From a bacterium (GTDB taxonomy: Bacteria; J088; JAWLBW01), in contig JAWLHK010000001.1 in NCBI GenBank assembly GCA_041690355.1, positions 186,001 through 250,000 of the forward strand: a stretch of 64,000 bases of DNA. The letters are read 5' to 3'. Shown in pieces: positions 1 through 64,000 of this stretch (position 1 is the first letter of the stretch; each line of letters starts with the position of its first letter). Below the pieces are notes generated by a model. The model was not told the DNA's origin, did not search any database, and saw only the letters and a program-made list of their open reading frames with translations. The position numbers and the translations under genes are program-made.

Positions 1-1082
1 GAAACGGCCAGAAAAAGCTGAAAGGAGTCTTCGTCCATGAGCCCGTTGGCCACCCCGACTTCGGCGAGGATGAAGGAAAATTCGCCCACCTGGCTCAACC
101 CCAGCCCGACGAGCACCATCGTGCGCAGCGGAAACCCCAGCGCATACGTCGCGAGCGCCCCGATGCTCGCCTTCAGCGCGAGCACCCCGACGGTCAGCCC
201 CGCAACCGTCCAGGGAAAGGCGAGAACGGTACGCACATCCAGGAGCATGCCGATGGAAATGAAGAAGAGGGTCGTAAAGATGTCCTTGAACGGCAGCACA
301 TAGCCGAGCGCCTGGTGGCTGTACTCCGACTCCGAAATGATGATGCCCGCCAGAAAGGCCCCCAGCGCGAGCGACAGACCGGCCACGCTCGACGCCCAGG
401 CGACGGCCAGGCAGATGAACACGACGCTGAGCAGAAAGAGCTCGCGGTCGCGCGTCCGGGCAATGAGATGGAGCACGCGGGGGACGCCGAAGCGCGCGGC
501 AACGATGGTCGCTGTCAGGATGCCCACGCCCGTGGCCAGTTTTGAGAGCGACCCGCCACCCATCTCGGCCCCGGCCAGCACCGGAATGAGCAGCATCATC
601 GGCACGACGGCGAGATCCTGGTAGATGAGGATGGCCAGCGAGGTGCGCCCGTGCGGCGAATCGACCTCGCCCCGGATCTGCAGCATCTTGATCGCAATGG
701 CCGTCGAGCTCAGCGTGAACAGGAACGCGCTGAAGATGCCCTGCGAAAAACTCAGGCCCGCGGCCCAGGCGATGACCAGGGCGAGGAGCACGGTAAAGAG
801 CAGCTGCAGCGAACCGCCCACGAACACCCGCCGGCGGATGAGATTGAGCTGCTCGAGCGAGAACTCGATGCCGAGCGTGAAGAGCAGCAGCACGACGCCG
901 ACTTCGGCCATGACGTGCACTGCGTCGAGTTCCTGCACGAGGCGCAGGCCGTACGGACCGAGCAGCACGCCGGTCGCGAGAAAGCCGACGATGGTCGGGA
1001 TGCGCAGGCGGGTGCAGAGAAAGAGAACGACGACCGAGAGGCCGAAGATCTGGAGAATATCGGCCAGAATGGGGATTTCCAT
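1..1082 (-). CDS. CPA2-family cation:proton (K+/H+) antiporter, KefB/KefC/YbaL-like; 3' end beyond window
   Basis: Hand translation from ATG 1082: MEIPILADILQIFGLSVVVLFLCTRLRIPTIVGFLATGVLLGPYGL...AEVGVVLLLFTLGIEFS...LSSTAIAIK...LIYQDLAVVP; GGAG RBS upstream; missing from the ORF track because it runs off the edge. Confidence 0.9.
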   Translation of the reverse strand, partial: MEIPILADILQIFGLSVVVLFLCTRLRIPTIVGFLATGVLLGPYGLRLVQELDAVHVMAEVGVVLLLFTLGIEFSLEQLNLIRRRVFVGGSLQLLFTVLLALVIAWAAGLSFSQGIFSAFLFTLSSTAIAIKMLQIRGEVDSPHGRTSLAILIYQDLAVVPMMLLIPVLAGAEMGGGSLSKLATGVGILTATIVAARFGVPRVLHLIARTRDRELFLLSVVFICLAVAWASSVAGLSLALGAFLAGIIISESEYSHQALGYVLPFKDIFTTLFFISIGMLLDVRTVLAFPWTVAGLTVGVLALKASIGALATYALGFPLRTMVLVGLGLSQVGEFSFILAEVGVANGLMDEDSFQLFLAV

Positions 1083-1164
1083 GACGCTCCGGAACCAACA
1101 TTATAGTGGTTCGCGCCGCGTCGCAAAAGCGGTTTCGCCCCTCGGCCGCGTGTCTGCAGAGCGC

Positions 1165-2376
1165 TCAGTGGGCCGGAGCGCGGGCCCCGCCCACGTCGGC
1201 GGGCGGGCGGAAGTCGGGCTTGAGCCCCTGCAGCTCCTTCTTGACCGCCGTGGATACCATCCAGTTCCCCAGCACCGCCGTCGCATAGGTCAGACCCGGA
1301 ATGCGGGCCCGCAGGCCTTCGACCGGCCCGAGCGCGACCCGCGTGAGGGGAATGGCGTACTTCCACATCCGGTTCGGAATGCCGAGATCGTCGGCCACGT
1401 CGTCGCCGGCCGTATAACGGGTAAGACCGTCGTGATATCGAACGAGCCACGGGGTGACGATGCGCTCGATGGCGTTGGCGGGACGCTGGAAATTCACGTT
1501 GCGCAGCGCCTGCGCGAGAGCGATGGAGCCTTCGTCGGGGCCGGGCTGAAGCAGATCGATCAGCTCGGCCCAGCTCATGGCTTCGGTCTCGGAGTCAAAG
1601 AGCAGCCCCGGCTCGACGCCGCTCAGGTAGCCGTTGTACTTCCACAGGTGCATGAGCGCGTCGGCCTCTTCCTGCGCGAAGCGAAAACCCATGGCGCGCG
1701 TGCCGTAGAGCATGGCGACCGAGAAAGAGAGGGTCGTGGCCGCCATGTCGGCCTGGTTGATGGGCAGCCCCCATTCGGCCGTCTTCCACTCGGGCGAGCG
1801 CAGCAGAAAACGCCGCACGGTCGCATGCACGAGGCGCACCTTGACGGTGGTCTTGAAGCCGGCATTGAAGCGGCGCAGGCCGTTCACCTGGGTCGCGTCG
1901 ACGATGAACCCCCCCGTTTCGGCGAGGCGGCGCCGCGCCATGGCGTCGAGGCGGCCGGTGAACAGCAGCGGCTTGGTGGCCGCGGCCGAGTGATAGCCGT
2001 TCATGAGCGACAGGGCGCTCAGCACGATGGATCCGGCGATGCCCGTGCGCTGATAGGTGCGCGCGCCGAGGCGCATCCGCTTCCAGTCGACCCATTCGGG
2101 CACATGATCGACCTGGGCGAAAAGTGCGCGCAGTGCCGGGGGCGCGTCGGAAACCCTATCGATCCCGCGTTCGAGCGCCTCGTCGATGACACGGTGCGCG
2201 TCGGCGCGCGAAGGCAGGCCGTGCAGCGCCTCGACCGCCGCATCGGCCAGCGGGTCGCTCTGATTAAGAAAGCGGATGAAGTAGTCGGCCCGCGATCCGT
2301 AAAGCGCGCGCGCTTTTTCGAGATTGCTGACCCGTCCCGGGACCGGGGTGGATTCCTGGGGAAAACCGGCAGTCAT
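1165..2376 (-). CDS. DUF2236 / oxygenase MpaB-Lcp-like protein
   Basis: PEWVDW, RRLAET, VRLVHATVR, WGLPINQADMAAT, HLWKYNGYLSGV motifs. Confidence 0.85.
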   Translation of the reverse strand: MTAGFPQESTPVPGRVSNLEKARALYGSRADYFIRFLNQSDPLADAAVEALHGLPSRADAHRVIDEALERGIDRVSDAPPALRALFAQVDHVPEWVDWKRMRLGARTYQRTGIAGSIVLSALSLMNGYHSAAATKPLLFTGRLDAMARRRLAETGGFIVDATQVNGLRRFNAGFKTTVKVRLVHATVRRFLLRSPEWKTAEWGLPINQADMAATTLSFSVAMLYGTRAMGFRFAQEEADALMHLWKYNGYLSGVEPGLLFDSETEAMSWAELIDLLQPGPDEGSIALAQALRNVNFQRPANAIERIVTPWLVRYHDGLTRYTAGDDVADDLGIPNRMWKYAIPLTRVALGPVEGLRARIPGLTYATAVLGNWMVSTAVKKELQGLKPDFRPPADVGGARAPAH

Positions 2377-3023
2377 GATTTACCTCTCCTGTCGGGGGCA
2401 AGCGTCGCGCTCACGACGGCGATGGCCTGTTTTTTCAGCTGCCGCAGAAGGCGCCGGGCCTCGGCGTCGTCGTCGCGCAGGATCTGAGTGACGGCAAGCC
2501 CGTGCATGACGTGGTAGATGAAGCTGCGAACCGCTTCGAACAGGCGGGCCGAAGGGGCATAGACGCCGAACAGCTCGCGCGCCTTCTCGGCCACGACCTG
2601 TTCGTAACGCCGTACAAGGGGGGCGAGGTGCCCGTACAGCTCGCCGTCGGTGCGGGCCGCGACGGTGAGCTCGAGCATGGCGTAGGACGAGTCGCTCGAA
2701 AAGTTGTCCCACAGCAGGTCGAGCGCCGAGGCGATGCGATCGGGGCCGTCGGGGGTTGCATGCACCGATTGCGTGAACTCGGCGATCCTGCGTTCGGCCA
2801 GGTGCTCGACCGCGGCGACGAGCAGGTCCATGCGCGAGGGGAAGTGGTGAAGCATGGCGCCGCGCGAAAGCCCGGTGCGCTCGATGACCTCGACCGTCGT
2901 CGTGCGGGCGTAGCCGAGCTCGACGAGGCAGGCGATGGTCGCGTCGAGCAGCCGTTCGCGCGTGTGCGCGCTGCGCGAAGCCTGCGTGCGCCCGGTCACC
3001 GCCGTGGGCGTGGATGCCTGCAT
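2373..3023 (-). CDS. TetR-family transcriptional regulator
   Basis: TRERLLDAT...GYARTTTVEV..RTGLSRGAMLHHFPSR HTH; 4-bp overlap with the DUF2236 gene. Confidence 0.92.
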   Translation of the reverse strand: MQASTPTAVTGRTQASRSAHTRERLLDATIACLVELGYARTTTVEVIERTGLSRGAMLHHFPSRMDLLVAAVEHLAERRIAEFTQSVHATPDGPDRIASALDLLWDNFSSDSSYAMLELTVAARTDGELYGHLAPLVRRYEQVVAEKARELFGVYAPSARLFEAVRSFIYHVMHGLAVTQILRDDDAEARRLLRQLKKQAIAVVSATLAPDRRGKS

Positions 3024-3066
3024 GTGTATGGCAGCTCCGGTTCAGAGTTCGGTCTCGTTCAGGCCA

Positions 3067-3105
3067 ATCATACCTCCGAATCGAGATACAGTCAAGTCTG
3101 ACTGT
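3067..3105 (-). promoter_or_regulatory. sigma70 promoter (TTGACT-17-TATGAT) overlapped by palindromic operator ACAGTCA-N4-TGACTGT
   Basis: -35 at 3095-3090, -10 at 3072-3067, inverted repeat 3088-3105 upstream of tetR. Confidence 0.75.
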
Positions 3106-3242
3106 TTTCAGAGGGCATGACCGCGTAGACGCCCGTGCATCCCGTGCGCCCCGGAAAGCCGGCGGCTCGAAATCGGCGCACCGGAAACCGCGCGCCCCAG
3201 CCCGGATGGTATGCTGTGATCTTCCCCCACTCGGAGCGAACC

Positions 3243-3671
3243 ATGACCGCCACGACCGCCACTCCGCGCGACATCCGCCGCCTCATCTTTCTCTACAACG
3301 CCGACTCGGGGCGCCTGAACGCGCTCGTCGACAGCGCCAAGAAGCTCCTGATGATCAACGGCTGCAGTCTGTGCGCCATCACGCACGGCCTTGCCGGCGA
3401 GAAGCGCGAGTGGAAGGAGTGCAAGGAGGAGATCGGGGTTCCGGTCGACTATGTGCACCGCGACGAGGTGACGCCGGCGCTGCGCGACGTGGTGCGCGAG
3501 CGCTATCCCAGCGTGGTGGCCGAGGCCGCCGACGGCAGCCTCGTTCTGCTGCTCGACGCCGAGGTGCTCGATCGCGCCAAGGGTACGGTTGCCGACCTGA
3601 AGGGGCGCCTCAAGACCTACGCCAGCATGAACGGCCTGCGCTTTCCCGACACCGTCGGCATCGGCGCCTGA
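3243..3671 (+). CDS. Conserved hypothetical protein with YNADSG and CxxC motifs
   Basis: LIFLYNADSG...GCSLCAITHG..GEKREWK; GGAG RBS before ATG 3243. Confidence 0.75.
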   Translation: MTATTATPRDIRRLIFLYNADSGRLNALVDSAKKLLMINGCSLCAITHGLAGEKREWKECKEEIGVPVDYVHRDEVTPALRDVVRERYPSVVAEAADGSLVLLLDAEVLDRAKGTVADLKGRLKTYASMNGLRFPDTVGIGA

Positions 3672-3672
3672 A

Positions 3673-3706
3673 GCGAAAGAGGGGGGACCCGAGAGTCCCC
3701 CTTCGC
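3673..3706. terminator. Hairpin between convergent genes
   Basis: GGGGGAC-ccgaga-GTCCCCC stem with GCGAA/TTCGC flanks. Confidence 0.5.
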
Positions 3707-3729
3707 ACTTGGGCTCGAAAACCCGTTTT

Positions 3730-4260
3730 CTACTGCTTCGGAAACGCGACGTGAACGCGGTTGTCGCCGACGAGCTTGACCTGCACCGTCTGGCCATAAA
3801 ACTTGCCCACGGCGCGGATGAGCGCCTGCAGATAATCGAGCAGACCGCGTTCGGAGACGTACGTGATCTCGAGCGCGTCGGGTCCGGCCTCGTGAAACTC
3901 GAAGGACGGCGGCTTGACCTGCCCGCGGGCCGCGCCGCTCACCGTCGCGTGCACCTGGTCCATGCGCAGAAGAAACTCGCGCGCGTTGCCGGACGTCTGA
4001 TAGTGAAACGGAACGGTACGTTTCGTGTGATCGTTGATCCAGAAGTCGGCCAGCGCTTCCCAGACCTGCTTTTTCGGCATCTTCAATTCAGCGGCCAGCG
4101 CATCGACGATCGCCAGGTAGGCGGCGTCTTCGACGTCTTCGAGGGGCATGAAGTTGCGGCTCGGCGGTATGCCGGCCCGCTCCAGAATACGCCCCCAGGC
4201 TTCAGGCGTGTGCATTCTCCTTACATAATCCCGCGCCGCTACGACAAGTGATCCTCGCAT
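3730..4260 (-). CDS. Stand-alone H-NOX (heme NO/O2-binding) protein
   Basis: MRG start, PLEDVED, FLLRMDQVH (proximal His), PPSF, YVSER (YxSxR heme-propionate motif). Confidence 0.9.
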   Translation of the reverse strand: MRGSLVVAARDYVRRMHTPEAWGRILERAGIPPSRNFMPLEDVEDAAYLAIVDALAAELKMPKKQVWEALADFWINDHTKRTVPFHYQTSGNAREFLLRMDQVHATVSGAARGQVKPPSFEFHEAGPDALEITYVSERGLLDYLQALIRAVGKFYGQTVQVKLVGDNRVHVAFPKQ

Positions 4261-4422
4261 GGTCAGACCCTTTCCTGTTCTCGATTCATACAATGAGTGC
4301 AATGGTAACTCGATGACGGACGGCGCTACTGACAGCGAACTCCGTGCCACACCCGGAAAATCGGCGCGCAGAATGACAGGTTTGTCCCGTTCGGTGACAC
4401 AGCGCCCCCTATATGTCTGCAG

Positions 4423-5244
4423 TCATGACCGAGCGGATCGCCCGCCTGGCGGCTCCGTGTAGCGAAGCGCTCCATATTGTCGTTTCAGCCACGCGCTCAG
4501 GCCGTCAAGCCCCGGAAAGAGGACCCGTTCGGTAATATTGGCCTGGTCGAGCTTGTCGCGGATCTCCCCTTTGAGTCCCGCCGGAAAGACCACCTTGCGC
4601 CAGAGGTCAGGCCGGTCGGCCAGCCACGCATCGACGGCCAGCGCCGGGTCGGAGACGACGGAGTTGAGGGCGAACTGGTTGACGATGCGTTCGTCCCAGG
4701 AGGGAGGCTCGAGAAAGAGCAGGTAGGGATCGGAACTCAGTTCCCCCAGCGAGGACAGACGAGGGACGACGGCCTCGAGCATTTCGACCGTGAAAACCTG
4801 GCTCCCCTCGTCGGCCAGCGCCCGGCGAAACCGTTCGGGCAGGGTATCGTGCACGCGCGCGAAGTCGACACACCAGACGGCGCCGTCACACCCCTGGGCC
4901 CGCGGACCCGTGGTGGCGAAATGCAGGGCTACCTGCGGCGAGAAGGTCCAATCGAGCAGCCGGGTCGGCAGACCGTGATGCTGACCGAGCGCCAGCCAGA
5001 ACCAGACCGAATCCTGCTCGGCGCCGGCCCGCCGCGCGTACTTGCGGAAGTTGCGGATGAGATGGCGCTCCATTCCCCGGTAGTCGCCGCCGAGACGGCA
5101 GAGCGAGGTGGTGAGCGCCGACGAGGCGTCGGCCAGCCCCCTGAAGGCGTAGGGAGACCGGAAGCGCCCGAGGTCGGCGCGGTACGCTTGCGCATACAGC
5201 GCCTCCTGCAGCTCCTGCCAGGTATCGACGTAAACCGTGCGCAT
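4423..5244 (-). CDS. FRG-domain protein
   Basis: YAFRG, LGQHHGLPTRLLDWTFSPQVALHFA, RIVNQ, LFPGLDG; ATG 5244 (MRTVYVDTWQEL). Confidence 0.92.
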   Translation of the reverse strand: MRTVYVDTWQELQEALYAQAYRADLGRFRSPYAFRGLADASSALTTSLCRLGGDYRGMERHLIRNFRKYARRAGAEQDSVWFWLALGQHHGLPTRLLDWTFSPQVALHFATTGPRAQGCDGAVWCVDFARVHDTLPERFRRALADEGSQVFTVEMLEAVVPRLSSLGELSSDPYLLFLEPPSWDERIVNQFALNSVVSDPALAVDAWLADRPDLWRKVVFPAGLKGEIRDKLDQANITERVLFPGLDGLSAWLKRQYGALRYTEPPGGRSARS

Positions 5245-5362
5245 AGCTACGAGTCTGCCCGACGCGAGCGTGCGCCGCGACGGTCCGGCCCCGTGCGCCG
5301 GCCGGTCGCCCGGCGGGCCCCGGCGCTTGCCCGCAACGCTCTCATGACCAGACTGAACCCGT

Positions 5363-6001
5363 ATGGCCCAACCCGAGAACGACACCGCGGCCCGGTTTCT
5401 TCCCCTGCACACGACGTGGCCCGCCCTCCGGCGCGCGGCCGCCGGGTGCACCGCGTGCGATCTGTATCGCAACGCGACACGGGCTGTTTTCGGCGAAGGG
5501 TCTCGGCAGGCGCGTCTCATGCTCATCGGCGAGCAGCCGGGTGACGCCGAAGACCGCGTGGGGCACCCTTTTGTCGGCGCATCCGGCATGCTGCTCGACA
5601 AGGCCCTCCGCGAAGCGGGCATCCGCCGTGAAGAGGCCTACGTCACCAATGTCGTGAAGCACTTCAAGTGGACGCCGCGCGGCAAGCGGCGCATTCACAG
5701 CAAGCCCAACGCACGGGAGATCCGTGCGTGCCGGCCCTGGCTCGATGCCGAGCTCGCGCTCGTGAAGCCCGAAGTGCTCGTCTGCCTGGGGGCCACGGCG
5801 GCGCAGGCCCTCCTCGGTTCCGCCTTTCGCGTGAGCCGCGAGCGCGGGCGCTTCGTCGCCTCGCCGCTGGCCCCGCACGTGCTCGCCACCATGCACCCTT
5901 CGTCGGTGTTGCGCAGCCCCGACGAGGCGGCGCGTCATGCGGCCTATGCGCAACTCGTGGCTGATCTGGTTCCCGTCGCCCGGGTACTCGCCCCCGGCTG
6001 A
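5363..6001 (+). CDS. udgX: UdgX-type family-4 uracil-DNA glycosylase/binding protein
   Basis: CxxC, GEQPG, VKHFKW, KRRIH R-loop, IRACRPWL, HPSSVLR. Confidence 0.88.
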   Translation: MAQPENDTAARFLPLHTTWPALRRAAAGCTACDLYRNATRAVFGEGSRQARLMLIGEQPGDAEDRVGHPFVGASGMLLDKALREAGIRREEAYVTNVVKHFKWTPRGKRRIHSKPNAREIRACRPWLDAELALVKPEVLVCLGATAAQALLGSAFRVSRERGRFVASPLAPHVLATMHPSSVLRSPDEAARHAAYAQLVADLVPVARVLAPG

Positions 6002-6094
6002 CCGCACCTTGCTCCTACCCGCGCCCACCGGGTACGCTGTCTCGTGCGGTTGCCGGACGTCGGACGGCCGACCCCCGCAAGCAAGAGACAACGC

Positions 6095-6640
6095 ATGAAC
6101 GACACGCAGTGGCACCGGCCGGGTCCCGACGACTACTTCATGGGCATCGCCATGGCCGTGCGGCGCCGCGCCGACTGCACGGGAAACCGGGTGGGCGCCG
6201 TCATTGTCAAGGACCGGCGCATCGTCTCGACCGGCTACAACGGAACCCCAGAAGGAACGCCCAACTGTTCGGAAGGCGGCTGCCACCGCTGCGCCAACCG
6301 CGACCGTTATCCCTCAGGCACCGGCTACGATCTCTGCATCTGCGTCCATGCAGAACAGAATGCCCTGCTCTCGGCCGCCCGCTTCGGCATCGCCGTCGAG
6401 GGGAGCACGATGTACACGACGATGCGCCCGTGTTTCGGGTGCACCAAGGAGCTGCTGCAGGCCAAGGTGCGCAAGGTCGTCTACCTGCACGACTGGGTGT
6501 ATCCCGATCCCGAGAAGCGCGCGGAGTACGAGCGCCTGCAGGCCTTGTTCCCCGAAGGCGTCTATCGACTCGACGTCGTCGATCCCGATGCTCACCATAC
6601 CGTCGGCGCGCGGCGGGATCTCACCGGAAGCGACGAGTAG
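6095..6640 (+). CDS. dCMP deaminase (ComEB-like zinc deaminase)
   Basis: YFMGIA, VGAVIV, STGYNG, CVHAEQNA, PCFGC. Confidence 0.92.
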   Translation: MNDTQWHRPGPDDYFMGIAMAVRRRADCTGNRVGAVIVKDRRIVSTGYNGTPEGTPNCSEGGCHRCANRDRYPSGTGYDLCICVHAEQNALLSAARFGIAVEGSTMYTTMRPCFGCTKELLQAKVRKVVYLHDWVYPDPEKRAEYERLQALFPEGVYRLDVVDPDAHHTVGARRDLTGSDE

Positions 6641-6668
6641 CGGGCGCGCGATTTGCTTCCGCGAAATG

Positions 6669-6704
6669 AAAAGGGCCGGCTGCATGAATGCAGCCGGCCC
6701 TTTG
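6669..6704. terminator. Bidirectional intrinsic terminator
   Basis: AAAGGGCCGGCTGCA-tgaa-TGCAGCCGGCCCTTT perfect stem between convergent genes. Confidence 0.85.
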
Positions 6705-6726
6705 TGTTCTCGGTTCTCAGGCAGGA

Positions 6727-9243
6727 TTACAGCGGGCAGGCATCCTGCGTCGTCAGATAGAACGGCGTCGTGTTATCGGCGGACGTAAGGATATCGTCGT
6801 CGACGTTGCCGTCTCCCTGCAGAATCGCGCCCGTCGGGAGCGAGACCCCGCCGGCATACGTGTAGTCGACCAGGCGATCCCCCTTCGGACGCGCCGTGCT
6901 CGGATTCGGACCGCCGGGCACCTGGTAGGCGCGGTAGATGCGGGTCGCGTTCCGATCCAGACCGTCCTTGGTATACTGCCACTTGGCCGACGTCTTGCCG
7001 GCCGGGTTGACGACGGTGATTTCGACGTCATAGGCGCCGCCATACACGAAGCCCCAGGTCTCGAGCGTCGTGCCCACGCCGTCCTTGACGACGATGCCCG
7101 TTATGTCGGCGCCCGTGCGGGTGATGGTCAGGTAACCGCCGATGGTGTTGTCGAAGAGGGTCGACCAGTCCAGGTCCATGCCGGCCCCGCTGTAGCTTGT
7201 GACTTCGGCGACGTATCCGTTGCCGTCGAAGGCGAAACGAATCATGGCGCTCAGGTCGTCATCATCCGTTCCCCAGACCTGGTCGGCGCCCCACGTCGCG
7301 TGCGTGCTGTAGCCGATCTGGTTGCCATTGGCGTCGTACTGAACCGAGCGGTATCCGGAAACAACGTCGTCCGCCGTCCCCCAGACGCCGTCAGCGCCAC
7401 GGTTGGCATAGTCGACGGCCGAGGTCACGGCGCCGAGCGGGGTTTCGAGGAAGGGAACGGTAACGATCCCGAAGATCGTCGCGTAATCCCCTTCGAGGTC
7501 GGCGTACGTCGAATGCGTGGTCACCGGATCGGCCGTGTAGCGGAAGCGCGTCACGGTACGGGTCCAGTCATCGCCGCTCGCAACCGTTCCGTCCGTGGCC
7601 GCGTCGAGGTAAGTCACAAGCGTGTCGATGCTGCCGCAGACGTACACCGTGGCCGTGGCCGTCGCCGAGGGGTCCTCCGTGCTCGTGGCGCGGATCGTGT
7701 AGGTACCCGGCTGTGCCGGCGCGACGTACTCGCCCGATGCGTTGATCGAACCGCCGCCGGCTTCAACCACGGTCCAGTTGACAGTGGTGGTCAGCGTGCC
7801 CGTCACGGTCGCCGTGAAGGTGACGGTCTGGCCGTAGAGGGCGCTGGCTTCAGTCGGCGAGACTGAAACGACGATTCCCGATGCTGATGTCACCGTGATG
7901 AACGACGTCCCGACCAGAGTCGCATCGCCGTTCGCCACCGCCTGCACTTCATAAACGCCCGGCGTGCTCGGGGTAACTGGCGGGTAGTACATGCCGCTCG
8001 TGCTGACGGTGCCGGCATCGGGCGCGCCCACGACACTCCACGTGACCGAGGTGTCGGCCAGGCCGAAGACGGCGGCCGACAGCTGCAGCGTATCGAGCGT
8101 TGTCATGGAGGGGAAGGCCGGGGTCACCTGAATCGCGGCCGGGTCGACGGTGATGTTCACCGTGTCGCTCTGTGTCGGATCGGCCTGGCTCGTCGCCGTC
8201 ACGATATATGTGCCAGCCGTCGCCGGTGCCGTGTATACGCCGTCGGCTGTGATCGAGCCGCCGGTGGCGCTCCAGGTGACCGCCGTCACCGGGTTGCCCG
8301 TCACGTTGGCCGTCAGCACAATGCTCTCCCGGACGTAGATCGTCGGGTTGTTCGGGGTGATCAGAACGGTCAACGGCTGCACGGTCACGCTGACCTCGGC
8401 CGACTGGCGCGGATCATCGACGCTGACGGCGCGCACCGTATAGGTTCCCGAGGTCGCCGGGGCCGTGTAGGCACCGCCGGCCGTGATGGAACCGGCGTCG
8501 GCTTCGACGACGCTCCAGTTCACCGACCTGTTCGTCGTACCCGAGACGGTTGCGGTCAGCACAATCGTCTGGTTCGGAGCCACGACCGGAGAAGCCTGGT
8601 CGATCGCAACGGTCACTTGGCGCACCGTTACGGTTGCAGTCGCCGTTTTTGTATTGTCTTCCTGCGACGTGGCCCGCACGTGGAACGTGCCGCCGTTGGC
8701 GGGCGCGGTGTAGGCACCGCCCGTCGTGATGCTGCCGCCGCCCGACTCGACGACCGTCCAGCTGACGGCCGTGTTCGTGGCGTTCGCGACGGTCGCCGTG
8801 AAATTCACGGTCGCACCGGTCACGACCGAGGCCGTATCGGGCGACACCGAGACGGAGATGACCGGCACTTCGGGCGGAAGCACGGTCACGGTCGCCGTCG
8901 CGGTCTTGGTGGTATCGGCATTGGCGGTCGCAACCACATGGAACGTGCCCGCAGCGTCGGGCGCCGTGTAGGTCCCGCCCGCAGTAACGGTGCCGCCATC
9001 CGTTTCCTTCACCGACCAGGTCACGCCCTTGTCGGTGGCTCCTTCGACGGTTGCCGAGAACGTCTGGCTTGCGCCCGTGTTCAGTTCGGCCGTCGCCGGC
9101 GTGATGGTAATGGTGACCTCGGTCGCCGTATCGTCATCCTTGTCATCGTCCGTCGTCGTCGTACGACGCGTGCTCGACGGGTCTTCTGAGCAGCCGGCAA
9201 AGCCGAGGGCCGCCGCCAGCAGAAGATATGCGTAACTTTTCAT
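6727..9243 (-). CDS. Surface lipoprotein with about 6 Ig-like (Big_2-type) repeats and a C-terminal head domain
   Basis: Lipobox FAGC; ~85-aa repeats (FTATV..VxWSVVE.GGG.I...G.YTAP); GADGVWGTADD-type motifs in the head. Confidence 0.85.
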   Translation of the reverse strand: MKSYAYLLLAAALGFAGCSEDPSSTRRTTTTDDDKDDDTATEVTITITPATAELNTGASQTFSATVEGATDKGVTWSVKETDGGTVTAGGTYTAPDAAGTFHVVATANADTTKTATATVTVLPPEVPVISVSVSPDTASVVTGATVNFTATVANATNTAVSWTVVESGGGSITTGGAYTAPANGGTFHVRATSQEDNTKTATATVTVRQVTVAIDQASPVVAPNQTIVLTATVSGTTNRSVNWSVVEADAGSITAGGAYTAPATSGTYTVRAVSVDDPRQSAEVSVTVQPLTVLITPNNPTIYVRESIVLTANVTGNPVTAVTWSATGGSITADGVYTAPATAGTYIVTATSQADPTQSDTVNITVDPAAIQVTPAFPSMTTLDTLQLSAAVFGLADTSVTWSVVGAPDAGTVSTSGMYYPPVTPSTPGVYEVQAVANGDATLVGTSFITVTSASGIVVSVSPTEASALYGQTVTFTATVTGTLTTTVNWTVVEAGGGSINASGEYVAPAQPGTYTIRATSTEDPSATATATVYVCGSIDTLVTYLDAATDGTVASGDDWTRTVTRFRYTADPVTTHSTYADLEGDYATIFGIVTVPFLETPLGAVTSAVDYANRGADGVWGTADDVVSGYRSVQYDANGNQIGYSTHATWGADQVWGTDDDDLSAMIRFAFDGNGYVAEVTSYSGAGMDLDWSTLFDNTIGGYLTITRTGADITGIVVKDGVGTTLETWGFVYGGAYDVEITVVNPAGKTSAKWQYTKDGLDRNATRIYRAYQVPGGPNPSTARPKGDRLVDYTYAGGVSLPTGAILQGDGNVDDDILTSADNTTPFYLTTQDACPL

Positions 9244-9281
9244 GCCAGTCTCCAGTCTTCTACTTCTTTTTATTCTCTAAA

Positions 9282-9318
9282 ACACAAAAGAGGCGGAGAG
9301 GTGTCCCCTCCGCCCCCT
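9282..9318 (-). terminator. Intrinsic terminator between the two Ig-repeat genes
   Basis: Minus strand GGGGCGGAGGGG-acac-CTCTCCGCCTC followed by TTTTGTGTTTT. Confidence 0.65.
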
Positions 9319-9331
9319 GAATCATGTCAGT

Positions 9332-12300
9332 TCACGGACAGACCTTCTGGTCGGCCCGGGCAATGCGCCGGTACTGCTTGTCTTCGAAGTCGACCCGCGT
9401 CGGGATCTCCTTGTCAGAGCCCCAGTAGAATCGGTAGCGGCCGTCGAACATCTGATCGCCGTTACCCTTGTAGCGGTAGTTGTTGACCCAATACGGCTCG
9501 TAACGGTACTCGACGCCGTCCCACCAGCGATCCTGCGACCAATCGGAGCGGTACTGGTAGCTGCCGCGCTGATTATAATCGTAGACGTCGTTGGGGAAAC
9601 CGTTGTAACGGTACTGGTTGCCGTAGAAGTAGCCGAGATAATAGTAGTTATCCCACTGAATCTGCTGCTGGCCCGCGTATTCGTCGCCATCGGTATCTCC
9701 GGCGAAACCGGCCCACACGAGATCGGCGCCGGGTCCGCTGTAGGAGGAGATCTGGGCGGGCACGCGACGGGTGCAGAACGCGCAATTCCACATGGCGAAA
9801 TCGCTCAGGGAATAGTACTCGCGGCCGGTAACTTCACCGTTCGCCACATCGTAGCCTTCGAGCCCGAGTTCGATGTAGGTGTACACGTTCGCCTGGTAGC
9901 CACCGTTCCACTCGACGAGCTTGCCCCCCATGGGAATGTCGTCGTTCGTGCCGTACGCCTGGTCCGGGCCCGGATCCATGATGGAGTAGCCGGTCTGGAG
10001 GCCGCTTACGTCGTAGTGCAGCGCGTAGTAGCTGCTGATCTCGTCGTCACCGGTGCCGAAGAATCCGTCGTCCCCGGCGCCGGAGTATACGATCACCGCC
10101 GTCGCGTTGTAGGGATAGAACGGGAACCCGTCGGCTTCGACCTCGTCGAGGCGCAGAATCGTCACATACGTGGTCGCGGGCCCGTAGAGCACGCGCACGA
10201 TCGAGGTCTGCACGTCGTCCTGCGTGTCCCACCAGGTATCCTGGCCCGGGTCGGTCTTGACATCGATCTGCCGCGAACCGGTCGGGCAGTAGGGCGCGAC
10301 GACCGTGACGAACGCCGATGCGTAGATCGACGGGTCTTCAACGCTGACGGCACGCACTTCATACGTTCCCTCGGTCGAGGGCGACGTGTACAGCCCGCTG
10401 CCGTCAATCAAGCCGGCGTCGGGACCAACTACTTCCCAGGTGTAAGCGGTGTAGATCGTGCCCGTGATCTCGGCGGAGAACTGGTAGGTGCTGCTGGTGA
10501 ACATCGTCGTCTGCGTCGGGTAGACCGAGACGTAGATGGTCGGGGCCACGACGGTCACGGTGCTGTAGGCCGTCACATCGTTGTCGTAGTCGGCGACGAG
10601 AACGACGAAGTACGTACCCGGCGTGACCGGAGCGTTATAGTTGCCGTTAAGGTCGATCGTGCCCGAGTCGGGTACCGGCAACGACCAGGTAAACGTATCG
10701 TAGGCCGTACCGGTAATCATGCCGGCAAAGGTGAAGCCCTGCCCCTTCTCGAGGGTGACTGCTTCCGGAACGACCGACGGATAGAGGATCGGATCGCGAA
10801 CCTCAACAGTGGCCGCCTCCGAAACGTCGCTGTTGTAATCGCTGACAACGTAGACGGAATAGAGGCCGTTCGAGGTCGGCGGATAGTAGAGCCCGCCCAA
10901 CGTGATGTAGCCGTCGCTGACTTCATAGTGCCAGCTGCCATACAGCGTGCTGCCCGTCAGGTCGCCCGAGAAGAGCACGGCCATGCCCGGCTCGACGCTC
11001 GCGAAGCCCGGCGTAATGCTGGGATACAGCTTCGGACCATGCACGTTGATCGTGGCCACGGCCGTCTTGGTCGGGTCGAACGTGCTCGTCGCCACAACGT
11101 GGCAGACCGTTTCAATCATCGGCGCGGTGTAGATGCCGGTCGTGTTGTTGATGGCGCCGCAGCCGCTCGTCTCCTGCAGCGACAGCGTGTAACCGTTGTG
11201 AACGCTGGTAATCGAGGCGGTGATGAGCAGATTGCCGCCGATCTCAACGTCGGCCGACTCGGGGCTGATCGTGATATCGATAGTCGGGGCCACGACCGTC
11301 ACGGTCGCAACCGCGAATTTCGTAGCGTCGCTGCGGTTCTCGGCCACGACATGATAGATGCCGTTCGCCATGGGCGCGGTGTACTTTCCGTTGCCCCCGA
11401 TGTTGCCGCCGCCAACCTCCTGCACGTACCAGTCGATCTGGCCGCCGCCTTCGACGGTGGCCGTGAACTGCACCGTGCCGCCCTGTTCGATGGTCGCGGT
11501 CAGCGGGGTCAGCGTGACGCCGCCGACAGGAACCACGACGGTTACCTCGGCCGTCGCAGACTTGGCGGGGTCGGCCTGGCTCGTCGCCTTGACGGTGAAA
11601 GTGCCCGGGGCAGACGGAGCCGTGTAAACGCCGCCGCTCGTGATCGTGCCGCCACCGGCCTCAACCACCGACCAGTTCACGGCGGTGTTGGTCGTGCCGT
11701 TGACGGTCGCCGTGAAGGTCGTCTGGGAGCCCGTGTCGACCTGGACGGCGACGGGGCTCACCGAAACCGAGATGCCGCTGCCGCCGCTCGTCGAGGGAGT
11801 GACCGTCACCGTTGCCGTGGCCGACTTGGCCGGGTCGGCGTTGCTCGTCGCCTTGACCTTGTACTTGCCGGTAATCCACGGCGCCGTGTAGACGCCCGCT
11901 GCGGTAATGGTGCCGCCGCCCGCCTCAACGACGCTCCAGGTCACGCTCTTGTCGCCGGCACCGGCGACCGTGGCCGTGAACGTTGCCGCCTTGCCGGCTT
12001 CAACCGAAGCGCTCGTGGGCGAGATCGAGATCGTCACGTCGAGTGGCACGTCTGCGCTGACCGTTACGGTTGCCCGGGCCGAAACCTCGGCGTCTGCAAC
12101 GCTGGTCGCGATGACGTGATAAATGCCCTCCGTGACCGGAGCCGTGTACAGCCCCAGTGCGTCGATCGTGCCGCCGTTGGCCTCTTCGACGCTCCAGACG
12201 ACACTCGCGTCCGTGCTATTGGAAACCTCGGCCGAGAAACGGGTGTCGCTGCCGGGCGCAACGGTCACGCTCTCCGGAGAAACGGAAACGATGACCTCGG

Positions 12301-12394
12301 CGCCCGACGTATCGCGGCGCGCTGCCGGTTCATCTTCACTGCAGGCGCTGGTCGCAAGCGCGGCGAACAGAAGAAACGCACCATAGGCACGCAT
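9332..12394 (-). CDS. Paralogous surface lipoprotein with about 8 Ig-like repeats and a Tyr-rich C-terminal head
   Basis: MRAYGAFLLFAALATSAC-SED signal/lipobox parallels MKSYAYLLLAAALGFAGC-SED of the paralog; same repeat unit. Confidence 0.85.
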   Translation of the reverse strand: MRAYGAFLLFAALATSACSEDEPAARRDTSGAEVIVSVSPESVTVAPGSDTRFSAEVSNSTDASVVWSVEEANGGTIDALGLYTAPVTEGIYHVIATSVADAEVSARATVTVSADVPLDVTISISPTSASVEAGKAATFTATVAGAGDKSVTWSVVEAGGGTITAAGVYTAPWITGKYKVKATSNADPAKSATATVTVTPSTSGGSGISVSVSPVAVQVDTGSQTTFTATVNGTTNTAVNWSVVEAGGGTITSGGVYTAPSAPGTFTVKATSQADPAKSATAEVTVVVPVGGVTLTPLTATIEQGGTVQFTATVEGGGQIDWYVQEVGGGNIGGNGKYTAPMANGIYHVVAENRSDATKFAVATVTVVAPTIDITISPESADVEIGGNLLITASITSVHNGYTLSLQETSGCGAINNTTGIYTAPMIETVCHVVATSTFDPTKTAVATINVHGPKLYPSITPGFASVEPGMAVLFSGDLTGSTLYGSWHYEVSDGYITLGGLYYPPTSNGLYSVYVVSDYNSDVSEAATVEVRDPILYPSVVPEAVTLEKGQGFTFAGMITGTAYDTFTWSLPVPDSGTIDLNGNYNAPVTPGTYFVVLVADYDNDVTAYSTVTVVAPTIYVSVYPTQTTMFTSSTYQFSAEITGTIYTAYTWEVVGPDAGLIDGSGLYTSPSTEGTYEVRAVSVEDPSIYASAFVTVVAPYCPTGSRQIDVKTDPGQDTWWDTQDDVQTSIVRVLYGPATTYVTILRLDEVEADGFPFYPYNATAVIVYSGAGDDGFFGTGDDEISSYYALHYDVSGLQTGYSIMDPGPDQAYGTNDDIPMGGKLVEWNGGYQANVYTYIELGLEGYDVANGEVTGREYYSLSDFAMWNCAFCTRRVPAQISSYSGPGADLVWAGFAGDTDGDEYAGQQQIQWDNYYYLGYFYGNQYRYNGFPNDVYDYNQRGSYQYRSDWSQDRWWDGVEYRYEPYWVNNYRYKGNGDQMFDGRYRFYWGSDKEIPTRVDFEDKQYRRIARADQKVCP

Positions 12395-12616
12395 GGGAAA
12401 CCTCAATCCAGGAAAAAGAGAAAGTCGTGGCCACGAAGAAAACACTCGACGACACTGCGAACAGATACCGGATCCGCGTTGGCTCGGGCCTTTCCAAGGC
12501 AAGCGCACATCCTATCGAAGCGTGACGCCCCGCGTCAAGCGACTTCTGCATCTCTGCCAGGGCCCCCATGTGTCCATGCCGAACCAGGGGGTCGGTCCGT
12601 CGCCGGTGACCTGCAC

Positions 12617-12633
12617 CGCAAGTCTCGTGCCCG
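12617..12633 (-). promoter_or_regulatory. Candidate sigma54 -24/-12 promoter
   Basis: Minus strand GGCACGAGACTTGC (GG-N10-GC, matches GGCACG-N4-TTGC) about 220 bp upstream of the Ig-repeat gene. Confidence 0.55.
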
Positions 12634-12773
12634 GCCAGGACAAGCGTCCGCGTCCTTGCACGGAGTGTCTCAAAACGCACAGCAAGGAAAAGGCGAATCG
12701 AATCGGAATGAAACACAGCGACACCGCTGCGCCACTTGGATTCGACGCAACCTTGGGGTAGACTGCTGTTCCC

Positions 12774-14831
12774 ATGCGCTCGGTACTGCTTTTCGTATTG
12801 CTTTCCCTCGCGGCCGCCCCGGCAGCCGCCGCCCCGGTGATCCTCGATGACCGGGCGCAGCCCGTGTCGGGGTCCGGCCGGGTCGCCGTTCTGCTCGATC
12901 CGACCGGGGAACTTACGATCGACGACGTCACCGCTCGCCCGGCCGATTTCGTGGAACACCCGGAGCCGCGCGCCCGCCTTGGATACGTGAAGGGGGCCGC
13001 CTGGGTCCGGCTCGGTATCCGGAACGATTCGCCGCAGGAGCGCTGGGTTGTCGAGACGGGAACGGCGCTCTGGGACTCTGCCGAGATCTTCGTCCGCGAA
13101 GCGACCGGCTGGCAACGCTTTCTGGGCGGCGATCAGCAGCCGTTTGCACAGCGGGGCGCCCCCTACCGGGCGATCAACCTGCCGCTCTCCATTCGCCCCG
13201 GCGAACAGCGAGACGTCTACCTGCGTCTGGCGACGCCGGGGACCATTTTTCTCGATCTGCGCCTCTGGACGGTCGAGGGGCTGGCATTGCATGCGGCCGA
13301 CGAACTGAACGTCTTCGGGATCTTTTACGGCATCCTCTTCGCGCTCGCTCTGTACAACCTGTTTCTGTTCGGCGCGCTGCGCGACCGCAGCTATCTTTAC
13401 TATGTTCTGTATCTGGCGACCTACGCCGTCTTCTACTACGGGTGGGACGGCCTGGCCTTCGCCAACTTCTGGCCCGATTCACCGGAATTCTACAACCAGA
13501 GCATCCAGTTCTTCTCGGGGCTGGCAGCGCTTTTTGCCTTGCTGTTCACCCGGCGGTTTTTAAGTACGCCCGCATTCCACCGGCGTCTCGACAGGATGAT
13601 CGTCTTCTGTATCGGCCTTGCCGCTTTTCAGGTGGCGCTGGTGTTTCTGCACCGCGGATGGTCCATCCGGCTGAACATCCTGGTCGGCATCGTCATGAGC
13701 GTGCTCATCATCGCCGCCGGGCTGCTTGCCTGGCGCCGTGGCTTCAGCCCTGCCCGCTACTTCCTGCTGGCGTGGACGGCGCTTGCGCTCGGCAATCTGT
13801 TTGTCGATCTCAAGGAGTGGGGCGTGCTCCCCTCCATGTTCCTGACCGATTACGGCCTGCGCATCGGCGGCGCCGTCGAAGCGCTGCTGCTCTCCCTTGC
13901 GCTCGCCGACCGCATTAACGTCATCCGCAAGGAAAAGGAACACGCCCAGGCCGAGGCTCTCGCCACCGAGCACCGTGCCTTGGAGAATGAACAGGCGATG
14001 GCCCGCTCCTTCGCCCGCTTCGTTCCCCTCGAATTTCTCCAGCAGCTCGAAATCGGCTCCATCATCGACGTGCGCCTCGGCGACCAGGTGCAGCGCGAAA
14101 TGACGATCCTCTTTTCCGATATCCGTGATTTCACACAGCTGTCGGAGCAGATGACCCCGAAGGAAAACTTCGACTTCATCAACGGATATCTTGCGCACGT
14201 CGGCCCGGTCGTGCGCGAACACGGCGGCTTCATCGACAAGTACATCGGCGACGCCGTCATGGCGCTGTTCGCCTCCCCCGACGACGCACTCGAAGCGGCC
14301 GTCGGCATGGTGCGCGCGCGCGAACGGTTCAATGCCGAACAGGCGGCGCGCGGCACGCCCCCCGTACGCATCGGCATCGGTCTGCACACGGGTTCGCTGA
14401 TGCTCGGCGTCGTGGGCGAGTCGGAGCGCATGGAGGGCACCGTCATCGCCGACGCCGTCAACGCCGCCTCGCGCCTCGAAGGGCTCACCAAGAGCTTCGG
14501 CGCCACGCTCCTGATCAGCGAGGAACTCTACCGTCTCCTGCGCCATCCGGATCGATACGGGGTGCGTTACCTGGGCTGGGCCGAAGTGAAGGGAAAAGCC
14601 CGGGGGATGAGCGTCTTCGAGGTGCTCGACGCCGAACCGCCCGAGGAGCGGGCCGCCAAGCTGGCCGGCCGCGAGCGCTTCGAAACCGCCGTGGCGCATT
14701 TCTTTGCCGAGGAGTATGCCACCGCCGCGGCGCTCTTCGGCGAGGTCCTGGCCGAGAATTCCCGCGACGCCGCCGCCGCCCGGTTTCTGGAACGCTGCCC
14801 CCCCCTTCCCCCAAGCGCCGCTTCGATCTAA
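12774..14831 (+). CDS. 7TM-DISM receptor class III adenylate/guanylate cyclase
   Basis: Signal peptide, DISMED2-like ectodomain, GILFALALYNLFLF..LRDRSYLYY 7TM region, FSDIRDFT, DKYIGDAVMA, DAVNAASRLEGLTK. Confidence 0.92.
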   Translation: MRSVLLFVLLSLAAAPAAAAPVILDDRAQPVSGSGRVAVLLDPTGELTIDDVTARPADFVEHPEPRARLGYVKGAAWVRLGIRNDSPQERWVVETGTALWDSAEIFVREATGWQRFLGGDQQPFAQRGAPYRAINLPLSIRPGEQRDVYLRLATPGTIFLDLRLWTVEGLALHAADELNVFGIFYGILFALALYNLFLFGALRDRSYLYYVLYLATYAVFYYGWDGLAFANFWPDSPEFYNQSIQFFSGLAALFALLFTRRFLSTPAFHRRLDRMIVFCIGLAAFQVALVFLHRGWSIRLNILVGIVMSVLIIAAGLLAWRRGFSPARYFLLAWTALALGNLFVDLKEWGVLPSMFLTDYGLRIGGAVEALLLSLALADRINVIRKEKEHAQAEALATEHRALENEQAMARSFARFVPLEFLQQLEIGSIIDVRLGDQVQREMTILFSDIRDFTQLSEQMTPKENFDFINGYLAHVGPVVREHGGFIDKYIGDAVMALFASPDDALEAAVGMVRARERFNAEQAARGTPPVRIGIGLHTGSLMLGVVGESERMEGTVIADAVNAASRLEGLTKSFGATLLISEELYRLLRHPDRYGVRYLGWAEVKGKARGMSVFEVLDAEPPEERAAKLAGRERFETAVAHFFAEEYATAAALFGEVLAENSRDAAAARFLERCPPLPPSAASI

Positions 14832-14921
14832 GGTGGTCCCCTGAGACCCTGCTGGCTGCGGGTGTCGGCGCCTTCGAGGCCGCCGGCAGGATTCCCCGTG
14901 CCACAAACCCATGAGGACCGC

Positions 14922-17072
14922 ATGCACCCTGACTCTGTGGTATTCCCGGGATCGCGCGTCGCGCCGCCTTGGCTGAACGGCCTCCTGTACCGGTGGCCGC
15001 TGCCTGTCCTGCTCCTTCTCGCGTCCTGCGCGCCCGATCTCGATCTGGACACGGCCGACACCGAGACCCAGCGACCGATCGCCCTCTTCGATCTGCAGGA
15101 GCAGCAGAAGCTCCCCTGGCCCAACGTCGTGGCACAGACGCGGCGCACAGATACCGGCGAGCTCATCATCGGACCGCTCAACCTGCCCAATCCACAGAAC
15201 GATCCGCTCCTCGCGCAGGTCAATCAACTCACGGGTTTCACCCAGCTGCCGGTCATCACCGTCGACTTCAGCCGGCCGATTTCCGAAGCGAGTATTCTCC
15301 CCGGCGTCAACCTGAACGTCGCCGGCGTCAACCCGGCGAACGACCAGGACGTCGACGTTCTGGGCGAAGACATGGACATCGACTTTGACGAAGACCTGCT
15401 GAAACTGCGCATCTACCCCCGCCGCCCGCTGCGCCCGTCGTTTCAGTACGTCGTGCTGCTGACCAAATCGATCCGCGGCGAAGCCGACCGGCGCATCCAG
15501 GAAGACCTCTTCTTCCGCTTCACCAAGTACACGCAACCGCTCTTCGATCCTGAGACCAATCGGGTTCTGAGCGACCTTCTGCTCGCGCAGGACGTCGGCC
15601 CTGAAGAGGCGGCCCAGCTCGAACAGCTGCGCAGCATCTACCAGCGCAGCATCTACGGAAACCCGCTGATTCTGCAGGCCGTGCGGGCCGATCTGGCGCG
15701 CGATACCGGCCGGCCGGCCACCGGCTTCACCGAGGCCCAGGTGATCGACCATGTCGCCGTGGCCTCGGCCTTCGTGACCGCGACCTATCCGGGCGGCGAC
15801 CCGACGGCAGAGCTCGATACGGCCGTCGCCGACGTGCTCGCCAGCGGTTCGGCCGGCGGTTTCTTCCCGGGCGTAACTTTTCCGGCAGAACCGTTCTTCG
15901 CCGCCAACGCCCCGAATGTGCCGCGTGACAATCTGGCCTTTGTCGCCTTCGGCGTCATCACCTCACTCGACTACCGGGGTGAAGACGGCGCCTGGGCCAC
16001 GCCGGTCACGTCGACCATGGGCAGTCCCGTGACGGTTCCGGTCGTGGTGACCTACCCGCGGGCCATCACCGCGGGTCCCGTGCCCGTCGTCATCTTCCAG
16101 CACGGGTTGGGCAGCTGCAAGACACAGGCCATCTTTGCCGTAGCCGACAGCTTCGCACAGGCCGGCTTCGCAGTGGTCGGCCTTGATATCGTCGAGCATG
16201 GCGATCGTACACGCACCAACGCAGACACGAGCAACGACAACGAGGAGCCGGGCGCCTGCGACCAGATCATCGATGGCGCGCTGGTGCGCACCGGCGAAGG
16301 GTTCGTGCGCGTCGATAACCTTTCGGTTACCCGGGATGCCCTGCGGCAGACCGTCGTCGACCAGACGGCGCTCGCCAAGGCCTTGCGGGCAGGCGCCTTC
16401 AACGCCGTCCGCGGCGGCGGCGACTTCGCGCCCGGGAGCGAAACCTTCGCCGCCCTCAGCCTCGGCGGCATCGTCGGTTCCATGTTCCTCGCCGAACAGG
16501 ACATCGTGAACGTGGGGGTCGTGAACGCAACCGGCGTCTGGCTCTCGCGGCTGTTTCTCGAATCGCCGGCCATCGGGCCCCCGGTGCTTGAGGGGATCGC
16601 GCAGTCTGCAGGGGCCGGCCCGGTTACGGGCGAGACCTTCCAGGACTTTCTGACGAAACTGGTGCCGCTCGTGCAGGGGCTCATCGACCCGGCCGAACCG
16701 GCGTACTACCTGGAATCGGCGCTCAACGGCAACAACATCTCGGCCGCCAACTCGATTCTGCTCCAGCAGCCGCTGGGCGATCCGGTCATTCCGGCCTTCG
16801 CCACCGAGACGATGGCGCGCCTGGCCCAGCTCGAGCTGGTGACCCCGGACACCCCCGTCGACCAGCTGACCCGGGCATTTCCGTTCCCGGCCTGGACGCA
16901 GTTCGACGTCGCCGGCCACAGCGTACTGCTGACACCCGATAACCCGGCGACCGAAGATCCGGATACGGAGTTCCTGCCGGTCACGGCCGCCATGCGTCAA
17001 CAGATGCTCAACTACCTCGGCAGCTACCTGCTGAGTAACGGAACGGCTCTTCAGGTCATCTTTCCGCAATGA
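14922..17072 (+). CDS. Lipoprotein lipase/phospholipase, Pla-1/VolA-like alpha/beta hydrolase (start uncertain)
   Basis: Lipobox LASC, LTGF near N-terminus, PVVIFQHG, EHGDR, RDALRQ, LSLGGIVG nucleophile elbow, GDPVIP, GHS. Confidence 0.75.
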   Translation: MHPDSVVFPGSRVAPPWLNGLLYRWPLPVLLLLASCAPDLDLDTADTETQRPIALFDLQEQQKLPWPNVVAQTRRTDTGELIIGPLNLPNPQNDPLLAQVNQLTGFTQLPVITVDFSRPISEASILPGVNLNVAGVNPANDQDVDVLGEDMDIDFDEDLLKLRIYPRRPLRPSFQYVVLLTKSIRGEADRRIQEDLFFRFTKYTQPLFDPETNRVLSDLLLAQDVGPEEAAQLEQLRSIYQRSIYGNPLILQAVRADLARDTGRPATGFTEAQVIDHVAVASAFVTATYPGGDPTAELDTAVADVLASGSAGGFFPGVTFPAEPFFAANAPNVPRDNLAFVAFGVITSLDYRGEDGAWATPVTSTMGSPVTVPVVVTYPRAITAGPVPVVIFQHGLGSCKTQAIFAVADSFAQAGFAVVGLDIVEHGDRTRTNADTSNDNEEPGACDQIIDGALVRTGEGFVRVDNLSVTRDALRQTVVDQTALAKALRAGAFNAVRGGGDFAPGSETFAALSLGGIVGSMFLAEQDIVNVGVVNATGVWLSRLFLESPAIGPPVLEGIAQSAGAGPVTGETFQDFLTKLVPLVQGLIDPAEPAYYLESALNGNNISAANSILLQQPLGDPVIPAFATETMARLAQLELVTPDTPVDQLTRAFPFPAWTQFDVAGHSVLLTPDNPATEDPDTEFLPVTAAMRQQMLNYLGSYLLSNGTALQVIFPQ

Positions 17073-18364
17073 GGCTCGCCATGCACAAACTTACCCGTAT
17101 ATTGGCGTTCGTGAGCGTGGCCGGCTTCGCCGCAGAAGCGCACGCCACCGCCACCAAGAACACCGAAAACTCGGCCACGGGGGTCGGCATGGCCGACGCT
17201 CAGGTCGCCATCGTCGACGATCCCGGCGCGGTCTACTACAACCCGGCTGCCATGGCCCGGCTCGAGGACTCAGCCCTCATGCTGGGCGTAACGCCGCTCA
17301 TACTCGACGGCAGCTTCACGGCCGACCAGAACCTTCCGCAGGGATCTCCACGCACGGAGCTTCGTGCAGGGGAAACCGTAGACCAGACCCTCCCGGTCGC
17401 TCCGATTCCGCACCTGTACGGGGTCGCCCGTCTTCCGAGAGCCAATCTGGCTGTCGGGCTCGGGGTCTTTGCGCCCTTCGCGACGGGCTCTCAGTTTCCC
17501 GAAGACTGGGCCGGACGGGCGCAGGGCCACCATCTCCAGGTGCTCGCCCTGGCCGTCAACCCGAACATCGCCTGGGCCATCACGCCGAAGCTGAGTGTGG
17601 CGGCCGGCTTCTCGCTGGTTCAGAGTTCCCTGGAAATCGAAGAGGCGCTCCGGCCGAACTTCGGCAATCCGGCCGAAGACATCGGCATCCACATCGCCGC
17701 CGACGGCATGGGTTATCAGGGAAATGCGGCCGTGCATTGGCAGCCCACCGACATGCTCGCCCTGGGGGTGAGCTACCGCACCGCAATCAAGGTCGACATG
17801 GAAGGAGAAATCGACTTCCAGACTCCAAACCCCGTGTACGCGCCCGCCTTTCCCGATCAGGAGATCGAGACGACGTTCCGCTTTCCCGACACCCTCAACG
17901 CGGGCGTGGGACTTTTTCCGGCCGACCGCTGGAAGATCGACGCCGAAGTGGAGTTCAACCGGTACAACGTGAACCAGGAATTACGCATCGACCTTCCGCT
18001 CGACCGCCCCTCGCCCGAAATCGTCTCGGCAAACGACTGGGAAAACACGGTGAGCTACCGCCTCGGCGCCGAGTACAAAGGGAGCCGGCTGTGGGACTTT
18101 CGCGCGGGTGTCGCCTGGGACCCGACCCCGATCCCGATCGAACGCATGAGCCCGCTCGATCCGGATTCCGATCGATTCGTCACCGCGATCGGCGCCTCGT
18201 ATCACTGGAAGCGCAACGAATTCGCGCTCGGCCTCCAGTGGCAGGCCTTCACGAACCGCACCGTGGGCGCCGAAGAGATTGCAGCCGGCGCCGCCGACCT
18301 CCCCGGTACGTACAAATCCGATCTCTACGTCGCGAGTCTGAGCTGGATCTACGCGTTCAAATAG
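17069..18364 (+). CDS. OmpP1/FadL-family outer-membrane long-chain fatty acid transporter
   Basis: GMADA, AVYYNPAAM, GVFAPF, VNPNIAW, PDSDR, C-terminal YAF. Confidence 0.9.
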   Translation: MRLAMHKLTRILAFVSVAGFAAEAHATATKNTENSATGVGMADAQVAIVDDPGAVYYNPAAMARLEDSALMLGVTPLILDGSFTADQNLPQGSPRTELRAGETVDQTLPVAPIPHLYGVARLPRANLAVGLGVFAPFATGSQFPEDWAGRAQGHHLQVLALAVNPNIAWAITPKLSVAAGFSLVQSSLEIEEALRPNFGNPAEDIGIHIAADGMGYQGNAAVHWQPTDMLALGVSYRTAIKVDMEGEIDFQTPNPVYAPAFPDQEIETTFRFPDTLNAGVGLFPADRWKIDAEVEFNRYNVNQELRIDLPLDRPSPEIVSANDWENTVSYRLGAEYKGSRLWDFRAGVAWDPTPIPIERMSPLDPDSDRFVTAIGASYHWKRNEFALGLQWQAFTNRTVGAEEIAAGAADLPGTYKSDLYVASLSWIYAFK

Positions 18365-18390
18365 AACGCATGAAACCCTGGTCCTCGAAG

Positions 18391-18422
18391 CGAGCGGTCT
18401 CCATCAGGAGGCCGCTCGTTTT
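18391..18422 (+). terminator. Intrinsic terminator after the fadL-like gene
   Basis: CGAGCGGTCTCC-atca-GGAGGCCGCTCG-TTTT. Confidence 0.7.
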
Positions 18423-18444
18423 CCTTGCGTGGGGGAACAGATTG

Positions 18445-19425
18445 CTACGGTTTCATCACGAGCGACCCGGTGGTCCGGCGTGACTCGAGCGCGCGGTGGA
18501 CCGCGGCCGCTTCGGTGAGGGGCCACTCACCGCCGAGCTGCGCGCGTACGGCCTCCTTCGCAATGACCTCGAAGAGCGCTCGGGCGCTTTCGAGAAGCTC
18601 GTCGCGGGTGCTCGTGTAATCGGCGATCCCCGGCCGGGTCAGGTAGAGCGACCCATGTCCGGCGAGCGTCATGACGTCGACCGGCGGCGCCTTGCCCGAG
18701 GCATTGCCGAAGGACACCAGCATCCCGCGGCGCGCGAGGCACTGCAGAGATCCCTCGAAGGTATCCTTGCCCACGGCATCGTAGACCACGGGAACACCCT
18801 TGCCATCGGTCAGCTCGCGCACGCGATCCACGAAGTTCTCCCGCGTGTACACGATGGTGTGCGTGCAGCCGTTTTCCCGGGCCAGGTCCGCCTTCTCGTC
18901 GCTCCCCACCGTGCCGATGACGGTCACGCCCAGGTGCCGCAGCCACTGGCACGCGAGCAACCCGACGCCGCCGGCGGCCGCATGCCAGAGCACCGTCATG
19001 CCGGGCTGCACCGGAAACGTGCGCCGGATCAGATACTCCACGGTCATCCCCTGAAGCATCGTGGCGGCGGCCGTCCGGAAATCGATCGCATCGGGAAGTG
19101 GAACGAGCTTTACGGCGCCCATGATCCGCCGTTCCGCATACGCGCCCGGCGGGCCGCTGATGGAACCGACGCGGTCGCCGGGTTTCACCTCGGTGACTCC
19201 CGCGCCGACGGCCTCGACCACGCCGGCCGCCTCCATGCCGATGCCGTGCGGCAGCGATGGCAGCTTATAGAGGCCCGAGCGGTGATAGGTATCGATGTAG
19301 TTGACGCCGATGTATTCATGGCGCACGAGCGCCTCGCCTGGCCCGGGCGCGACGAGCTCGATCTCGTCGCGTTGAAGAACTTCGGGACCGCCGGTCCTGT
19401 GAATGCGCATGGCGTAGGTCAGCAT
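18445..19425 (-). CDS. qor: NADPH:quinone oxidoreductase (zeta-crystallin type)
   Basis: [43 protein letters not shown]. Confidence 0.92.
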
Positions 19426-19459
19426 GGGGACAGTGTAGCATGCGGGCGCTTCGCGAATG

Positions 19460-19487
19460 CCCGACGTCCGATGCCCAATCCCCAATG
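19460..19487. repeat. Degenerate 7-bp tandem repeat (CCCAATC-like) x4
   Basis: cccgacg tccgatg cccaatc cccaatg. Confidence 0.5.
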
Positions 19488-19538
19488 CGCAGGGAAAGGA
19501 CGCGGGTCTTGCGCTCCGGATCCCGCGCCGAAGTTACA

Positions 19539-20195
19539 ATGGAACACATGTACTTCCGCAAAAAACTCGAAATTCCCGCCCCGGGCCAGGCACTCCCGGG
19601 GCGGCGCGAAGAAATGCCGGTGCCGCCGCGGCACGAGGTGCTCGGCACTCCGCTGAAGCCGCCCTTCCCCGCGGGCTTTCAGCAGGCCGTCTTCGGCATG
19701 GGCTGCTTCTGGGGGGCAGAGCGCAAGTTCTGGCAGGCCCCCGGCGTCTACACGACCGCGGTCGGGTACGCGGGGGGCGATACGCCGAATCCGACCTACG
19801 AGGAGACCTGCTCGGGCATGACCGGCCACACCGAGGTCGTGCTCGTGGTCTGGGATCCGGAAAAGACGGACTTCGACGCCATGCTGCGCCTCTTCTGGGA
19901 GAACCACGATCCGACGCAGGGGATGCGGCAGGGGAACGACGTGGGCACGCAGTACCGTTCGGCGATCTATGCGAGCACCGAAGAGCAGCTGCGCCTTGCG
20001 CTGGCGAGCCGCGCAATCTACGAGCCGCGCCTGCAGGAGGCGGGGCTCGGCACGATCACGACGGAGATCCGCATGGCGCCGCCGTTCTACCATGCAGAGC
20101 CGTATCACCAGCAGTATCTCGCCAAGAACCCGGGCGGATACTGCGGCCTGGGCGGAACCGGCGTCGCCTGTCCGGCAAGCTGGCAGATTCCCTGA
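19539..20195 (+). CDS. msrA: Peptide methionine sulfoxide reductase A
   Basis: [45 protein letters not shown]. Confidence 0.97.
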
Positions 20196-20272
20196 CAGCC
20201 GCGCCGCCGGCAGGATAGAATCAGCAGTTCGATCCGCTGATTCGCGGAACGCATTCCAACCGAGGATTCCGC

Positions 20273-20962
20273 ATGCCGCATCCCGCTCCCCGTCTTTTCG
20301 TCGCCGGCGCCACGGGCGTCGTCGGCGCCGAGGTCGTCGCCCGCGCCCGGACCGCGGGGATTTCCGTCACGCCCCACCTGCGCCCCCGGCGGGCGGCAGG
20401 GAACCCCCTCGGAGCCGATCCGGCGGCGGCAGTCTTCGATCTGGACGATCACGCGCGGCTCGTCGAAGCGATGCGCGGGCATACCGCCGTGCTGCAGCTC
20501 ATCGGCACGATGCGCAAACGGTTCAAGCAGGGCGATACCTACGAAACGAGTGATATCGGCACGACGCGCCTGCTCGTTGCGGCGGCACGGGAAGCCGGCG
20601 TTCCGCACGTCGTCGCGCTGACGTCCGTAGGGGCGGGACGGCCGGTCGGCACCTATCTGAAGGCGAAGGCCGAAGTCGAGCGCATCGTTACCGGTTCGGG
20701 CCTGCGCCACGACTTCTTTCGCCCGTCGTCGTTCATCGGCGGACCCCACCGGCCGCCGCCGGGCATGGCCGCCGCGCTGAACGCCGCCGCGGCCGCGGGC
20801 CTGCGGGGGACGGCGGCGCGCTTCCGCCCCATTCCGGTTCCCGACCTGGCGCGTTCGATTCTGCTCGCGGCGGTAGAGCCGGGTGACGGCGACCGGATCT
20901 TCGAGGGCGTAACCCTCTGGGCGCAAGTGGATGCGGCCCGAAGACGATTCGGAGCCTCGTAG
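20273..20962 (+). CDS. NAD(P)-binding atypical SDR/epimerase-like protein
   Basis: VAGATGVVG, YLKAKAEVE, RPSSFIG. Confidence 0.85.
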   Translation: MPHPAPRLFVAGATGVVGAEVVARARTAGISVTPHLRPRRAAGNPLGADPAAAVFDLDDHARLVEAMRGHTAVLQLIGTMRKRFKQGDTYETSDIGTTRLLVAAAREAGVPHVVALTSVGAGRPVGTYLKAKAEVERIVTGSGLRHDFFRPSSFIGGPHRPPPGMAAALNAAAAAGLRGTAARFRPIPVPDLARSILLAAVEPGDGDRIFEGVTLWAQVDAARRRFGAS

Positions 20963-21029
20963 GGGCTGGCCGCTGAGGGCTGGACGCTGGCGGCAATCGT
21001 CAATCGTAATTCTGCAAATCGCCTCGATC

Positions 21030-21058
21030 CGTCACTCGTCACTCGCAACTCGTCACTT
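21030..21058 (-). repeat. 29-bp GTGACGA-heptamer element
   Basis: AAGTGACGAGTTGCGAGTGACGAGTGACG, identical to 60943-60971 and one mismatch from 62908-62936. Confidence 0.8.
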
Positions 21059-21509
21059 CGGCGAAAGTGGCAGCCTGGCCTCGAAAGACGCCGGCGGCGT
21101 CAATCAGGTTCCACACCGTCGCGCGGCGGATGCGGAAGCGGGGGCCGCTCTTCGCGATGCGAACCCCCGCGTAGTCGTCGATGTAGCCCTTCGCGGTTAC
21201 GGCCGCGAGCAGGCGCGCCCGTTCGTCGCGGTTCACGGGTTCTGCGGAGAAGCGCGAAGGAAGCGCCACGAATTCCGCCCAGGTCATTTCAAACCGGGCC
21301 AGCGCGCTCGCGTTGCCGTAGTTGAAAACCGGATCGGCCTCTATCCCGTGCGAGACCACGACGAAGGGCGCGCGAAAAAGCGCTTCGGCTCGCGCCCGGG
21401 GGTCGGCCGGCGCATCGGCCAGCAGTGGCCGGCCGGTGACACGAAGGTGGCTGTCGAGCAGCAGATCGGTTTGCGCAATCAGCGCGCCGGCATCCGGTTC
21501 AGGCAGCAT
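21039..21509 (-). CDS. MEKHLA-domain protein
   Basis: LFRAPFVVVSHG..DPVFNYGN, LPSRFSAEP, GYIDDYAGVRI, VWNLID. Confidence 0.9.
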   Translation of the reverse strand: MLPEPDAGALIAQTDLLLDSHLRVTGRPLLADAPADPRARAEALFRAPFVVVSHGIEADPVFNYGNASALARFEMTWAEFVALPSRFSAEPVNRDERARLLAAVTAKGYIDDYAGVRIAKSGPRFRIRRATVWNLIDAAGVFRGQAATFAEVTSCE

Positions 21510-22410
21510 CGGGGGATTCGTTCCAGGCCGCGAGGGCGCGCTGCGCGATTGCTTCGCCCCACTCCTGCACGAAGTGGCCCGCCTCGTCGACCTCCATCGC
21601 CGGCGGGCAGTTGCCGATCCAGCTGCGCAAGAGGGTCATCACCTCGCCGCCGAGTACGGGGTCCTGCAGGCCCACGGCCATGAACGTCTTCCCCTTCCAC
21701 TCGTTCTGCCACCAGTCGCGCGCGCGGCGGGAAATGGCGGCCCCCGGCGCATCGGGACGGTCGGGCACCAGGGCGGGAAACCGGCGCACCCCCGCCTTAT
21801 AGCGAGCGTCGGGAAACGGTGCATCGTACGCGCGACGCTCCTCGGCGGTCAGGTGCGGACAGGCGCGACCGAGCAGCTTGCCGACGGGCAGGTCGGGCGT
21901 CGCGGAGACATAGCCGCGCCAGGCTTCGAAGCCGGGGGTGAGCGCAACGTCACCCGTCCCGAGCGCCGTGTTCATGACGAGCAGCCGCGAGAACCGTTCG
22001 GGCATGTCCGGCGGGAGCGTGAGCCCGAGCAGCCCGCCCCAGTCCTGACAGACGAGTGTTATATTCCGCAGATCGAGCCGCCGGATGAATTCCAGGAGCA
22101 GGTTGCGGTGGAATTCGAACGTGTAGACCTCGTCGTCGACCGGTTTGTCAGATCTGCCGAACCCGAGCATGTCAGGGGCCACGACGCGGGCACCGGACCC
22201 GAGAAACGCAGGGATCATCTTGCGGAACAGGAACGCCCACGTCGGCTCGCCGTGAATGCACAGAAACGTCTCGGCGGCATCGGCCGGCCCCTCGTCGACA
22301 TAGTGCACGCGCATCCCCTCGTAACCGGGAAGGTCGTCGACGTAATGGGGCGCATACGGAAAATCGGGGAGGTCGGCAAAGCGTTCATCAGGCGTGCGCA
22401 GAATTTCCAC
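21499..22410 (-). CDS. Haloalkane dehalogenase
   Basis: LRTPDERF, HGEPTW, GFGRSDKP, QDWGG (Asp nucleophile), AGHFVQE. Confidence 0.92.
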   Translation of the reverse strand: MEILRTPDERFADLPDFPYAPHYVDDLPGYEGMRVHYVDEGPADAAETFLCIHGEPTWAFLFRKMIPAFLGSGARVVAPDMLGFGRSDKPVDDEVYTFEFHRNLLLEFIRRLDLRNITLVCQDWGGLLGLTLPPDMPERFSRLLVMNTALGTGDVALTPGFEAWRGYVSATPDLPVGKLLGRACPHLTAEERRAYDAPFPDARYKAGVRRFPALVPDRPDAPGAAISRRARDWWQNEWKGKTFMAVGLQDPVLGGEVMTLLRSWIGNCPPAMEVDEAGHFVQEWGEAIAQRALAAWNESPDAA

Positions 22411-22440
22411 GGACTCTTCCTTTCTTGTGACGCACCGGTG

Positions 22441-23301
22441 TCATCGGTTCCCCAGCGCAATCTTCCAGACCGTTTCGGGATCGAGGCACGAGCGGGTTCC
22501 ATCGGCATTGCGGGGCGCGCCGCCCACGGTGGAGCCGCCGCCCCAGCCGGGCTCGACGGCGTGCAGGGCCGCCAGCAGGCCGGGGACGTCGAAAGCGACG
22601 AATTCACTCCGCTTGGCGATCGTGTAGGCGCGCGAGGCGTCCTTCGCCGGCAGCGTGGCGATGAGCACCTGCCACCCGTCGGCGTAGGCGAGGCCCATCA
22701 TTTCGCGGTCTCCTTCGATGAGCGCCATGTTTCCCTCCGAAAACAGCACGCGGTAGGGCGCCGGCGCGGCGATTTCGGCCGCGGGAAATCCGGCGTTCAC
22801 CCAGGCCCCGGTCGCACGCAGGGATTCATCGAGCAGGCCACGGATGCTCTCGCCGCCGTACGTCCCCTTGCGCCGGGCATTGCGCTCTGCCTCGAGGATC
22901 GCTTCGAGGTACGTGCGCGCGAGCCGGTGGTCGGCTTCGGGCAGCGGATAGGCGGGGCCGTGCGCGTCGATCTTTCCCACCGCTTCGACAAGCCGACGGA
23001 CGGCCGGATCGGCGGCTTTGTCCGGGTGCGAGAGGAGAAAAACGGACAGCACCGTATCGGCGTCGACATCATTGACGTAGACGCGAAATCCATCCGGATC
23101 GAAGCCGACGAGCAGGGCGTCGAGCACCTGGACACAGGTGGCGCTCGTCGCGTGGCGCACGCAGTCTTCGTGGTGGTCGAACGAATAGCGCCGGCCGGCC
23201 GCATCGATCTGCGGGCCGCGCACGAAGCCGTCGAGCGCGATGCTCCCTTCGGGAAGATCCGCGAGGCGGGCGACGCGGCCGAAGTCCACGATCAGTTCCA
23301 T
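22441..23301 (-). CDS. Hypothetical DHH-motif protein (putative metal-dependent phosphoesterase)
   Basis: ALDG, FDHH, NDVDAD, IDAHG, GWGGGSTVGGAPR. Confidence 0.65.
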   Translation of the reverse strand: MELIVDFGRVARLADLPEGSIALDGFVRGPQIDAAGRRYSFDHHEDCVRHATSATCVQVLDALLVGFDPDGFRVYVNDVDADTVLSVFLLSHPDKAADPAVRRLVEAVGKIDAHGPAYPLPEADHRLARTYLEAILEAERNARRKGTYGGESIRGLLDESLRATGAWVNAGFPAAEIAAPAPYRVLFSEGNMALIEGDREMMGLAYADGWQVLIATLPAKDASRAYTIAKRSEFVAFDVPGLLAALHAVEPGWGGGSTVGGAPRNADGTRSCLDPETVWKIALGNR

Positions 23302-23491
23302 CCGTTCAGTCTGGCAAAAAGACGCAAGCGGCTCAACGATTTCTTCGCCGCAATCCACCGGCATGGCCGCGAACGGGCCGCTCCCGCGTAGCCGGCCTTC
23401 GCAGGCCGATCGGCAGGTGCCCGGGGCGCTCACCCTGTGGTATGCTTTTGGACCGACCCACCGGTCTCACCAGACGTACAGGGAGTGATGC

Positions 23492-25114
23492 ATGGCTGAT
23501 CGCGCCTATCAGGCTGAAATCGTCATTGCCGGCGGCGGCCTGGCCGGGATCGTCGCGGCCTATGAGCTGCTCGATCACGGCAAGAAGGTCCTGCTCATCG
23601 ACAAGGATAAGGCCGAAAAGTTCGGCGGACTCGCGAAGGAGTCCTTCGGCGGCGTGCACATCATCGGCACGCCGCACCAGCGGCGCATGGGCATCAAGGA
23701 CAACCCCGAGCTCGCCTACCAGGACTGGCTGAGCTTCGCCGAATTCGGAGCGGACGACGAGCTGCCGCGACAGTGGGCGAAGTTCTACTGCGAGAACTCG
23801 CTCGAATACATCTTTCACTTCCTCGACAAGAAGAAGGTCGAGTTTCTCCCGCTGGTGAACTGGCCCGAGCGCGGCCTGTACCGTCCCGGCAACTCGGTCC
23901 CGCGCTGGCACATCACCTGGGGAACGGGGAAGGAACTGATCGCCCGGCTGGTGGCGGCGCTCGATGCGCACCCGAAGCGCGGCAACCTCGAGATTCTTTT
24001 CGACCACGAAGTGAACGCCATTGATCTCAGCGACGGGAAAGCGGTGGCCTTCCGCGGCAAGTCGATGGTCGACGGTTCCGCCTACACCGCGACGGGCGAA
24101 CATCTGATCATCGCTTCGGGGGGCATCTGCGGCGGCGACCTGAGCAAGGTGCGCGCGAACTGGTACAAGCCGTGGGGCAATCCCCCCGAGGTTCTGCTCA
24201 ACGGCGCGCACATCTACGGCGACGGCATGCTGCACGATCGCGTCAGCGAGCTCGGCGGCAACGTCACGCACCTCGACAAGCAGTGGCACTATGCCGCCGG
24301 GGTGCACCACCCGGCGAAGCGCAAGGAGCGCGACGGGCTCAGCCTGGTGCCGCCGCGATCGGCGCTCTGGATGAACGCGCGCGGCGAACGCATCGGCCCG
24401 GTGCCGCTCGTCGGCTACGCCGATACGCGCTGGCTGGTGGAATCGATTCTCAAGCAGCCGGGCCAGTACTCCTGGCAGGTCATGAACTACAAGATCGCCG
24501 CCAAGGAGCTGGCGGTCTCGGGCAGCGACTTCATGCGCGCCTTCGCCGAGAAGAGCAAGCCGCTGCTGCTGCAGCACCTGCTCTTCGGAAACAAGGAGCT
24601 CGTGGAACGGCTGCTTCAGGAATGCCCCGACGATGTCGTCGCGGCCGAGACGCTTCCCGAACTGGTCGATAAGATGAACCAGCGCAGCCTCTTCGGCCAC
24701 AAGGTCGACCTGCAGCGCATGGAGGCCGACATCCGCGCTTACGACGACATGATCGACCGCGGCGAAGCCTTCTTCAATGACGACCAGCTGCGGCGCATCA
24801 TGAATTACCGCACGAACCGCGGCGACCGCATCCGCACGTGCAAGTATCAGAAGATCCTCGATTCCGGCGCGAAGCCGCTCATCGCCATCCGCGAGTTCAT
24901 CCTGGCGCGTAAAAGCCTTGGCGGCATTCAGACCGACCTCGGGTGCCGCGTGCTGCGCGCCGACGGGCAGCCCATTCCCGGCCTCTACGCGGTCGGTGAA
25001 GCCGCCGGCTTCGGTGGCGGCGGCATTCACGGTCTGGGATCATTGGAAGGAACTTTTCTCGGCAGCTGCGTCCTGACGGGGCGCGTGGCCGGTCGAACCA
25101 TCGCAGGAGCCTGA
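23492..25114 (+). CDS. FAD-binding dehydrogenase (KsdD-like/FAD_binding_2 family)
   Basis: GGGLAG, NSVPRWHITWGTG, KSLGGIQTDL, GLYAVGEAAGFGGGG, LEGTFLG. Confidence 0.9.
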   Translation: MADRAYQAEIVIAGGGLAGIVAAYELLDHGKKVLLIDKDKAEKFGGLAKESFGGVHIIGTPHQRRMGIKDNPELAYQDWLSFAEFGADDELPRQWAKFYCENSLEYIFHFLDKKKVEFLPLVNWPERGLYRPGNSVPRWHITWGTGKELIARLVAALDAHPKRGNLEILFDHEVNAIDLSDGKAVAFRGKSMVDGSAYTATGEHLIIASGGICGGDLSKVRANWYKPWGNPPEVLLNGAHIYGDGMLHDRVSELGGNVTHLDKQWHYAAGVHHPAKRKERDGLSLVPPRSALWMNARGERIGPVPLVGYADTRWLVESILKQPGQYSWQVMNYKIAAKELAVSGSDFMRAFAEKSKPLLLQHLLFGNKELVERLLQECPDDVVAAETLPELVDKMNQRSLFGHKVDLQRMEADIRAYDDMIDRGEAFFNDDQLRRIMNYRTNRGDRIRTCKYQKILDSGAKPLIAIREFILARKSLGGIQTDLGCRVLRADGQPIPGLYAVGEAAGFGGGGIHGLGSLEGTFLGSCVLTGRVAGRTIAGA

Positions 25115-25115
25115 C

Positions 25116-26906
25116 ATGTCGAATGTCACCACCAGTCCCGCCCAGAAGAAAACAGTGCGCCTCGGCTCGAAGAAGAGCGGCGCGTGGCTGCTGCGCTACG
25201 CCCTCGAGCAGCTGCCGGTCTCGCACACGTTCGGCATTCCCGGCGTGCACACGACCGAACTCTACGACGAGTTGAACAAATCGGAGAAGATCCATCCGGT
25301 GCTCGTCACGCACGAGGCAGGGGCGGCCTTCATCGGCGACGCCATCAGCCGCACGAGCCCCAACGGAGAAATCGGCGTGCTCGTCATCGTACCGGCGGCC
25401 GGCCTCACGCACGCCATGAGCGGCATCGGCGAAGCCTATCTGGATGGCATCCCGCTGCTCGTCATCTCGGGGGGCACGCGCACCGACATCCCCTTCGGAT
25501 ACCAGCTGCACGAGCTGGATCAGCACAAGATCCTGGCCGGACTCACGAAGGCGTCCTACAAGATCGACAACCACAAGGACATCGTCTCGACGGTGTACGA
25601 GGCATACCGCGTGGCCACGACCGGCTCCCCGGGCCCGGTGTTCATCGAGGTGCCGGTCAACGTCCAGCTGTTCCAGGGCGAGATCGACGAGGTGCCGGTC
25701 TTCGAAAAGCCGTGGCCCGAAGTGAAGTCCCCCGAAACCGCCTTCGCACAGGCGGCCGATCTGCTCGCGAACGCGAAGAAGCCGGCCATCTTCGTCGGCT
25801 GGGGCGCGGTCGACGCCGCCGAAGAGACGCGCCAGATCGCCGAGATGCTCGGCGCGCCGGTCTCGACCACGTTGCAGGGGCTGAGCGCCTTTCCGGGCAA
25901 TCACCCGCTGCACACGGGCATGGGCTTCAGCAAGGCGGCCGTCCCCGCCGCCGAAAACGCCTTCAAGGACGCCGATTGCATTCTCGCGGTCGGCACGCGC
26001 TTCGGCGAAATTCCGACGGGCAGCTTCGGCGTGACCGTGCCCGAGAACCTGATTCACATCGACATCGATCCGCAGGTTCCCAACCGCAACTTTCCTGCCA
26101 AGGTCGCCATCGAGGGGGATGCGCGCAAATCGCTCTCCATGCTGCTCGAGCGGCTCAAGGGGAAAGGGGTTGAGAACCCCGAGCGGCGGAAACAGGTCGA
26201 GGCGCAGATCGCCGGCGACAAGAAGGCGTACAAGGAAGAGTGGTACCGCCACGTGAACGAGCGGGTGAACCCCGCCATGTTCTTCGACGAGCTGCGCAAA
26301 CAGCTTGCCGACGACGCCATCGTCGTCGTCGACGACGGCAACCACACCTTTCTGGCGGCGGAGCAGTACGAGGTGCGCAGGCCGCGCCACTTCATTTCGC
26401 CCACCGACTTCAACTGCATGGGCTACTGCGTGCCGGCCGCCATCGGCGCGAAGCTCGTGAACCCCGACAAGCAGGTCGTAGGCATCGTCGGCGACGGCGC
26501 CTTTCTCATGACCGGCCTCGAGATTCTCACGGCCACGACCGAAGGGGCGGGCATCGCCTACTTCGTTTTCTATGATGGGGAGCTGTCGCAGATCAGCCAG
26601 GGGCAGGAGATTCCGTACAACCGCAAGACCTGCACCGTGCTCGGAAACATCCGCCTCGAGGGGATCGCGATGGCCACCGGCGCCCGCTACGTCACGATCA
26701 ACAGCAACACCGAGCTCCAGAAGGGGATCCGCGAGGCGCTGGAGATTACGAAGTCGGGCCAGCCGGTGGTCGTGGACGTGCGCATCGATTACTCGAAGCG
26801 CACCCGCTTTACCCAGGGGGTCGTGAAGACCGTTCTCAAGCGGTTCCCCCTCGGCGACAAGTTCCGCTTCATCGGCCGCGCCGTGGTGCGCAAGGTCACC
26901 GGCTGA
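25116..26906 (+). CDS. Thiamine pyrophosphate-dependent enzyme (acetolactate synthase large subunit-like)
   Basis: FGIPG, THE, PGPVFIEVP, MGYCVPAAIGAK, GDGAF. Confidence 0.9.
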   Translation: MSNVTTSPAQKKTVRLGSKKSGAWLLRYALEQLPVSHTFGIPGVHTTELYDELNKSEKIHPVLVTHEAGAAFIGDAISRTSPNGEIGVLVIVPAAGLTHAMSGIGEAYLDGIPLLVISGGTRTDIPFGYQLHELDQHKILAGLTKASYKIDNHKDIVSTVYEAYRVATTGSPGPVFIEVPVNVQLFQGEIDEVPVFEKPWPEVKSPETAFAQAADLLANAKKPAIFVGWGAVDAAEETRQIAEMLGAPVSTTLQGLSAFPGNHPLHTGMGFSKAAVPAAENAFKDADCILAVGTRFGEIPTGSFGVTVPENLIHIDIDPQVPNRNFPAKVAIEGDARKSLSMLLERLKGKGVENPERRKQVEAQIAGDKKAYKEEWYRHVNERVNPAMFFDELRKQLADDAIVVVDDGNHTFLAAEQYEVRRPRHFISPTDFNCMGYCVPAAIGAKLVNPDKQVVGIVGDGAFLMTGLEILTATTEGAGIAYFVFYDGELSQISQGQEIPYNRKTCTVLGNIRLEGIAMATGARYVTINSNTELQKGIREALEITKSGQPVVVDVRIDYSKRTRFTQGVVKTVLKRFPLGDKFRFIGRAVVRKVTG

Positions 26907-26936
26907 CCGGCCGGGAAGAACCTGTTATTTCATGGA

Positions 26937-26968
26937 CCGGCCTTCCCCGCGGGGGAGGCCGGCTTTTT
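26937..26968 (+). terminator. Intrinsic terminator
   Basis: CCGGCCTTCCCC-gc-GGGGGAGGCCGG-CTTTTT. Confidence 0.75.
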
Positions 26969-27021
26969 GCAGCTACGAACAGTCGTTGACGCCGTCCCTG
27001 ATGTGCGTCAAAATGTATAAC

Positions 27022-27261
27022 ATGAAGACGGCCACTGTCCGACAGATTCAGCACAACCTGAACGAGGTCCTCGGCTGGGTCGAAAACGGCGAAGAGGTTC
27101 ATGTTTTTCGACGCAGGAAACTGGTCGCAAAGCTTGTTCCTGCCGTAGCATCCACGGTCGATTCGCCGGACTTCCTGGCTCGAGCCGAAAAGGTGTGGGG
27201 GGAGCGCCCCGGTGGAAAACCCTTGAGCGAGATCGTCTCCGAAGACCGCGGAGAACGGTGA
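27022..27261 (+). CDS. Phd/YefM-family antitoxin
   Basis: MKTATVRQIQHNLNEVLGWVENGEEVHVFRRRKLVAKLVP; GTGA overlap with the PIN gene. Confidence 0.85.
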   Translation: MKTATVRQIQHNLNEVLGWVENGEEVHVFRRRKLVAKLVPAVASTVDSPDFLARAEKVWGERPGGKPLSEIVSEDRGER

Positions 27262-27686
27262 TCTACCTCGATACCGGCTGTCTCCTGAAGCTTTACCATC
27301 CGGAGCCGGAGAGTGCTCGCGTGGCAGCTCTCGTTGCGCACCGGACCATCGCATTCACGACCCTTCACGAACTCGAGATAACGAACGCATTCGAGCTGAA
27401 ACGATTTCGAAAGGAAGCGACATCAAGCCAGGTACGTGCCGCCCTTGCGATGATCGACGAAGATGTCCGCAAGGGAGTGCTTGTCCGACGAACGCTTGAC
27501 TGGGAAGCCGTGCATCAGGAGGCAGCCATGGTTTCTCGGGCACACACGGGCAAGACAGGATGCAGATCACTCGATCTCCTGCACTGCGTTGCTACGGGTA
27601 AATTGGGGTTGACCACTTTCGTTACGACGGATGCTCGACAGCGCAGGGTCGCGCTGAAGCTCGGGCTGCGCTGCCCGGTGGTTTAA
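27258..27686 (+). CDS. vapC: VapC/PIN-domain toxin
   Basis: IYLDTG, ELE, RSLDLLH, FVTTDARQ. Confidence 0.88.
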   Translation: MIYLDTGCLLKLYHPEPESARVAALVAHRTIAFTTLHELEITNAFELKRFRKEATSSQVRAALAMIDEDVRKGVLVRRTLDWEAVHQEAAMVSRAHTGKTGCRSLDLLHCVATGKLGLTTFVTTDARQRRVALKLGLRCPVV

Positions 27687-28714
27687 CCCGCGACCCGCTC
27701 GGGCCCCTTCGCCACGGCCGACCACACGTCACCCACGTCGACCGGCTCGAACGGCTGCGTGGCAAAGCGTGCGCGGCACAATTCATATACCGTCCGGTTG
27801 ATCGGCGCGGGGGTCCCCGTCTTTTCCGCCAGCTCCAGAAGATGGCCGGTGAGGGTCTCGAGCTCCGTATCGTCGGTTCCGCGGGCGATGTCCTGCGCCA
27901 TGCTGTTGATGCGCTGCTTCGCCAGATTCTTCTGGAACGCCTTGCGGGTCAGAAACGGCGGCAGCTTCGCCCCCGCCTTCATGAGCAGCCAGGTGGGAAT
28001 GCCGGGGACCTTGTACTCACGGCAGCCGGCCGCGCGCACGACGTCGATCCCTTCGCTCGTGATCCCGGTCATCAGCTTCTGGAAGAGCACCGGATCCGAC
28101 GGCGGCCGGGCGGGGTAGCCGACGAGCGTCGTGAGCGAGCTCGTCAGATTCACGATCAGCTTGGAATAGACGGCGTCATTCAGCCGATCGGTCACGTAAG
28201 TGTCGACGACGCCGTCGAACAGGCGAGCTGCTTCTTCCAGCAGAGCCTTCCGGTCGGCTTCTGCCGCGAGCACGAGGGGACCCTTGCGCGCGTAGCCGAT
28301 CACGCCCGGCGCGTCGGCCCAGGCGTTGTAGTGGACGATGCCGTAAACCGTGCGCGGAAAAACGGGCGGAAGGATCCGGCGATGTTCCGTTCCGTTCTGC
28401 AGCGCGATCACGAGGGGACCTGCGCCCCAGGCCGCCGCGAGGGTGGCCGCCAGCTCGGCGAGATGGTAGTTCTTGACGGCCAGCAGCACGACGTCGGGGG
28501 CCGGAATATCTGCCGCGCGCTCCCGCACGCCGACCGTCATGGTCGCGCCCCCACTGGCCGCTTCTCCCGGATAGAGGCGCAGCCCGCGCGCGCGCAGGGC
28601 GTGCGCCGTTTCTCCGCGGGCGAGAAAGGTGACGTTGCGCCCGGCCTGCTGCAGCCAGCCGCCCAGCGATCCGCCCACGGCGCCGGCGCCGACGATGACG
28701 ATGCGGGGACTCAT
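27683..28714 (-). CDS. Ketopantoate reductase (ApbA/PanE) family protein
   Basis: IVGAGAVGG, LAVK, LQNG, KLIVN, NSMAQD, TELE. Confidence 0.88.
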   Translation of the reverse strand: MSPRIVIVGAGAVGGSLGGWLQQAGRNVTFLARGETAHALRARGLRLYPGEAASGGATMTVGVRERAADIPAPDVVLLAVKNYHLAELAATLAAAWGAGPLVIALQNGTEHRRILPPVFPRTVYGIVHYNAWADAPGVIGYARKGPLVLAAEADRKALLEEAARLFDGVVDTYVTDRLNDAVYSKLIVNLTSSLTTLVGYPARPPSDPVLFQKLMTGITSEGIDVVRAAGCREYKVPGIPTWLLMKAGAKLPPFLTRKAFQKNLAKQRINSMAQDIARGTDDTELETLTGHLLELAEKTGTPAPINRTVYELCRARFATQPFEPVDVGDVWSAVAKGPERVAG

Positions 28715-30213
28715 GCGGCGACCAGGTCTTCGCGCACGGCCTGAGCGACGCGGTTCGCGAGCGCCATGATCGTCAGATACGGATTCACTTCGACTGAGCT
28801 CGGAAAGAGCGAGCTGTCGGCCACGTACAAGTTGGGCCGGCCATGCACGCGCCCCCAGGCGTCGGTCACGGAGGTGCGCGGATCGGTCCCCATGCGGCAT
28901 CCGCCCATGAGGTGCGCCGCAGAGATGGCGACCTGACCGGTCTTGAAGAGCTCCTTGCGGACAAGGGTGTCGAGGCGATCGGCGTCCTTCGCTTCGGTGA
29001 AGAAGCGCCCCGTGGCGGGCAGGTGCGCGCGGCGTGCGCCAGCGGCAAAGAAGATGCGTCCGCTCGCCCGGATGGATTTCACGAACGCGTCGATCAGGGT
29101 GTCGTCGATGGCGTAGTGCACCACGGGCGCGCCGTCGGCGTTCACGGTCACGCGGTTCTCGGCGTGGGCTTCGTCGAGGACAAGCACGAGAATCTGCTGC
29201 AGGTGCGCGAAGCGGTGCAGCAGCTCGTCGACTTCGGGGCCGAAGCCGACGAGGTTCTTCGCCGTCGTGAAGGGGAAGTACATGCAGGTCTCGAGCAGGA
29301 ACCGATCGCGCTCGACGAACTCGTCGCAGAAGTAGCTCTTCGGGTGCCCCATCGTGCCGTCGACCGCATCCGCATGCTCCGCCACGAGGGTGAGCGCCGG
29401 GTGGCAGGTGAAGTAGCGGCCGAGCGCGGGCCAGGCATTTTCGCCGAACGAGCGCATGAGGAGCGGGACGGTGCCCAGGCTTCCGCCGGCGAGCACGATG
29501 CGGCGCGCCTTGATCCGGTAGCTTCCCGGCTCATGGATGGAGGCCGCCAGCCCGTGCTTCGGCGCTGTGATCTCGGCGTGGAGGGTATCGCCTTCGATGC
29601 GGTCGACGCGGCACCAGGTGACGACTTCGACCCCCTGGTTCCGCGCGTTGGGTATCTGGACGACCGCGGTCCCCTGCTTCGCATGGCGCGCGCAGCCGAC
29701 GTTACACGTGTTCAGCCCGCCGCACCCTTTGAGGTTCAGGGGGAACTGACCCAGGTTCCACCCGAGCGTCCGGCACGCATCCGCGAAGAGCGTATTGTTC
29801 CGGTTGATGTTCTCGGGGGGCTGCAGGTGGACGTTGTTCTCGACGAGATACTTCTCGAGGCGCGGCGCGAGATCCGCTTCGGTCAGGCCGGGCACGTTCC
29901 ACTTCTTAAGGGCCGATGCAGGCGGCTTGAAAGTCACGCCGGTGTAAACCGTGGTGGAACCACCGAGCGCGCGCGTGAAGGCGAGCGTCATGTCCTGGGT
30001 CGAAGTCTGGAAGCCGCCGTTGTCCACGTAGTACTTCGAGGCCATCTCGACTTCGCGGCGGGTGTTGTCCTTCTTTTCGAAGTGGCCGCCCTGTTCGAGC
30101 AGGGCGACGCGCAGCCCCTGCGCGACCAGCGGCGCAAGCTCCTGCGCGATCGTGCCGCCGCCGGCCCCCGAGCCGACGACCGCGATATCGTACTCAAGCG
30201 TTCGCTGCGTCAT
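28711..30213 (-). CDS. GMC-family oxidoreductase
   Basis: VGSGAGG, LGGSTTV, CxxxxxCxxGC, AHLMGGCRMG, VADSSLFP, NPYLTI. Confidence 0.92.
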   Translation of the reverse strand: MTQRTLEYDIAVVGSGAGGGTIAQELAPLVAQGLRVALLEQGGHFEKKDNTRREVEMASKYYVDNGGFQTSTQDMTLAFTRALGGSTTVYTGVTFKPPASALKKWNVPGLTEADLAPRLEKYLVENNVHLQPPENINRNNTLFADACRTLGWNLGQFPLNLKGCGGLNTCNVGCARHAKQGTAVVQIPNARNQGVEVVTWCRVDRIEGDTLHAEITAPKHGLAASIHEPGSYRIKARRIVLAGGSLGTVPLLMRSFGENAWPALGRYFTCHPALTLVAEHADAVDGTMGHPKSYFCDEFVERDRFLLETCMYFPFTTAKNLVGFGPEVDELLHRFAHLQQILVLVLDEAHAENRVTVNADGAPVVHYAIDDTLIDAFVKSIRASGRIFFAAGARRAHLPATGRFFTEAKDADRLDTLVRKELFKTGQVAISAAHLMGGCRMGTDPRTSVTDAWGRVHGRPNLYVADSSLFPSSVEVNPYLTIMALANRVAQAVREDLVAA

Positions 30214-30616
30214 CGCGATTCTCCCGGATGCGGTATCCGATTTCAGAATAGAGCGAGGTCTGGCCGTAGACGCCCAGTCTCGCGAGCGTATTCAAGCCCC
30301 AGAAGCCCTTGCGCAGGAGTCCGACCGGGGCGTCGAAGAGGATTCCAAGCACACGCTCCTGGCGGGTTTCCGGCAGCTCGCGGAATGGGCGCAAGCCGAA
30401 GAAGAACGAAAGCACGTCGATGATGACGAGAAACAGTCCAAGCTTCCGCCGGTTTGCAGCCGGCATGCGGCCGACCAGGTCGTTGACCAGGGTGCGCGAC
30501 GCTTCGCGTTCCGCCGGCGTGAACGAGGCACTGCGCGGCACCAGGCGAGACTGGAGCGCCTCGAAGCGCACGACGCGTTTCCCGGTAAGAAACGGTTCTT
30601 CCACAGGTGGAGTCAC
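30194..30616 (-). CDS. Small GMC-associated protein (gluconate dehydrogenase subunit 3-like)
   Basis: GGAGG then GTG 30616; PFRELP..RQERVL, LRKGFWGLNTL, IGY; overlaps the GMC start. Confidence 0.65.
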   Translation of the reverse strand: MTPPVEEPFLTGKRVVRFEALQSRLVPRSASFTPAEREASRTLVNDLVGRMPAANRRKLGLFLVIIDVLSFFFGLRPFRELPETRQERVLGILFDAPVGLLRKGFWGLNTLARLGVYGQTSLYSEIGYRIRENRDDAANA

Positions 30617-30641
30617 TTCAGGCCTCCCAAGGATAGGCGGT

Positions 30642-31160
30642 TCAGTTCGCGGCGGCGGCTTCGCGGCGTTCGATTTCGGCGAGCACCGTAGCGAATTCGT
30701 CTTTGCGGTAGCCTGCGAACTTGCAGACTTCGGCGACCACGAACAGCGGCGCGGTGGCCATCGCCTTCCACAGGCTTTGGAAGAGCGCCGGTTTGCGGCC
30801 CTCGATGGCGTGGCCGAGGAACTGCGCCGCGTATCCGCCGAAGAATCCGCCCGCAGAAATCGCCGCGGCCGTTTCGAAGGGGAGTGTGGCGAGTTCATTG
30901 GCGAGGAGGACGAGGCCGACGAGGAACGGCGCGTAGATGGCCGCGTAGATCCTGTCGAGCGAGAAGTAGTAGGCCAGTCCGGCGGCGGCCACGATCCAGG
31001 AGGCGGGCAGCGTCAGGTCCCCGAGGGGAATGCGGAGCCAGGCGGCCGCGACGAGAACCGAGCAGACGATCACCGGTACGCCCACGACGTGCACCGCGAT
31101 GTTCACCGGATGCCGGTGCGAAGACGCGTAGAAGACGACCATTTCCTGCCAGCGAGTCAT
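30642..31160 (-). CDS. Mpo1-like / DUF962 membrane protein
   Basis: Y..SHRHPVN..VHVVGVP and QFLGHAIEGRKPAL. Confidence 0.9.
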   Translation of the reverse strand: MTRWQEMVVFYASSHRHPVNIAVHVVGVPVIVCSVLVAAAWLRIPLGDLTLPASWIVAAAGLAYYFSLDRIYAAIYAPFLVGLVLLANELATLPFETAAAISAGGFFGGYAAQFLGHAIEGRKPALFQSLWKAMATAPLFVVAEVCKFAGYRKDEFATVLAEIERREAAAAN

Positions 31161-31189
31161 TGGATTCCTCCCGCCGACCTCATGTCGGC

Positions 31190-31238
31190 TTGCCAAGAGA
31201 ACGGCTTTAACTTAACATGGTTAAATTATCTGCGTCAA
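31190..31238. promoter_or_regulatory. Overlapping divergent sigma70 promoters with operator TTAAC-ATG-GTTAA
   Basis: + strand TTGCCA-17-TAACAT (31190-31218); - strand TTGACG...TAAGTT; palindrome 31212-31224. Confidence 0.6.
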
Positions 31239-31249
31239 CGGAATTCTTC

Positions 31250-31867
31250 ATGCCCCGCCGTAAGACCCCTCGAGAGCGCGCGCGCAGCGCCGAAGCCAAG
31301 CAGGAGCTGCGCGATCGCATTCTTCGCGAAGCCACCGGCCTGTTCGTCGAAGTGGGCTACCGCGAGTTCAGCATGCGCCGGCTCGCCGCCCGCATCGGCT
31401 ACACGGCGCCCACGATATACGGGTACTTCCGGAACAAGGACGAGCTGCTCTTCGAGGTCATCGCCCTCGGTTACGCGCAACTCCAGGCCTACCTGCAGCG
31501 GGGCTCGGGGGCCGGAGCCGCACGTTTGGCGCAGTTGGGCGCGGCCTATCTGGACTTCGCCTTCGAGCAACCTGAGATGTACAAGCTGATCTTCATGCAC
31601 CGGCCGCATTTTCTTTTTGATCTCGACGAGGCGCGGGTGGCCGAACGTTCGGAGGGGCTGCAGGTCGTCGCGAGAACCATGGCCTCGGTGCCCGGCTGGG
31701 ACGCGCTGCCCGAGGCCGAGCGCCGCCGCCTGGCCGAGATCTTCTGGGCCCAGCTGCACGGGCTGGTTTCGCTGGCCTTGACGGTGCCGATCCTCAGCGA
31801 GCAGTGGGCGCGGGAGAACCTGCGCTTTCTGCTCGAGAAGCTTGCCCTGACGCCCGGTAGGGGCTGA
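31250..31867 (+). CDS. TetR-family regulator (WHG-type C-terminus)
   Basis: FSMRRLAARIGYTAPTIYGYFRNKDEL; WAQLHGLVSL. Confidence 0.92.
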   Translation: MPRRKTPRERARSAEAKQELRDRILREATGLFVEVGYREFSMRRLAARIGYTAPTIYGYFRNKDELLFEVIALGYAQLQAYLQRGSGAGAARLAQLGAAYLDFAFEQPEMYKLIFMHRPHFLFDLDEARVAERSEGLQVVARTMASVPGWDALPEAERRRLAEIFWAQLHGLVSLALTVPILSEQWARENLRFLLEKLALTPGRG

Positions 31868-32207
31868 AGGGCCAGGGGCCCCCCGGCGAGTAGCCCGAGA
31901 GAATCAGCTGCGTACCGCTTGCTCCGGACACGTAGAACGAAGCGTCGTATTCGATTTCGGCGCCCCCCCAGAGAATGCGCCCCGACAGCGGACAGCCCGG
32001 CACGTCGCAGCGCGCCTCGAGGCGCAGCCGGGATCCCGGCGGCGCCGGTTCTTCGTGCGTCCAGGGTCCGTCGGCATGGATGGTCTGCGTCGTGCCGGCG
32101 ACCGTGTAGGTGATTCGGACCGGGGTGGCGGCTTCGATCTCGAAATCGACCGGCGGCCATCCGCACGCGGTCACGGCGGGCAGGAGAAACAGGATCGCAG
32201 AGCGCAC
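31794..32207 (-). CDS. Hypothetical small lipoprotein
   Basis: Signal-like N-terminus ending VTAC; fills the gap, but its tail overlaps tetR by about 70 bp. Confidence 0.45.
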   Translation of the reverse strand: MRSAILFLLPAVTACGWPPVDFEIEAATPVRITYTVAGTTQTIHADGPWTHEEPAPPGSRLRLEARCDVPGCPLSGRILWGGAEIEYDASFYVSGASGTQLILSGYSPGGPWPFSPYRASGQASRAESAGSPAPTAR

Positions 32208-32254
32208 GCTTCAATCATACACCCACGCAAGGCCCTGCGGAGGGGACATACTCC

Positions 32255-32283
32255 TTGACGACAACGAACGCTCGTGCTATTTT
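32255..32283 (+). promoter_or_regulatory. sigma70 promoter TTGACG-17-TATTTT with operator AACGAACGCTCGTG in the spacer
   Basis: -35 32255-32260, -10 32278-32283, ATG at 32290 with no SD. Confidence 0.7.
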
Positions 32284-32289
32284 TTACTT

Positions 32290-32895
32290 ATGAGCAAGGG
32301 AGAGCAGACGCGCACCGCCATTCTCGAGCACGCCACGCGGCTCGCCAGCCAGGTCGGGCTCGAAGGGCTCACCATCGGCCGGCTCGCCCAGGATCTCGAC
32401 CTGTCGAAGAGCGGCCTGTTCGCGCACTTCCAGTCCAAAGAAGCGCTCGAGATCCAGGTGCTCGAACACGCGCGCGAAATTTTCGTCGAAGCCGTCATCG
32501 CACCGGCGCTCAAGCAGCCACGTGGAGAAGCCCGCGTGCGCGCCCTCATGGACCGGTGGATCGAGTGGGGCAAGGGAATTCTTCCGGGCGGCTGCATCTT
32601 CGCGGCCGCTAGCTTCGAGCTCGACGGGCGCCCCGGACCGGTGCGCGACGCGCTCGTCCACTCGCAGACCGACTGGATGGATACGCTGACCCAGGCCGTG
32701 CGCATCGCCATCGAGACGAAAGACTTCAGCGCCGACGTCGACCCTCGCCAGCTGGCTTACGAGATGTACAGCCTGGTGCTCGGGTTCCACCACGCACGGC
32801 ACCTGCTCTCCGATCCGCAAGCCGAGGCCCGGGTGCGCCGGGCCTTCGATAAGCTGCTGAACGACGCCCGGCGACGCGGCCGCAAACCGTCCTGA
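32290..32895 (+). CDS. TetR-family regulator
   Basis: MSKGEQTR, GLEGLTIGRLA..LSKSGLFAHFQSKE, PGGCIF. Confidence 0.93.
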   Translation: MSKGEQTRTAILEHATRLASQVGLEGLTIGRLAQDLDLSKSGLFAHFQSKEALEIQVLEHAREIFVEAVIAPALKQPRGEARVRALMDRWIEWGKGILPGGCIFAAASFELDGRPGPVRDALVHSQTDWMDTLTQAVRIAIETKDFSADVDPRQLAYEMYSLVLGFHHARHLLSDPQAEARVRRAFDKLLNDARRRGRKPS

Positions 32896-32944
32896 CCGAA
32901 CCGATTCACGAAAACCCTGGACCGTACCTGAAAAGGAGCTGACC

Positions 32945-33931
32945 ATGCCCAATCAGAAGCCCGAACGGACATCGACCCTAAACGAACGAACGTTCGTTTT
33001 TCGTGCGGGACGCCGGTTGACCGGCGCACTCGGTTCCGCTTTTCCCGCGCTGGCGGCGGCGCGGGCTGAACGGCGGTTTCTCACCCCGCGCCCGACCCCC
33101 GTCCCGCCGGCGCTCGCCGCGGCCGCCGCCAGCGGAGCGCCGGTCTCCTTCTGGTTTCGCGGCGGACGTCTGGCAGGCTGGCGCTGGCCGTCCGCCGTGC
33201 AGCAGGCCTCCGCGAACCGCGCCCCGCTGGTTCTCTTCGTGCACGGCTGGGAAGGGGGTGGGCTTCAGTTCGGCGCCTGGGTACGTCCGCTGACCGAGGC
33301 CGGATACGACGTGGTCGCCTTCGACGGCCCCGCGCACGGGTCGAGCGCGGGCGCCGTGGCGCACCTGCTCGACTTCGCCGCCGCCGCGCGCACCGTGGCC
33401 GACAGCCTCGGCCCCGTGCACGCCGTGATCGCGCACTCCATGGGGGCGGCCGCAACGGCCATCGCGCTCGCCGAAGGACTGCGCGCCGACCGCGCCGTTT
33501 TTCTCGCGCCCCCCGACAACCTCGAAACGCGAGCGCGAAGCTTCGGGCGTTTCGCCGGATTACCCGACCGTGCGCAGGCGCGGTTCGAGCGGCGCCTGGC
33601 CGCGCGCATCGGACGGCCGCTCGAATCGGTGCGCCTCGCGACCCTCGCACGGCTGATCCGGCAGCCGGTGCTCGTCTTTCACGACCCCGGTGACCCGATT
33701 ATCCCATGGTCCGAAGGTGCGTCGGTCGCCGCCCTGCTCCCCGAAGGTGAACTGCGGACGACCAGGAACCTCGGCCACTTCAGGCTCCTGCGCGCGCCGG
33801 AGCTCATCGAAGACGCGCTTGCATTTCTCGGTTCCGCCGCAGACGCCGAGCACCCCGCCCCGGTGCGCGACCTCGGTCTCGCCCGCTTTCTCGACCGTAT
33901 CGACGAGGCGCTGCTCCCACCTCTTTTGTAA
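32945..33931 (+). CDS. Alpha/beta hydrolase
   Basis: VHGWEG, FDGPAHG, AHSMG, HDPGD, LGHFRLL. Confidence 0.9.
   Translation: MPNQKPERTSTLNERTFVFRAGRRLTGALGSAFPALAAARAERRFLTPRPTPVPPALAAAAASGAPVSFWFRGGRLAGWRWPSAVQQASANRAPLVLFVHGWEGGGLQFGAWVRPLTEAGYDVVAFDGPAHGSSAGAVAHLLDFAAAARTVADSLGPVHAVIAHSMGAAATAIALAEGLRADRAVFLAPPDNLETRARSFGRFAGLPDRAQARFERRLAARIGRPLESVRLATLARLIRQPVLVFHDPGDPIIPWSEGASVAALLPEGELRTTRNLGHFRLLRAPELIEDALAFLGSAADAEHPAPVRDLGLARFLDRIDEALLPPLL
32985..32998. promoter_or_regulatory. Perfect palindrome AACGAACGTTCGTT, probable second TetR operator inside the hydrolase 5' end
   Basis: 12/14 identical to the site at 32263-32276. Confidence 0.6.
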
Positions 33932-34028
33932 CCCTTTGCCGCAGAGAGTCCGACCGGCGCCGGACATGACGGACGTAGAACCCGGCGGCGACCGGCTCTC
34001 TGCGGCTTTCTCCAGCGGTTCCCTTCGT

Positions 34029-34060
34029 GGGAACGTGCGGGAACGTGCGGGAACGTGCGG
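34029..34060. repeat. 10-bp tandem repeat GGGAACGTGC x3
   Basis: Direct reading; intergenic, upstream of the kinase. Confidence 0.8.
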
Positions 34061-34111
34061 TCCCGTCATCGCCGCGCCCGCCGAAACCGGGTATGATCAA
34101 GGCGCGCGCCT

Positions 34112-35455
34112 ATGCCCCCTTCCCAACCCTCCATGCCCGCCCGCGTCTTCGCGGCCCTGCGGCGCTTCTTTCTACTCGACGACGAGTTCCGGGAAAACGA
34201 CCGCGCCTTCAAGGAATACGCCAACGGGCTTCGAGCCAGGGTCGCCCTCTACGGTTCCTGGCTCATCATCGCCCTCGTGCTGCTTGCCTGGCCCGTGGAT
34301 TACTTTGCGCTGCGCGACAATCCGGCCCTTCTTGCCCGGGCGTCCTTCTGGCGGACCATCCAGGCGTTGAATGCGCTGGGCATCGCGTTGCTGTTCGCGC
34401 GCTCTTCCTGGGCGAAGCGCAATGCGTACTGGCTGTCGCTTCCCGTCGCGCTGGTCTGGTCCGCCGGATGGCCCGCCTACCGGATCGCCGCCTACCACGA
34501 CCCCGGATTCGGGCTCAGCTATCCGCTTGCCGTTGTCGCGCTGGTGCTCATCCTGCCGTTCTTTCAGCGGCTCCTCGCCACGACGGCCGTGGTGCTGCTG
34601 ACCTGGATTTCCTACGTCTTCCAGTACGCGCTGGTGCACGGAAGCGAACCTGCCTTCCGGTTTCCGCCGAACATGGCGATCATCCTGGTGACCATGAGCG
34701 TCTTCGGGCACATCGTGTACCGCCTGCTGCGCAGCAACTTCAACCACGTCGCGCTGCTGGAAAAGCGCGTCGCCGAGCGCACCGCCGATCTGCGCTGGCT
34801 GCTGGCCTCGCAGGAGGCGACCCTCGAGCTCGAACGCACGCGCATCTCCCGCGAGCTGCATGATGTCATGGGGCAGCTCATCACGCGCCTGCGCATCAGC
34901 ACCGACCTTCTCGCCGAGGAAGTGACCGTACCGGCCCACAAAGCGCGCATTGAAGACATGAGCCAGAAAATCGACATGCTCATGGCCAGCACGCGCAGCG
35001 CGATTCATGAGCTTCGCCCCAAACAGCTCGACGACGGCAACCTGCCGAATCTGGTCGAGGACTTTCTCGTCGATCTGAAAGGAAAGTGCGCCGTCGAGGT
35101 CGAGTGGGAAATCGCCCCGCTCGACGCCGTCGTCTCTCCCGAAATCAAGCTGGCGGCCCTGCGCATCATTCAGGAAGCGACGACGAACGCCCTCAAGCAC
35201 GGCGGGTGCCGCCGGCTTTTTCTGTCGCTCACGCAGGCGGGCCGGGGCGCGGGTTTCGCGCTTGAAGTCCACGACGACGGCTCGGGTCCCGGTAATGCGC
35301 TGGCCGAGCGGCCGTCGGGTCTTGGCGTCATCGGGATGCGCGAGCGCGCCGAATGGCTCGGGGCACAATTCACCGTTGAGGAAAGTCTGCGGCTGGGGGG
35401 TACGGCCGTCCGGGTGCGCTTTTCCGCCGAAACGGCCGGTATCGCGACAGTCTAG
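34112..35455 (+). CDS. Membrane sensor histidine kinase (HisKA_3, NarX/UhpB type)
   Basis: Multiple TM segments, ERTRISRELHDVMGQ, LRP, RIIQEATTNALKH, DDGSG, GLGVIGMRERA. Confidence 0.92.
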   Translation: MPPSQPSMPARVFAALRRFFLLDDEFRENDRAFKEYANGLRARVALYGSWLIIALVLLAWPVDYFALRDNPALLARASFWRTIQALNALGIALLFARSSWAKRNAYWLSLPVALVWSAGWPAYRIAAYHDPGFGLSYPLAVVALVLILPFFQRLLATTAVVLLTWISYVFQYALVHGSEPAFRFPPNMAIILVTMSVFGHIVYRLLRSNFNHVALLEKRVAERTADLRWLLASQEATLELERTRISRELHDVMGQLITRLRISTDLLAEEVTVPAHKARIEDMSQKIDMLMASTRSAIHELRPKQLDDGNLPNLVEDFLVDLKGKCAVEVEWEIAPLDAVVSPEIKLAALRIIQEATTNALKHGGCRRLFLSLTQAGRGAGFALEVHDDGSGPGNALAERPSGLGVIGMRERAEWLGAQFTVEESLRLGGTAVRVRFSAETAGIATV

Positions 35456-36120
35456 GGCTTTTCCCAGCGGGCTTCGGACAGCAGCCCGTGCGCCGCCGCG
35501 TACGACAGGATATTGCGCGAATCGGCGACGCCCAGCTTCTCGCGGATATTCTTGAGGTGGGTGCTCACCGTACTCGCGTCGATGCCGAGTTTGCGCGCGA
35601 TGACGTTGGTGCTCAGTCCGCCGACGTAGAGGCGGAAGATTTCGGTCTCGCGGAACGAGAACGTTTCGTGCGGCAGCTGTGCGCCCCGCTGCGACGAGTC
35701 GAGCAGGAGCGCGTGCAGTTCATCGGAAAAGAAATCGCCGCCGGCGGCCACCGCCCGCAGCGCCTCGAGAAGCACCCGCGACGAACTCCCCTTGGTGACG
35801 TACCCTTTGACGCCCGCTCGCACGAGCCGCACCGCGTAGCCGTCTTCGGGGCGCATCGTGAGGATGATGATGCGCAGGGTCGGCTGCAGGCGCCTCACTT
35901 TCGTCACCAGGTCCAGCGTCGACAAGCCCGGCAGCGACAGGTCGAGCAGCAGCAGATCCCAATGTCCATCGGCGGCTCTGGCGGCGACGTCGTCACCGTG
36001 GCCGCTTTCGCCCACGACGATGAACTCCGGCTGCCGCCCGATGAGCTCGCGCAGGCCATCACGCACGAGCTCGTGGTCGTCGGCCAGAAAGACGCGGATG
36101 CGGGGGTTTACGGGAGTCAC
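35452..36120 (-). CDS. NarL/LuxR-family response regulator
   Basis: LADDH, LLDLSLP, GYVTK, C-terminal HTH TVSTHLKNIREKLG. Confidence 0.93.
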   Translation of the reverse strand: MTPVNPRIRVFLADDHELVRDGLRELIGRQPEFIVVGESGHGDDVAARAADGHWDLLLLDLSLPGLSTLDLVTKVRRLQPTLRIIILTMRPEDGYAVRLVRAGVKGYVTKGSSSRVLLEALRAVAAGGDFFSDELHALLLDSSQRGAQLPHETFSFRETEIFRLYVGGLSTNVIARKLGIDASTVSTHLKNIREKLGVADSRNILSYAAAHGLLSEARWEKP

Positions 36121-36130
36121 GGGTGCTTCG

Positions 36131-39100
36131 TCACTTCAGTTTATACAGATACCCCGCGTTCGTCGCCACATAGACGTACCCCTCGGCATCGACGACCGGC
36201 GAACCGAAGTTGACGCCGGCCTTGTCGTAATGCCACTTTACGGTACCGTCGGGGTTCAGCGCCACGAGCTTCTCCCAGGTTCCGAGATAGATGGTGCCGT
36301 CGGCGCCGATGGCCGGCGGATTGCCCCCCAGCGAGTCGTACCACCACTTGCGGGTACCGTCGGGCGAGACGGCCGAGAGGTTCCCGTTGGTGGTCTTCAC
36401 GTAGATCGTGCCGTCGGGTCCGATCTTCGGCGGATTGACATCCTGACCTATGTTTACCGACCAGAGCACGCCGCCGGTGGCCGCAACAGCATACAGGTGA
36501 TTATCCTCACCGCCTGCATATACGGTCCCGTCACCGCCGAGCGCCAGGGAGCTCACCGCGCCGGAGGCCACTGTGACCGCCCACGACGTGGCTCCATCGG
36601 GATAAACTGAGAACAGGGTGGCTCCCACCACAACGTAGCTCTGGCCTTCGGCGTTGACGACGACGTTCGACGTCAGAACGTTGGTGGTCAGGGGGTCCAG
36701 ATCGGTCGCCCAGATCTCAGAGCCGTCGGCCGGATCGAACAGACGAAACAACTGAGAGGCCTCGGATGCGGCAAATATCCGGCCATCGGACCCAGGCACC
36801 GGTTCCCTGTGATGACCGCCGCCGGTAGAAACGGTCCAGTACACGTGGCCGTCGGTTTCGCGAATGGCGTGCAGCATTCCATTGTTGCCGGCGGCGTAGA
36901 CCGTACCCCCCGAAGAAATTGCGGCCTTCACGCCGTATGTCGCGGTGGCTTTCGACCACAATTCGGATCCGTCCGTCGCACGGCGCGCAAAGACCGAAGT
37001 CTGAAACCGGGAGCCGACGATCGTGCCCTCGGCGCTGAGCGAGAGCGGGAGGTGCGCATCCGTCCCGACGAACACCGCATAGACGACCGTCCCGGTAGTA
37101 TCGACAGGAGCCGGCAGCATATCCGTCCCCAGCATTTCGGCAAAGTAGTGCTGCCCCGTGTTCTGCAGATCGTTGCCGTTGCCGGCCCATTGCGTCGGCG
37201 AGGTGATGGCGGCGGCTCCCGTAAACCAGCCCGTGTACCCCTGCGCATCCGTGACGGCAAGTTCGAACTGGTAGATACCCGGCACGCCAGGCGCATCCCA
37301 CACGGCCGTTTCTCCCTGCGCGGTGACCGTGCCGCCGATGCGCCACCAGACGTCGGTCACCGCGGCGCCCGTATAGCTGCCGGTTTCGACCGCGAGACTC
37401 CACCGGTTGGCCGTCGAGGCGGGGGTCACCATGACTCCGGTCACACCCGGGCCGGCGGTACGTACCGCTAAGGAGAGGTCGCGGTAGGTTGCGCCGTCGC
37501 TGACGCGTGCCGTCAACGCGATTTCTGCGTAGGTTTCAGCCGGGGCCGTGACTGAATACGTCGACCCGGTGGCCACGGTCACGCCGTCGCGAAGCCAGGC
37601 ATAGGAAAGCGTATCCCCTTCGTAATCGGCGGCCCAGACCTGAATGGTCGTTGTTTCGCCGGGAGCTTTCACGCCGGCGCCCATGGTCATGACCCAGTAG
37701 GGAGAGTCGTTGACGGGGTTGACCGTCACCGTGACCTCTGCCGGATCGGACCACGCCGTGCCGTCACTGACCCGATAGGAAAACGTGTCAGTGCCGTGCC
37801 AGTTGAAGGAAGGCGAGTAGCGGAAGGCATCCTCCGATGGAAAGCTCAGCGTCCCGTTCGCCGGGTTCGCGGTGATCTCATAGACGAGTACGTCACTCGC
37901 GTCTGCATCGCTTCCGGCGAGGGCCTGCTGCACGGCCGTGTCCTCATCGGTGGAGACCGTGATCGGCGCGGCCGTGGGTGCCGTATTCACGATGGTAATG
38001 AACGCACCGAAGACGGCGTCGCCGGTCACGATGCCGTCGAAGGGGGTCACGACGGCGCGAATCTGCGCGCCTTTGACGACGTAGGAACCGGGGAGCGTGT
38101 TCGTGGTGACGGGGACCGCCGAATCGTCGACCTCCCAGGCATAGAGGAACGAAACCGAGTCGCCGTCCACGTCTGCGACGATCATCGGCTCCAGTACCGT
38201 GACCGTCATGCCGGCCCGCCACTCGCTTCCGGCGTACACCAGGGCGGCGGCCGTAGGCGCGTCGTTCACCGGAAGCACCTCGATGGAGACGTCGGCCGGA
38301 AGCGACCACGCCGTGCCGTCGCTCACGCGGAAGCTGAAGCCGTCGGCGCCGTTCCAGTCGGCGTCCGGAGTGTACGTCCAGGAATCGGCATCCGGAAAGG
38401 AGAGCGTCCCGTGCAGCGGGCTTTCGACGATCTCGACTGTGATGTCGTCGGCAACGTCGGCGTCATGATAGAGGTAGATGTTCGTGACTGCCATATCCTC
38501 TGCGGTCGTCAGGTCCGCTGCGTAGGCGACGGGCGAGGTGTTGACGACGGCCGCGACTTCGCTGGCGACCTCTTCGCCCTCTAGGGTGCCGTCGAAGGGT
38601 ACCACGAAGGCCTGCAGAGTGTTTCCCTCGACGACATGAATCGCGGGCAGCGTGGCTCCTTCGGCATCGACCTGGTTTCCGTTCACTTCCCACCGATATC
38701 GGTACCCTTCGGCGTCGCCATCCACGTCGCTCCAGCCCTCGGCCGCGACCGTGACCGTATCGCCGGCGCGGAACGTCGCCGCACCCAGCGTGGCGCCCGT
38801 TGCCGAGGGAAGATCGTTGACCGGTATGACCGTGATCATGACGGTTGCCGAAGCGGATTCGTCGCCGGCGATCGCTTCATAGTCGAAACTGTCGGCGCCG
38901 TGGAAGTCTGCGTGCGGAGTGTACGTGAAACCGGCGGCATCGAGGGTCAGCGTCCCGTTCGAGGGCTGCGTGAGCGCCTTGAACTGGACCCCGGAGGCTC
39001 CCGCCGCATCGCCCGCCGCATCGCCCGCAACATCGCCCGCAACATCGCCCGCAACATCGAACGAAGCGCGCAACGGGGTATCCTCCTCGGTCTGCGCCGA

Positions 39101-39226
39101 AACGTCGTGGGCCTCGAGCAGGCTCTCAGTGATTCGCCGATCCGGTTGCGGAATCGGTTCGGTGCAGCCGAGCACCGCGCCCCAAAGCGCTCCCGCCAGA
39201 ATTCCCGTACGCCAACGGTTTCTCAT
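36131..39226 (-). CDS. Surface lipoprotein with cadherin-like/tandem-95 Ig repeats and a C-terminal PQQ-type beta-propeller
   Basis: Lipobox VLGC; TxED...YTPxADxxGxDxFxY...VxPVNDxP repeats; IGPDGTIYV, LNPDGTVKW blades. Confidence 0.85.
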   Translation of the reverse strand: MRNRWRTGILAGALWGAVLGCTEPIPQPDRRITESLLEAHDVSAQTEEDTPLRASFDVAGDVAGDVAGDAAGDAAGASGVQFKALTQPSNGTLTLDAAGFTYTPHADFHGADSFDYEAIAGDESASATVMITVIPVNDLPSATGATLGAATFRAGDTVTVAAEGWSDVDGDAEGYRYRWEVNGNQVDAEGATLPAIHVVEGNTLQAFVVPFDGTLEGEEVASEVAAVVNTSPVAYAADLTTAEDMAVTNIYLYHDADVADDITVEIVESPLHGTLSFPDADSWTYTPDADWNGADGFSFRVSDGTAWSLPADVSIEVLPVNDAPTAAALVYAGSEWRAGMTVTVLEPMIVADVDGDSVSFLYAWEVDDSAVPVTTNTLPGSYVVKGAQIRAVVTPFDGIVTGDAVFGAFITIVNTAPTAAPITVSTDEDTAVQQALAGSDADASDVLVYEITANPANGTLSFPSEDAFRYSPSFNWHGTDTFSYRVSDGTAWSDPAEVTVTVNPVNDSPYWVMTMGAGVKAPGETTTIQVWAADYEGDTLSYAWLRDGVTVATGSTYSVTAPAETYAEIALTARVSDGATYRDLSLAVRTAGPGVTGVMVTPASTANRWSLAVETGSYTGAAVTDVWWRIGGTVTAQGETAVWDAPGVPGIYQFELAVTDAQGYTGWFTGAAAITSPTQWAGNGNDLQNTGQHYFAEMLGTDMLPAPVDTTGTVVYAVFVGTDAHLPLSLSAEGTIVGSRFQTSVFARRATDGSELWSKATATYGVKAAISSGGTVYAAGNNGMLHAIRETDGHVYWTVSTGGGHHREPVPGSDGRIFAASEASQLFRLFDPADGSEIWATDLDPLTTNVLTSNVVVNAEGQSYVVVGATLFSVYPDGATSWAVTVASGAVSSLALGGDGTVYAGGEDNHLYAVAATGGVLWSVNIGQDVNPPKIGPDGTIYVKTTNGNLSAVSPDGTRKWWYDSLGGNPPAIGADGTIYLGTWEKLVALNPDGTVKWHYDKAGVNFGSPVVDAEGYVYVATNAGYLYKLK
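39000..39059. repeat. In-frame 12-bp tandem repeat x5 (DVAG/DAAG)
   Basis: CCCGC(C/A)(G/A)CATCG x5. Confidence 0.85.
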
Positions 39227-39404
39227 GAACACCCTCCCCGCACGCATGCGGATTCTTGCTTCTGGCTGGCCAGTGTAGCCGTTGCTGCGGACCCCGGGTA
39301 TCCAGAAAACTGGAGTGCGCCCGACACCCCGGGGTCCCATGCCGGCGGCAGGCCGGGGCCGCCGTATGGTATCTTTTTGCGTCTACCCTATGTCCGGAGT
39401 CTCC

Positions 39405-42053
39405 ATGAATCGATTGCCCGCCGCAGCCCTGCTGTCGGCCTGCCTCTTCGCGGCCTGCAGCGGCACGCCGCCGGAATCTTCGCTTGCGTGCCCCCCCGCC
39501 GAACGCGCCCAGGCCTTCGCGCTGTCGTCGGAAGAGCCCTTCCTTTCGGGAGTGAAGGCGGTGGGCACGAAGGGTGACTACCTGCTGCGCTCCGACAAGG
39601 CGTCGTTCGTCATCTCGGGCATCGACCGCGGAACGACCTATTACCACTACGGCGGGATTCTGGTGGATGCCGCACCGACCGAACGCTGCCGGCAGGTGGC
39701 CGACGATCAGTTCGAAGAAATGGGGCTGCTGTTCGGCAAGCTCGACCTCGCGGACTTTTCGGCCTCGACCCTGCGCGCCTTCCGCGGGCAGCAAGTGGAA
39801 ATCGTGAACGATGGCAGCGACGGCAAGGCGGCCCATGTGCGCGTGCGCGGCGTCGACGACCACTACTGGCTCGTCGAGTACGAGCTCATCCGCCAGAAGT
39901 TCCACGAAGGGGGCGTCAAGCCGCTCTCGCAGCCCTACGGCGTCGAGGTCATCGTCGACTACCGCTTGCCGCCCGGAGCATCAACCCTGCAGATCGACTT
40001 CTCGGTGCGCAACCTCGGCGACGAGACGCACCGCTTCATGGTCGGGCCCGAGATGATCTTCGGCGACCGGCTGCGCGTCGCCCGCTACGGGAACCTCTCG
40101 GTCGCCTTCGGCGGCTTCTCGCTGCTGGGCGCCATTCCCTTTCTCACGGCCGGCTCGCCCCACGGCTCCTATGCCATGGGAATGCAGGATGCGCGCATGA
40201 GCCAGACGAACGTCTCCGGCGTCGACGCCGTGCTCGATCTCGATCAGGCCCTCACCGATCCGCTTACGGTGGCGCCGGGCGAGACGAGCACGATGACACT
40301 TTTCTTCGCGGCCGGACCCACCGACGATCACAGCGCCGCGAAACAGCTGCAGCCGTATCTTGCGGAACCGCTCCCCAAGTGGACCTGGACGATGGAACCC
40401 TTCGGCGGACGCACGGTCGACACGGCGGGCAATCCCGTCTCCGGCGCGACCGTCGAGGTGCAGATGCAGAACCCCGAGGGGGCGTGGCACACACTCGAGC
40501 GCTATTTCAGCGATGCCGAGGGCCGGTTCGGCGACTCGCTCTCGGTCTTCGAAGGGAGCGGCACCCCCTACCGCGTCGTGGCCCATACGCCCGGGCGCCA
40601 GCCCACCGAGCCGCTCGCGTTCGACGCGCCGCCGGCCGAACCGCTGCAGATCGAGCTGAAAGCCGAGGGGCGCATCGACTACCGCATCGTCGACGGAACC
40701 GGCGCGCCGCTCCCCGCCCGCATCTCCCTGTTCCGCGCCGGCGAGCAGGTGAAGTACTTCTTCGTGCGCGGCGAGGGGAGCGAACCGGTGCCCCCCGGCG
40801 CCTACGAGGTCTCGGTCACGCACGGCTGGGAGTACGGAACCCATCAGGGGACGCTGACGGTGCCCGAAGACGGCGCCTACGAACTGAAGGCGACCCTGCA
40901 CCACCTGGTGGATACGAGCGGCTACCTTTCGGCAGACACACACACGCACCAGGAGCCGAGCGCCGACTCGACCGTGCTCCTTCACGAGCGCATCCTCTCG
41001 GCCGCCGGCGAAGGTCTCGAGGTGCCCGTCGCGACCGACCACGAGATCATCCACGGGCTCGAGGCCGCCGTGGCGGCCAGCGGACTCCAGTCGTGGGTCA
41101 ACTCGGTGAGCGGCGAAGAGTTCACGGCGACCGTCCCCGAGCACATGACGATTTTCCCCGTCGTTCCCGACGGCACGCCGCGCGGCAGCCCGCCCGTGTG
41201 GTATCAGCACGGGCTCGACGAGGCCTTCGGCAACGCCTACAGCCGGGGGGCGCAGGTGGCCTTTCTGAACCACCCGCGCGGCGGCTGTAACTGGATGTGC
41301 ATCATCGGCTACGACCGCGTTGCCGGCGCGCCGACCCTCGACGATCCGACCCGGATCGGGCTGGACGCCGATCAGTCGCTCTGGACGTGGAATTTTCACG
41401 GCATCGAGTACATGAACGGACCCAAGAATCCGTTTCTCGACCCCGCGCACCCCGATCGGACCGGCCTCTTCGACGACTGGCTGAGCTTTCTCAACCACGG
41501 CCACCGCATCACCGCCGTGGGGGCCAGCGATGAGCACGGCTTCAGCGAACTGGGCATGCCGCGCATCTACTTCGGCGTGATCGAGGATCGCCCCGAGCTG
41601 TTTCACCCCGATCAGCTGGTCGACGCCGTGCACCGCGGCGACGTGCTCGTGAGCACCGGCGCCTTCGCGCGCATCACCGTGAACGGCAAGACGATGGGCG
41701 ACGTGATCACCGACAAGGACGGCAGCGTCGACGTCGGTATCCGCATCGAAGCGCTCCCCGAAGTCGACGTGGCGCGGTTCCGCATCTATGTGAACTGCGA
41801 CGAGGTGCTCAAAGCCCCCACCGATGCCCCCGGCGACGTCGTCAAGCACGACCAGAGCTACGCCGTCGCGGTGACGGCCGACGCGCACATCGTCGTCGCC
41901 GGTTTCAGCGACGAGCCCCTGCCGCGCGGGCTGCCGCAGTTCAATCCGCGCAACGTACCGCGCTTCACGTCCAACGCGATCTATGTGGACGCCGACGGAA
42001 ACGGCACCTACGACGCGCCGGGGGGCAAGGCCTGCAACTATACGCTTGACTGA
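39405..42053 (+). CDS. CehA/McbA-like PHP metallohydrolase lipoprotein
   Basis: Lipobox FAAC; DTHTH, ATDH, GEE, NHPR, IEYMNG, GASDEH. Confidence 0.85.
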   Translation: MNRLPAAALLSACLFAACSGTPPESSLACPPAERAQAFALSSEEPFLSGVKAVGTKGDYLLRSDKASFVISGIDRGTTYYHYGGILVDAAPTERCRQVADDQFEEMGLLFGKLDLADFSASTLRAFRGQQVEIVNDGSDGKAAHVRVRGVDDHYWLVEYELIRQKFHEGGVKPLSQPYGVEVIVDYRLPPGASTLQIDFSVRNLGDETHRFMVGPEMIFGDRLRVARYGNLSVAFGGFSLLGAIPFLTAGSPHGSYAMGMQDARMSQTNVSGVDAVLDLDQALTDPLTVAPGETSTMTLFFAAGPTDDHSAAKQLQPYLAEPLPKWTWTMEPFGGRTVDTAGNPVSGATVEVQMQNPEGAWHTLERYFSDAEGRFGDSLSVFEGSGTPYRVVAHTPGRQPTEPLAFDAPPAEPLQIELKAEGRIDYRIVDGTGAPLPARISLFRAGEQVKYFFVRGEGSEPVPPGAYEVSVTHGWEYGTHQGTLTVPEDGAYELKATLHHLVDTSGYLSADTHTHQEPSADSTVLLHERILSAAGEGLEVPVATDHEIIHGLEAAVAASGLQSWVNSVSGEEFTATVPEHMTIFPVVPDGTPRGSPPVWYQHGLDEAFGNAYSRGAQVAFLNHPRGGCNWMCIIGYDRVAGAPTLDDPTRIGLDADQSLWTWNFHGIEYMNGPKNPFLDPAHPDRTGLFDDWLSFLNHGHRITAVGASDEHGFSELGMPRIYFGVIEDRPELFHPDQLVDAVHRGDVLVSTGAFARITVNGKTMGDVITDKDGSVDVGIRIEALPEVDVARFRIYVNCDEVLKAPTDAPGDVVKHDQSYAVAVTADAHIVVAGFSDEPLPRGLPQFNPRNVPRFTSNAIYVDADGNGTYDAPGGKACNYTLD

Positions 42054-42080
42054 CGAAGACAGCGGTCAGTGAAGGCCGCG

Positions 42081-42563
42081 TCAGTCCTTGTTCCGAATGA
42101 CCCGCAGGGCGGGACGGCCCGCCGGCCGCGGCGGCTCGGGCGGCTCGGATGGTTCCGGCGGTTCCGAAGCGGCGGCTTCGGGCACGCCTTGCGGAGCCCG
42201 CCGTTCGTCGACCGGCGGGTTCTCGAGCGAAGCCGGCAGGTCGCTCTCTTCGTCGAGGACGAAGGGAAACGCCTGCCCCGTCTCTTCGGCATAGATGGCG
42301 GCAATGGCGCCGAGCGGAACGCGAAGACGCCACGGGACCCCGCCGAAGCGCGCATCACATTCGATGCCGTCGCCGCCGATGCTCAGGTGGCGCACGGCGC
42401 GGGGGCTCACGTTCAGCACGATGCGCCCGTCTTTCACGTGCGAGGCCGGAACCTCGACGCCGGGGCGCGTCGCTTCGACCAGGACGAGCGGCGTCCAGCC
42501 GTTGTCGACGATCCACTCGTGAAAAGCGCGCAACAGGTAGGGTTTCAGGGGAAGCATGATCAC
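42081..42563 (-). CDS. sspB: ClpXP adaptor, stringent starvation protein B
   Basis: KPYLLRAFHEWIVDN, GRIVLNVS, ARFGG, AIYAEETG, C-terminal RPALRVI. Confidence 0.93.
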   Translation of the reverse strand: MIMLPLKPYLLRAFHEWIVDNGWTPLVLVEATRPGVEVPASHVKDGRIVLNVSPRAVRHLSIGGDGIECDARFGGVPWRLRVPLGAIAAIYAEETGQAFPFVLDEESDLPASLENPPVDERRAPQGVPEAAASEPPEPSEPPEPPRPAGRPALRVIRNKD

Positions 42564-42591
42564 CTCAGGGTACTTTCTGCCCCTCCGGTTT

Positions 42592-43332
42592 TCAACCCGC
42601 GAGTCCCCGCGTCAGCATGTGCAGCAGGGCCGGCTCGATTTCCGTGTCGACCAGCGGCACGGGAGATTTCTCGAACTGCCGCGCCAGCGCGAACTGGTGC
42701 ACGGTTTCGACCAGCACGCCGGCCACCGTCAGCGGACTCCCCGCGCGGCAGAGGGCTCCACGATCCATCAGGCGTTCGAGCCAGCGGGCGAAATCGTCGA
42801 GAAAACGCCGGCGGATGTGCGCGAACCAGAGCTGCTCCAGCTCGGGCCACTCCTTGGCGATGCGCTCGATGAGCCGCAGAGCGACGGCATGACCGTGCAG
42901 CGCCCGATACAGTTCGGCCAGCAGAGCGTGAAGCGCCTCCACGGCGTTCGCGCCGTCGACCGGGAGTTGCAGCCGCGCGCGCAGCTGACGCAGCGGCGAG
43001 TCCTTCTCGAGAAAGCGCTTCGCGAGCAGGATAGTCTCGCGTCGGGAAACGAGCGGCGCGGGCACCTGATTCACCGGATCGAGCGCCGGATAAAGCGCCG
43101 CGCGAAAGGCCATGTGCACCAGCGCATCCTTGCCCTGCACGTACCGGTAGACAGCCGCCTCGGTAATCCCGAATTCGGCGGCCAGATCGGCCAGGCGAAA
43201 TCCGGCGTATCCCCGCTCGGAAAGCAGCTCAGCGGCCCGCACCGAAACGTCGCGCAGGCGCTCGGCGACGGGACGCCGTGTCAAGGCGGCATTCGACACC
43301 GGGGCAGTCGATGCGTCAGCATAGTGAGTCAT
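42592..43332 (-). CDS. TetR-family regulator
   Basis: GYAGFRLADLAAEFGITEAAVYRYVQGKDAL; palindrome AGTCA-T-TGACT over the predicted start codon. Confidence 0.8.
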   Translation of the reverse strand: MTHYADASTAPVSNAALTRRPVAERLRDVSVRAAELLSERGYAGFRLADLAAEFGITEAAVYRYVQGKDALVHMAFRAALYPALDPVNQVPAPLVSRRETILLAKRFLEKDSPLRQLRARLQLPVDGANAVEALHALLAELYRALHGHAVALRLIERIAKEWPELEQLWFAHIRRRFLDDFARWLERLMDRGALCRAGSPLTVAGVLVETVHQFALARQFEKSPVPLVDTEIEPALLHMLTRGLAG

Positions 43333-43378
43333 TGACTAACATATTCGCAGGCCGTCTGGGAGCGCGCAACCCGCACCG

Positions 43379-43648
43379 TTCGCAGAAGATCAGTTCAACG
43401 GGTGGAAGGACGGCAAGCTGGTCGACCGGTACGTCTTCGACAACGCTCCCTCGAACCGCTGTTTCTGGCGCATGGAGCCGGACGGCATCCGCGCGAAGTT
43501 CATGGTCCCCTGGGGGCAGAGCGAAGATCCCGAAGATCCCCACTACCTCGATCGGGTGGATGACTACATCGCGCACACCTTCCGCGACTTCCCCTGCACC
43601 GAGGCGGAGATCGAGGCCGGGCGCGTCGAGGAGCGCATTCTGCGGTGA
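43379..43648 (+). pseudogene. Start-less C-terminal remnant of a penicillin acylase (Ntn hydrolase) family gene
   Basis: Hand translation: ...FDNAPSNRCFWRM...MVPWGQSEDPEDPHYLDRVDDYIAHTFRDFPCTEAEIEAGRVEERILR*; in-frame TAA at 43337 upstream and no N-terminal portion. Confidence 0.7.
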
Positions 43649-43774
43649 TCCGGCCGCGACGGTGGATGCCGCCCGGACAAGCGGGTATCCTGAAGGTTCT
43701 TTTCTCTGCCTTCGCCATGATTCCCGTGTCCCCACCGCCGGTTATCTCCACTTCTGCCCACACCGAGCGTCTCC

Positions 43775-45466
43775 GTGTCCGGTGACGCACATCTGCGCGG
43801 CGAGCTGCAGCGCCTGTTCGGCTTCTCGGCTTTCCGCCCGTCGCAGGAGGCGATCGTGCGGGCGGCCCTCGATCGACGCGATGTGCTCGGCGTGCTCCCG
43901 ACGGGGGCCGGCAAGAGCCTCACCTTTCAGCTCCCCGCCCTGCTCGAGCAGGGGTTGACCCTCGTCATCTCGCCGCTCATCGCGCTGATGGAAGACCAGG
44001 TGCACCAGCTGCGCGCCCGCGGCATCGAGGCGGCCGCCGCCATCACGACGCGCACCGGGCAGGACGACCAGGCGGATATCCTCTCGCGGGCACGTAGCGG
44101 CGACCTGCGCATGCTCTACGTCGCGCCCGAACGGCTCGCCTCACGCCGGTTCCAGACGGCGCTCGACGACATTCCCGTGCGTTTTCTCGTCGTCGACGAA
44201 GCCCACTGTGTGAGCGAGTGGGGGCACAACTTCCGCCCCGACTACCGCCAGATCCGCCAGTTCCGCAACCGGATTCCCGACGCCACGGTCATCGCCCTCA
44301 CGGCCACCGCGACGCCGACCGTCCGCCGCGATATTCTGGGGAACCTGGGGCTCGGCAACGCGGTCGAGGTCATCGGCGACTTCGACCGCCCCAACCTGCG
44401 CTGGCAGGTGGCCGAGGCCTCGGGGCGCAAGAAGCTCGACGCCATCACGGCCCTCCTGCGGCGCGAGCCCGCCGCCGCGGCCATCGTCTACGCGCCCAGC
44501 CGCAAGCTGACCGAGCAGATCGCCGACGTGCTGCGCGTCTCCGGACATGCGGCCGGCTTTTACCACGCGGGGCTGCCCGGCGACGTGCGCGAGCGGCGCC
44601 AGCAGGGCTTTCGCGACGGCACCATCAAGGTCATGGCCGCCACCATCGCCTTCGGCATGGGGGTGCACAAAGACGACGTGCGCCAGGTGATCCACTACTC
44701 GATGCCGCGATCGCTCGAAGCCTACTATCAGGAAGCCGGCCGGGCCGGGCGCGACGGCCAGCCCGCCGCCTGCACGCTGCTCTACTCCCGCTCCGATCTG
44801 CGCTACAACCACCAGCGCATCGAAGATCAATACCCCGACCGCGATACGCTGCGCGCCGTGCAGGTGGCGGCCGTCCGCGGCGAGCTGCGCGATCTCGCCC
44901 AGGGCGACGCCGACACGGGCGCCCACGCGCTCGCCCTGTCTGCGCTGCTCGAAAGCGGCTACCTCACGGGAAATCCGGTCGACGGCTTCGGCGCCGGCAC
45001 GGGGGGCGACGGCGGCGCGCGGGCGCTCGACTGGCTCACCCGCCATCGGCGGGCCGAGCTCGACCGTCTATACCGCGTGCGCGACTATGCGGAAACATCG
45101 GGGTGCCGCAGCACGGTACTGCTCGGCTACTTCGGTCAACAGCTCGACGAGTGCGGGCACTGCGATCGCTGCCTCGGGTTGGAATCGGAGGCGGCCGTCG
45201 CCACGAAGCGTCCGGCAAAACGTCCGCTGCCGGCCGAAGAAGGGATCGATCGCGAGCTTGTCGAACGCCTGCGGGCCTGGCGCGTGGCGCTCGCCAAGGA
45301 GTGGGAGGTGCCCGCCTTTCACATCATGAGCGACAAGACGCTGCGCGAGGTCGCCCTGTTCCGCCCGAAGAACCGCGACGAGTTCCTTCTCGTTTCAGGG
45401 CTCGGCGAGAAGAAGTGGGATGCGTTCGGGACGCGGCTGGTCGAATTTCTGGCCGAAGCCGTCTGA
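43775..45466 (+). CDS. recQ: RecQ-family DNA helicase with HRDC domain
   Basis: PTGAGKS, DEAHCVSEWGHNFRPDY, YYQEAGRAGRDG, CGHCDRC Zn site, HRDC VPAFHI. Confidence 0.93.
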   Translation: MSGDAHLRGELQRLFGFSAFRPSQEAIVRAALDRRDVLGVLPTGAGKSLTFQLPALLEQGLTLVISPLIALMEDQVHQLRARGIEAAAAITTRTGQDDQADILSRARSGDLRMLYVAPERLASRRFQTALDDIPVRFLVVDEAHCVSEWGHNFRPDYRQIRQFRNRIPDATVIALTATATPTVRRDILGNLGLGNAVEVIGDFDRPNLRWQVAEASGRKKLDAITALLRREPAAAAIVYAPSRKLTEQIADVLRVSGHAAGFYHAGLPGDVRERRQQGFRDGTIKVMAATIAFGMGVHKDDVRQVIHYSMPRSLEAYYQEAGRAGRDGQPAACTLLYSRSDLRYNHQRIEDQYPDRDTLRAVQVAAVRGELRDLAQGDADTGAHALALSALLESGYLTGNPVDGFGAGTGGDGGARALDWLTRHRRAELDRLYRVRDYAETSGCRSTVLLGYFGQQLDECGHCDRCLGLESEAAVATKRPAKRPLPAEEGIDRELVERLRAWRVALAKEWEVPAFHIMSDKTLREVALFRPKNRDEFLLVSGLGEKKWDAFGTRLVEFLAEAV

Positions 45467-45472
45467 TTCTGT

Positions 45473-46378
45473 TCAGCGCAGCATGACCGCGAGGTGGCGC
45501 TCCTGCCAGAAGGCCTCTGGGCGCAGAATCACGACCCGCGTGCCCGAGGGGGCCGTCTCGAGGCGGTAGGTATCGAGTCCGCGGGCCGGCACGAGCGATT
45601 CCACTTCGCCCGGAACAACAAGCTCGGTCACGTGCACCGAGGTCGGCATGAAGCGGTCGGCCGGATACGGGTGGTTCAGGACGGGCACCGATCCCCAGCC
45701 GAAGAGAAAGCCCCCCTCCCTGCGAATGACCCCCGCCGTCAGCAGGTCGGCTTCGGTCCCAATCACGTAGAAGGTGCGCTCCATCTCTTCGCGCAGATGG
45801 CGCATGCGGTCTTCGGCGGTACGGATGCGCTCGGTTTTCTCGGCGATCTCGCCCGCCTGCGTCGCGATCGTCACCCCCTGGGCCGAGACGAGATCGTGCA
45901 GGCCGCCGATCTCGGCCTGCAGGGCTTCGATGCGCTCCTGCCGCAGCTTGAGCTCGAGCGAGAGCTCCTTGATGCGCCGGTTGAGCGAGGCAATGCGCAC
46001 GCCCGCCTTATCGTTCCGGGCCACCAGATCCTCGATCTGCCGCTGCTTGTCTTCGAGGGCCTGGCGCAGGTTGTCGATATGCTGATGGGTCGCCTCGGTC
46101 ACCGCATCGAGCGCGCCGCTCTCGCCCGCCTCGATCGGCTTGAGGGTCACAATCTCGGCGTCGACGCGCGCGAGCTCGTCGTAGATTTCGTTGAGGGCCG
46201 CGAAGGTGGCGTCGATGCGCCGGTCGCGGTCGCTCATCTGCTCCTGCAGCGTCTGCCGCTCTTCAGCCAGCTTGCGGTTCCGTGCTTCGAGGTCGGCGAT
46301 CCGGTCGGCATTGCAGCCGGCCGACAGTGCGGCGAGAACGAACGGCATGATGGTCAGTCGGATGGCTGAAAGGCGCAT
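45473..46378 (-). CDS. Coiled-coil lipoprotein, function unknown
   Basis: Lipobox SAGC, long heptad region, FYVIGT..L...GVI..EGG C-terminal domain. Confidence 0.75.
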   Translation of the reverse strand: MRLSAIRLTIMPFVLAALSAGCNADRIADLEARNRKLAEERQTLQEQMSDRDRRIDATFAALNEIYDELARVDAEIVTLKPIEAGESGALDAVTEATHQHIDNLRQALEDKQRQIEDLVARNDKAGVRIASLNRRIKELSLELKLRQERIEALQAEIGGLHDLVSAQGVTIATQAGEIAEKTERIRTAEDRMRHLREEMERTFYVIGTEADLLTAGVIRREGGFLFGWGSVPVLNHPYPADRFMPTSVHVTELVVPGEVESLVPARGLDTYRLETAPSGTRVVILRPEAFWQERHLAVMLR

Positions 46379-46545
46379 GGCGGAACCTCATTGCGGACGG
46401 CGATCAACAGATCCACAGTGTATCCGGTCGGCAGGCCGTGGCGACAGGGGCGCCCCCTCAGCCCGCCGGGCGCCAAGCTCCACGTGCACTCGGTCTGCCG
46501 AAAGCAAACTGGAGATCCCCATGGCGAGCAGGGTACGCTGATGGA

Positions 46546-47202
46546 ATGCGGATAGGACAGCGTTTTCTGGACGAATGGGATCGCCGGGTGCTCCCGGTGG
46601 TGACGGACTGGTACACGAAATCGGCGGCAAAGTTCCGCAAGGAGCTTCTCGCCGAAGCACACGGACGGGTGCTCGAGATCGGGATCGGAAGCGGCCCGAG
46701 CCTCCCCTTCTACTCCACGCGCGTCACCGAGCTCGTCGGGCTCGAGCCCAACGAAACCGCGCGCCGCAAGCTCGAACGGCGGCTGCAGTCCGATCCGACC
46801 CCGTTTCCGGTGCGCGCCGTCGACGGCTCGGCGCTCGAACTCCCCTTCGAAAGCCGAAGCTTCGATGCCGTCACCTTTCAGCTCGTGCTCTGCACGGTGC
46901 CGGGCCCCGAGAAAGCGCTCGCCGAGGCGCGACGGGTGCTCAAACCCGACGGCCGGCTCCTCTTCGTTGAGCACGTGCGCCATACGCAGCCCCGCTCGGC
47001 CGCCCTGCAGGATCGCATCAGCCCGGCCTGGTCGGTGTTCGCCGGCGGCTGCCGCCTCAATCAGGACACGGAAGCAATCATCCGCCAGACCGGGTTTGCG
47101 GTGGACTGGATCAAGCACGTCGAAAACCGCACCCGGCCCCACTTTCTGAGCCACATGGTCTGGGGCGTCGCCCACCCCGCGCCGCAGGCTCCGGCGCGCT
47201 GA
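46546..47202 (+). CDS. Class I SAM-dependent methyltransferase
   Basis: VLEIGIGSG, FDAV, LCTV, RRVLKPDG, EHV, GGCRLN. Confidence 0.9.
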   Translation: MRIGQRFLDEWDRRVLPVVTDWYTKSAAKFRKELLAEAHGRVLEIGIGSGPSLPFYSTRVTELVGLEPNETARRKLERRLQSDPTPFPVRAVDGSALELPFESRSFDAVTFQLVLCTVPGPEKALAEARRVLKPDGRLLFVEHVRHTQPRSAALQDRISPAWSVFAGGCRLNQDTEAIIRQTGFAVDWIKHVENRTRPHFLSHMVWGVAHPAPQAPAR

Positions 47203-47305
47203 CCCCGCCGGGCCCGACTCCTTCGCACCCCGCGCGGCGGCGCATTGCCGTCGAGCGCGGATTGCGGCCATGGTACGTTCGCAGCAACGCGAAAGGAGTT
47301 CGGAC

Positions 47306-48457
47306 ATGCTGGCAATGACCTATCGCGGCCCCCACCGGGTCCGCATCGATCAGAAACCGATCCCCCGCATCATGCACGGTAACGACGCGATCGTGCGCGT
47401 CACCCGGGCGGCGATCTGCGGCTCCGATCTGCATCTCTTCCACGGGCTGATTCCCGATACCCGGGTCGGTACGACCTTCGGGCACGAATCGACCGGAGTC
47501 GTCGAAGAGGTCGGCCCCACGGTGCAGAACCTCAAGCCGGGCGACCGCGTGGTGATACCGTTCAACATTTCGTGCGGAACCTGTTTTTTCTGTTCACGCC
47601 TGCTGTACGGGAACTGCGAGAACACGAATCCCAATGCGAGCATCGCTTCGGGCGTTTTCGGCTACTCTCATTCCACAGGCGGATACGACGGGGCGCAGGC
47701 CGAGTACGTACGCGTCCCCTTCGCCGACGTGGGGCCGATGAAGATTCCCGACGACATGAGCGACGACGACGTCCTGCTCCTGAGCGACGTCATGCCCACG
47801 GGCTACCAGGCCGCCGAGATGGGCGAGATCAAACCCGGCGAGACCGTCGTCGTCTTCGGGTGCGGCCCCGTAGGCCTCTATGCGCAGAAGTCGGCCTGGC
47901 TGCTCGGCGCAGGGCGCGTCATCGCCGTCGACCATCTGGACTACCGGCTCGAATTCGCGCGGAACTTCACGGGCGCCGAAACGGTGAACTTCAGCGAGGT
48001 CGACGACATCATTGCGTGGCTCATCAAGCAGACCGACGGACGCGGCGCCGACGTGTGCATTGACGCGGTCGGGCTCGAGGCCGACGGCTCGCTGCTGCAG
48101 ACGATTTCGGGCATGAAGCTGAAATTCCAGGCGGGCGCCGCCACGGCCATCCACTGGGCGATCAATTCGGTGCGTAAAGGGGGCAACGTGTCGCTCATCG
48201 GCGTCTACGGCCCGCCGTGGAACCTGGTGCCCATCGGCACGGCCATGAACAAGGGGCTGACGCTGCGGATGAACCAGGCGAACACGCGGCGCTACATGCC
48301 GCACCTGCTCGATCACATCCGCGCCGGCCGGCTCGATTCCACGGGCATCATCACGCACCGCATTCCGCTCGAAGAGGTAGCCGACGCTTATCATATCTTC
48401 GAAAAGAAACAGGACAACTGCATCAAGACCGTGCTGATTCCGCCGACCGTGCATTGA
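47306..48457 (+). CDS. Zn-dependent alcohol/formaldehyde dehydrogenase (YbdR-like MDR)
   Basis: ICGSDLH, GHE, CGTCFFC..C, GCGPVG. Confidence 0.92.
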   Translation: MLAMTYRGPHRVRIDQKPIPRIMHGNDAIVRVTRAAICGSDLHLFHGLIPDTRVGTTFGHESTGVVEEVGPTVQNLKPGDRVVIPFNISCGTCFFCSRLLYGNCENTNPNASIASGVFGYSHSTGGYDGAQAEYVRVPFADVGPMKIPDDMSDDDVLLLSDVMPTGYQAAEMGEIKPGETVVVFGCGPVGLYAQKSAWLLGAGRVIAVDHLDYRLEFARNFTGAETVNFSEVDDIIAWLIKQTDGRGADVCIDAVGLEADGSLLQTISGMKLKFQAGAATAIHWAINSVRKGGNVSLIGVYGPPWNLVPIGTAMNKGLTLRMNQANTRRYMPHLLDHIRAGRLDSTGIITHRIPLEEVADAYHIFEKKQDNCIKTVLIPPTVH

Positions 48458-48478
48458 ACATCTGGAAAGAGGACGCTC

Positions 48479-48955
48479 ATGGATGACAATCCCAGACTCG
48501 AAAGCCTGGAATACCGCGGCGCCGACGCAGCTCCCGAGGCGCGCCCCGGCGTTCCGATGGAAAAGGATCCGCCGGCGCCCGCCCCGGGCACGCACTGGCA
48601 GAACGTCGAGGGGCAGGAGCATCCGCCCTTCGAGGTGCTCAAGCGCGCCCAGCTCGACGAACTGACCCCGGTCTACGGCACCGGCCAGCCGCCGCACGGT
48701 CTCAGCGGCGCGCTGCGCCGGGCAGCCTACAACGTGCCGGAGCACAAGACGTCGCACTGGGCGCTGCTGCTGCTGGCCGATCGGGTCGACGTCGTCGAAA
48801 GCGCCGCGGCTGATCTGCTCGGCAACGCGCGCCGCAGGAACATTCTCTTCGGCGCGGCCGCGGCCACCGGTCTTGCGCTGGGCGCCGCCGCCCGTTCGCT
48901 GCGACAGGAAACGGTGGGTCCGAGAATGAAGATCTGCCTGAACCGCGAATATTGA
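48479..48955 (+). CDS. Conserved hypothetical protein
   Basis: PPHGLSGALRRAAY..HWALLLLADRVDVVE; operonic with the ADH gene. Confidence 0.75.
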   Translation: MDDNPRLESLEYRGADAAPEARPGVPMEKDPPAPAPGTHWQNVEGQEHPPFEVLKRAQLDELTPVYGTGQPPHGLSGALRRAAYNVPEHKTSHWALLLLADRVDVVESAAADLLGNARRRNILFGAAAATGLALGAAARSLRQETVGPRMKICLNREY

Positions 48956-48978
48956 CCGTGGGGCACGGAGGGGAACGC

Positions 48979-49719
48979 ATGAAAGCGGCAATCATCACGG
49001 GGGGCGGAGCCGGTATCGGACGCGCGGCGGCGCTCCGGTTCGCACGGGACGGCATCGGGGTCACCGTAGCCGATATCGATGGCGCGGGCGCCGAGGAGAC
49101 GGTCTCCAGTATCGAGAAGGCAGGTGGAAAAGCGGTCGCCATCCGGACCGATGTCTCGAAGGATGACGACGTGGCCGCCATGGTCGACAAGACCCTCTCG
49201 ACCTTCGGAAGCCTCGACTACGCCTTCAACAACGCAGGCATCGAAGGGCATCAGGAGCCGGTCCATGCCCTGGCACGTGCGGACTGGGAGCGGGTCATCG
49301 TCATCAACCTGACCGGCACATGGCTGTGCATGAAGTATGAGCTGACGGTCATGCGCGAACGGGGTTCGGGGGCCATCGTCAACAACGCCTCCATCGCGGG
49401 ACTCGTCGGCTTCACGAGTCTCTCGCATTACGTGGCTTCCAAACACGGCGTCATCGGACTCACGCGCGCGGCGGCGCTCGAGGCCGGCCCCCTCGGCATC
49501 CGCGTAAACGCGCTGTGCCCGGGGGTCATCGAAACGGCGATGGTCAAGCGCGCGAAAGAAGAGAATCCCGAGATGATCAAGGCGGTCACGGCCGCCCACC
49601 CGTTGCATCGCGTCGGGCAGCCCGAAGAAGTGGCCGAGCTGGCCTGGTGGCTGTGCACGGGCGCTCCGTTCATGACCGGCTGCGCAATTCCCATCGACGG
49701 AGGGTACACCGCCCAGTAA
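48979..49719 (+). CDS. SDR-family oxidoreductase
   Basis: TGGGAGIG, NNAG, YVASK, IDGG. Confidence 0.93.
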   Translation: MKAAIITGGGAGIGRAAALRFARDGIGVTVADIDGAGAEETVSSIEKAGGKAVAIRTDVSKDDDVAAMVDKTLSTFGSLDYAFNNAGIEGHQEPVHALARADWERVIVINLTGTWLCMKYELTVMRERGSGAIVNNASIAGLVGFTSLSHYVASKHGVIGLTRAAALEAGPLGIRVNALCPGVIETAMVKRAKEENPEMIKAVTAAHPLHRVGQPEEVAELAWWLCTGAPFMTGCAIPIDGGYTAQ

Positions 49720-49891
49720 GCGCGCGGAGAGGGCGCAAGCTTGCGCCGGCCGGACGGCTCGTTTAGTTTAAAGGGAGCGTTGGAGTTTTCATGAACGTTC
49801 CATCCCCGTGCGGCTGCTTCCCGCTCGCCGCTTTTCCGGCCCCGCTTCTTTCCCCCGGATCCGTCTGCGCCCGCGCCGCGGAGGAGCGGCC

Positions 49892-51100
49892 ATGATCCGG
49901 CCGCACCATCATGCCCGGCCGGGACGTCCTTCGGATATTCTGGAAGCGCTGCGCCGCCGCATCGACCATCCCACCGCGCTGGCCCGGAGCCTCAACGCCG
50001 TCATTCAGTTCGAGCCCTGGGATGGCCCTTCGGTGCGCCTGCGGATGGAAGAAGGACGCTTCGTGGTCTCGACCGACACGGGGCGGGCCGATACGCGCAT
50101 CCGCAGCACGACCGAGACGCTGCTGCAGGTCGTCGAGGGTGAGGAATCGGGGGTGCGCGCCTTTCTCGAGGGGCGGCTCACGGTGCGCGGCAACCTGGCA
50201 CTGGCCATGCAGATCGAGTCGTTCTTCCCGCCTCCGCGGCCGCTGGCCGAGCGGGTGCGGGCCGACTACGTGAACGCAGGCGGCCTGCGCACCTTCTACC
50301 TCGAGTCCGGCGAAGGGACGCCGGTCATTCTTCTCCATGGGCTCGGCGCCACCAACGCGTCCATGCTGCCCACGCTCGGTGCGCTCGCCGGCGACTACCG
50401 GATTCTGGCCCCCGACAATCCGGGATTCGGCGAGAGCGACAAACCGGTGCGCGCCTACCATCCGGTCTTCTTCGCCCGCTGGGTGCGCGACTTCATGGAC
50501 GCCCTCGGGATCGAGCGCGCGATTCTGATCGGCAACTCCATGGGCGGACGGATCGCGCTCGAGACGGCGCTGCGTTTTCCCGACCGCGTCGACCGTCTGG
50601 TGCTCTTCGCGCCGTCGATGGCGTGGAAACGCTTCCGCCAGTTCGTGCCTGTCGCCCGCGTGCTCTCGCCGCAGCTGGCCGCGCTGCCGCTGCGGCTCCC
50701 CCGCATGCAGGTCCTGCGGACGCTGAAAATGATGTTCGCGGATTCGCGCGTGCTCCCCCAGACCTGGCACGACGCTGCCGTCGACGAATTCCTTCGCGTG
50801 TTTCGCGAGCCGCGGGCGCGCATCGCCTTCTTTTCGGCCGCGAAGCAGATCTACCTGGAAACGCCCGGCGGCGAGAAGGGCTTCTGGAACCGCCTGCCGG
50901 CCATGAAGCACGACGCCCTCTTTCTCTGGGGCGATAAGGACCTGCTCGTCCCCGCGTCATTCGCGCGCCATGCGACCGACGCCCTCCCCCACGCGCGGTC
51001 GATCATTCTGCGCGACTGCGGCCACGTCCCCCAGTTCGAGCATGACGACGAGACGCACGTGCTCGTGCGCAGCTTTCTGCGCGGCGATCTGCACACCTGA
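49892..51100 (+). CDS. SCP2 sterol-carrier domain fused to an alpha/beta hydrolase
   Basis: AFLEGRLTVRGNLALA (SCP2); LHGLG, GNSMGG, CGHVPQFE. Confidence 0.85.
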   Translation: MIRPHHHARPGRPSDILEALRRRIDHPTALARSLNAVIQFEPWDGPSVRLRMEEGRFVVSTDTGRADTRIRSTTETLLQVVEGEESGVRAFLEGRLTVRGNLALAMQIESFFPPPRPLAERVRADYVNAGGLRTFYLESGEGTPVILLHGLGATNASMLPTLGALAGDYRILAPDNPGFGESDKPVRAYHPVFFARWVRDFMDALGIERAILIGNSMGGRIALETALRFPDRVDRLVLFAPSMAWKRFRQFVPVARVLSPQLAALPLRLPRMQVLRTLKMMFADSRVLPQTWHDAAVDEFLRVFREPRARIAFFSAAKQIYLETPGGEKGFWNRLPAMKHDALFLWGDKDLLVPASFARHATDALPHARSIILRDCGHVPQFEHDDETHVLVRSFLRGDLHT

Positions 51101-51119
51101 CCGATCCGGAGTTTTTCCC

Positions 51120-51911
51120 ATGACCAAATTCGCAGAACTTCTCGCGCCGATTGCCGCCGGCGCCGAGACCCTCCGCACCCCCGCGCACTGGACCCAGGGG
51201 CGCGCCACCTTCGGCGGACTTCTGGCGGCGGCCGGGCTCGCCGCGATGCGGCGGCTGGTCGATCCGGAACGCCATCCGCGTTCGCTGCACGTGACCTTCG
51301 CGGGCCCGGTCGCCCCGGGAGACGCACGCCTGGAGACGCGGCTGCTGCGCGCCGGCCGCTCGGCCACGCTGGTGGAATGTCACGTCCTGCAGGAAGACGG
51401 CGTCTGCACGAGCATGACGGCCGCCTTCGGCGCGGATCGCCCTTCGCAGGTGCATGCGGAACCGCCGCCGCGTCCCCCGGCGCCGGAGCCGGAACAGGGG
51501 CTCACGCTCCCCTACGTCGAGGGGATGACGCCGACCTTCACGCAGCACTATGACTACCGCTGGACGGTCGGCGACCTTCCGTTCTCGGGGAGCGGCAAGC
51601 GGGAGATCGGGGGATGGTGCGCCCTGCGCGATGCCGCGGAACCGGCAACGCACGAGCACATCCTCGGACTGGTGGACGCCTGGCCGCCGACGGTGCTCCC
51701 CATGCTGACAACGCCCGCGCCGGGGAGCTCGCTCGACTGGTCCATCCAGTTCCTGCAGTGGAGCCCGGAGGCACGGGCCGGCGACTGGTGGTTCTACCGC
51801 GCCGAGGCCGACGCGGCGGCCCACGGGTACGCGCAGACGCGCGCCGTGCTCTGGGATCCGCAGGGGCGTCCGGCGGCCCTCAGCACGCAGACGGTAGCCA
51901 TCTTCGGCTGA
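51120..51911 (+). CDS. Acyl-CoA thioesterase (double hot-dog)
   Basis: WTQGRATFGGL, LRAGRS, DAWPP. Confidence 0.88.
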   Translation: MTKFAELLAPIAAGAETLRTPAHWTQGRATFGGLLAAAGLAAMRRLVDPERHPRSLHVTFAGPVAPGDARLETRLLRAGRSATLVECHVLQEDGVCTSMTAAFGADRPSQVHAEPPPRPPAPEPEQGLTLPYVEGMTPTFTQHYDYRWTVGDLPFSGSGKREIGGWCALRDAAEPATHEHILGLVDAWPPTVLPMLTTPAPGSSLDWSIQFLQWSPEARAGDWWFYRAEADAAAHGYAQTRAVLWDPQGRPAALSTQTVAIFG

Positions 51912-51941
51912 TCCCGCCGCGGGCAGAACGGTAGTTTCTGT

Positions 51942-52310
51942 CTACTCGTCGGCGAGCAGGGCCGCGTAGGGGTGATCGGTAAGGGCGAAGCCGTCTTCTT
52001 CGACCGGCGCCGCCATGGCCGAGATGAGAAAGTCTTCGGGCTCGTCGACGGCAGCCTGCTGTGCGGGCTGCGGCGAAGGCCAGACCCCGATCAGCGCGAG
52101 CGCGAGAACGGCGGCCGCCGCCCACATGCGCGGAGACGTCATCGCCCGCAGCACCCAGGGGTTGCCCACACGCCGCTCGAGGGCGGCCAGTTCGCCGGGA
52201 GGGGCCGGGGGAACCACCGGCCGGTGCGCGCGAAGCAGTACGGCAAGCGGATCCGCGGCATCGTCTTCTTCGGGCCCGCTCAGGCGGGGTTCGCGTGATG
52301 GACTCGTCAT
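51942..52310 (-). CDS. Putative single-TM anti-sigma factor
   Basis: 4-bp overlap with the ECF sigma gene; WAAAAVLALALIGVW TM segment. Confidence 0.6.
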   Translation of the reverse strand: MTSPSREPRLSGPEEDDAADPLAVLLRAHRPVVPPAPPGELAALERRVGNPWVLRAMTSPRMWAAAAVLALALIGVWPSPQPAQQAAVDEPEDFLISAMAAPVEEDGFALTDHPYAALLADE

Positions 52311-52852
52311 GGCAACCTCTCTGCGGGCAACAGGCGCGCCCGCAAATGTTCTTTCGCGTAGTGAAGGCGGGATTTGACCGTCCCCTCAGGCTCGCCGAGC
52401 GATTCGGCGATTTCGGGAACCGTCATGTCCTCGTAGTAGCGCAACGCGATGACGGTCCGATGCTCGAAGCTGAGCCCGGCCATCGCGCCCTCAATCTGCA
52501 GCCGGGCTTCGGTACCGCGTTGCGCGGCGTCGGCCCGCTCGTCGTGGAGGGGGGCCAGGTCGTCGAGGGCGACCGGCGTCCCCACCCCTTTCCGCTGCCG
52601 CCAGCAGTCGCGCGCGGCGTTCACGGCGATACTCGCGAGCCAGGTGCTCACCTTCGCGCGGCCTTCAAACTGTCCGCGCGCCTGCCAGCTTTTCAGAAAT
52701 ACCTGCTGCACCAGATCGTCGACGTCTTCGCGCGGCGCGAGCGAGTAGAGGATCGACCGCACCATGCGTTCGTGCGCATGGTAATAGTCGGCGAACGTCC
52801 CCTCGCCCGTTCGCGCGCGCGGGAAACGAAGGATCGGGCGAGAAGCGCTCAA
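52307..52852 (-). CDS. ECF RNA polymerase sigma factor
   Basis: DDLVQQVFLK, STWLASIAVN, EIAESLG.PEGTVKSRLHYA; probable TTG start overlapping the upstream TGA. Confidence 0.88.
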   Translation of the reverse strand: MSASRPILRFPRARTGEGTFADYYHAHERMVRSILYSLAPREDVDDLVQQVFLKSWQARGQFEGRAKVSTWLASIAVNAARDCWRQRKGVGTPVALDDLAPLHDERADAAQRGTEARLQIEGAMAGLSFEHRTVIALRYYEDMTVPEIAESLGEPEGTVKSRLHYAKEHLRARLLPAERLP

Positions 52853-53343
52853 CGCGGCGAACCCTCTCCAGCCGATTCGTCGCCGGCGGCTTCGGCAGCG
52901 CCTGCGGGGCCGGGACCATGCTTCCAGCCATGCCCCTTTTTCCCGTGCTTCTTCTTGTGTTCCTTCATCCACTTCATCAAATCCGCTCGCTGGGCGGGAG
53001 TCAACAAAGCGCGCACGCTGAGCATCCGGTCGAACTCCAGGCGGTGAAGCGCCGTACGGCCTTCTTCGAGGCGGGAAAAGAGCGCGCGGAGCTCGTTCTC
53101 GGGCGCGTCGGCGCTCATCTTTCCGTGCAGCTCCCGCCGCAGCGCGCGCACGTGCTTGCGCGCTTCCTTCAAGGCGGGGGCGGTTTCGTTGCGAATCCGC
53201 TCGAGATCGTTGCGTTGCGCGTCGGTAAGGTCGAGCTTCTCGAGCGCTCGCATTCCGAACCCGTGCCCCTCACCGGCGGCGGCCGGGGCAGACACGCCGG
53301 CGACAAGAGCGAAGGCAAGAACCAACATGGAGACTGTTTTCAT
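52849..53343 (-). CDS. Spy/CpxP-like periplasmic protein (heavy-metal-sensor-like), His-rich tail
   Basis: Signal peptide; two LTxxQ motifs (LTDAQR, LTPAQR); EHKKKHGKKGHGWKHG. Confidence 0.85.
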   Translation of the reverse strand: MKTVSMLVLAFALVAGVSAPAAAGEGHGFGMRALEKLDLTDAQRNDLERIRNETAPALKEARKHVRALRRELHGKMSADAPENELRALFSRLEEGRTALHRLEFDRMLSVRALLTPAQRADLMKWMKEHKKKHGKKGHGWKHGPGPAGAAEAAGDESAGEGSPR

Positions 53344-53390
53344 GACTACCTCGGAGGCGACGGACGAAACATTTCGCCCTTTTCCCATAC

Positions 53391-53466
53391 GACGGGCACC
53401 GGGGCCAATCCGTTCAACGGACGGCCATTTCCCATCCGGTTGAACGTTCGGGGCCCCGGTCGCGTC
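53391..53466. promoter_or_regulatory. Pair of divergent ECF-type promoters (TGAAC-N17-CGTC)
   Basis: - strand GTTGAACggattggccccggtgccCGTC (53418-53391); + strand GTTGAACgttcggggccccggtcgCGTC (53439-53466). Confidence 0.7.
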
Positions 53467-53552
53467 CTATCTTCTTCCCTTCGGGAAGATTGTGAGCGTT
53501 CAGGCCTGATATCATTCTAGTTTCGCCTATTTGCGTTCCCCGTGCCCCTTGC

Positions 53553-54863
53553 ATGTCATTCCCTCTCCGCAGCATCCTCCTGAGTGTCGTCTTTCTGTTT
53601 GCCGCCACGGCGCCCGCCGCCGCCGCCGCCGGGTTCACGCTCGAGCAGGCGATCGAGCAGGCCCTCGCCCGCAATGAATCTCCCGCGCAGGCGGGCTACC
53701 GCATCGAGCGTGCCGAAGCCTTCGTGCGCGAGGCCTGGGGCACGCTCCTCCCCTCGCTCACCGTCACGGGGATCTATACGCGCCGGGCGCGCGAGGTGGT
53801 GCGGCAGGTCGGGGGCGAAGACGTGATCATCCAGTCGCGTGACGGCCTGGCGGGGAGCGCGGTGGCCGAACTCGACCTGGTGAATCTGCCGGCCATTCCG
53901 CAGATCCGCAGCAGCCGGCGCCTCGAAGACGCCGCCCGGGCAGACGCCGTCGAGGTGCGGCGCGATCTTGCCTTTCTCGTTTCCGAAACCTATCTTGCCG
54001 TGCTCGCCGCGCAGGAGCTCGTGCGGGTGGCCGAACAGCGCGTCGAGCAGTCGACCCGCGTGGTGACCGACGCCACGGCGCGCGCAGGCGCCGGGCTGGC
54101 GTCGCGCACCGACGTCACGCGCGCCCAGGTCGAACGGGCGGGGGCGGAGCTCGCACGGACGCAGGCGCGCAACACGCTGGCGCGCGCCGTCTTCGCCCTG
54201 GAATACCTGATAGCGAGCCCCCTGCCGGGCGAGCTGACCGCACCGGAATTGCCGGCGCCCATCGAGGCGGCCCCGGCCGACCTGATCCCGCAGGCCATCG
54301 GGCAGCGCGAAGATCTCAAGTCGCTCAACCTGCGCGCCGAGGCGGCCAGCCTGCGGGCGCGCGCGGCCTGGTACCGCTACCTGCCTTCGCTCGGCGCGCA
54401 GGGGACCTACCGGCTGACGAACGAGACCGGCCTCTCGGGATACGCAGACGACTGGAATCTTGCCCTCACGGCCACGTGGCGACTCTTCGACGGCGGCATT
54501 GCCGCGGCGCAGGCGGGGCAGTTCCGAGCCGAGGCGCGCATCGCCAACCTCGAATTCAAAGCGAACGAACGCGCCGTCGGCTACGAGATCCGCACGGCGC
54601 AGCAGGACCTGGAGACCGCCCGTTCGGCCATCCGCGAGGCCGAGGCCGCCGTCGAGGCAGCCGACACCTACCTGCGCGACATCTCGCAGCGCTATGCCGC
54701 CGGGCTGGCCAGCGGCCTCGAGCAGGCCGACGCCTCGCTTTCGGCCTATCAGGCGCGGGCGGCGCTGGTGCAGCGCAGGCTCGACTACTGGCGCGCCGGC
54801 CTGGCCCTGCGCAACGCGCTCGGGCTGTACCCGATCGAATCCGTCACCGAGGAACCCTCATGA
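53553..54863 (+). CDS. TolC-family outer-membrane efflux protein
   Basis: Signal peptide, TLEQAIEQALARN, two OEP repeats, LFDGG. Confidence 0.9.
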   Translation: MSFPLRSILLSVVFLFAATAPAAAAAGFTLEQAIEQALARNESPAQAGYRIERAEAFVREAWGTLLPSLTVTGIYTRRAREVVRQVGGEDVIIQSRDGLAGSAVAELDLVNLPAIPQIRSSRRLEDAARADAVEVRRDLAFLVSETYLAVLAAQELVRVAEQRVEQSTRVVTDATARAGAGLASRTDVTRAQVERAGAELARTQARNTLARAVFALEYLIASPLPGELTAPELPAPIEAAPADLIPQAIGQREDLKSLNLRAEAASLRARAAWYRYLPSLGAQGTYRLTNETGLSGYADDWNLALTATWRLFDGGIAAAQAGQFRAEARIANLEFKANERAVGYEIRTAQQDLETARSAIREAEAAVEAADTYLRDISQRYAAGLASGLEQADASLSAYQARAALVQRRLDYWRAGLALRNALGLYPIESVTEEPS

Positions 54864-55999
54864 ACCGCACCACATCCCTGGTCCTCGTACCCCTGGCCCT
54901 GCTGATGGCGCTCGGCTGCTCGGGCAAGAGCGACGCGCCGGCCGGCCGGGGTTCGGGGGCCCCCGTCTTCCCCGTCGAGACCATGACGGTCCGCAGCAGG
55001 CCGCTGCAGGTCACCGTTCACGCGGTGGGGAGCGTGACGGCCTTCGAAGAGGTGAGCGTGACGGCGCGCGTGGCCGGCGTCGTCGAGCAGGTGCGCTTCA
55101 TGGAGGGAGACAGCGTCGGGGCCGGGCAGGTGCTCGCGGTCATCGAACCTGAGCGTCACCGCGCCCAGTTTCTCGCCGCCGAGGCGGCCCTGAAGCAGGC
55201 CGCCGCCATGCGCGACGAGGCCGCCCAGGCCTGGCAGCGCCGCGCGGGGCTCGCCGAGACGAATCCCGATCTGGTGCGCGAAGAGGAGCTGCAGGCCTTT
55301 CGCACCAAAGCGGCGGCGGCCGAGGCGGAAACCATGAAGGCGAAAGCGGCCCACGACCTCGCGGCCCTGAACCTCCGTGACGCGAGCGTGCGCACGCCCG
55401 CCGCCGGCATCGTGCAGGCGCGCCTCGTGCACACGGGGCAGTACGTGCAGCCGGGCACGGCAATCGCCCGCCTGCTGCGCGAAGATCCGCTGCTCCTGCG
55501 CTTCGAGGTCGCCGAGGCCGAGGCGCGCGATCTCCGGCGCGACGCGGCCGTCAGCTTCACCTCCGGCGGGCGCGAATACGCGGCCACCATTCTGCACATC
55601 GCCGGCTCGGCCAACGCCGCGCGCATGGTGCCCGTCGTCGCACGCGTCGAGGGGGGCACGGCGGATCTGCGGCCCGGGGCCTTCGCGAACGTGCGCATCG
55701 TGACCGACGTGAACCGTGACGCCGTGGTCATTCCCCAGATCGCCGTGCGCCCGAGCGCCGCCGGACTGATCGCCTTCGTGGTCGAAGACGGAAAAGCCGT
55801 CCGACGCACGGTGGTCTCGGGCATGCGCACCCCCGAGGGGCTGCTCGAGATCCGCGAAGGGCTGCGTCCGGGCGAGCAGCTCGTGCTGCGCGGGGCAGAC
55901 GCCCTGCGCGAGGGCGTCGCGGTGCGCGTGGCCGAAGCGAGCGCGGGCGAAGGGCGGCCGGTGACGGCCCCGGCGCCCCAGACGGCGGAGACCCGATGA
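54860..55999 (+). CDS. RND periplasmic adaptor (MFP) lipoprotein
   Basis: ALGC lipobox, ARVAGVV..EGDSV..GQVL, LRPGAFA. Confidence 0.92.
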   Translation: MNRTTSLVLVPLALLMALGCSGKSDAPAGRGSGAPVFPVETMTVRSRPLQVTVHAVGSVTAFEEVSVTARVAGVVEQVRFMEGDSVGAGQVLAVIEPERHRAQFLAAEAALKQAAAMRDEAAQAWQRRAGLAETNPDLVREEELQAFRTKAAAAEAETMKAKAAHDLAALNLRDASVRTPAAGIVQARLVHTGQYVQPGTAIARLLREDPLLLRFEVAEAEARDLRRDAAVSFTSGGREYAATILHIAGSANAARMVPVVARVEGGTADLRPGAFANVRIVTDVNRDAVVIPQIAVRPSAAGLIAFVVEDGKAVRRTVVSGMRTPEGLLEIREGLRPGEQLVLRGADALREGVAVRVAEASAGEGRPVTAPAPQTAETR

Positions 56000-58900
56000 A
56001 CATCACGGAACTTTCCGTCCGCCGGCCGGTGTTCGCGTGGATGCTCATGGGCGCCACACTGGTCATCGGCCTCGTGGCCTTCACGCGCATCGGCGTGAGC
56101 AACCTGCCCGACGTCGACTATCCGACCATCTCGATCAACGTCTCGTGGGAAGGCGCTTCACCGGAGATCGTCGAGACCGACGTCGTAGAAATCCTCGAGG
56201 AGTCGCTGACGCAGGTTGAAGGGATCAAGTCGATCTCCTCCCGCTCGTCGATGGGGAGCGGCCGCATCACGGTGGAACTGGACCTGGATCGCAGCGTCGA
56301 CCTCGCGCTGCAGGATGTGCAGACGCGCGTCTCGCAGGCGCAGCGGCGCCTGCCGGCCGACATCGACCCGCCGGTCATCTCGAAGTCGAACCCCGAAGAC
56401 CAGCCGATCATGTGGGTCGCCCTTTCGGGACCGTTCCCCCAGCGCGTCCTGAGCGACTACGCCCGCTACCAGCTGAAAGAGAAGCTGCAGACGGTGCCCG
56501 GCGTCGGCGAGATCGCCCTCGGGGGGTACCTGGAGCGGAACATCCGGATCTGGCTCGACGCCGACCGACTGGCGGAACGCGGGGTGACCGCGGGGGAAGT
56601 CATTGCTACCCTGCGCAGGCAGCATGTGGAACTTCCGGCCGGACGTCTCGAGAGCGCGGGGCGCGAACTGAACGTGCGCGTGCTGGGCGAGGCGCTCGAT
56701 CTCGAAACCTTCCGCTCGCTGGTCGTGGCGCGGACGGGGACGACCCCGGTCTACCTGGCCGACGTGGCCATCGTCGAAGACGGGTTCGAGGACATCCGCC
56801 GCCTCATGCGCGCCAACGGCGTTCCAGCCCAGGGTGTGGGGATCCGCAAGCAGCGGGGCGCCAACGCGGTGGCCGTGGCGCAGGGGGTGCGGGCCACGCT
56901 CGACGAGGTGCGCCCGACGCTTCCCGAAGGGATGGAGCTGGCCGTCAACTTCGATTCCACGCAGTTCATCGAGGAGTCGATTCACGAGCTGCAGTTCGAG
57001 CTCGTGCTCGCCGTCATCCTCACCGGCATCATCTGCCTCATCTTCCTCGGCTCCTTCTCGACGACGCTGAACGTACTGCTCGCCATCCCGATGTCGCTGC
57101 TCGGCACGGTCGCGGTCATCTACTTTCTCGGCTACACGTTCAACACCTTCACGCTGCTCGGCCTGGCGCTCGCCGTGGGGCTCGTGGTCGACGACGCCAT
57201 CATGGTGCTCGAGAACGTACACCGTCACGCGGAAATGGGGAAGTCGCGCGTCCAGGCGGCGCTCGAGGGGACCGAACAGATCAAATTCCCCGCGCTGGCC
57301 GCTACCGGCTCCGTCGTCGCCATCTTTCTGCCCGTCGTCTTCATGGACGGGGTCATCGGCAAGTTCTTCATGCAGTTCGGGGTGACGCTCTGCGCGGCCA
57401 TCCTGTTCTCCTATGTGGAAGCAATCACGCTCGCCCCCGCCCGCATGGCGCAGTTCATGACCGTGCACGCCGAAGGGGGCTCGACGATCGATCGCGTCTT
57501 CAAACGCCTCTCCTCCGTGTACGAGCGGATTCTCCGCTGGAGCCTCGACCACGCCGGCTGGGTGCTCGGGGCTGCCGTCCTTCTCTTTTTCGCCGCCCTG
57601 GGCGTGTTCCGGGCGCTGCCGTCGGAGTTCGTCCCCTCGCAGGATCAGAGCCGGCTCATGGTGCGCTACCAGACGCAGCTCGGCAACAGTCTCGAGGAAG
57701 CCGACCGCCTCATCGCCAGGGCGGAAGACATCGTGCGCAGCCGCCCCGAGGTACAGCGCGCGCTCGCCATCGTCGGCGGCGGCGACGTGAGCGAGGGACG
57801 CATGTTCGTCACTCTGGTGCCCCCTGGGGAGCGGAAGCTGAGCCAGAACGAGTTCGCCGATGAACTGCGCAAGGAGTTCCGCAACATCCCCGGCCTGCGC
57901 GCCTTCGTCATGGACCTCTCGCAATCGGGCTTCTCGGCGCGCCGCGGGTATCCGGTGGAATTTTCGGTGCGCGGTCCGGAGTGGAAGTCGCTGGTGGAGC
58001 TGAGCGAGACGGTGCGCGAGAAGCTCGACGCCACCGGACTCGTCACGGATCTCGACAGCGACTACAAGGTGGGCCAGCCCGAAGTGCGCCTCGTGCCCGA
58101 CCGCGCCCGCGCCGCCGATCTCGGCATTCCGATCGAGGATGTCGCGGCAGCCGTCAACCTGCTCGTGGGCGGAAGCCGCGTCGGCAAGTACAGCAGCGGC
58201 GGACGCCGGCTCGACGTGCGCGCCCGCCTGCTCGCCGATCAGCGCTCGCGCCCCGAAGACATCACGCGTCTTTTCGTGCGCACCGCTGCGGGCACCCTCG
58301 TGCCCCTCTCGTCGCTCGTGACGTGGGAGGAGCAGCCGTCGCTGCAGGAAGTCAGCCGCGAAGACCGCCAGCGCGCCATCGCGCTCTCGGCCAACGTGGC
58401 GCCGGGGCATTCGCAGGATGAAGCGCTCGCGGCCGTGCAGGCGCTGCAGAAGGAGATGCCGGTCGGCTACAGCCTCGTGCTCGGCGGGTCGAGCGTCGCC
58501 TTTCAGGAATCGATGGGCGGCCTCTTCTTCGCCATGCTGCTCGGCATCCTCTTCGCGTACATGATTCTCGCCTCGCAGTTCAATTCGTTCCTCCACCCGG
58601 TGACGGTGCTGACGATTCTGCCGCTGTCAATCGCGGGGGCGGCCTTCATGCTGCTCATCGCCGGCAAGTCGCTCAACATCTTCAGCATGATCGGCCTGCT
58701 GCTGCTGCTGGGCATCGTCATGAAGAACTCGATCATCCTCGTGGATTACGCCAACGAGGAGCGCGAGAACGGGGCCGATCCACGCACGGCCATGCTGCGC
58801 GCCGGTCCCATCCGGCTGCGGCCGATTCTCATGACCTCGGCGGCGACGCTCACGGCCGCCATTCCGGCCGCGCTCGGCTTGGGGCCCGGGAGCGAAACGC

Positions 58901-59034
58901 GCAGCCCGATGGCCCTGGGGATCATCGGTGGACTCGCGGTGGCGACCGTGCTCAGTCTGCTGGTCGTCCCTTCCTTCTACGTCGTGGCGGACCGCCTCAA
59001 GGCGCGCATTGCCGCACGTTTTGGTTCCGCCTGA
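55996..59034 (+). CDS. RND efflux permease (AcrB/MdtBC-like, HAE type)
   Basis: RRPV, PDVDYP, GLVVDDAIMVLEN, KNSIILVD, RLRPILMT. Confidence 0.95.
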   Translation: MNITELSVRRPVFAWMLMGATLVIGLVAFTRIGVSNLPDVDYPTISINVSWEGASPEIVETDVVEILEESLTQVEGIKSISSRSSMGSGRITVELDLDRSVDLALQDVQTRVSQAQRRLPADIDPPVISKSNPEDQPIMWVALSGPFPQRVLSDYARYQLKEKLQTVPGVGEIALGGYLERNIRIWLDADRLAERGVTAGEVIATLRRQHVELPAGRLESAGRELNVRVLGEALDLETFRSLVVARTGTTPVYLADVAIVEDGFEDIRRLMRANGVPAQGVGIRKQRGANAVAVAQGVRATLDEVRPTLPEGMELAVNFDSTQFIEESIHELQFELVLAVILTGIICLIFLGSFSTTLNVLLAIPMSLLGTVAVIYFLGYTFNTFTLLGLALAVGLVVDDAIMVLENVHRHAEMGKSRVQAALEGTEQIKFPALAATGSVVAIFLPVVFMDGVIGKFFMQFGVTLCAAILFSYVEAITLAPARMAQFMTVHAEGGSTIDRVFKRLSSVYERILRWSLDHAGWVLGAAVLLFFAALGVFRALPSEFVPSQDQSRLMVRYQTQLGNSLEEADRLIARAEDIVRSRPEVQRALAIVGGGDVSEGRMFVTLVPPGERKLSQNEFADELRKEFRNIPGLRAFVMDLSQSGFSARRGYPVEFSVRGPEWKSLVELSETVREKLDATGLVTDLDSDYKVGQPEVRLVPDRARAADLGIPIEDVAAAVNLLVGGSRVGKYSSGGRRLDVRARLLADQRSRPEDITRLFVRTAAGTLVPLSSLVTWEEQPSLQEVSREDRQRAIALSANVAPGHSQDEALAAVQALQKEMPVGYSLVLGGSSVAFQESMGGLFFAMLLGILFAYMILASQFNSFLHPVTVLTILPLSIAGAAFMLLIAGKSLNIFSMIGLLLLLGIVMKNSIILVDYANEERENGADPRTAMLRAGPIRLRPILMTSAATLTAAIPAALGLGPGSETRSPMALGIIGGLAVATVLSLLVVPSFYVVADRLKARIAARFGSA

Positions 59035-59041
59035 GGACCGC

Positions 59042-59821
59042 ATGATTCCGCTGTCGCGCCCGAGGTTCCGCCTTCTGCTGCTCGCCCTGGTCGTCATCGG
59101 CCTCGTCGCCGGCGTGCTCGGGATCCGCTCGGAGCTTTCGGCCGCGGACAACTGGCGTACGGCGCCGCGGACCAGCATGGGGATCGCGCCGAAGGCGACG
59201 GAGGAGCCGGAGCCGCTCGTGCACGTCTACGCGGCGCGCACGGTGAAGTGGCGCGGCTGGTTCGCCGTGCACTCTTGGATCGCGGTCAAGCCACGCAACG
59301 CCGTCACGTGGACGACGTACCAGGTCATCGGCTTCCGCCTGAAGCGCACGGGAACCGCCGTGGTCATCCAGGACGACGACCCGGATCGGCGCTGGTACGG
59401 CGCGCCCCCCGCGCTGCTGGCGGAACTGCGGGGACCCGCGGCTGAGCGCGCCATCCCGAAGATCCACGCCGCCGCGTTGTCCTATCCGTATCCGCACGCC
59501 TACCGGGCGTGGCCGGGGCCGAACAGCAACACCTTCGTCTCGCACATTCTGCGGGCCGTCCCAGAGCTGCAGGTCGAGCTGCCGCCGCACGCCATCGGCA
59601 AGGACTGGATCGACGACGGGGATCTCGTCGGCTGGTCCGAGAGCGGCACCGGCGCGCAGCTGTCGCTCTTCGGCGCCCTCGGGCTCACGGCGGGTCTCGC
59701 CGAGGGGCTCGAGGTGAACCTGCTCGGCTTGACCTTCGGCCTCGATCTCTGGCGCCCGGCCCTGAAGCTTCCGCTCGTCGGCCGCGTAGGCTTGCGCGAC
59801 GCGCCGGTGTTCGGGGAGTGA
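59042..59821 (+). CDS. DUF3750-family protein
   Basis: WRTAPR.S.GIAP, WRGWFAVHSW, YRAWPGPNSNTF, EVNLLGL. Confidence 0.85.
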   Translation: MIPLSRPRFRLLLLALVVIGLVAGVLGIRSELSAADNWRTAPRTSMGIAPKATEEPEPLVHVYAARTVKWRGWFAVHSWIAVKPRNAVTWTTYQVIGFRLKRTGTAVVIQDDDPDRRWYGAPPALLAELRGPAAERAIPKIHAAALSYPYPHAYRAWPGPNSNTFVSHILRAVPELQVELPPHAIGKDWIDDGDLVGWSESGTGAQLSLFGALGLTAGLAEGLEVNLLGLTFGLDLWRPALKLPLVGRVGLRDAPVFGE

Positions 59822-59834
59822 GGCAGCCTCCTCC

Positions 59835-60045
59835 CGACCCCAGCGGGGTCGCACTCCCCGCCGCGCAACCACCTCCTCCGGGCGAGATCGACTCGCCCGG
59901 TCCTCCTCCTCCAGCGAGGAGGAGGAAACATGCCTCCGTGTGCTCGATCCCGCCCTTCGCACCCGACCCGGCCCCACGGACCCCGGCGGGGTCCCATCAC
60001 TTAGCTACCGGAATCCCCCCGTGCCCTTCGACCCCGGAGGGGTCG
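59835..60045. repeat. Three REP-like palindromes GACCCC-N3-GGGGTC
   Basis: 59835-59851, 59978-59994, 60029-60045. Confidence 0.7.
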
Positions 60046-60103
60046 CAGCAAGCCGCCCCGGACGTCACGCCCCGCGCCTTGCCTCCGGCGGTCGGAGCGT
60101 CGT

Positions 60104-60511
60104 TCAGGCGGTGAATGCTCGAAGGGAGACGCTGTCGTGGGGGAAAAGCTTCAGCAGGGGGCCGTCGTTCGTGACCAGCTTCACATTGAGGCGCCGGGCC
60201 AGCGAAACGAATTCGCAATCGTAGGCCGAGGCGCCGGTGGCCGCGGCGAGTTCGAGAACCGCGTTGAAATCCGTCTGATGTTCTCCGGCTTCCATCAGCT
60301 CGAGCGCAAACTTCATCTCTTCGATGGCCGCCTGCGGGCTCAGGTTCTTGACCTTGACCTGCAGGGCAAGAACATTCATGAATTCACTTCGCCAGAGGAT
60401 CGGCGCTCGCCACACGGCATCCTGTTCGTAGACCTTCACGGCGAGCGCATGAAGTTCGGGGGGTCGTTTGGTGACAAGGTAGGCAATCAGGTTTGTGTCG
60501 GCGACGATCAC
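60104..60511 (-). CDS. vapC: VapC/PIN-domain toxin
   Basis: IVADTN, WRSEF, SAYDCEFV.LA, LVTND. Confidence 0.9.
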   Translation of the reverse strand: MIVADTNLIAYLVTKRPPELHALAVKVYEQDAVWRAPILWRSEFMNVLALQVKVKNLSPQAAIEEMKFALELMEAGEHQTDFNAVLELAAATGASAYDCEFVSLARRLNVKLVTNDGPLLKLFPHDSVSLRAFTA

Positions 60512-60750
60512 GGCCGGCCTTTTCGCTTGGCCGCGGAAATTTCCGCATCGGTCATCTCGAAATCAGGCAAGGTCTGGTGAAAAGCCCGGAGCCTGGTGAG
60601 AAAATCCTGCTTTTCTTCGGCGGTCGGTTGGTCAACTCGCTCGAGAAGCAGAACGATTTCCTGATTGAGGCTGCGCCGGTTCGCCGCCGCGCGCTGCTTG
60701 AGCCGCTCGTAGACGTCGTCGGGAATGTTGCGGACGGTAAGGTTCGCCAT
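60508..60750 (-). CDS. FitA/Arc-like ribbon-helix-helix antitoxin
   Basis: MANLTVRNIPDDVYERLKQRAAANRRSLNQEI. Confidence 0.9.
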   Translation of the reverse strand: MANLTVRNIPDDVYERLKQRAAANRRSLNQEIVLLLERVDQPTAEEKQDFLTRLRAFHQTLPDFEMTDAEISAAKRKGRP

Positions 60751-60860
60751 AAGGTCCCTCCCCGTATTCCCCTACAAGGGGAATTTCGGAACAGTGTCGA
60801 CTGATATCATCATAACATCATCACGACATCATGGCCCCAGAGCGCCTCGCGGATGCCTGC

Positions 60861-61050
60861 CAAGTGACGAGTTTCAACTGGAACGACGAGCACCATGCCC
60901 TTGTCCCATCAGCCCTTGGTTCTCAGCGCATGGCGCTTCATCAAGTGACGAGTTGCGAGTGACGAGTGACGAGTCGTCGACAAGGACGACGAATTAAGAG
61001 CCTTGCCCGATCAGCGCTCGGCGCTCGGTGCTTGGCGCTAAGCGCTTCCC
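60861..61050 (+). repeat. Composite heptamer-repeat unit, two tandem copies (left)
   Basis: CAAGTGACGAGT...CCTTG...(GCGCTYR)n at 60861 and 60942. Confidence 0.7.
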
Positions 61051-61368
61051 CCGGGGTAGGGTACCCCTCAATTGTGCAATTAATTGCACAAGCGGAAACC
61101 CCTGAAATCATTGGAAAACAGGGGGTAGGATTTGAGCCTTTTCGTAACGACCCTTCCGGCAATTGCGACCGAAAAGGAATGCCCACAACCACAAAGAGCC
61201 TTATGCCCCCTCGCCCCGGGGTCCGGAACCGCTGTTTTGCCTCCGGCCGGTATTCCGCGAGGGAATTGCGCGGAGCGAAGTGGGGGCGTGTTTCCATCGG
61301 CCATTGATCATCGACCATTGGCCGTCCGCGGAGCGCCTGTCAGGCGCTCCGCGACGTAGCGCTTGAGG

Positions 61369-61649
61369 TTACGCGACCCGTTCAACCTTAATCCGGTCTG
61401 CTCGCTTCATCGCCTGGGCGAGATCGTAAGCCGCCTGCATCCGGTACCAGGTCTCGGCGCTGCCGCCGAAGGCCTTGTCGAGCCGAATCGCCATTTCTGG
61501 TGAAATCCCGGCGCGTCCATTGACGAAATCCGAGAGCTGCCGCCTGCTTACGCCAAGGCGCTTCGCGGCTTCAGATACGGTGAGGCCCAAAGGCTCTAAG
61601 CAATCATGCCGAACGGAGAGCCCGGGGTGGGTGGGTTTTTCATCGCCAT
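61369..61649 (-). pseudogene. higA: HigA antitoxin with a 1-nt frameshift after MAMKNP
   Basis: Body [47 protein letters not shown] is out of frame with the natural start ATGGCGATGAAAAACCCA. Confidence 0.75.
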
Positions 61650-61735
61650 TGCACCGCATGATCAGGATGAATCTTCCGGCGGTCGCCCTTCTCGTAGAGA
61701 AGCTTGAGTCCTTTGTGCCGAAAGCTTCGTATCAT
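61640..61735 (-). pseudogene. higB: HigB toxin N-terminal fragment (internal deletion)
   Basis: [27 protein letters not shown] then runs directly into the higA start region and stops at 31 aa. Confidence 0.8.
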
Positions 61736-61875
61736 ATGAGAAGTGTAACCTCACAGCGCGCAGACGTCAAAGGGCAGTGCGCGGCCTGAGCAATACTCGG
61801 CCACCGAACACCAACCGGCTGGTGCAGGCCCGGCCAGAGAGCAATCTCCGCCGGGATTCGATACCATGACCGACC

Positions 61876-62913
61876 ATGCAACAGACAGAACTCCACACGG
61901 TATTTATTGAGGTCCGCGGCGCGGGGCTTCCCGAAGTCGACGGCCTTTATGTTCCGTCCATGGCCCCGCCGGCCACGTCCGAGTCGGGCACCCTGTCCCG
62001 GCCCGGCTACTGGAACGGCAGGATGGCCTGGGATCGGGCCGACGGCATGGGGGCGCGAAGCCCGGCGCTCTCGTACTCGAATTCCTACCAGGCTTGGCGA
62101 ATCGCCCGCCTCGACGGACACCTGGCCTACGAAATCTCGTCCGAGGAACCCCTGCCCCCGACGGACCGAACGTGGAACGTCTACAAGAACGGAATTGCGC
62201 CGGCGCCTGAGATAGTGATCCACCACTGCGATCCGAGAGAGCCTTGCCCCGCGCCCAACGTTGTCTTCGTGCTCGGCGGACCCGGCGCCGGCAAGGGAAC
62301 CATGTGCGAGCTCGCCGAACATCAGCTCGGGTGGACGCACCTGTCTGCCGGGGCCCTGTTGCGCGCCGAGCAGGAGGCGGGCGGGCCGATGGCGGCGTCC
62401 ATCCGCGAGATTCTCGATGCCGGAAAGCTGGTCCCCAGCCACGTCACCGTGGGGCTGCTCAAGCAGGCCATGGAGAACGTCACCCGGAAGACGGGGAAGA
62501 GGAACTTTCTGATCGACGGATTCCCCCGCTCGCTCGCCAACCTCGAAGGCTGGCTCGAGGTCTTCGGCCGCGAGGCGGCGCTTCCGAAGATGCTGTATCT
62601 GGAGTGCCCCTTTCCCGTCCTCGAAAAGCGCATTCTGGGGCGCGCCAAGTACTCAGACCGCAGCGATGACAACGTGGAGAGCATCAAGCTGCGGTTCGAC
62701 ACCTTCAAAGCAGAGACGCTGCCCACAGTGGACTACTTCAAGCGCGAAGGCCGGTGTGTCGAGGTCGACACCAGTCAGGACCGCCAGGCCGTCTATGCCC
62801 TCGTCCGCGAACACCTCGCGGAATACACGGAGAGGGACTGCGCCGAAAAGCCCCTCACCGAGCGCTCGGAAATCCTTCTCGGTCTGCGGCCGTACCCCGA
62901 ACGACTCAAGTGA
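61876..62913 (+). CDS. Eukaryote-type UMP-CMP kinase (adenylate kinase fold) with an extra N-terminal domain
   Basis: PNVVFVLGGPGAGKGT, HLSAGxLLR, LVPS, NFLIDGFPRxxxN, RSDDNVESIK.RF. Confidence 0.88.
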   Translation: MQQTELHTVFIEVRGAGLPEVDGLYVPSMAPPATSESGTLSRPGYWNGRMAWDRADGMGARSPALSYSNSYQAWRIARLDGHLAYEISSEEPLPPTDRTWNVYKNGIAPAPEIVIHHCDPREPCPAPNVVFVLGGPGAGKGTMCELAEHQLGWTHLSAGALLRAEQEAGGPMAASIREILDAGKLVPSHVTVGLLKQAMENVTRKTGKRNFLIDGFPRSLANLEGWLEVFGREAALPKMLYLECPFPVLEKRILGRAKYSDRSDDNVESIKLRFDTFKAETLPTVDYFKREGRCVEVDTSQDRQAVYALVREHLAEYTERDCAEKPLTERSEILLGLRPYPERLK

Positions 62914-63066
62914 CGAGTTACGAGTGACGAGTGACGAGTTTCAAACAAGGACGTAGAATCCGGCGCCCTTGCTTGATCGGCGCTTGATGCTTAGCGCTTG
63001 GCGCTTCGCCAAGTGACAAGTTTCCGACAAGGACAGAAGAATTCCTGCTCGGCGCTTAGCGCTTAC
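62906..63066 (+). repeat. Composite heptamer-repeat unit, two tandem copies (right)
   Basis: CAAGTGAC...ACAAGGAC..GAAT...(GCGCTTR)n at 62907 and 63010. Confidence 0.7.
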
Positions 63067-63409
63067 CCCCCCCCTCAATCACCCTGGCGCCGGCGATCGG
63101 GCTTCCTGCATCGGTCACCTCGCCGGTCGCATCCCCATCGATCCGCACGGGACGCGCAGCCGTTGGATTCGGCCGTGCGCGCGAGCGTTTCGAAGGCCGC
63201 TGGGTGGCAAAGAGAATGGAATTGCGGCCTACGGCCTCTTGCGTTGGCGATAGTGCAACCTGTCGACAACCGGAACACTGCATCGTTTCGTTACGTTTGA
63301 CACTTGGGGACGACGACTGTACCCTGCCCTCAACAGACTTGGCTCTCCCGGGAGCACCCCGATTTCTTTCGGAAGCATTATCGCGCTGCGATCCACAGAA
63401 GGGTTACCG

Positions 63410-64000
63410 ATGGACCAGACTCGACGCTCGGCTGCTTGCTTCATCATCCTTGTACTGTCCGCCGTTCTTCTGTCGTGTTCGGCCGAAACCGACCCACAAC
63501 CCGTTCACCAGAACGTTTGCGGTGACGGCGTCGTCAGCGGCGCCGAAGTCTGCGATGACGGCAACCGCGATACCGAGAAAACGTGTGCCGACGGCGTCCC
63601 TGCGTGCGTCGCCTGCAACGATTCGTGCACCGGTTTCGAAAACCTCGTCGGAAACTGGTGCGGCGACGGGATAGTGAACGGCAGCGAGGTCTGCGACGAC
63701 GGCAATCTGCTCACCGAAACGGCCTGCCCGGCGGGCACCGCCTCCTGCACGCTCTGCAGCGCCGACTGCTCGCAAGAGCTCTCGCTGACGGGCCCGGTTT
63801 GCGGCGACGGTAAAGTCAACGGTACAGAAGTATGCGACGACGGCAACACCTTGACAGAGACGCGCTGTCCTGGCGGCGCGGCCAGCTGCACCGCATGCGA
63901 TTCGACCTGTACGATTCCGCTGACGTTACCGGGGGGGTTCTGCGGCGACGGCGTCAAACAAGCCTCTGAAGTCTGCGATGACGGCAACGCCGTAACCGAA
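63410..64000 (+). CDS. Lipoprotein with myxobacterial Cys-rich repeats (DUF4215-like); 3' end beyond window
   Basis: Hand translation MDQTRRSAACFIILVLSAVLLSC...CGDGVVSGAEVCDDGN...CGDGIVNGSEVCDDGN; 4 repeats visible. Confidence 0.88.
   Translation, partial: MDQTRRSAACFIILVLSAVLLSCSAETDPQPVHQNVCGDGVVSGAEVCDDGNRDTEKTCADGVPACVACNDSCTGFENLVGNWCGDGIVNGSEVCDDGNLLTETACPAGTASCTLCSADCSQELSLTGPVCGDGKVNGTEVCDDGNTLTETRCPGGAASCTACDSTCTIPLTLPGGFCGDGVKQASEVCDDGNAVTE

Follow-up and report, generated by a model that had tools for sequence, protein, structure and literature searches.

The gene at 61876..62913 raises the question of what a kinase of eukaryotic appearance, joined to a domain of no recognized family, contributes to a bacterium, and how it came to be there. 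We analyzed it within a 64,000-nucleotide stretch of DNA (hereafter, the window). The open reading frame lies exactly where the preliminary description had placed it, on the plus strand, beginning with ATG and encoding 345 residues. Three parts make up the protein, an N-domain, a short-LID NMP kinase and a conserved C-terminal tail:

61876..62913, plus strand: whole gene for the 345-aa fusion protein (P0001) and its stop codon, from the ORF list, translation and homologues
61876..62250, plus strand: orphan N-domain, residues 1-125, all-beta with seven predicted strands, lacking a Pfam or NCBIfam match
62251..62823, plus strand: short-LID NMP kinase domain of the eukaryotic UMP-CMP type, residues 126-316, from Pfam ADK, TIGR01359 and PDB comparisons
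62824..62910, plus strand: C-terminal tail, residues 317-345, with the core PLTERSEILLGLRPYP, from its conservation in bacteria and algal fusions

All four kinase motifs reported earlier were recovered in the translation (PNVVFVLGGPGAGKGT at residues 127-142, GWTHLSAGALLR at 152-163, NFLIDGFPRSLAN at 210-222 and RSDDNVESIKLRF at 262-274), as were the N-terminal strings (EVRGAGLPEVDGLY at residues 12-25; Trp 46, 52, 74 and 100; APAP at 108-111). On the plus strand, a promoter scan gave no sigma-70-like site immediately before the gene, and window positions 59000-64000 held no Rfam match at E ≤ 0.1.

The earlier assignment of the kinase to the eukaryotic UMP-CMP type was borne out by profile and structure comparison. 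Pfam places the domain in the ADK family (PF00406; 127.7 bits versus a cut-off of 26.8, E 5e-37), with residues 132-292 matching profile positions 1-150 of 151. Among the NMP-kinase models, TIGR01359 scored highest (183.9 bits, profile positions 1-184 of 185), ahead of the adenylate kinase isozyme 1 model TIGR01360 (140.1 bits) and the best bacterial Adk models (122.9-123.5 bits). Each of the 19 bacterial Adk models listed scored under its own cut-off, including TIGR01351 (122.9 versus 168) and NF001381 (123.5 versus 187). The window protein also falls below the curated TIGR01359 cut-off of 207.6, as do two other bacterial members (183.9 and 186.2 bits), which places the bacterial fusions 21-24 bits under it. 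The best solved relatives are the Dictyostelium, yeast, and human UMP-CMP kinases (1qf9, 1uky, 7e9v and 1tev; 138-146 bits), and the alignment to 1qf9 is gap-free through GFPR-SLAN / GFPR-NEEN and the RSDDN LID, which is short. Adenylate kinases carry Gln after GFPRxxx. Asn222 occupies this position here and is invariant in 81/81 bacterial copies; we take the Asn four residues after GFPR to be the pyrimidine-site residue of the Dictyostelium enzyme. All 81 bacterial copies agree at 17 of the 19 P-loop, NMP-site and LID positions checked, and 80/81 agree at the remaining two. The P-loop, the NMP-site Arg and DGFPR, and the LID Arg/Asp residues are all intact in the window protein, whose kinase domain reached a pLDDT of 80-93 in a full-length AF2 model. 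Homology and this one specificity residue together suggest a preference for pyrimidine monophosphates.

Residues 1-130 had no match in Pfam or NCBIfam, and when 1.84 billion proteins were searched with the N-domain, no more than 72 representatives were recovered. Modeled alone from a diverse alignment, the N-domain was predicted by AF2 as a confident all-beta fold (pLDDT 91.7, pTM 0.83), superseding an earlier full-length prediction from 24 similar sequences in which its pLDDT was 30-60. The structural search of residues 1-125 proposed in the preliminary description returned no convincing PDB match for this model (lowest Foldseek E 0.52; highest VIA Z 4.1). BFVD gave a single isolated match, A0A516MNE9 (E 0.016, TMq 0.54), and the ESM Atlas gave weak matches only (score 0.76), to hypothetical proteins of Haptophyta, Nucleocytoviricota, and Bacillariophyta. 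The likeness to an algal or stramenopile module, suggested in that description, proved to have a basis: Triparma and Bolidomonas encode the same fusion, and tandem modules of marine-protist proteins aligned to the N-domain with hhalign (probability 90%, E 1.6e-6, 110 columns) when the N-domain alignment left out the target protist sequences. The module is found in tandem or duplicated only in eukaryote-type proteins.

Constraint on the accessory parts is strong. The median dN/dS is 0.073 for the N-domain, 0.100 for the kinase, and 0.16 for the tail, in which P326, L327, E332, L335, G336, R338 and Y340 are invariant across 24 bacterial sequences. From algae to bacteria, 35 N-domain residues are invariant, many of them charged; the set includes E20, D22, E36, N47, D53, R54, D56, R61, R75, R78, D80, H82 and K104. 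Complex prediction between the kinase domain and the N-domain gave a score of 0.00 against a mark of 0.32, which speaks neither for nor against contact between them. Because constraint on the N-domain and the tail is as strong as that on the kinase, and because neither is ever detached from the kinase in bacteria, we infer that the two serve the kinase in cis, whether in binding, targeting or regulation. A bolder and more tentative idea is that the N-domain may be a new fold with a ligand-binding or catalytic site of its own, which would make the kinase sensor-coupled or bifunctional. Were this doubtful but possible reading correct, the added function, more than simple UMP/CMP phosphorylation, would explain a single capture followed by strong selection in ten bacterial phyla.

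The host genome retains PyrH, Cmk and Adk, so the fusion kinase would be an extra route rather than a replacement; PyrH and Cmk also scored above cut-off in 5/5 other carriers tested. The gene is accessory in this genome and sits in a toxin-antitoxin-rich patch. None of the 40 relatives of the host that we searched (among them one of the same family and three of the same phylum) carries it. The surrounding features are:

60104..60750, minus strand: vapBC-type pair, with PIN at 60104-60511 (E 2.8e-8) and FitA-like RHH at 60508-60750 (FitA-like_RHH, E 3.4e-15)
60858..61045, no strand assigned: upstream copy of an interspersed repeat, a GTGACGA heptamer run with a GCGCTTGGCGCT-like motif (repeat families D3-D8)
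61369..61659, minus strand: intact higA antitoxin gene (TIGR02607, 103.2 bits versus a cut-off of 47.7)
61640..61735, minus strand: higB remnant of 31 codons upstream of higA (HigB-like_toxin profile positions 2-26 of 91, E 0.003)
62904..63065, no strand assigned: downstream copy of the interspersed repeat, starting within the last codons of the gene (repeat and BLAST searches)

The gene had been described as lying between repeat units beside a decayed higBA. Repeats do flank it on both sides, but the family is interspersed genome-wide (78 heptamer arrays on 27/42 contigs, with BLAST matches on most contigs), so they do not delimit the gene. The decay applies to higB, which is cut to 31 codons, but higA is intact. 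The toxin-antitoxin-rich patch and the flanking repeats had also prompted the idea of an integron gene cassette. We rejected it, as the only integron integrase above cut-off is on another contig (C4) and the repeats are genome-wide.

Full-length relatives at 67-78% identity to the window copy occur in 10 phyla. The homologues listed number at least 119, at 97-100% query coverage and 71-78% identity, and a species-representative genome collection holds 212 relatives, of which the best 80 alone span 10 phyla and include 55 loci of the Planctomycetota-Verrucomicrobiota group. Many of the carriers among the ten phyla belong to groups commonly associated with algae. The median dN/dS was 0.093 over 463 pairs, and synonymous sites were saturated in 2775/3240 pairs. 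Gene GC follows flank GC across 80 loci (r = 0.87), which argues for long residence in bacteria. Clustering of all ORFs in these 80 loci revealed no conserved neighbor gene; the best non-shadow cluster, a sulfatase-like paralogue, is present in 15/80. The nearest-neighbor ORFs have heterogeneous functions (149 of 155 scanned, the six longest, >900 aa, being left out), and most Planctomycetota and Verrucomicrobiota loci have ordinary metabolic genes as neighbors. In Pseudomonadota, the gene lies partly among island genes (YhaV/PrlF, AbiEi/AbiEii, relaxase, transposases, and HsdM). In 4/14 Pseudomonadota loci and on a Comamonas plasmid, the next gene, read in the same direction, is a NUDIX gene, which fitted no particular subfamily. 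Macro-domain genes lie close by at two loci (L080 and L049). One of 72,556 plasmids carries the gene; none of 50,697 phage records has a full-length match, and viral contigs yielded no relative with either the protein or an alignment as query.

The direction of transfer was addressed with a rooted tree. The same three-part protein is encoded by Triparma strigata (TrST_g2498, P0205) and by a Bolidomonas MMETSP transcript (P0214). These are the only two of the 14 eukaryote-type fusions in the tree that are eukaryotic by named source; the others are metagenome or transcriptome proteins, judged eukaryote-type by their linkers and architecture. The root was set with two domains of one plain-kinase protein (P0202), the host Adk having been dropped as an outgroup because of a rogue branch of length 10. 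The bacteria group together as a single clade (100/99) with very short internal branches, which falls within the deeper and more diverse eukaryote-type fusions. Non-bacterial fusions were monophyletic in 0% of 200 bootstrap trees, and forcing them together was rejected by an AU test that was set up after the tree had been seen, with a moderate p of 0.020 (dlnL 22.3). Of the two origins first put forward, transfer from eukaryotes or an undescribed bacterial clade, the tree thus favors transfer, and the bacterial copies do form one distinct clade. Among the bacterial tips, the window copy stands on the longest branch (0.49-0.52 versus a median of 0.14-0.23); this could reflect relaxed or altered constraint in the host, although every catalytic residue is intact.

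Several other explanations deserve weight against this background. The fusion might have been born in bacteria, for example in the Planctomycetota-Verrucomicrobiota, and passed to bolidophytes and other protists. Bacteria-to-algae transfer is the commoner direction, the databases contain many more bacterial than eukaryotic copies, and eukaryotic sources are named for just two proteins. Set against these points are the tight bacterial clade within deeper eukaryote-type fusions, the rejected alternative topology, a kinase type native to eukaryotes that TIGR01359 fits better in its algal copies, and the confinement of tandem repeats and doubled N-domains to eukaryote-type proteins; we therefore regard a bacterial birth as unlikely. 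It is slightly harder still to see the protein as an AK1-like, AMP-specific adenylate kinase, in effect a second Adk with an appended domain. That reading draws on the Pfam family name, on many database records that carry the name adenylate kinase, on the 140-bit TIGR01360 score, and on the shortfall against the TIGR01359 cut-off. However, TIGR01359 beats TIGR01360 by 44 bits, four UMP-CMP kinases outrank every solved chain named adenylate kinase, and the Asn after GFPRxxx is present in all copies, as in the aligned Dictyostelium enzyme.

We give similarly little credence to a role in genetic conflict, in which the protein would be a nucleotide-pool repair, defense or counter-defense factor carried on islands, for instance against nucleotide-depleting toxins or phage. 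The vapBC and higA/higB-remnant modules around the window copy, the content of the Pseudomonadota islands, and the NUDIX and macro-domain neighbors would suit such a factor. Yet neither the whole protein nor the N-domain matched any PADLOC-DB family at E ≤ 0.001 (systems described by 2023), the phage and viral searches were empty, no partner is conserved in the 80 loci, and neighbors in Planctomycetota and Verrucomicrobiota are mostly metabolic. GC amelioration and saturated dS indicate long, stable residence, and the existence of homologues in algae speaks for a housekeeping-like function in the cell. An artefact, whether through chimeric assembly or through contamination by eukaryotic or other bacterial DNA, is hardly credible. 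A dip in GC to 0.60-0.64 over the final 4 kb of the window (window mean 0.66) could hint at one, but the gene is interior to a 438-kb contig, its GC of 0.649 and GC3 of 0.82 match the host values, the host's own genome-wide repeat occurs on both sides with one copy overlapping the stop codon, and in the tree the protein groups with the bacterial copies and not with the algae.

Our preferred reading, to which we assign a probability of about 60%, is that the gene encodes an active eukaryotic-type UMP-CMP kinase fused to an orphan domain, which was acquired by transfer from a eukaryote and then spread among bacteria. Under this reading, a soluble short-LID kinase would use ATP to phosphorylate UMP, CMP, and probably dCMP to their diphosphates, supplementing the PyrH, Cmk and Adk of the host, while permanently joined to an all-beta domain of about 125 residues and a short conserved tail. 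The three-part protein would have arisen in eukaryotes: it occurs in bolidophyte algae, and the module recurs in different arrangements in protists. One old entry into bacteria was probably followed by horizontal spread that reached at least ten phyla; some of the Pseudomonadota copies lie on genomic islands, and one lies on a plasmid. What was observed directly is the domain architecture, the family affinity, the conserved residues, the purifying selection, the distribution and the topology of the tree; which substrates are preferred, what the N-domain does and how the host gains are inferred.

To our knowledge, well-supported eukaryote-to-bacterium gene transfers are few. Here, the transferred gene would be an enzyme of core metabolism whose reaction is already covered in bacteria by unrelated enzymes, and yet hundreds of species from ten phyla keep the fusion under strong purifying selection. 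Its retention despite the existing bacterial enzymes suggests a benefit beyond current schemes of pyrimidine metabolism. Given its confident prediction, its lack of a convincing structural relative, and a protist module family that has not been described, the N-domain offers a tractable entry to that family, being small, soluble, and joined to an assayable enzyme. Culturable carriers include Marinobacter, Halomonas, and Rhodopirellula-group strains.

Dictyostelium UmpK (1QF9 and the 1UKE-5UKD series), yeast 1UKY and human 1TEV/7E9V share the fold and short LID of the window kinase; they align to residues 126-312 at E 1e-41 to 3e-39, with GGPGAGKGT, LSAGxLLR, DGFPRxxxN and RSDDNxESIKxRF matched without large gaps. 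The solved UMP-CMP kinases are single-domain proteins of 194-214 residues, whereas the window protein adds the 125-residue N-domain and a tail of about 30 residues. Bacterial Adk (TIGR01351) has the P-loop NMP-kinase fold in common with it; the host Adk, with 35% identity across 131 residues, differs in its long, Cys-rich LID. PyrH (TIGR02075) and Cmk (TIGR00017) catalyze the reactions proposed for the fusion kinase, but PyrH belongs to an unrelated fold family and Cmk matches the window protein at the P-loop only (E 0.017).

For the complete fusion, the portions of the literature accessible to our search gave no published function, either for the algal proteins or for the family. The Triparma and Bolidomonas proteins are identical to the window protein in architecture and length, 61% identical in sequence over 345 residues with one 3-residue gap, and share the invariant N-domain residues and the tail of the bacterial copies. 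They differ in passing the TIGR01359 cut-off (P0205 at 210.5 and P0214 at 213.1 bits), which the three bacterial members scored do not, in lacking the bacterial 'PCP' linker, and in forming a clade separate from the bacteria. Among related eukaryote-type proteins, the N-domain may be doubled, the linker long and of low complexity, or the N terminus extended. More distant are the tandem-module protist proteins P0189 (MMETSP, four copies), P0193 (EukProt) and P0177 (two copies), which have neither an attached kinase nor a Pfam family. The N-domain aligns full-length to one repeat, and identity is only 21-32%. A 14-residue SESG-containing insert and the many invariant charged positions that mark the kinase-fused form are absent from the repeats, but the core Gly, Trp and Pro positions are common to both.

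The window's gene encodes a 345-aa fusion (P0001) of an N-domain (residues 1-125), a short-LID UMP-CMP-type kinase (residues 126-316) and a C-terminal tail (residues 317-345).

Features at and around the kinase gene
61876..62913, plus strand: fusion kinase gene, open reading frame with ATG start, 345 codons
61640-61735, minus strand: higB remnant, 31 codons, HigB profile positions 2-26 of 91
61369-61659, minus strand: higA, intact, downstream of the higB remnant
60858-61045 and 62904-63065: interspersed repeat copies flanking the kinase gene

All motifs quoted in the preliminary description were found in the translation. By Pfam, residues 132-292 form a domain of the adenylate kinase family (E 5e-37, 127.7 bits), and no Pfam or NCBIfam model reached E ≤ 0.1 for residues 1-130. 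The proposed UMP-CMP type was upheld: TIGR01359 (UMP-CMP kinase family) was the top NCBIfam model, matching end to end at 183.9 bits, below its curated cut-off of 207.6 bits, followed by TIGR01360 (AK isozyme 1) at 140.1 bits, with bacterial Adk models reaching 122.9-123.5 bits at most. Among solved structures, the top four matches were UMP-CMP kinases (Dictyostelium, yeast and two human; 146-138 bits), and all chains named adenylate kinase scored ≤123.9 bits.

The window is interior to a 438-kb contig of a 4.64-Mb, 100% complete genome, in which we read the fusion as an accessory gene. The genome encodes PyrH (337.7 bits), Cmk (203.2 bits) and an Adk with a long LID that shares only 35% identity with the fusion. 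The host thus has its own enzymes for the textbook reactions and no need of the fusion kinase there. PyrH and Cmk were also above cut-off in all five other carriers tested (a Marinobacter, a Bythopirellula, an Aporhodopirellula, a Halomonas and an acidobacterium). None of 40 relatives of the window's genome searched carried the gene at E ≤ 1e-30; because only one of these shares the host's family and another three its phylum, the host lineage is very sparsely sampled.

Bacterial copies of the fusion make up a large, close-knit family. A word-indexed search returned, among the matches listed, at least 119 other proteins with 97-100% query coverage and 71-78% identity, under source names including Pirellulaceae, Opitutaceae, Vicinamibacterales, Cellvibrionaceae, Halomonas, Micavibrio and Roseovarius. 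With one genome per species searched, 212 stretches encoded relatives, the best 80 of which span ten phyla. Planctomycetota (38), Verrucomicrobiota (17) and Pseudomonadota (14) account for most of the 80, followed by Myxococcota (3), Acidobacteriota and Vulcanimicrobiota (2 each), and Gemmatimonadota, Bdellovibrionota, Thermodesulfobacteriota and Spirochaetota (1 each). The bacterial alignment is almost free of gaps, with both the N-domain and the tail (PLTERxEILLGLRPYP) conserved. In the P-loop, NMP site and LID, 17 of the 19 positions checked are invariant in 81/81 bacterial copies and the remaining two in 80/81; Asn222, the Asn of GFPRxxxN, is present in all 81. A full-text literature search, judged on titles and abstract openings, returned no paper on the fusion.

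This distribution is not that of a recent sweep. Across 80 loci, gene GC content ranges from 45 to 66% and tracks that of the surrounding host sequence (r = 0.87). In 2775 of the 3240 gene pairs compared, synonymous substitutions have reached saturation. The 82-row family tree is star-like, with taxon labels clustering (17 changes vs 38.1 when shuffled) and Planctomycetota and Verrucomicrobiota interleaved. For the 463 pairs in the dS range 0.2-1.5, median dN/dS was 0.093; by part, it was 0.073 for the N-domain, 0.100 for the kinase and 0.16 for the tail, so constraint on the N-domain matches or exceeds that on the kinase.

ORF clustering revealed no conserved neighbour across the 80 loci; leaving aside the gene and ORFs in its shadow frames, the most frequent cluster was a sulfatase-like paralogue, at 15 loci. 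Upstream neighbours were co-directional in 44 cases vs opposite in 34, and downstream neighbours in 38 vs 39. The nearest-neighbour ORFs scanned (n = 149) were mostly unrelated metabolic genes. By contrast, Pseudomonadota loci have island genes around the fusion.

Island genes around the fusion, by locus
L080: TraI_2 relaxase, YhaV/PrlF, AbiEi/AbiEii pairs
L083: IS3 transposase, DUF932, YqaJ, recombination-directionality factor
L075: IS4, MerA-like reductase
L059, L066, L094: topoisomerase
L079: HsdM

At L036, L079, L083 and L084 and on a Comamonas plasmid (L095; locus 10100-10624), a co-directional NUDIX gene (176-188 aa) lies directly downstream of the kinase, overlapping its stop by 4 bases in L084. 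These copies belong to a proteobacterial subclade, and the arrangement may be a functional NUDIX-kinase pairing confined to it. An RF3 paralogue is near the fusion in L083, L084 and the Comamonas plasmid. This 266-kb plasmid, the only one of 72,556 plasmid records with the fusion, also places a methyltransferase, a TraR/DksA protein and an integrase nearby. Full-length matches were found in 0 of 50,697 phage records, viral contigs held no relative, and PADLOC returned no match for the fusion.

Within the window, the gene is flanked by a vapBC pair, a higBA locus in which higA alone is intact, and the gene of a protein with DUF4215 repeats. The decayed higBA reported beside the gene is indeed present, with higB down to 31 codons; because higB is truncated while higA is intact, higA is an orphan antitoxin. 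A sigma-70-like site lies just upstream of the higB remnant (61770-61742, minus strand). The vapBC-type pair (60104-60750, minus strand) is apparently intact, comprising a PIN toxin and a FitA-like ribbon-helix-helix antitoxin with a 4-base overlap. The DUF4215 repeat protein (783 aa) is encoded from 63410 (plus strand) to about 65761 in window numbering; its N-terminus is signal-like, its Cys-rich repeats measure 141 nt (47 aa) each, and further large secreted-looking proteins are encoded downstream of it.

The preliminary description also set the gene between repeat units. Repeats do flank both sides, one copy overlapping the kinase stop codon, but the same element occurs all over the genome. 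It combines runs of as many as 10 GTGACGA heptamers with a GCGCTTGGCGCT-like motif and may be a REP- or MITE-like element or a regulatory site. In all, 78 GTGACGA arrays are spread over 27 of the genome's 42 contigs; the 14-mer of this repeat occurs 119 times genome-wide vs 0.03 expected from base composition. Another contig (C4) encodes an integron integrase at 107202-108089 (TIGR02249, 449 bits vs a cut-off of 265) and, 2-3 kb away, a second, split integrase-like gene (104075-104842).

Exhaustive HMMER searching of 1.84 billion representatives found 72 N-domain relatives at E ≤ 0.001, most of them the same fusion or its fragments; the remainder look eukaryotic. P0127, P0129 and P0130 are fusions with long low-complexity linkers, and P0138 is an 807-residue low-complexity protein with an N-domain match. 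A distant version of the domain occurs in tandem, twice in P0177 and four times in P0189, an MMETSP transcript whose relative P0193 comes from EukProt. One metagenomic protein, P0122 (322 aa), joins a class-I methyltransferase domain to a C-terminal N-domain copy and ends at the would-be kinase start; because L075 and the Comamonas plasmid have a methyltransferase upstream of the kinase, P0122 may be a read-through of two neighbouring genes on a truncated contig.

The AlphaFold2 model of the N-domain, built from a diverse alignment, is confident and all-beta, with seven strands (pLDDT 91.7, pTM 0.83). The best PDB match in Foldseek had an E of 0.52, and exhaustive VIA-align over 48,161 chains gave a best Z of 4.1, lower than the 7-8 reported as typical of models without a clear Foldseek match; the absence of a structural match is no proof of a new fold. 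In BFVD, one neighbour stood out, the 267-aa A0A516MNE9 (E 0.016, probability 1.00, TMq 0.54; 21% identity over 126 columns). A weak lead from the ESM Atlas also points to a Nucleocytoviricota cluster; taken jointly, the two are a hint that the module may occur in giant viruses of protists.

Searching with P0129 uncovered the fusion in Triparma strigata (P0205; TrST_g2498, 344 aa) and Bolidomonas (P0214; MMETSP/EukProt, 363 aa), along with relatives bearing doubled N-domains or N-terminal extensions. P0197, P0198 and P0200 have two near-identical tandem N-domains before one kinase, and P0202 lacks the N-domain and consists of three plain UMP-CMP kinase domains in tandem; domain duplication seems confined to the eukaryote-type branch. 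The proposed likeness of the N-domain to an algal/stramenopile module is borne out by these two algal fusions and by hhalign, which aligned a fusion-only profile with the MMETSP/EukProt tandem modules over the whole domain (probability 90%, E 1.6e-6, 110 columns).

Two origins had been put forward, eukaryote-to-bacterium transfer or an undescribed bacterial clade. We built a maximum-likelihood tree from 33 bacterial copies, 14 eukaryote-type fusions (two carrying a eukaryotic name) and two plain-kinase domains as outgroup, its root hanging on one protein, P0202. The bacteria formed a single clade (ultrafast bootstrap 100, SH-aLRT 99, 100% of 200 bootstrap trees) with P0213 as sister (97/92) and a Triparma, Bolidomonas and P0204 clade as the next branch (96/98), all nested within deeper eukaryote-type branches. 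This nesting argues for transfer. The non-bacterial fusions formed one clade in 0% of bootstrap trees, and forcing them together cost 22.3 log-likelihood units (p-AU 0.020, the AU test being run after inspection of the tree).

Our reading, drawn from sequence comparison, is that the fusion is a pyrimidine NMP kinase of eukaryotic descent, predicted to be active, which bacteria would have acquired once and then passed among themselves over a long period. The N-domain and tail would be integral, selected parts, for which we infer a cis-acting binding or regulatory function. The fusion aligns without gaps to the Dictyostelium kinase (1qf9) through the P-loop, the LSAGxLLR NMP site, DGFPR, the Asn four residues past it and the short RSDDN LID. 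The Triparma protein is 61% identical to the window's over all 345 residues, tail included, with one 3-residue gap, and the algal fusions, scoring 210.5 and 213.1 bits, lie above the cut-off of TIGR01359.
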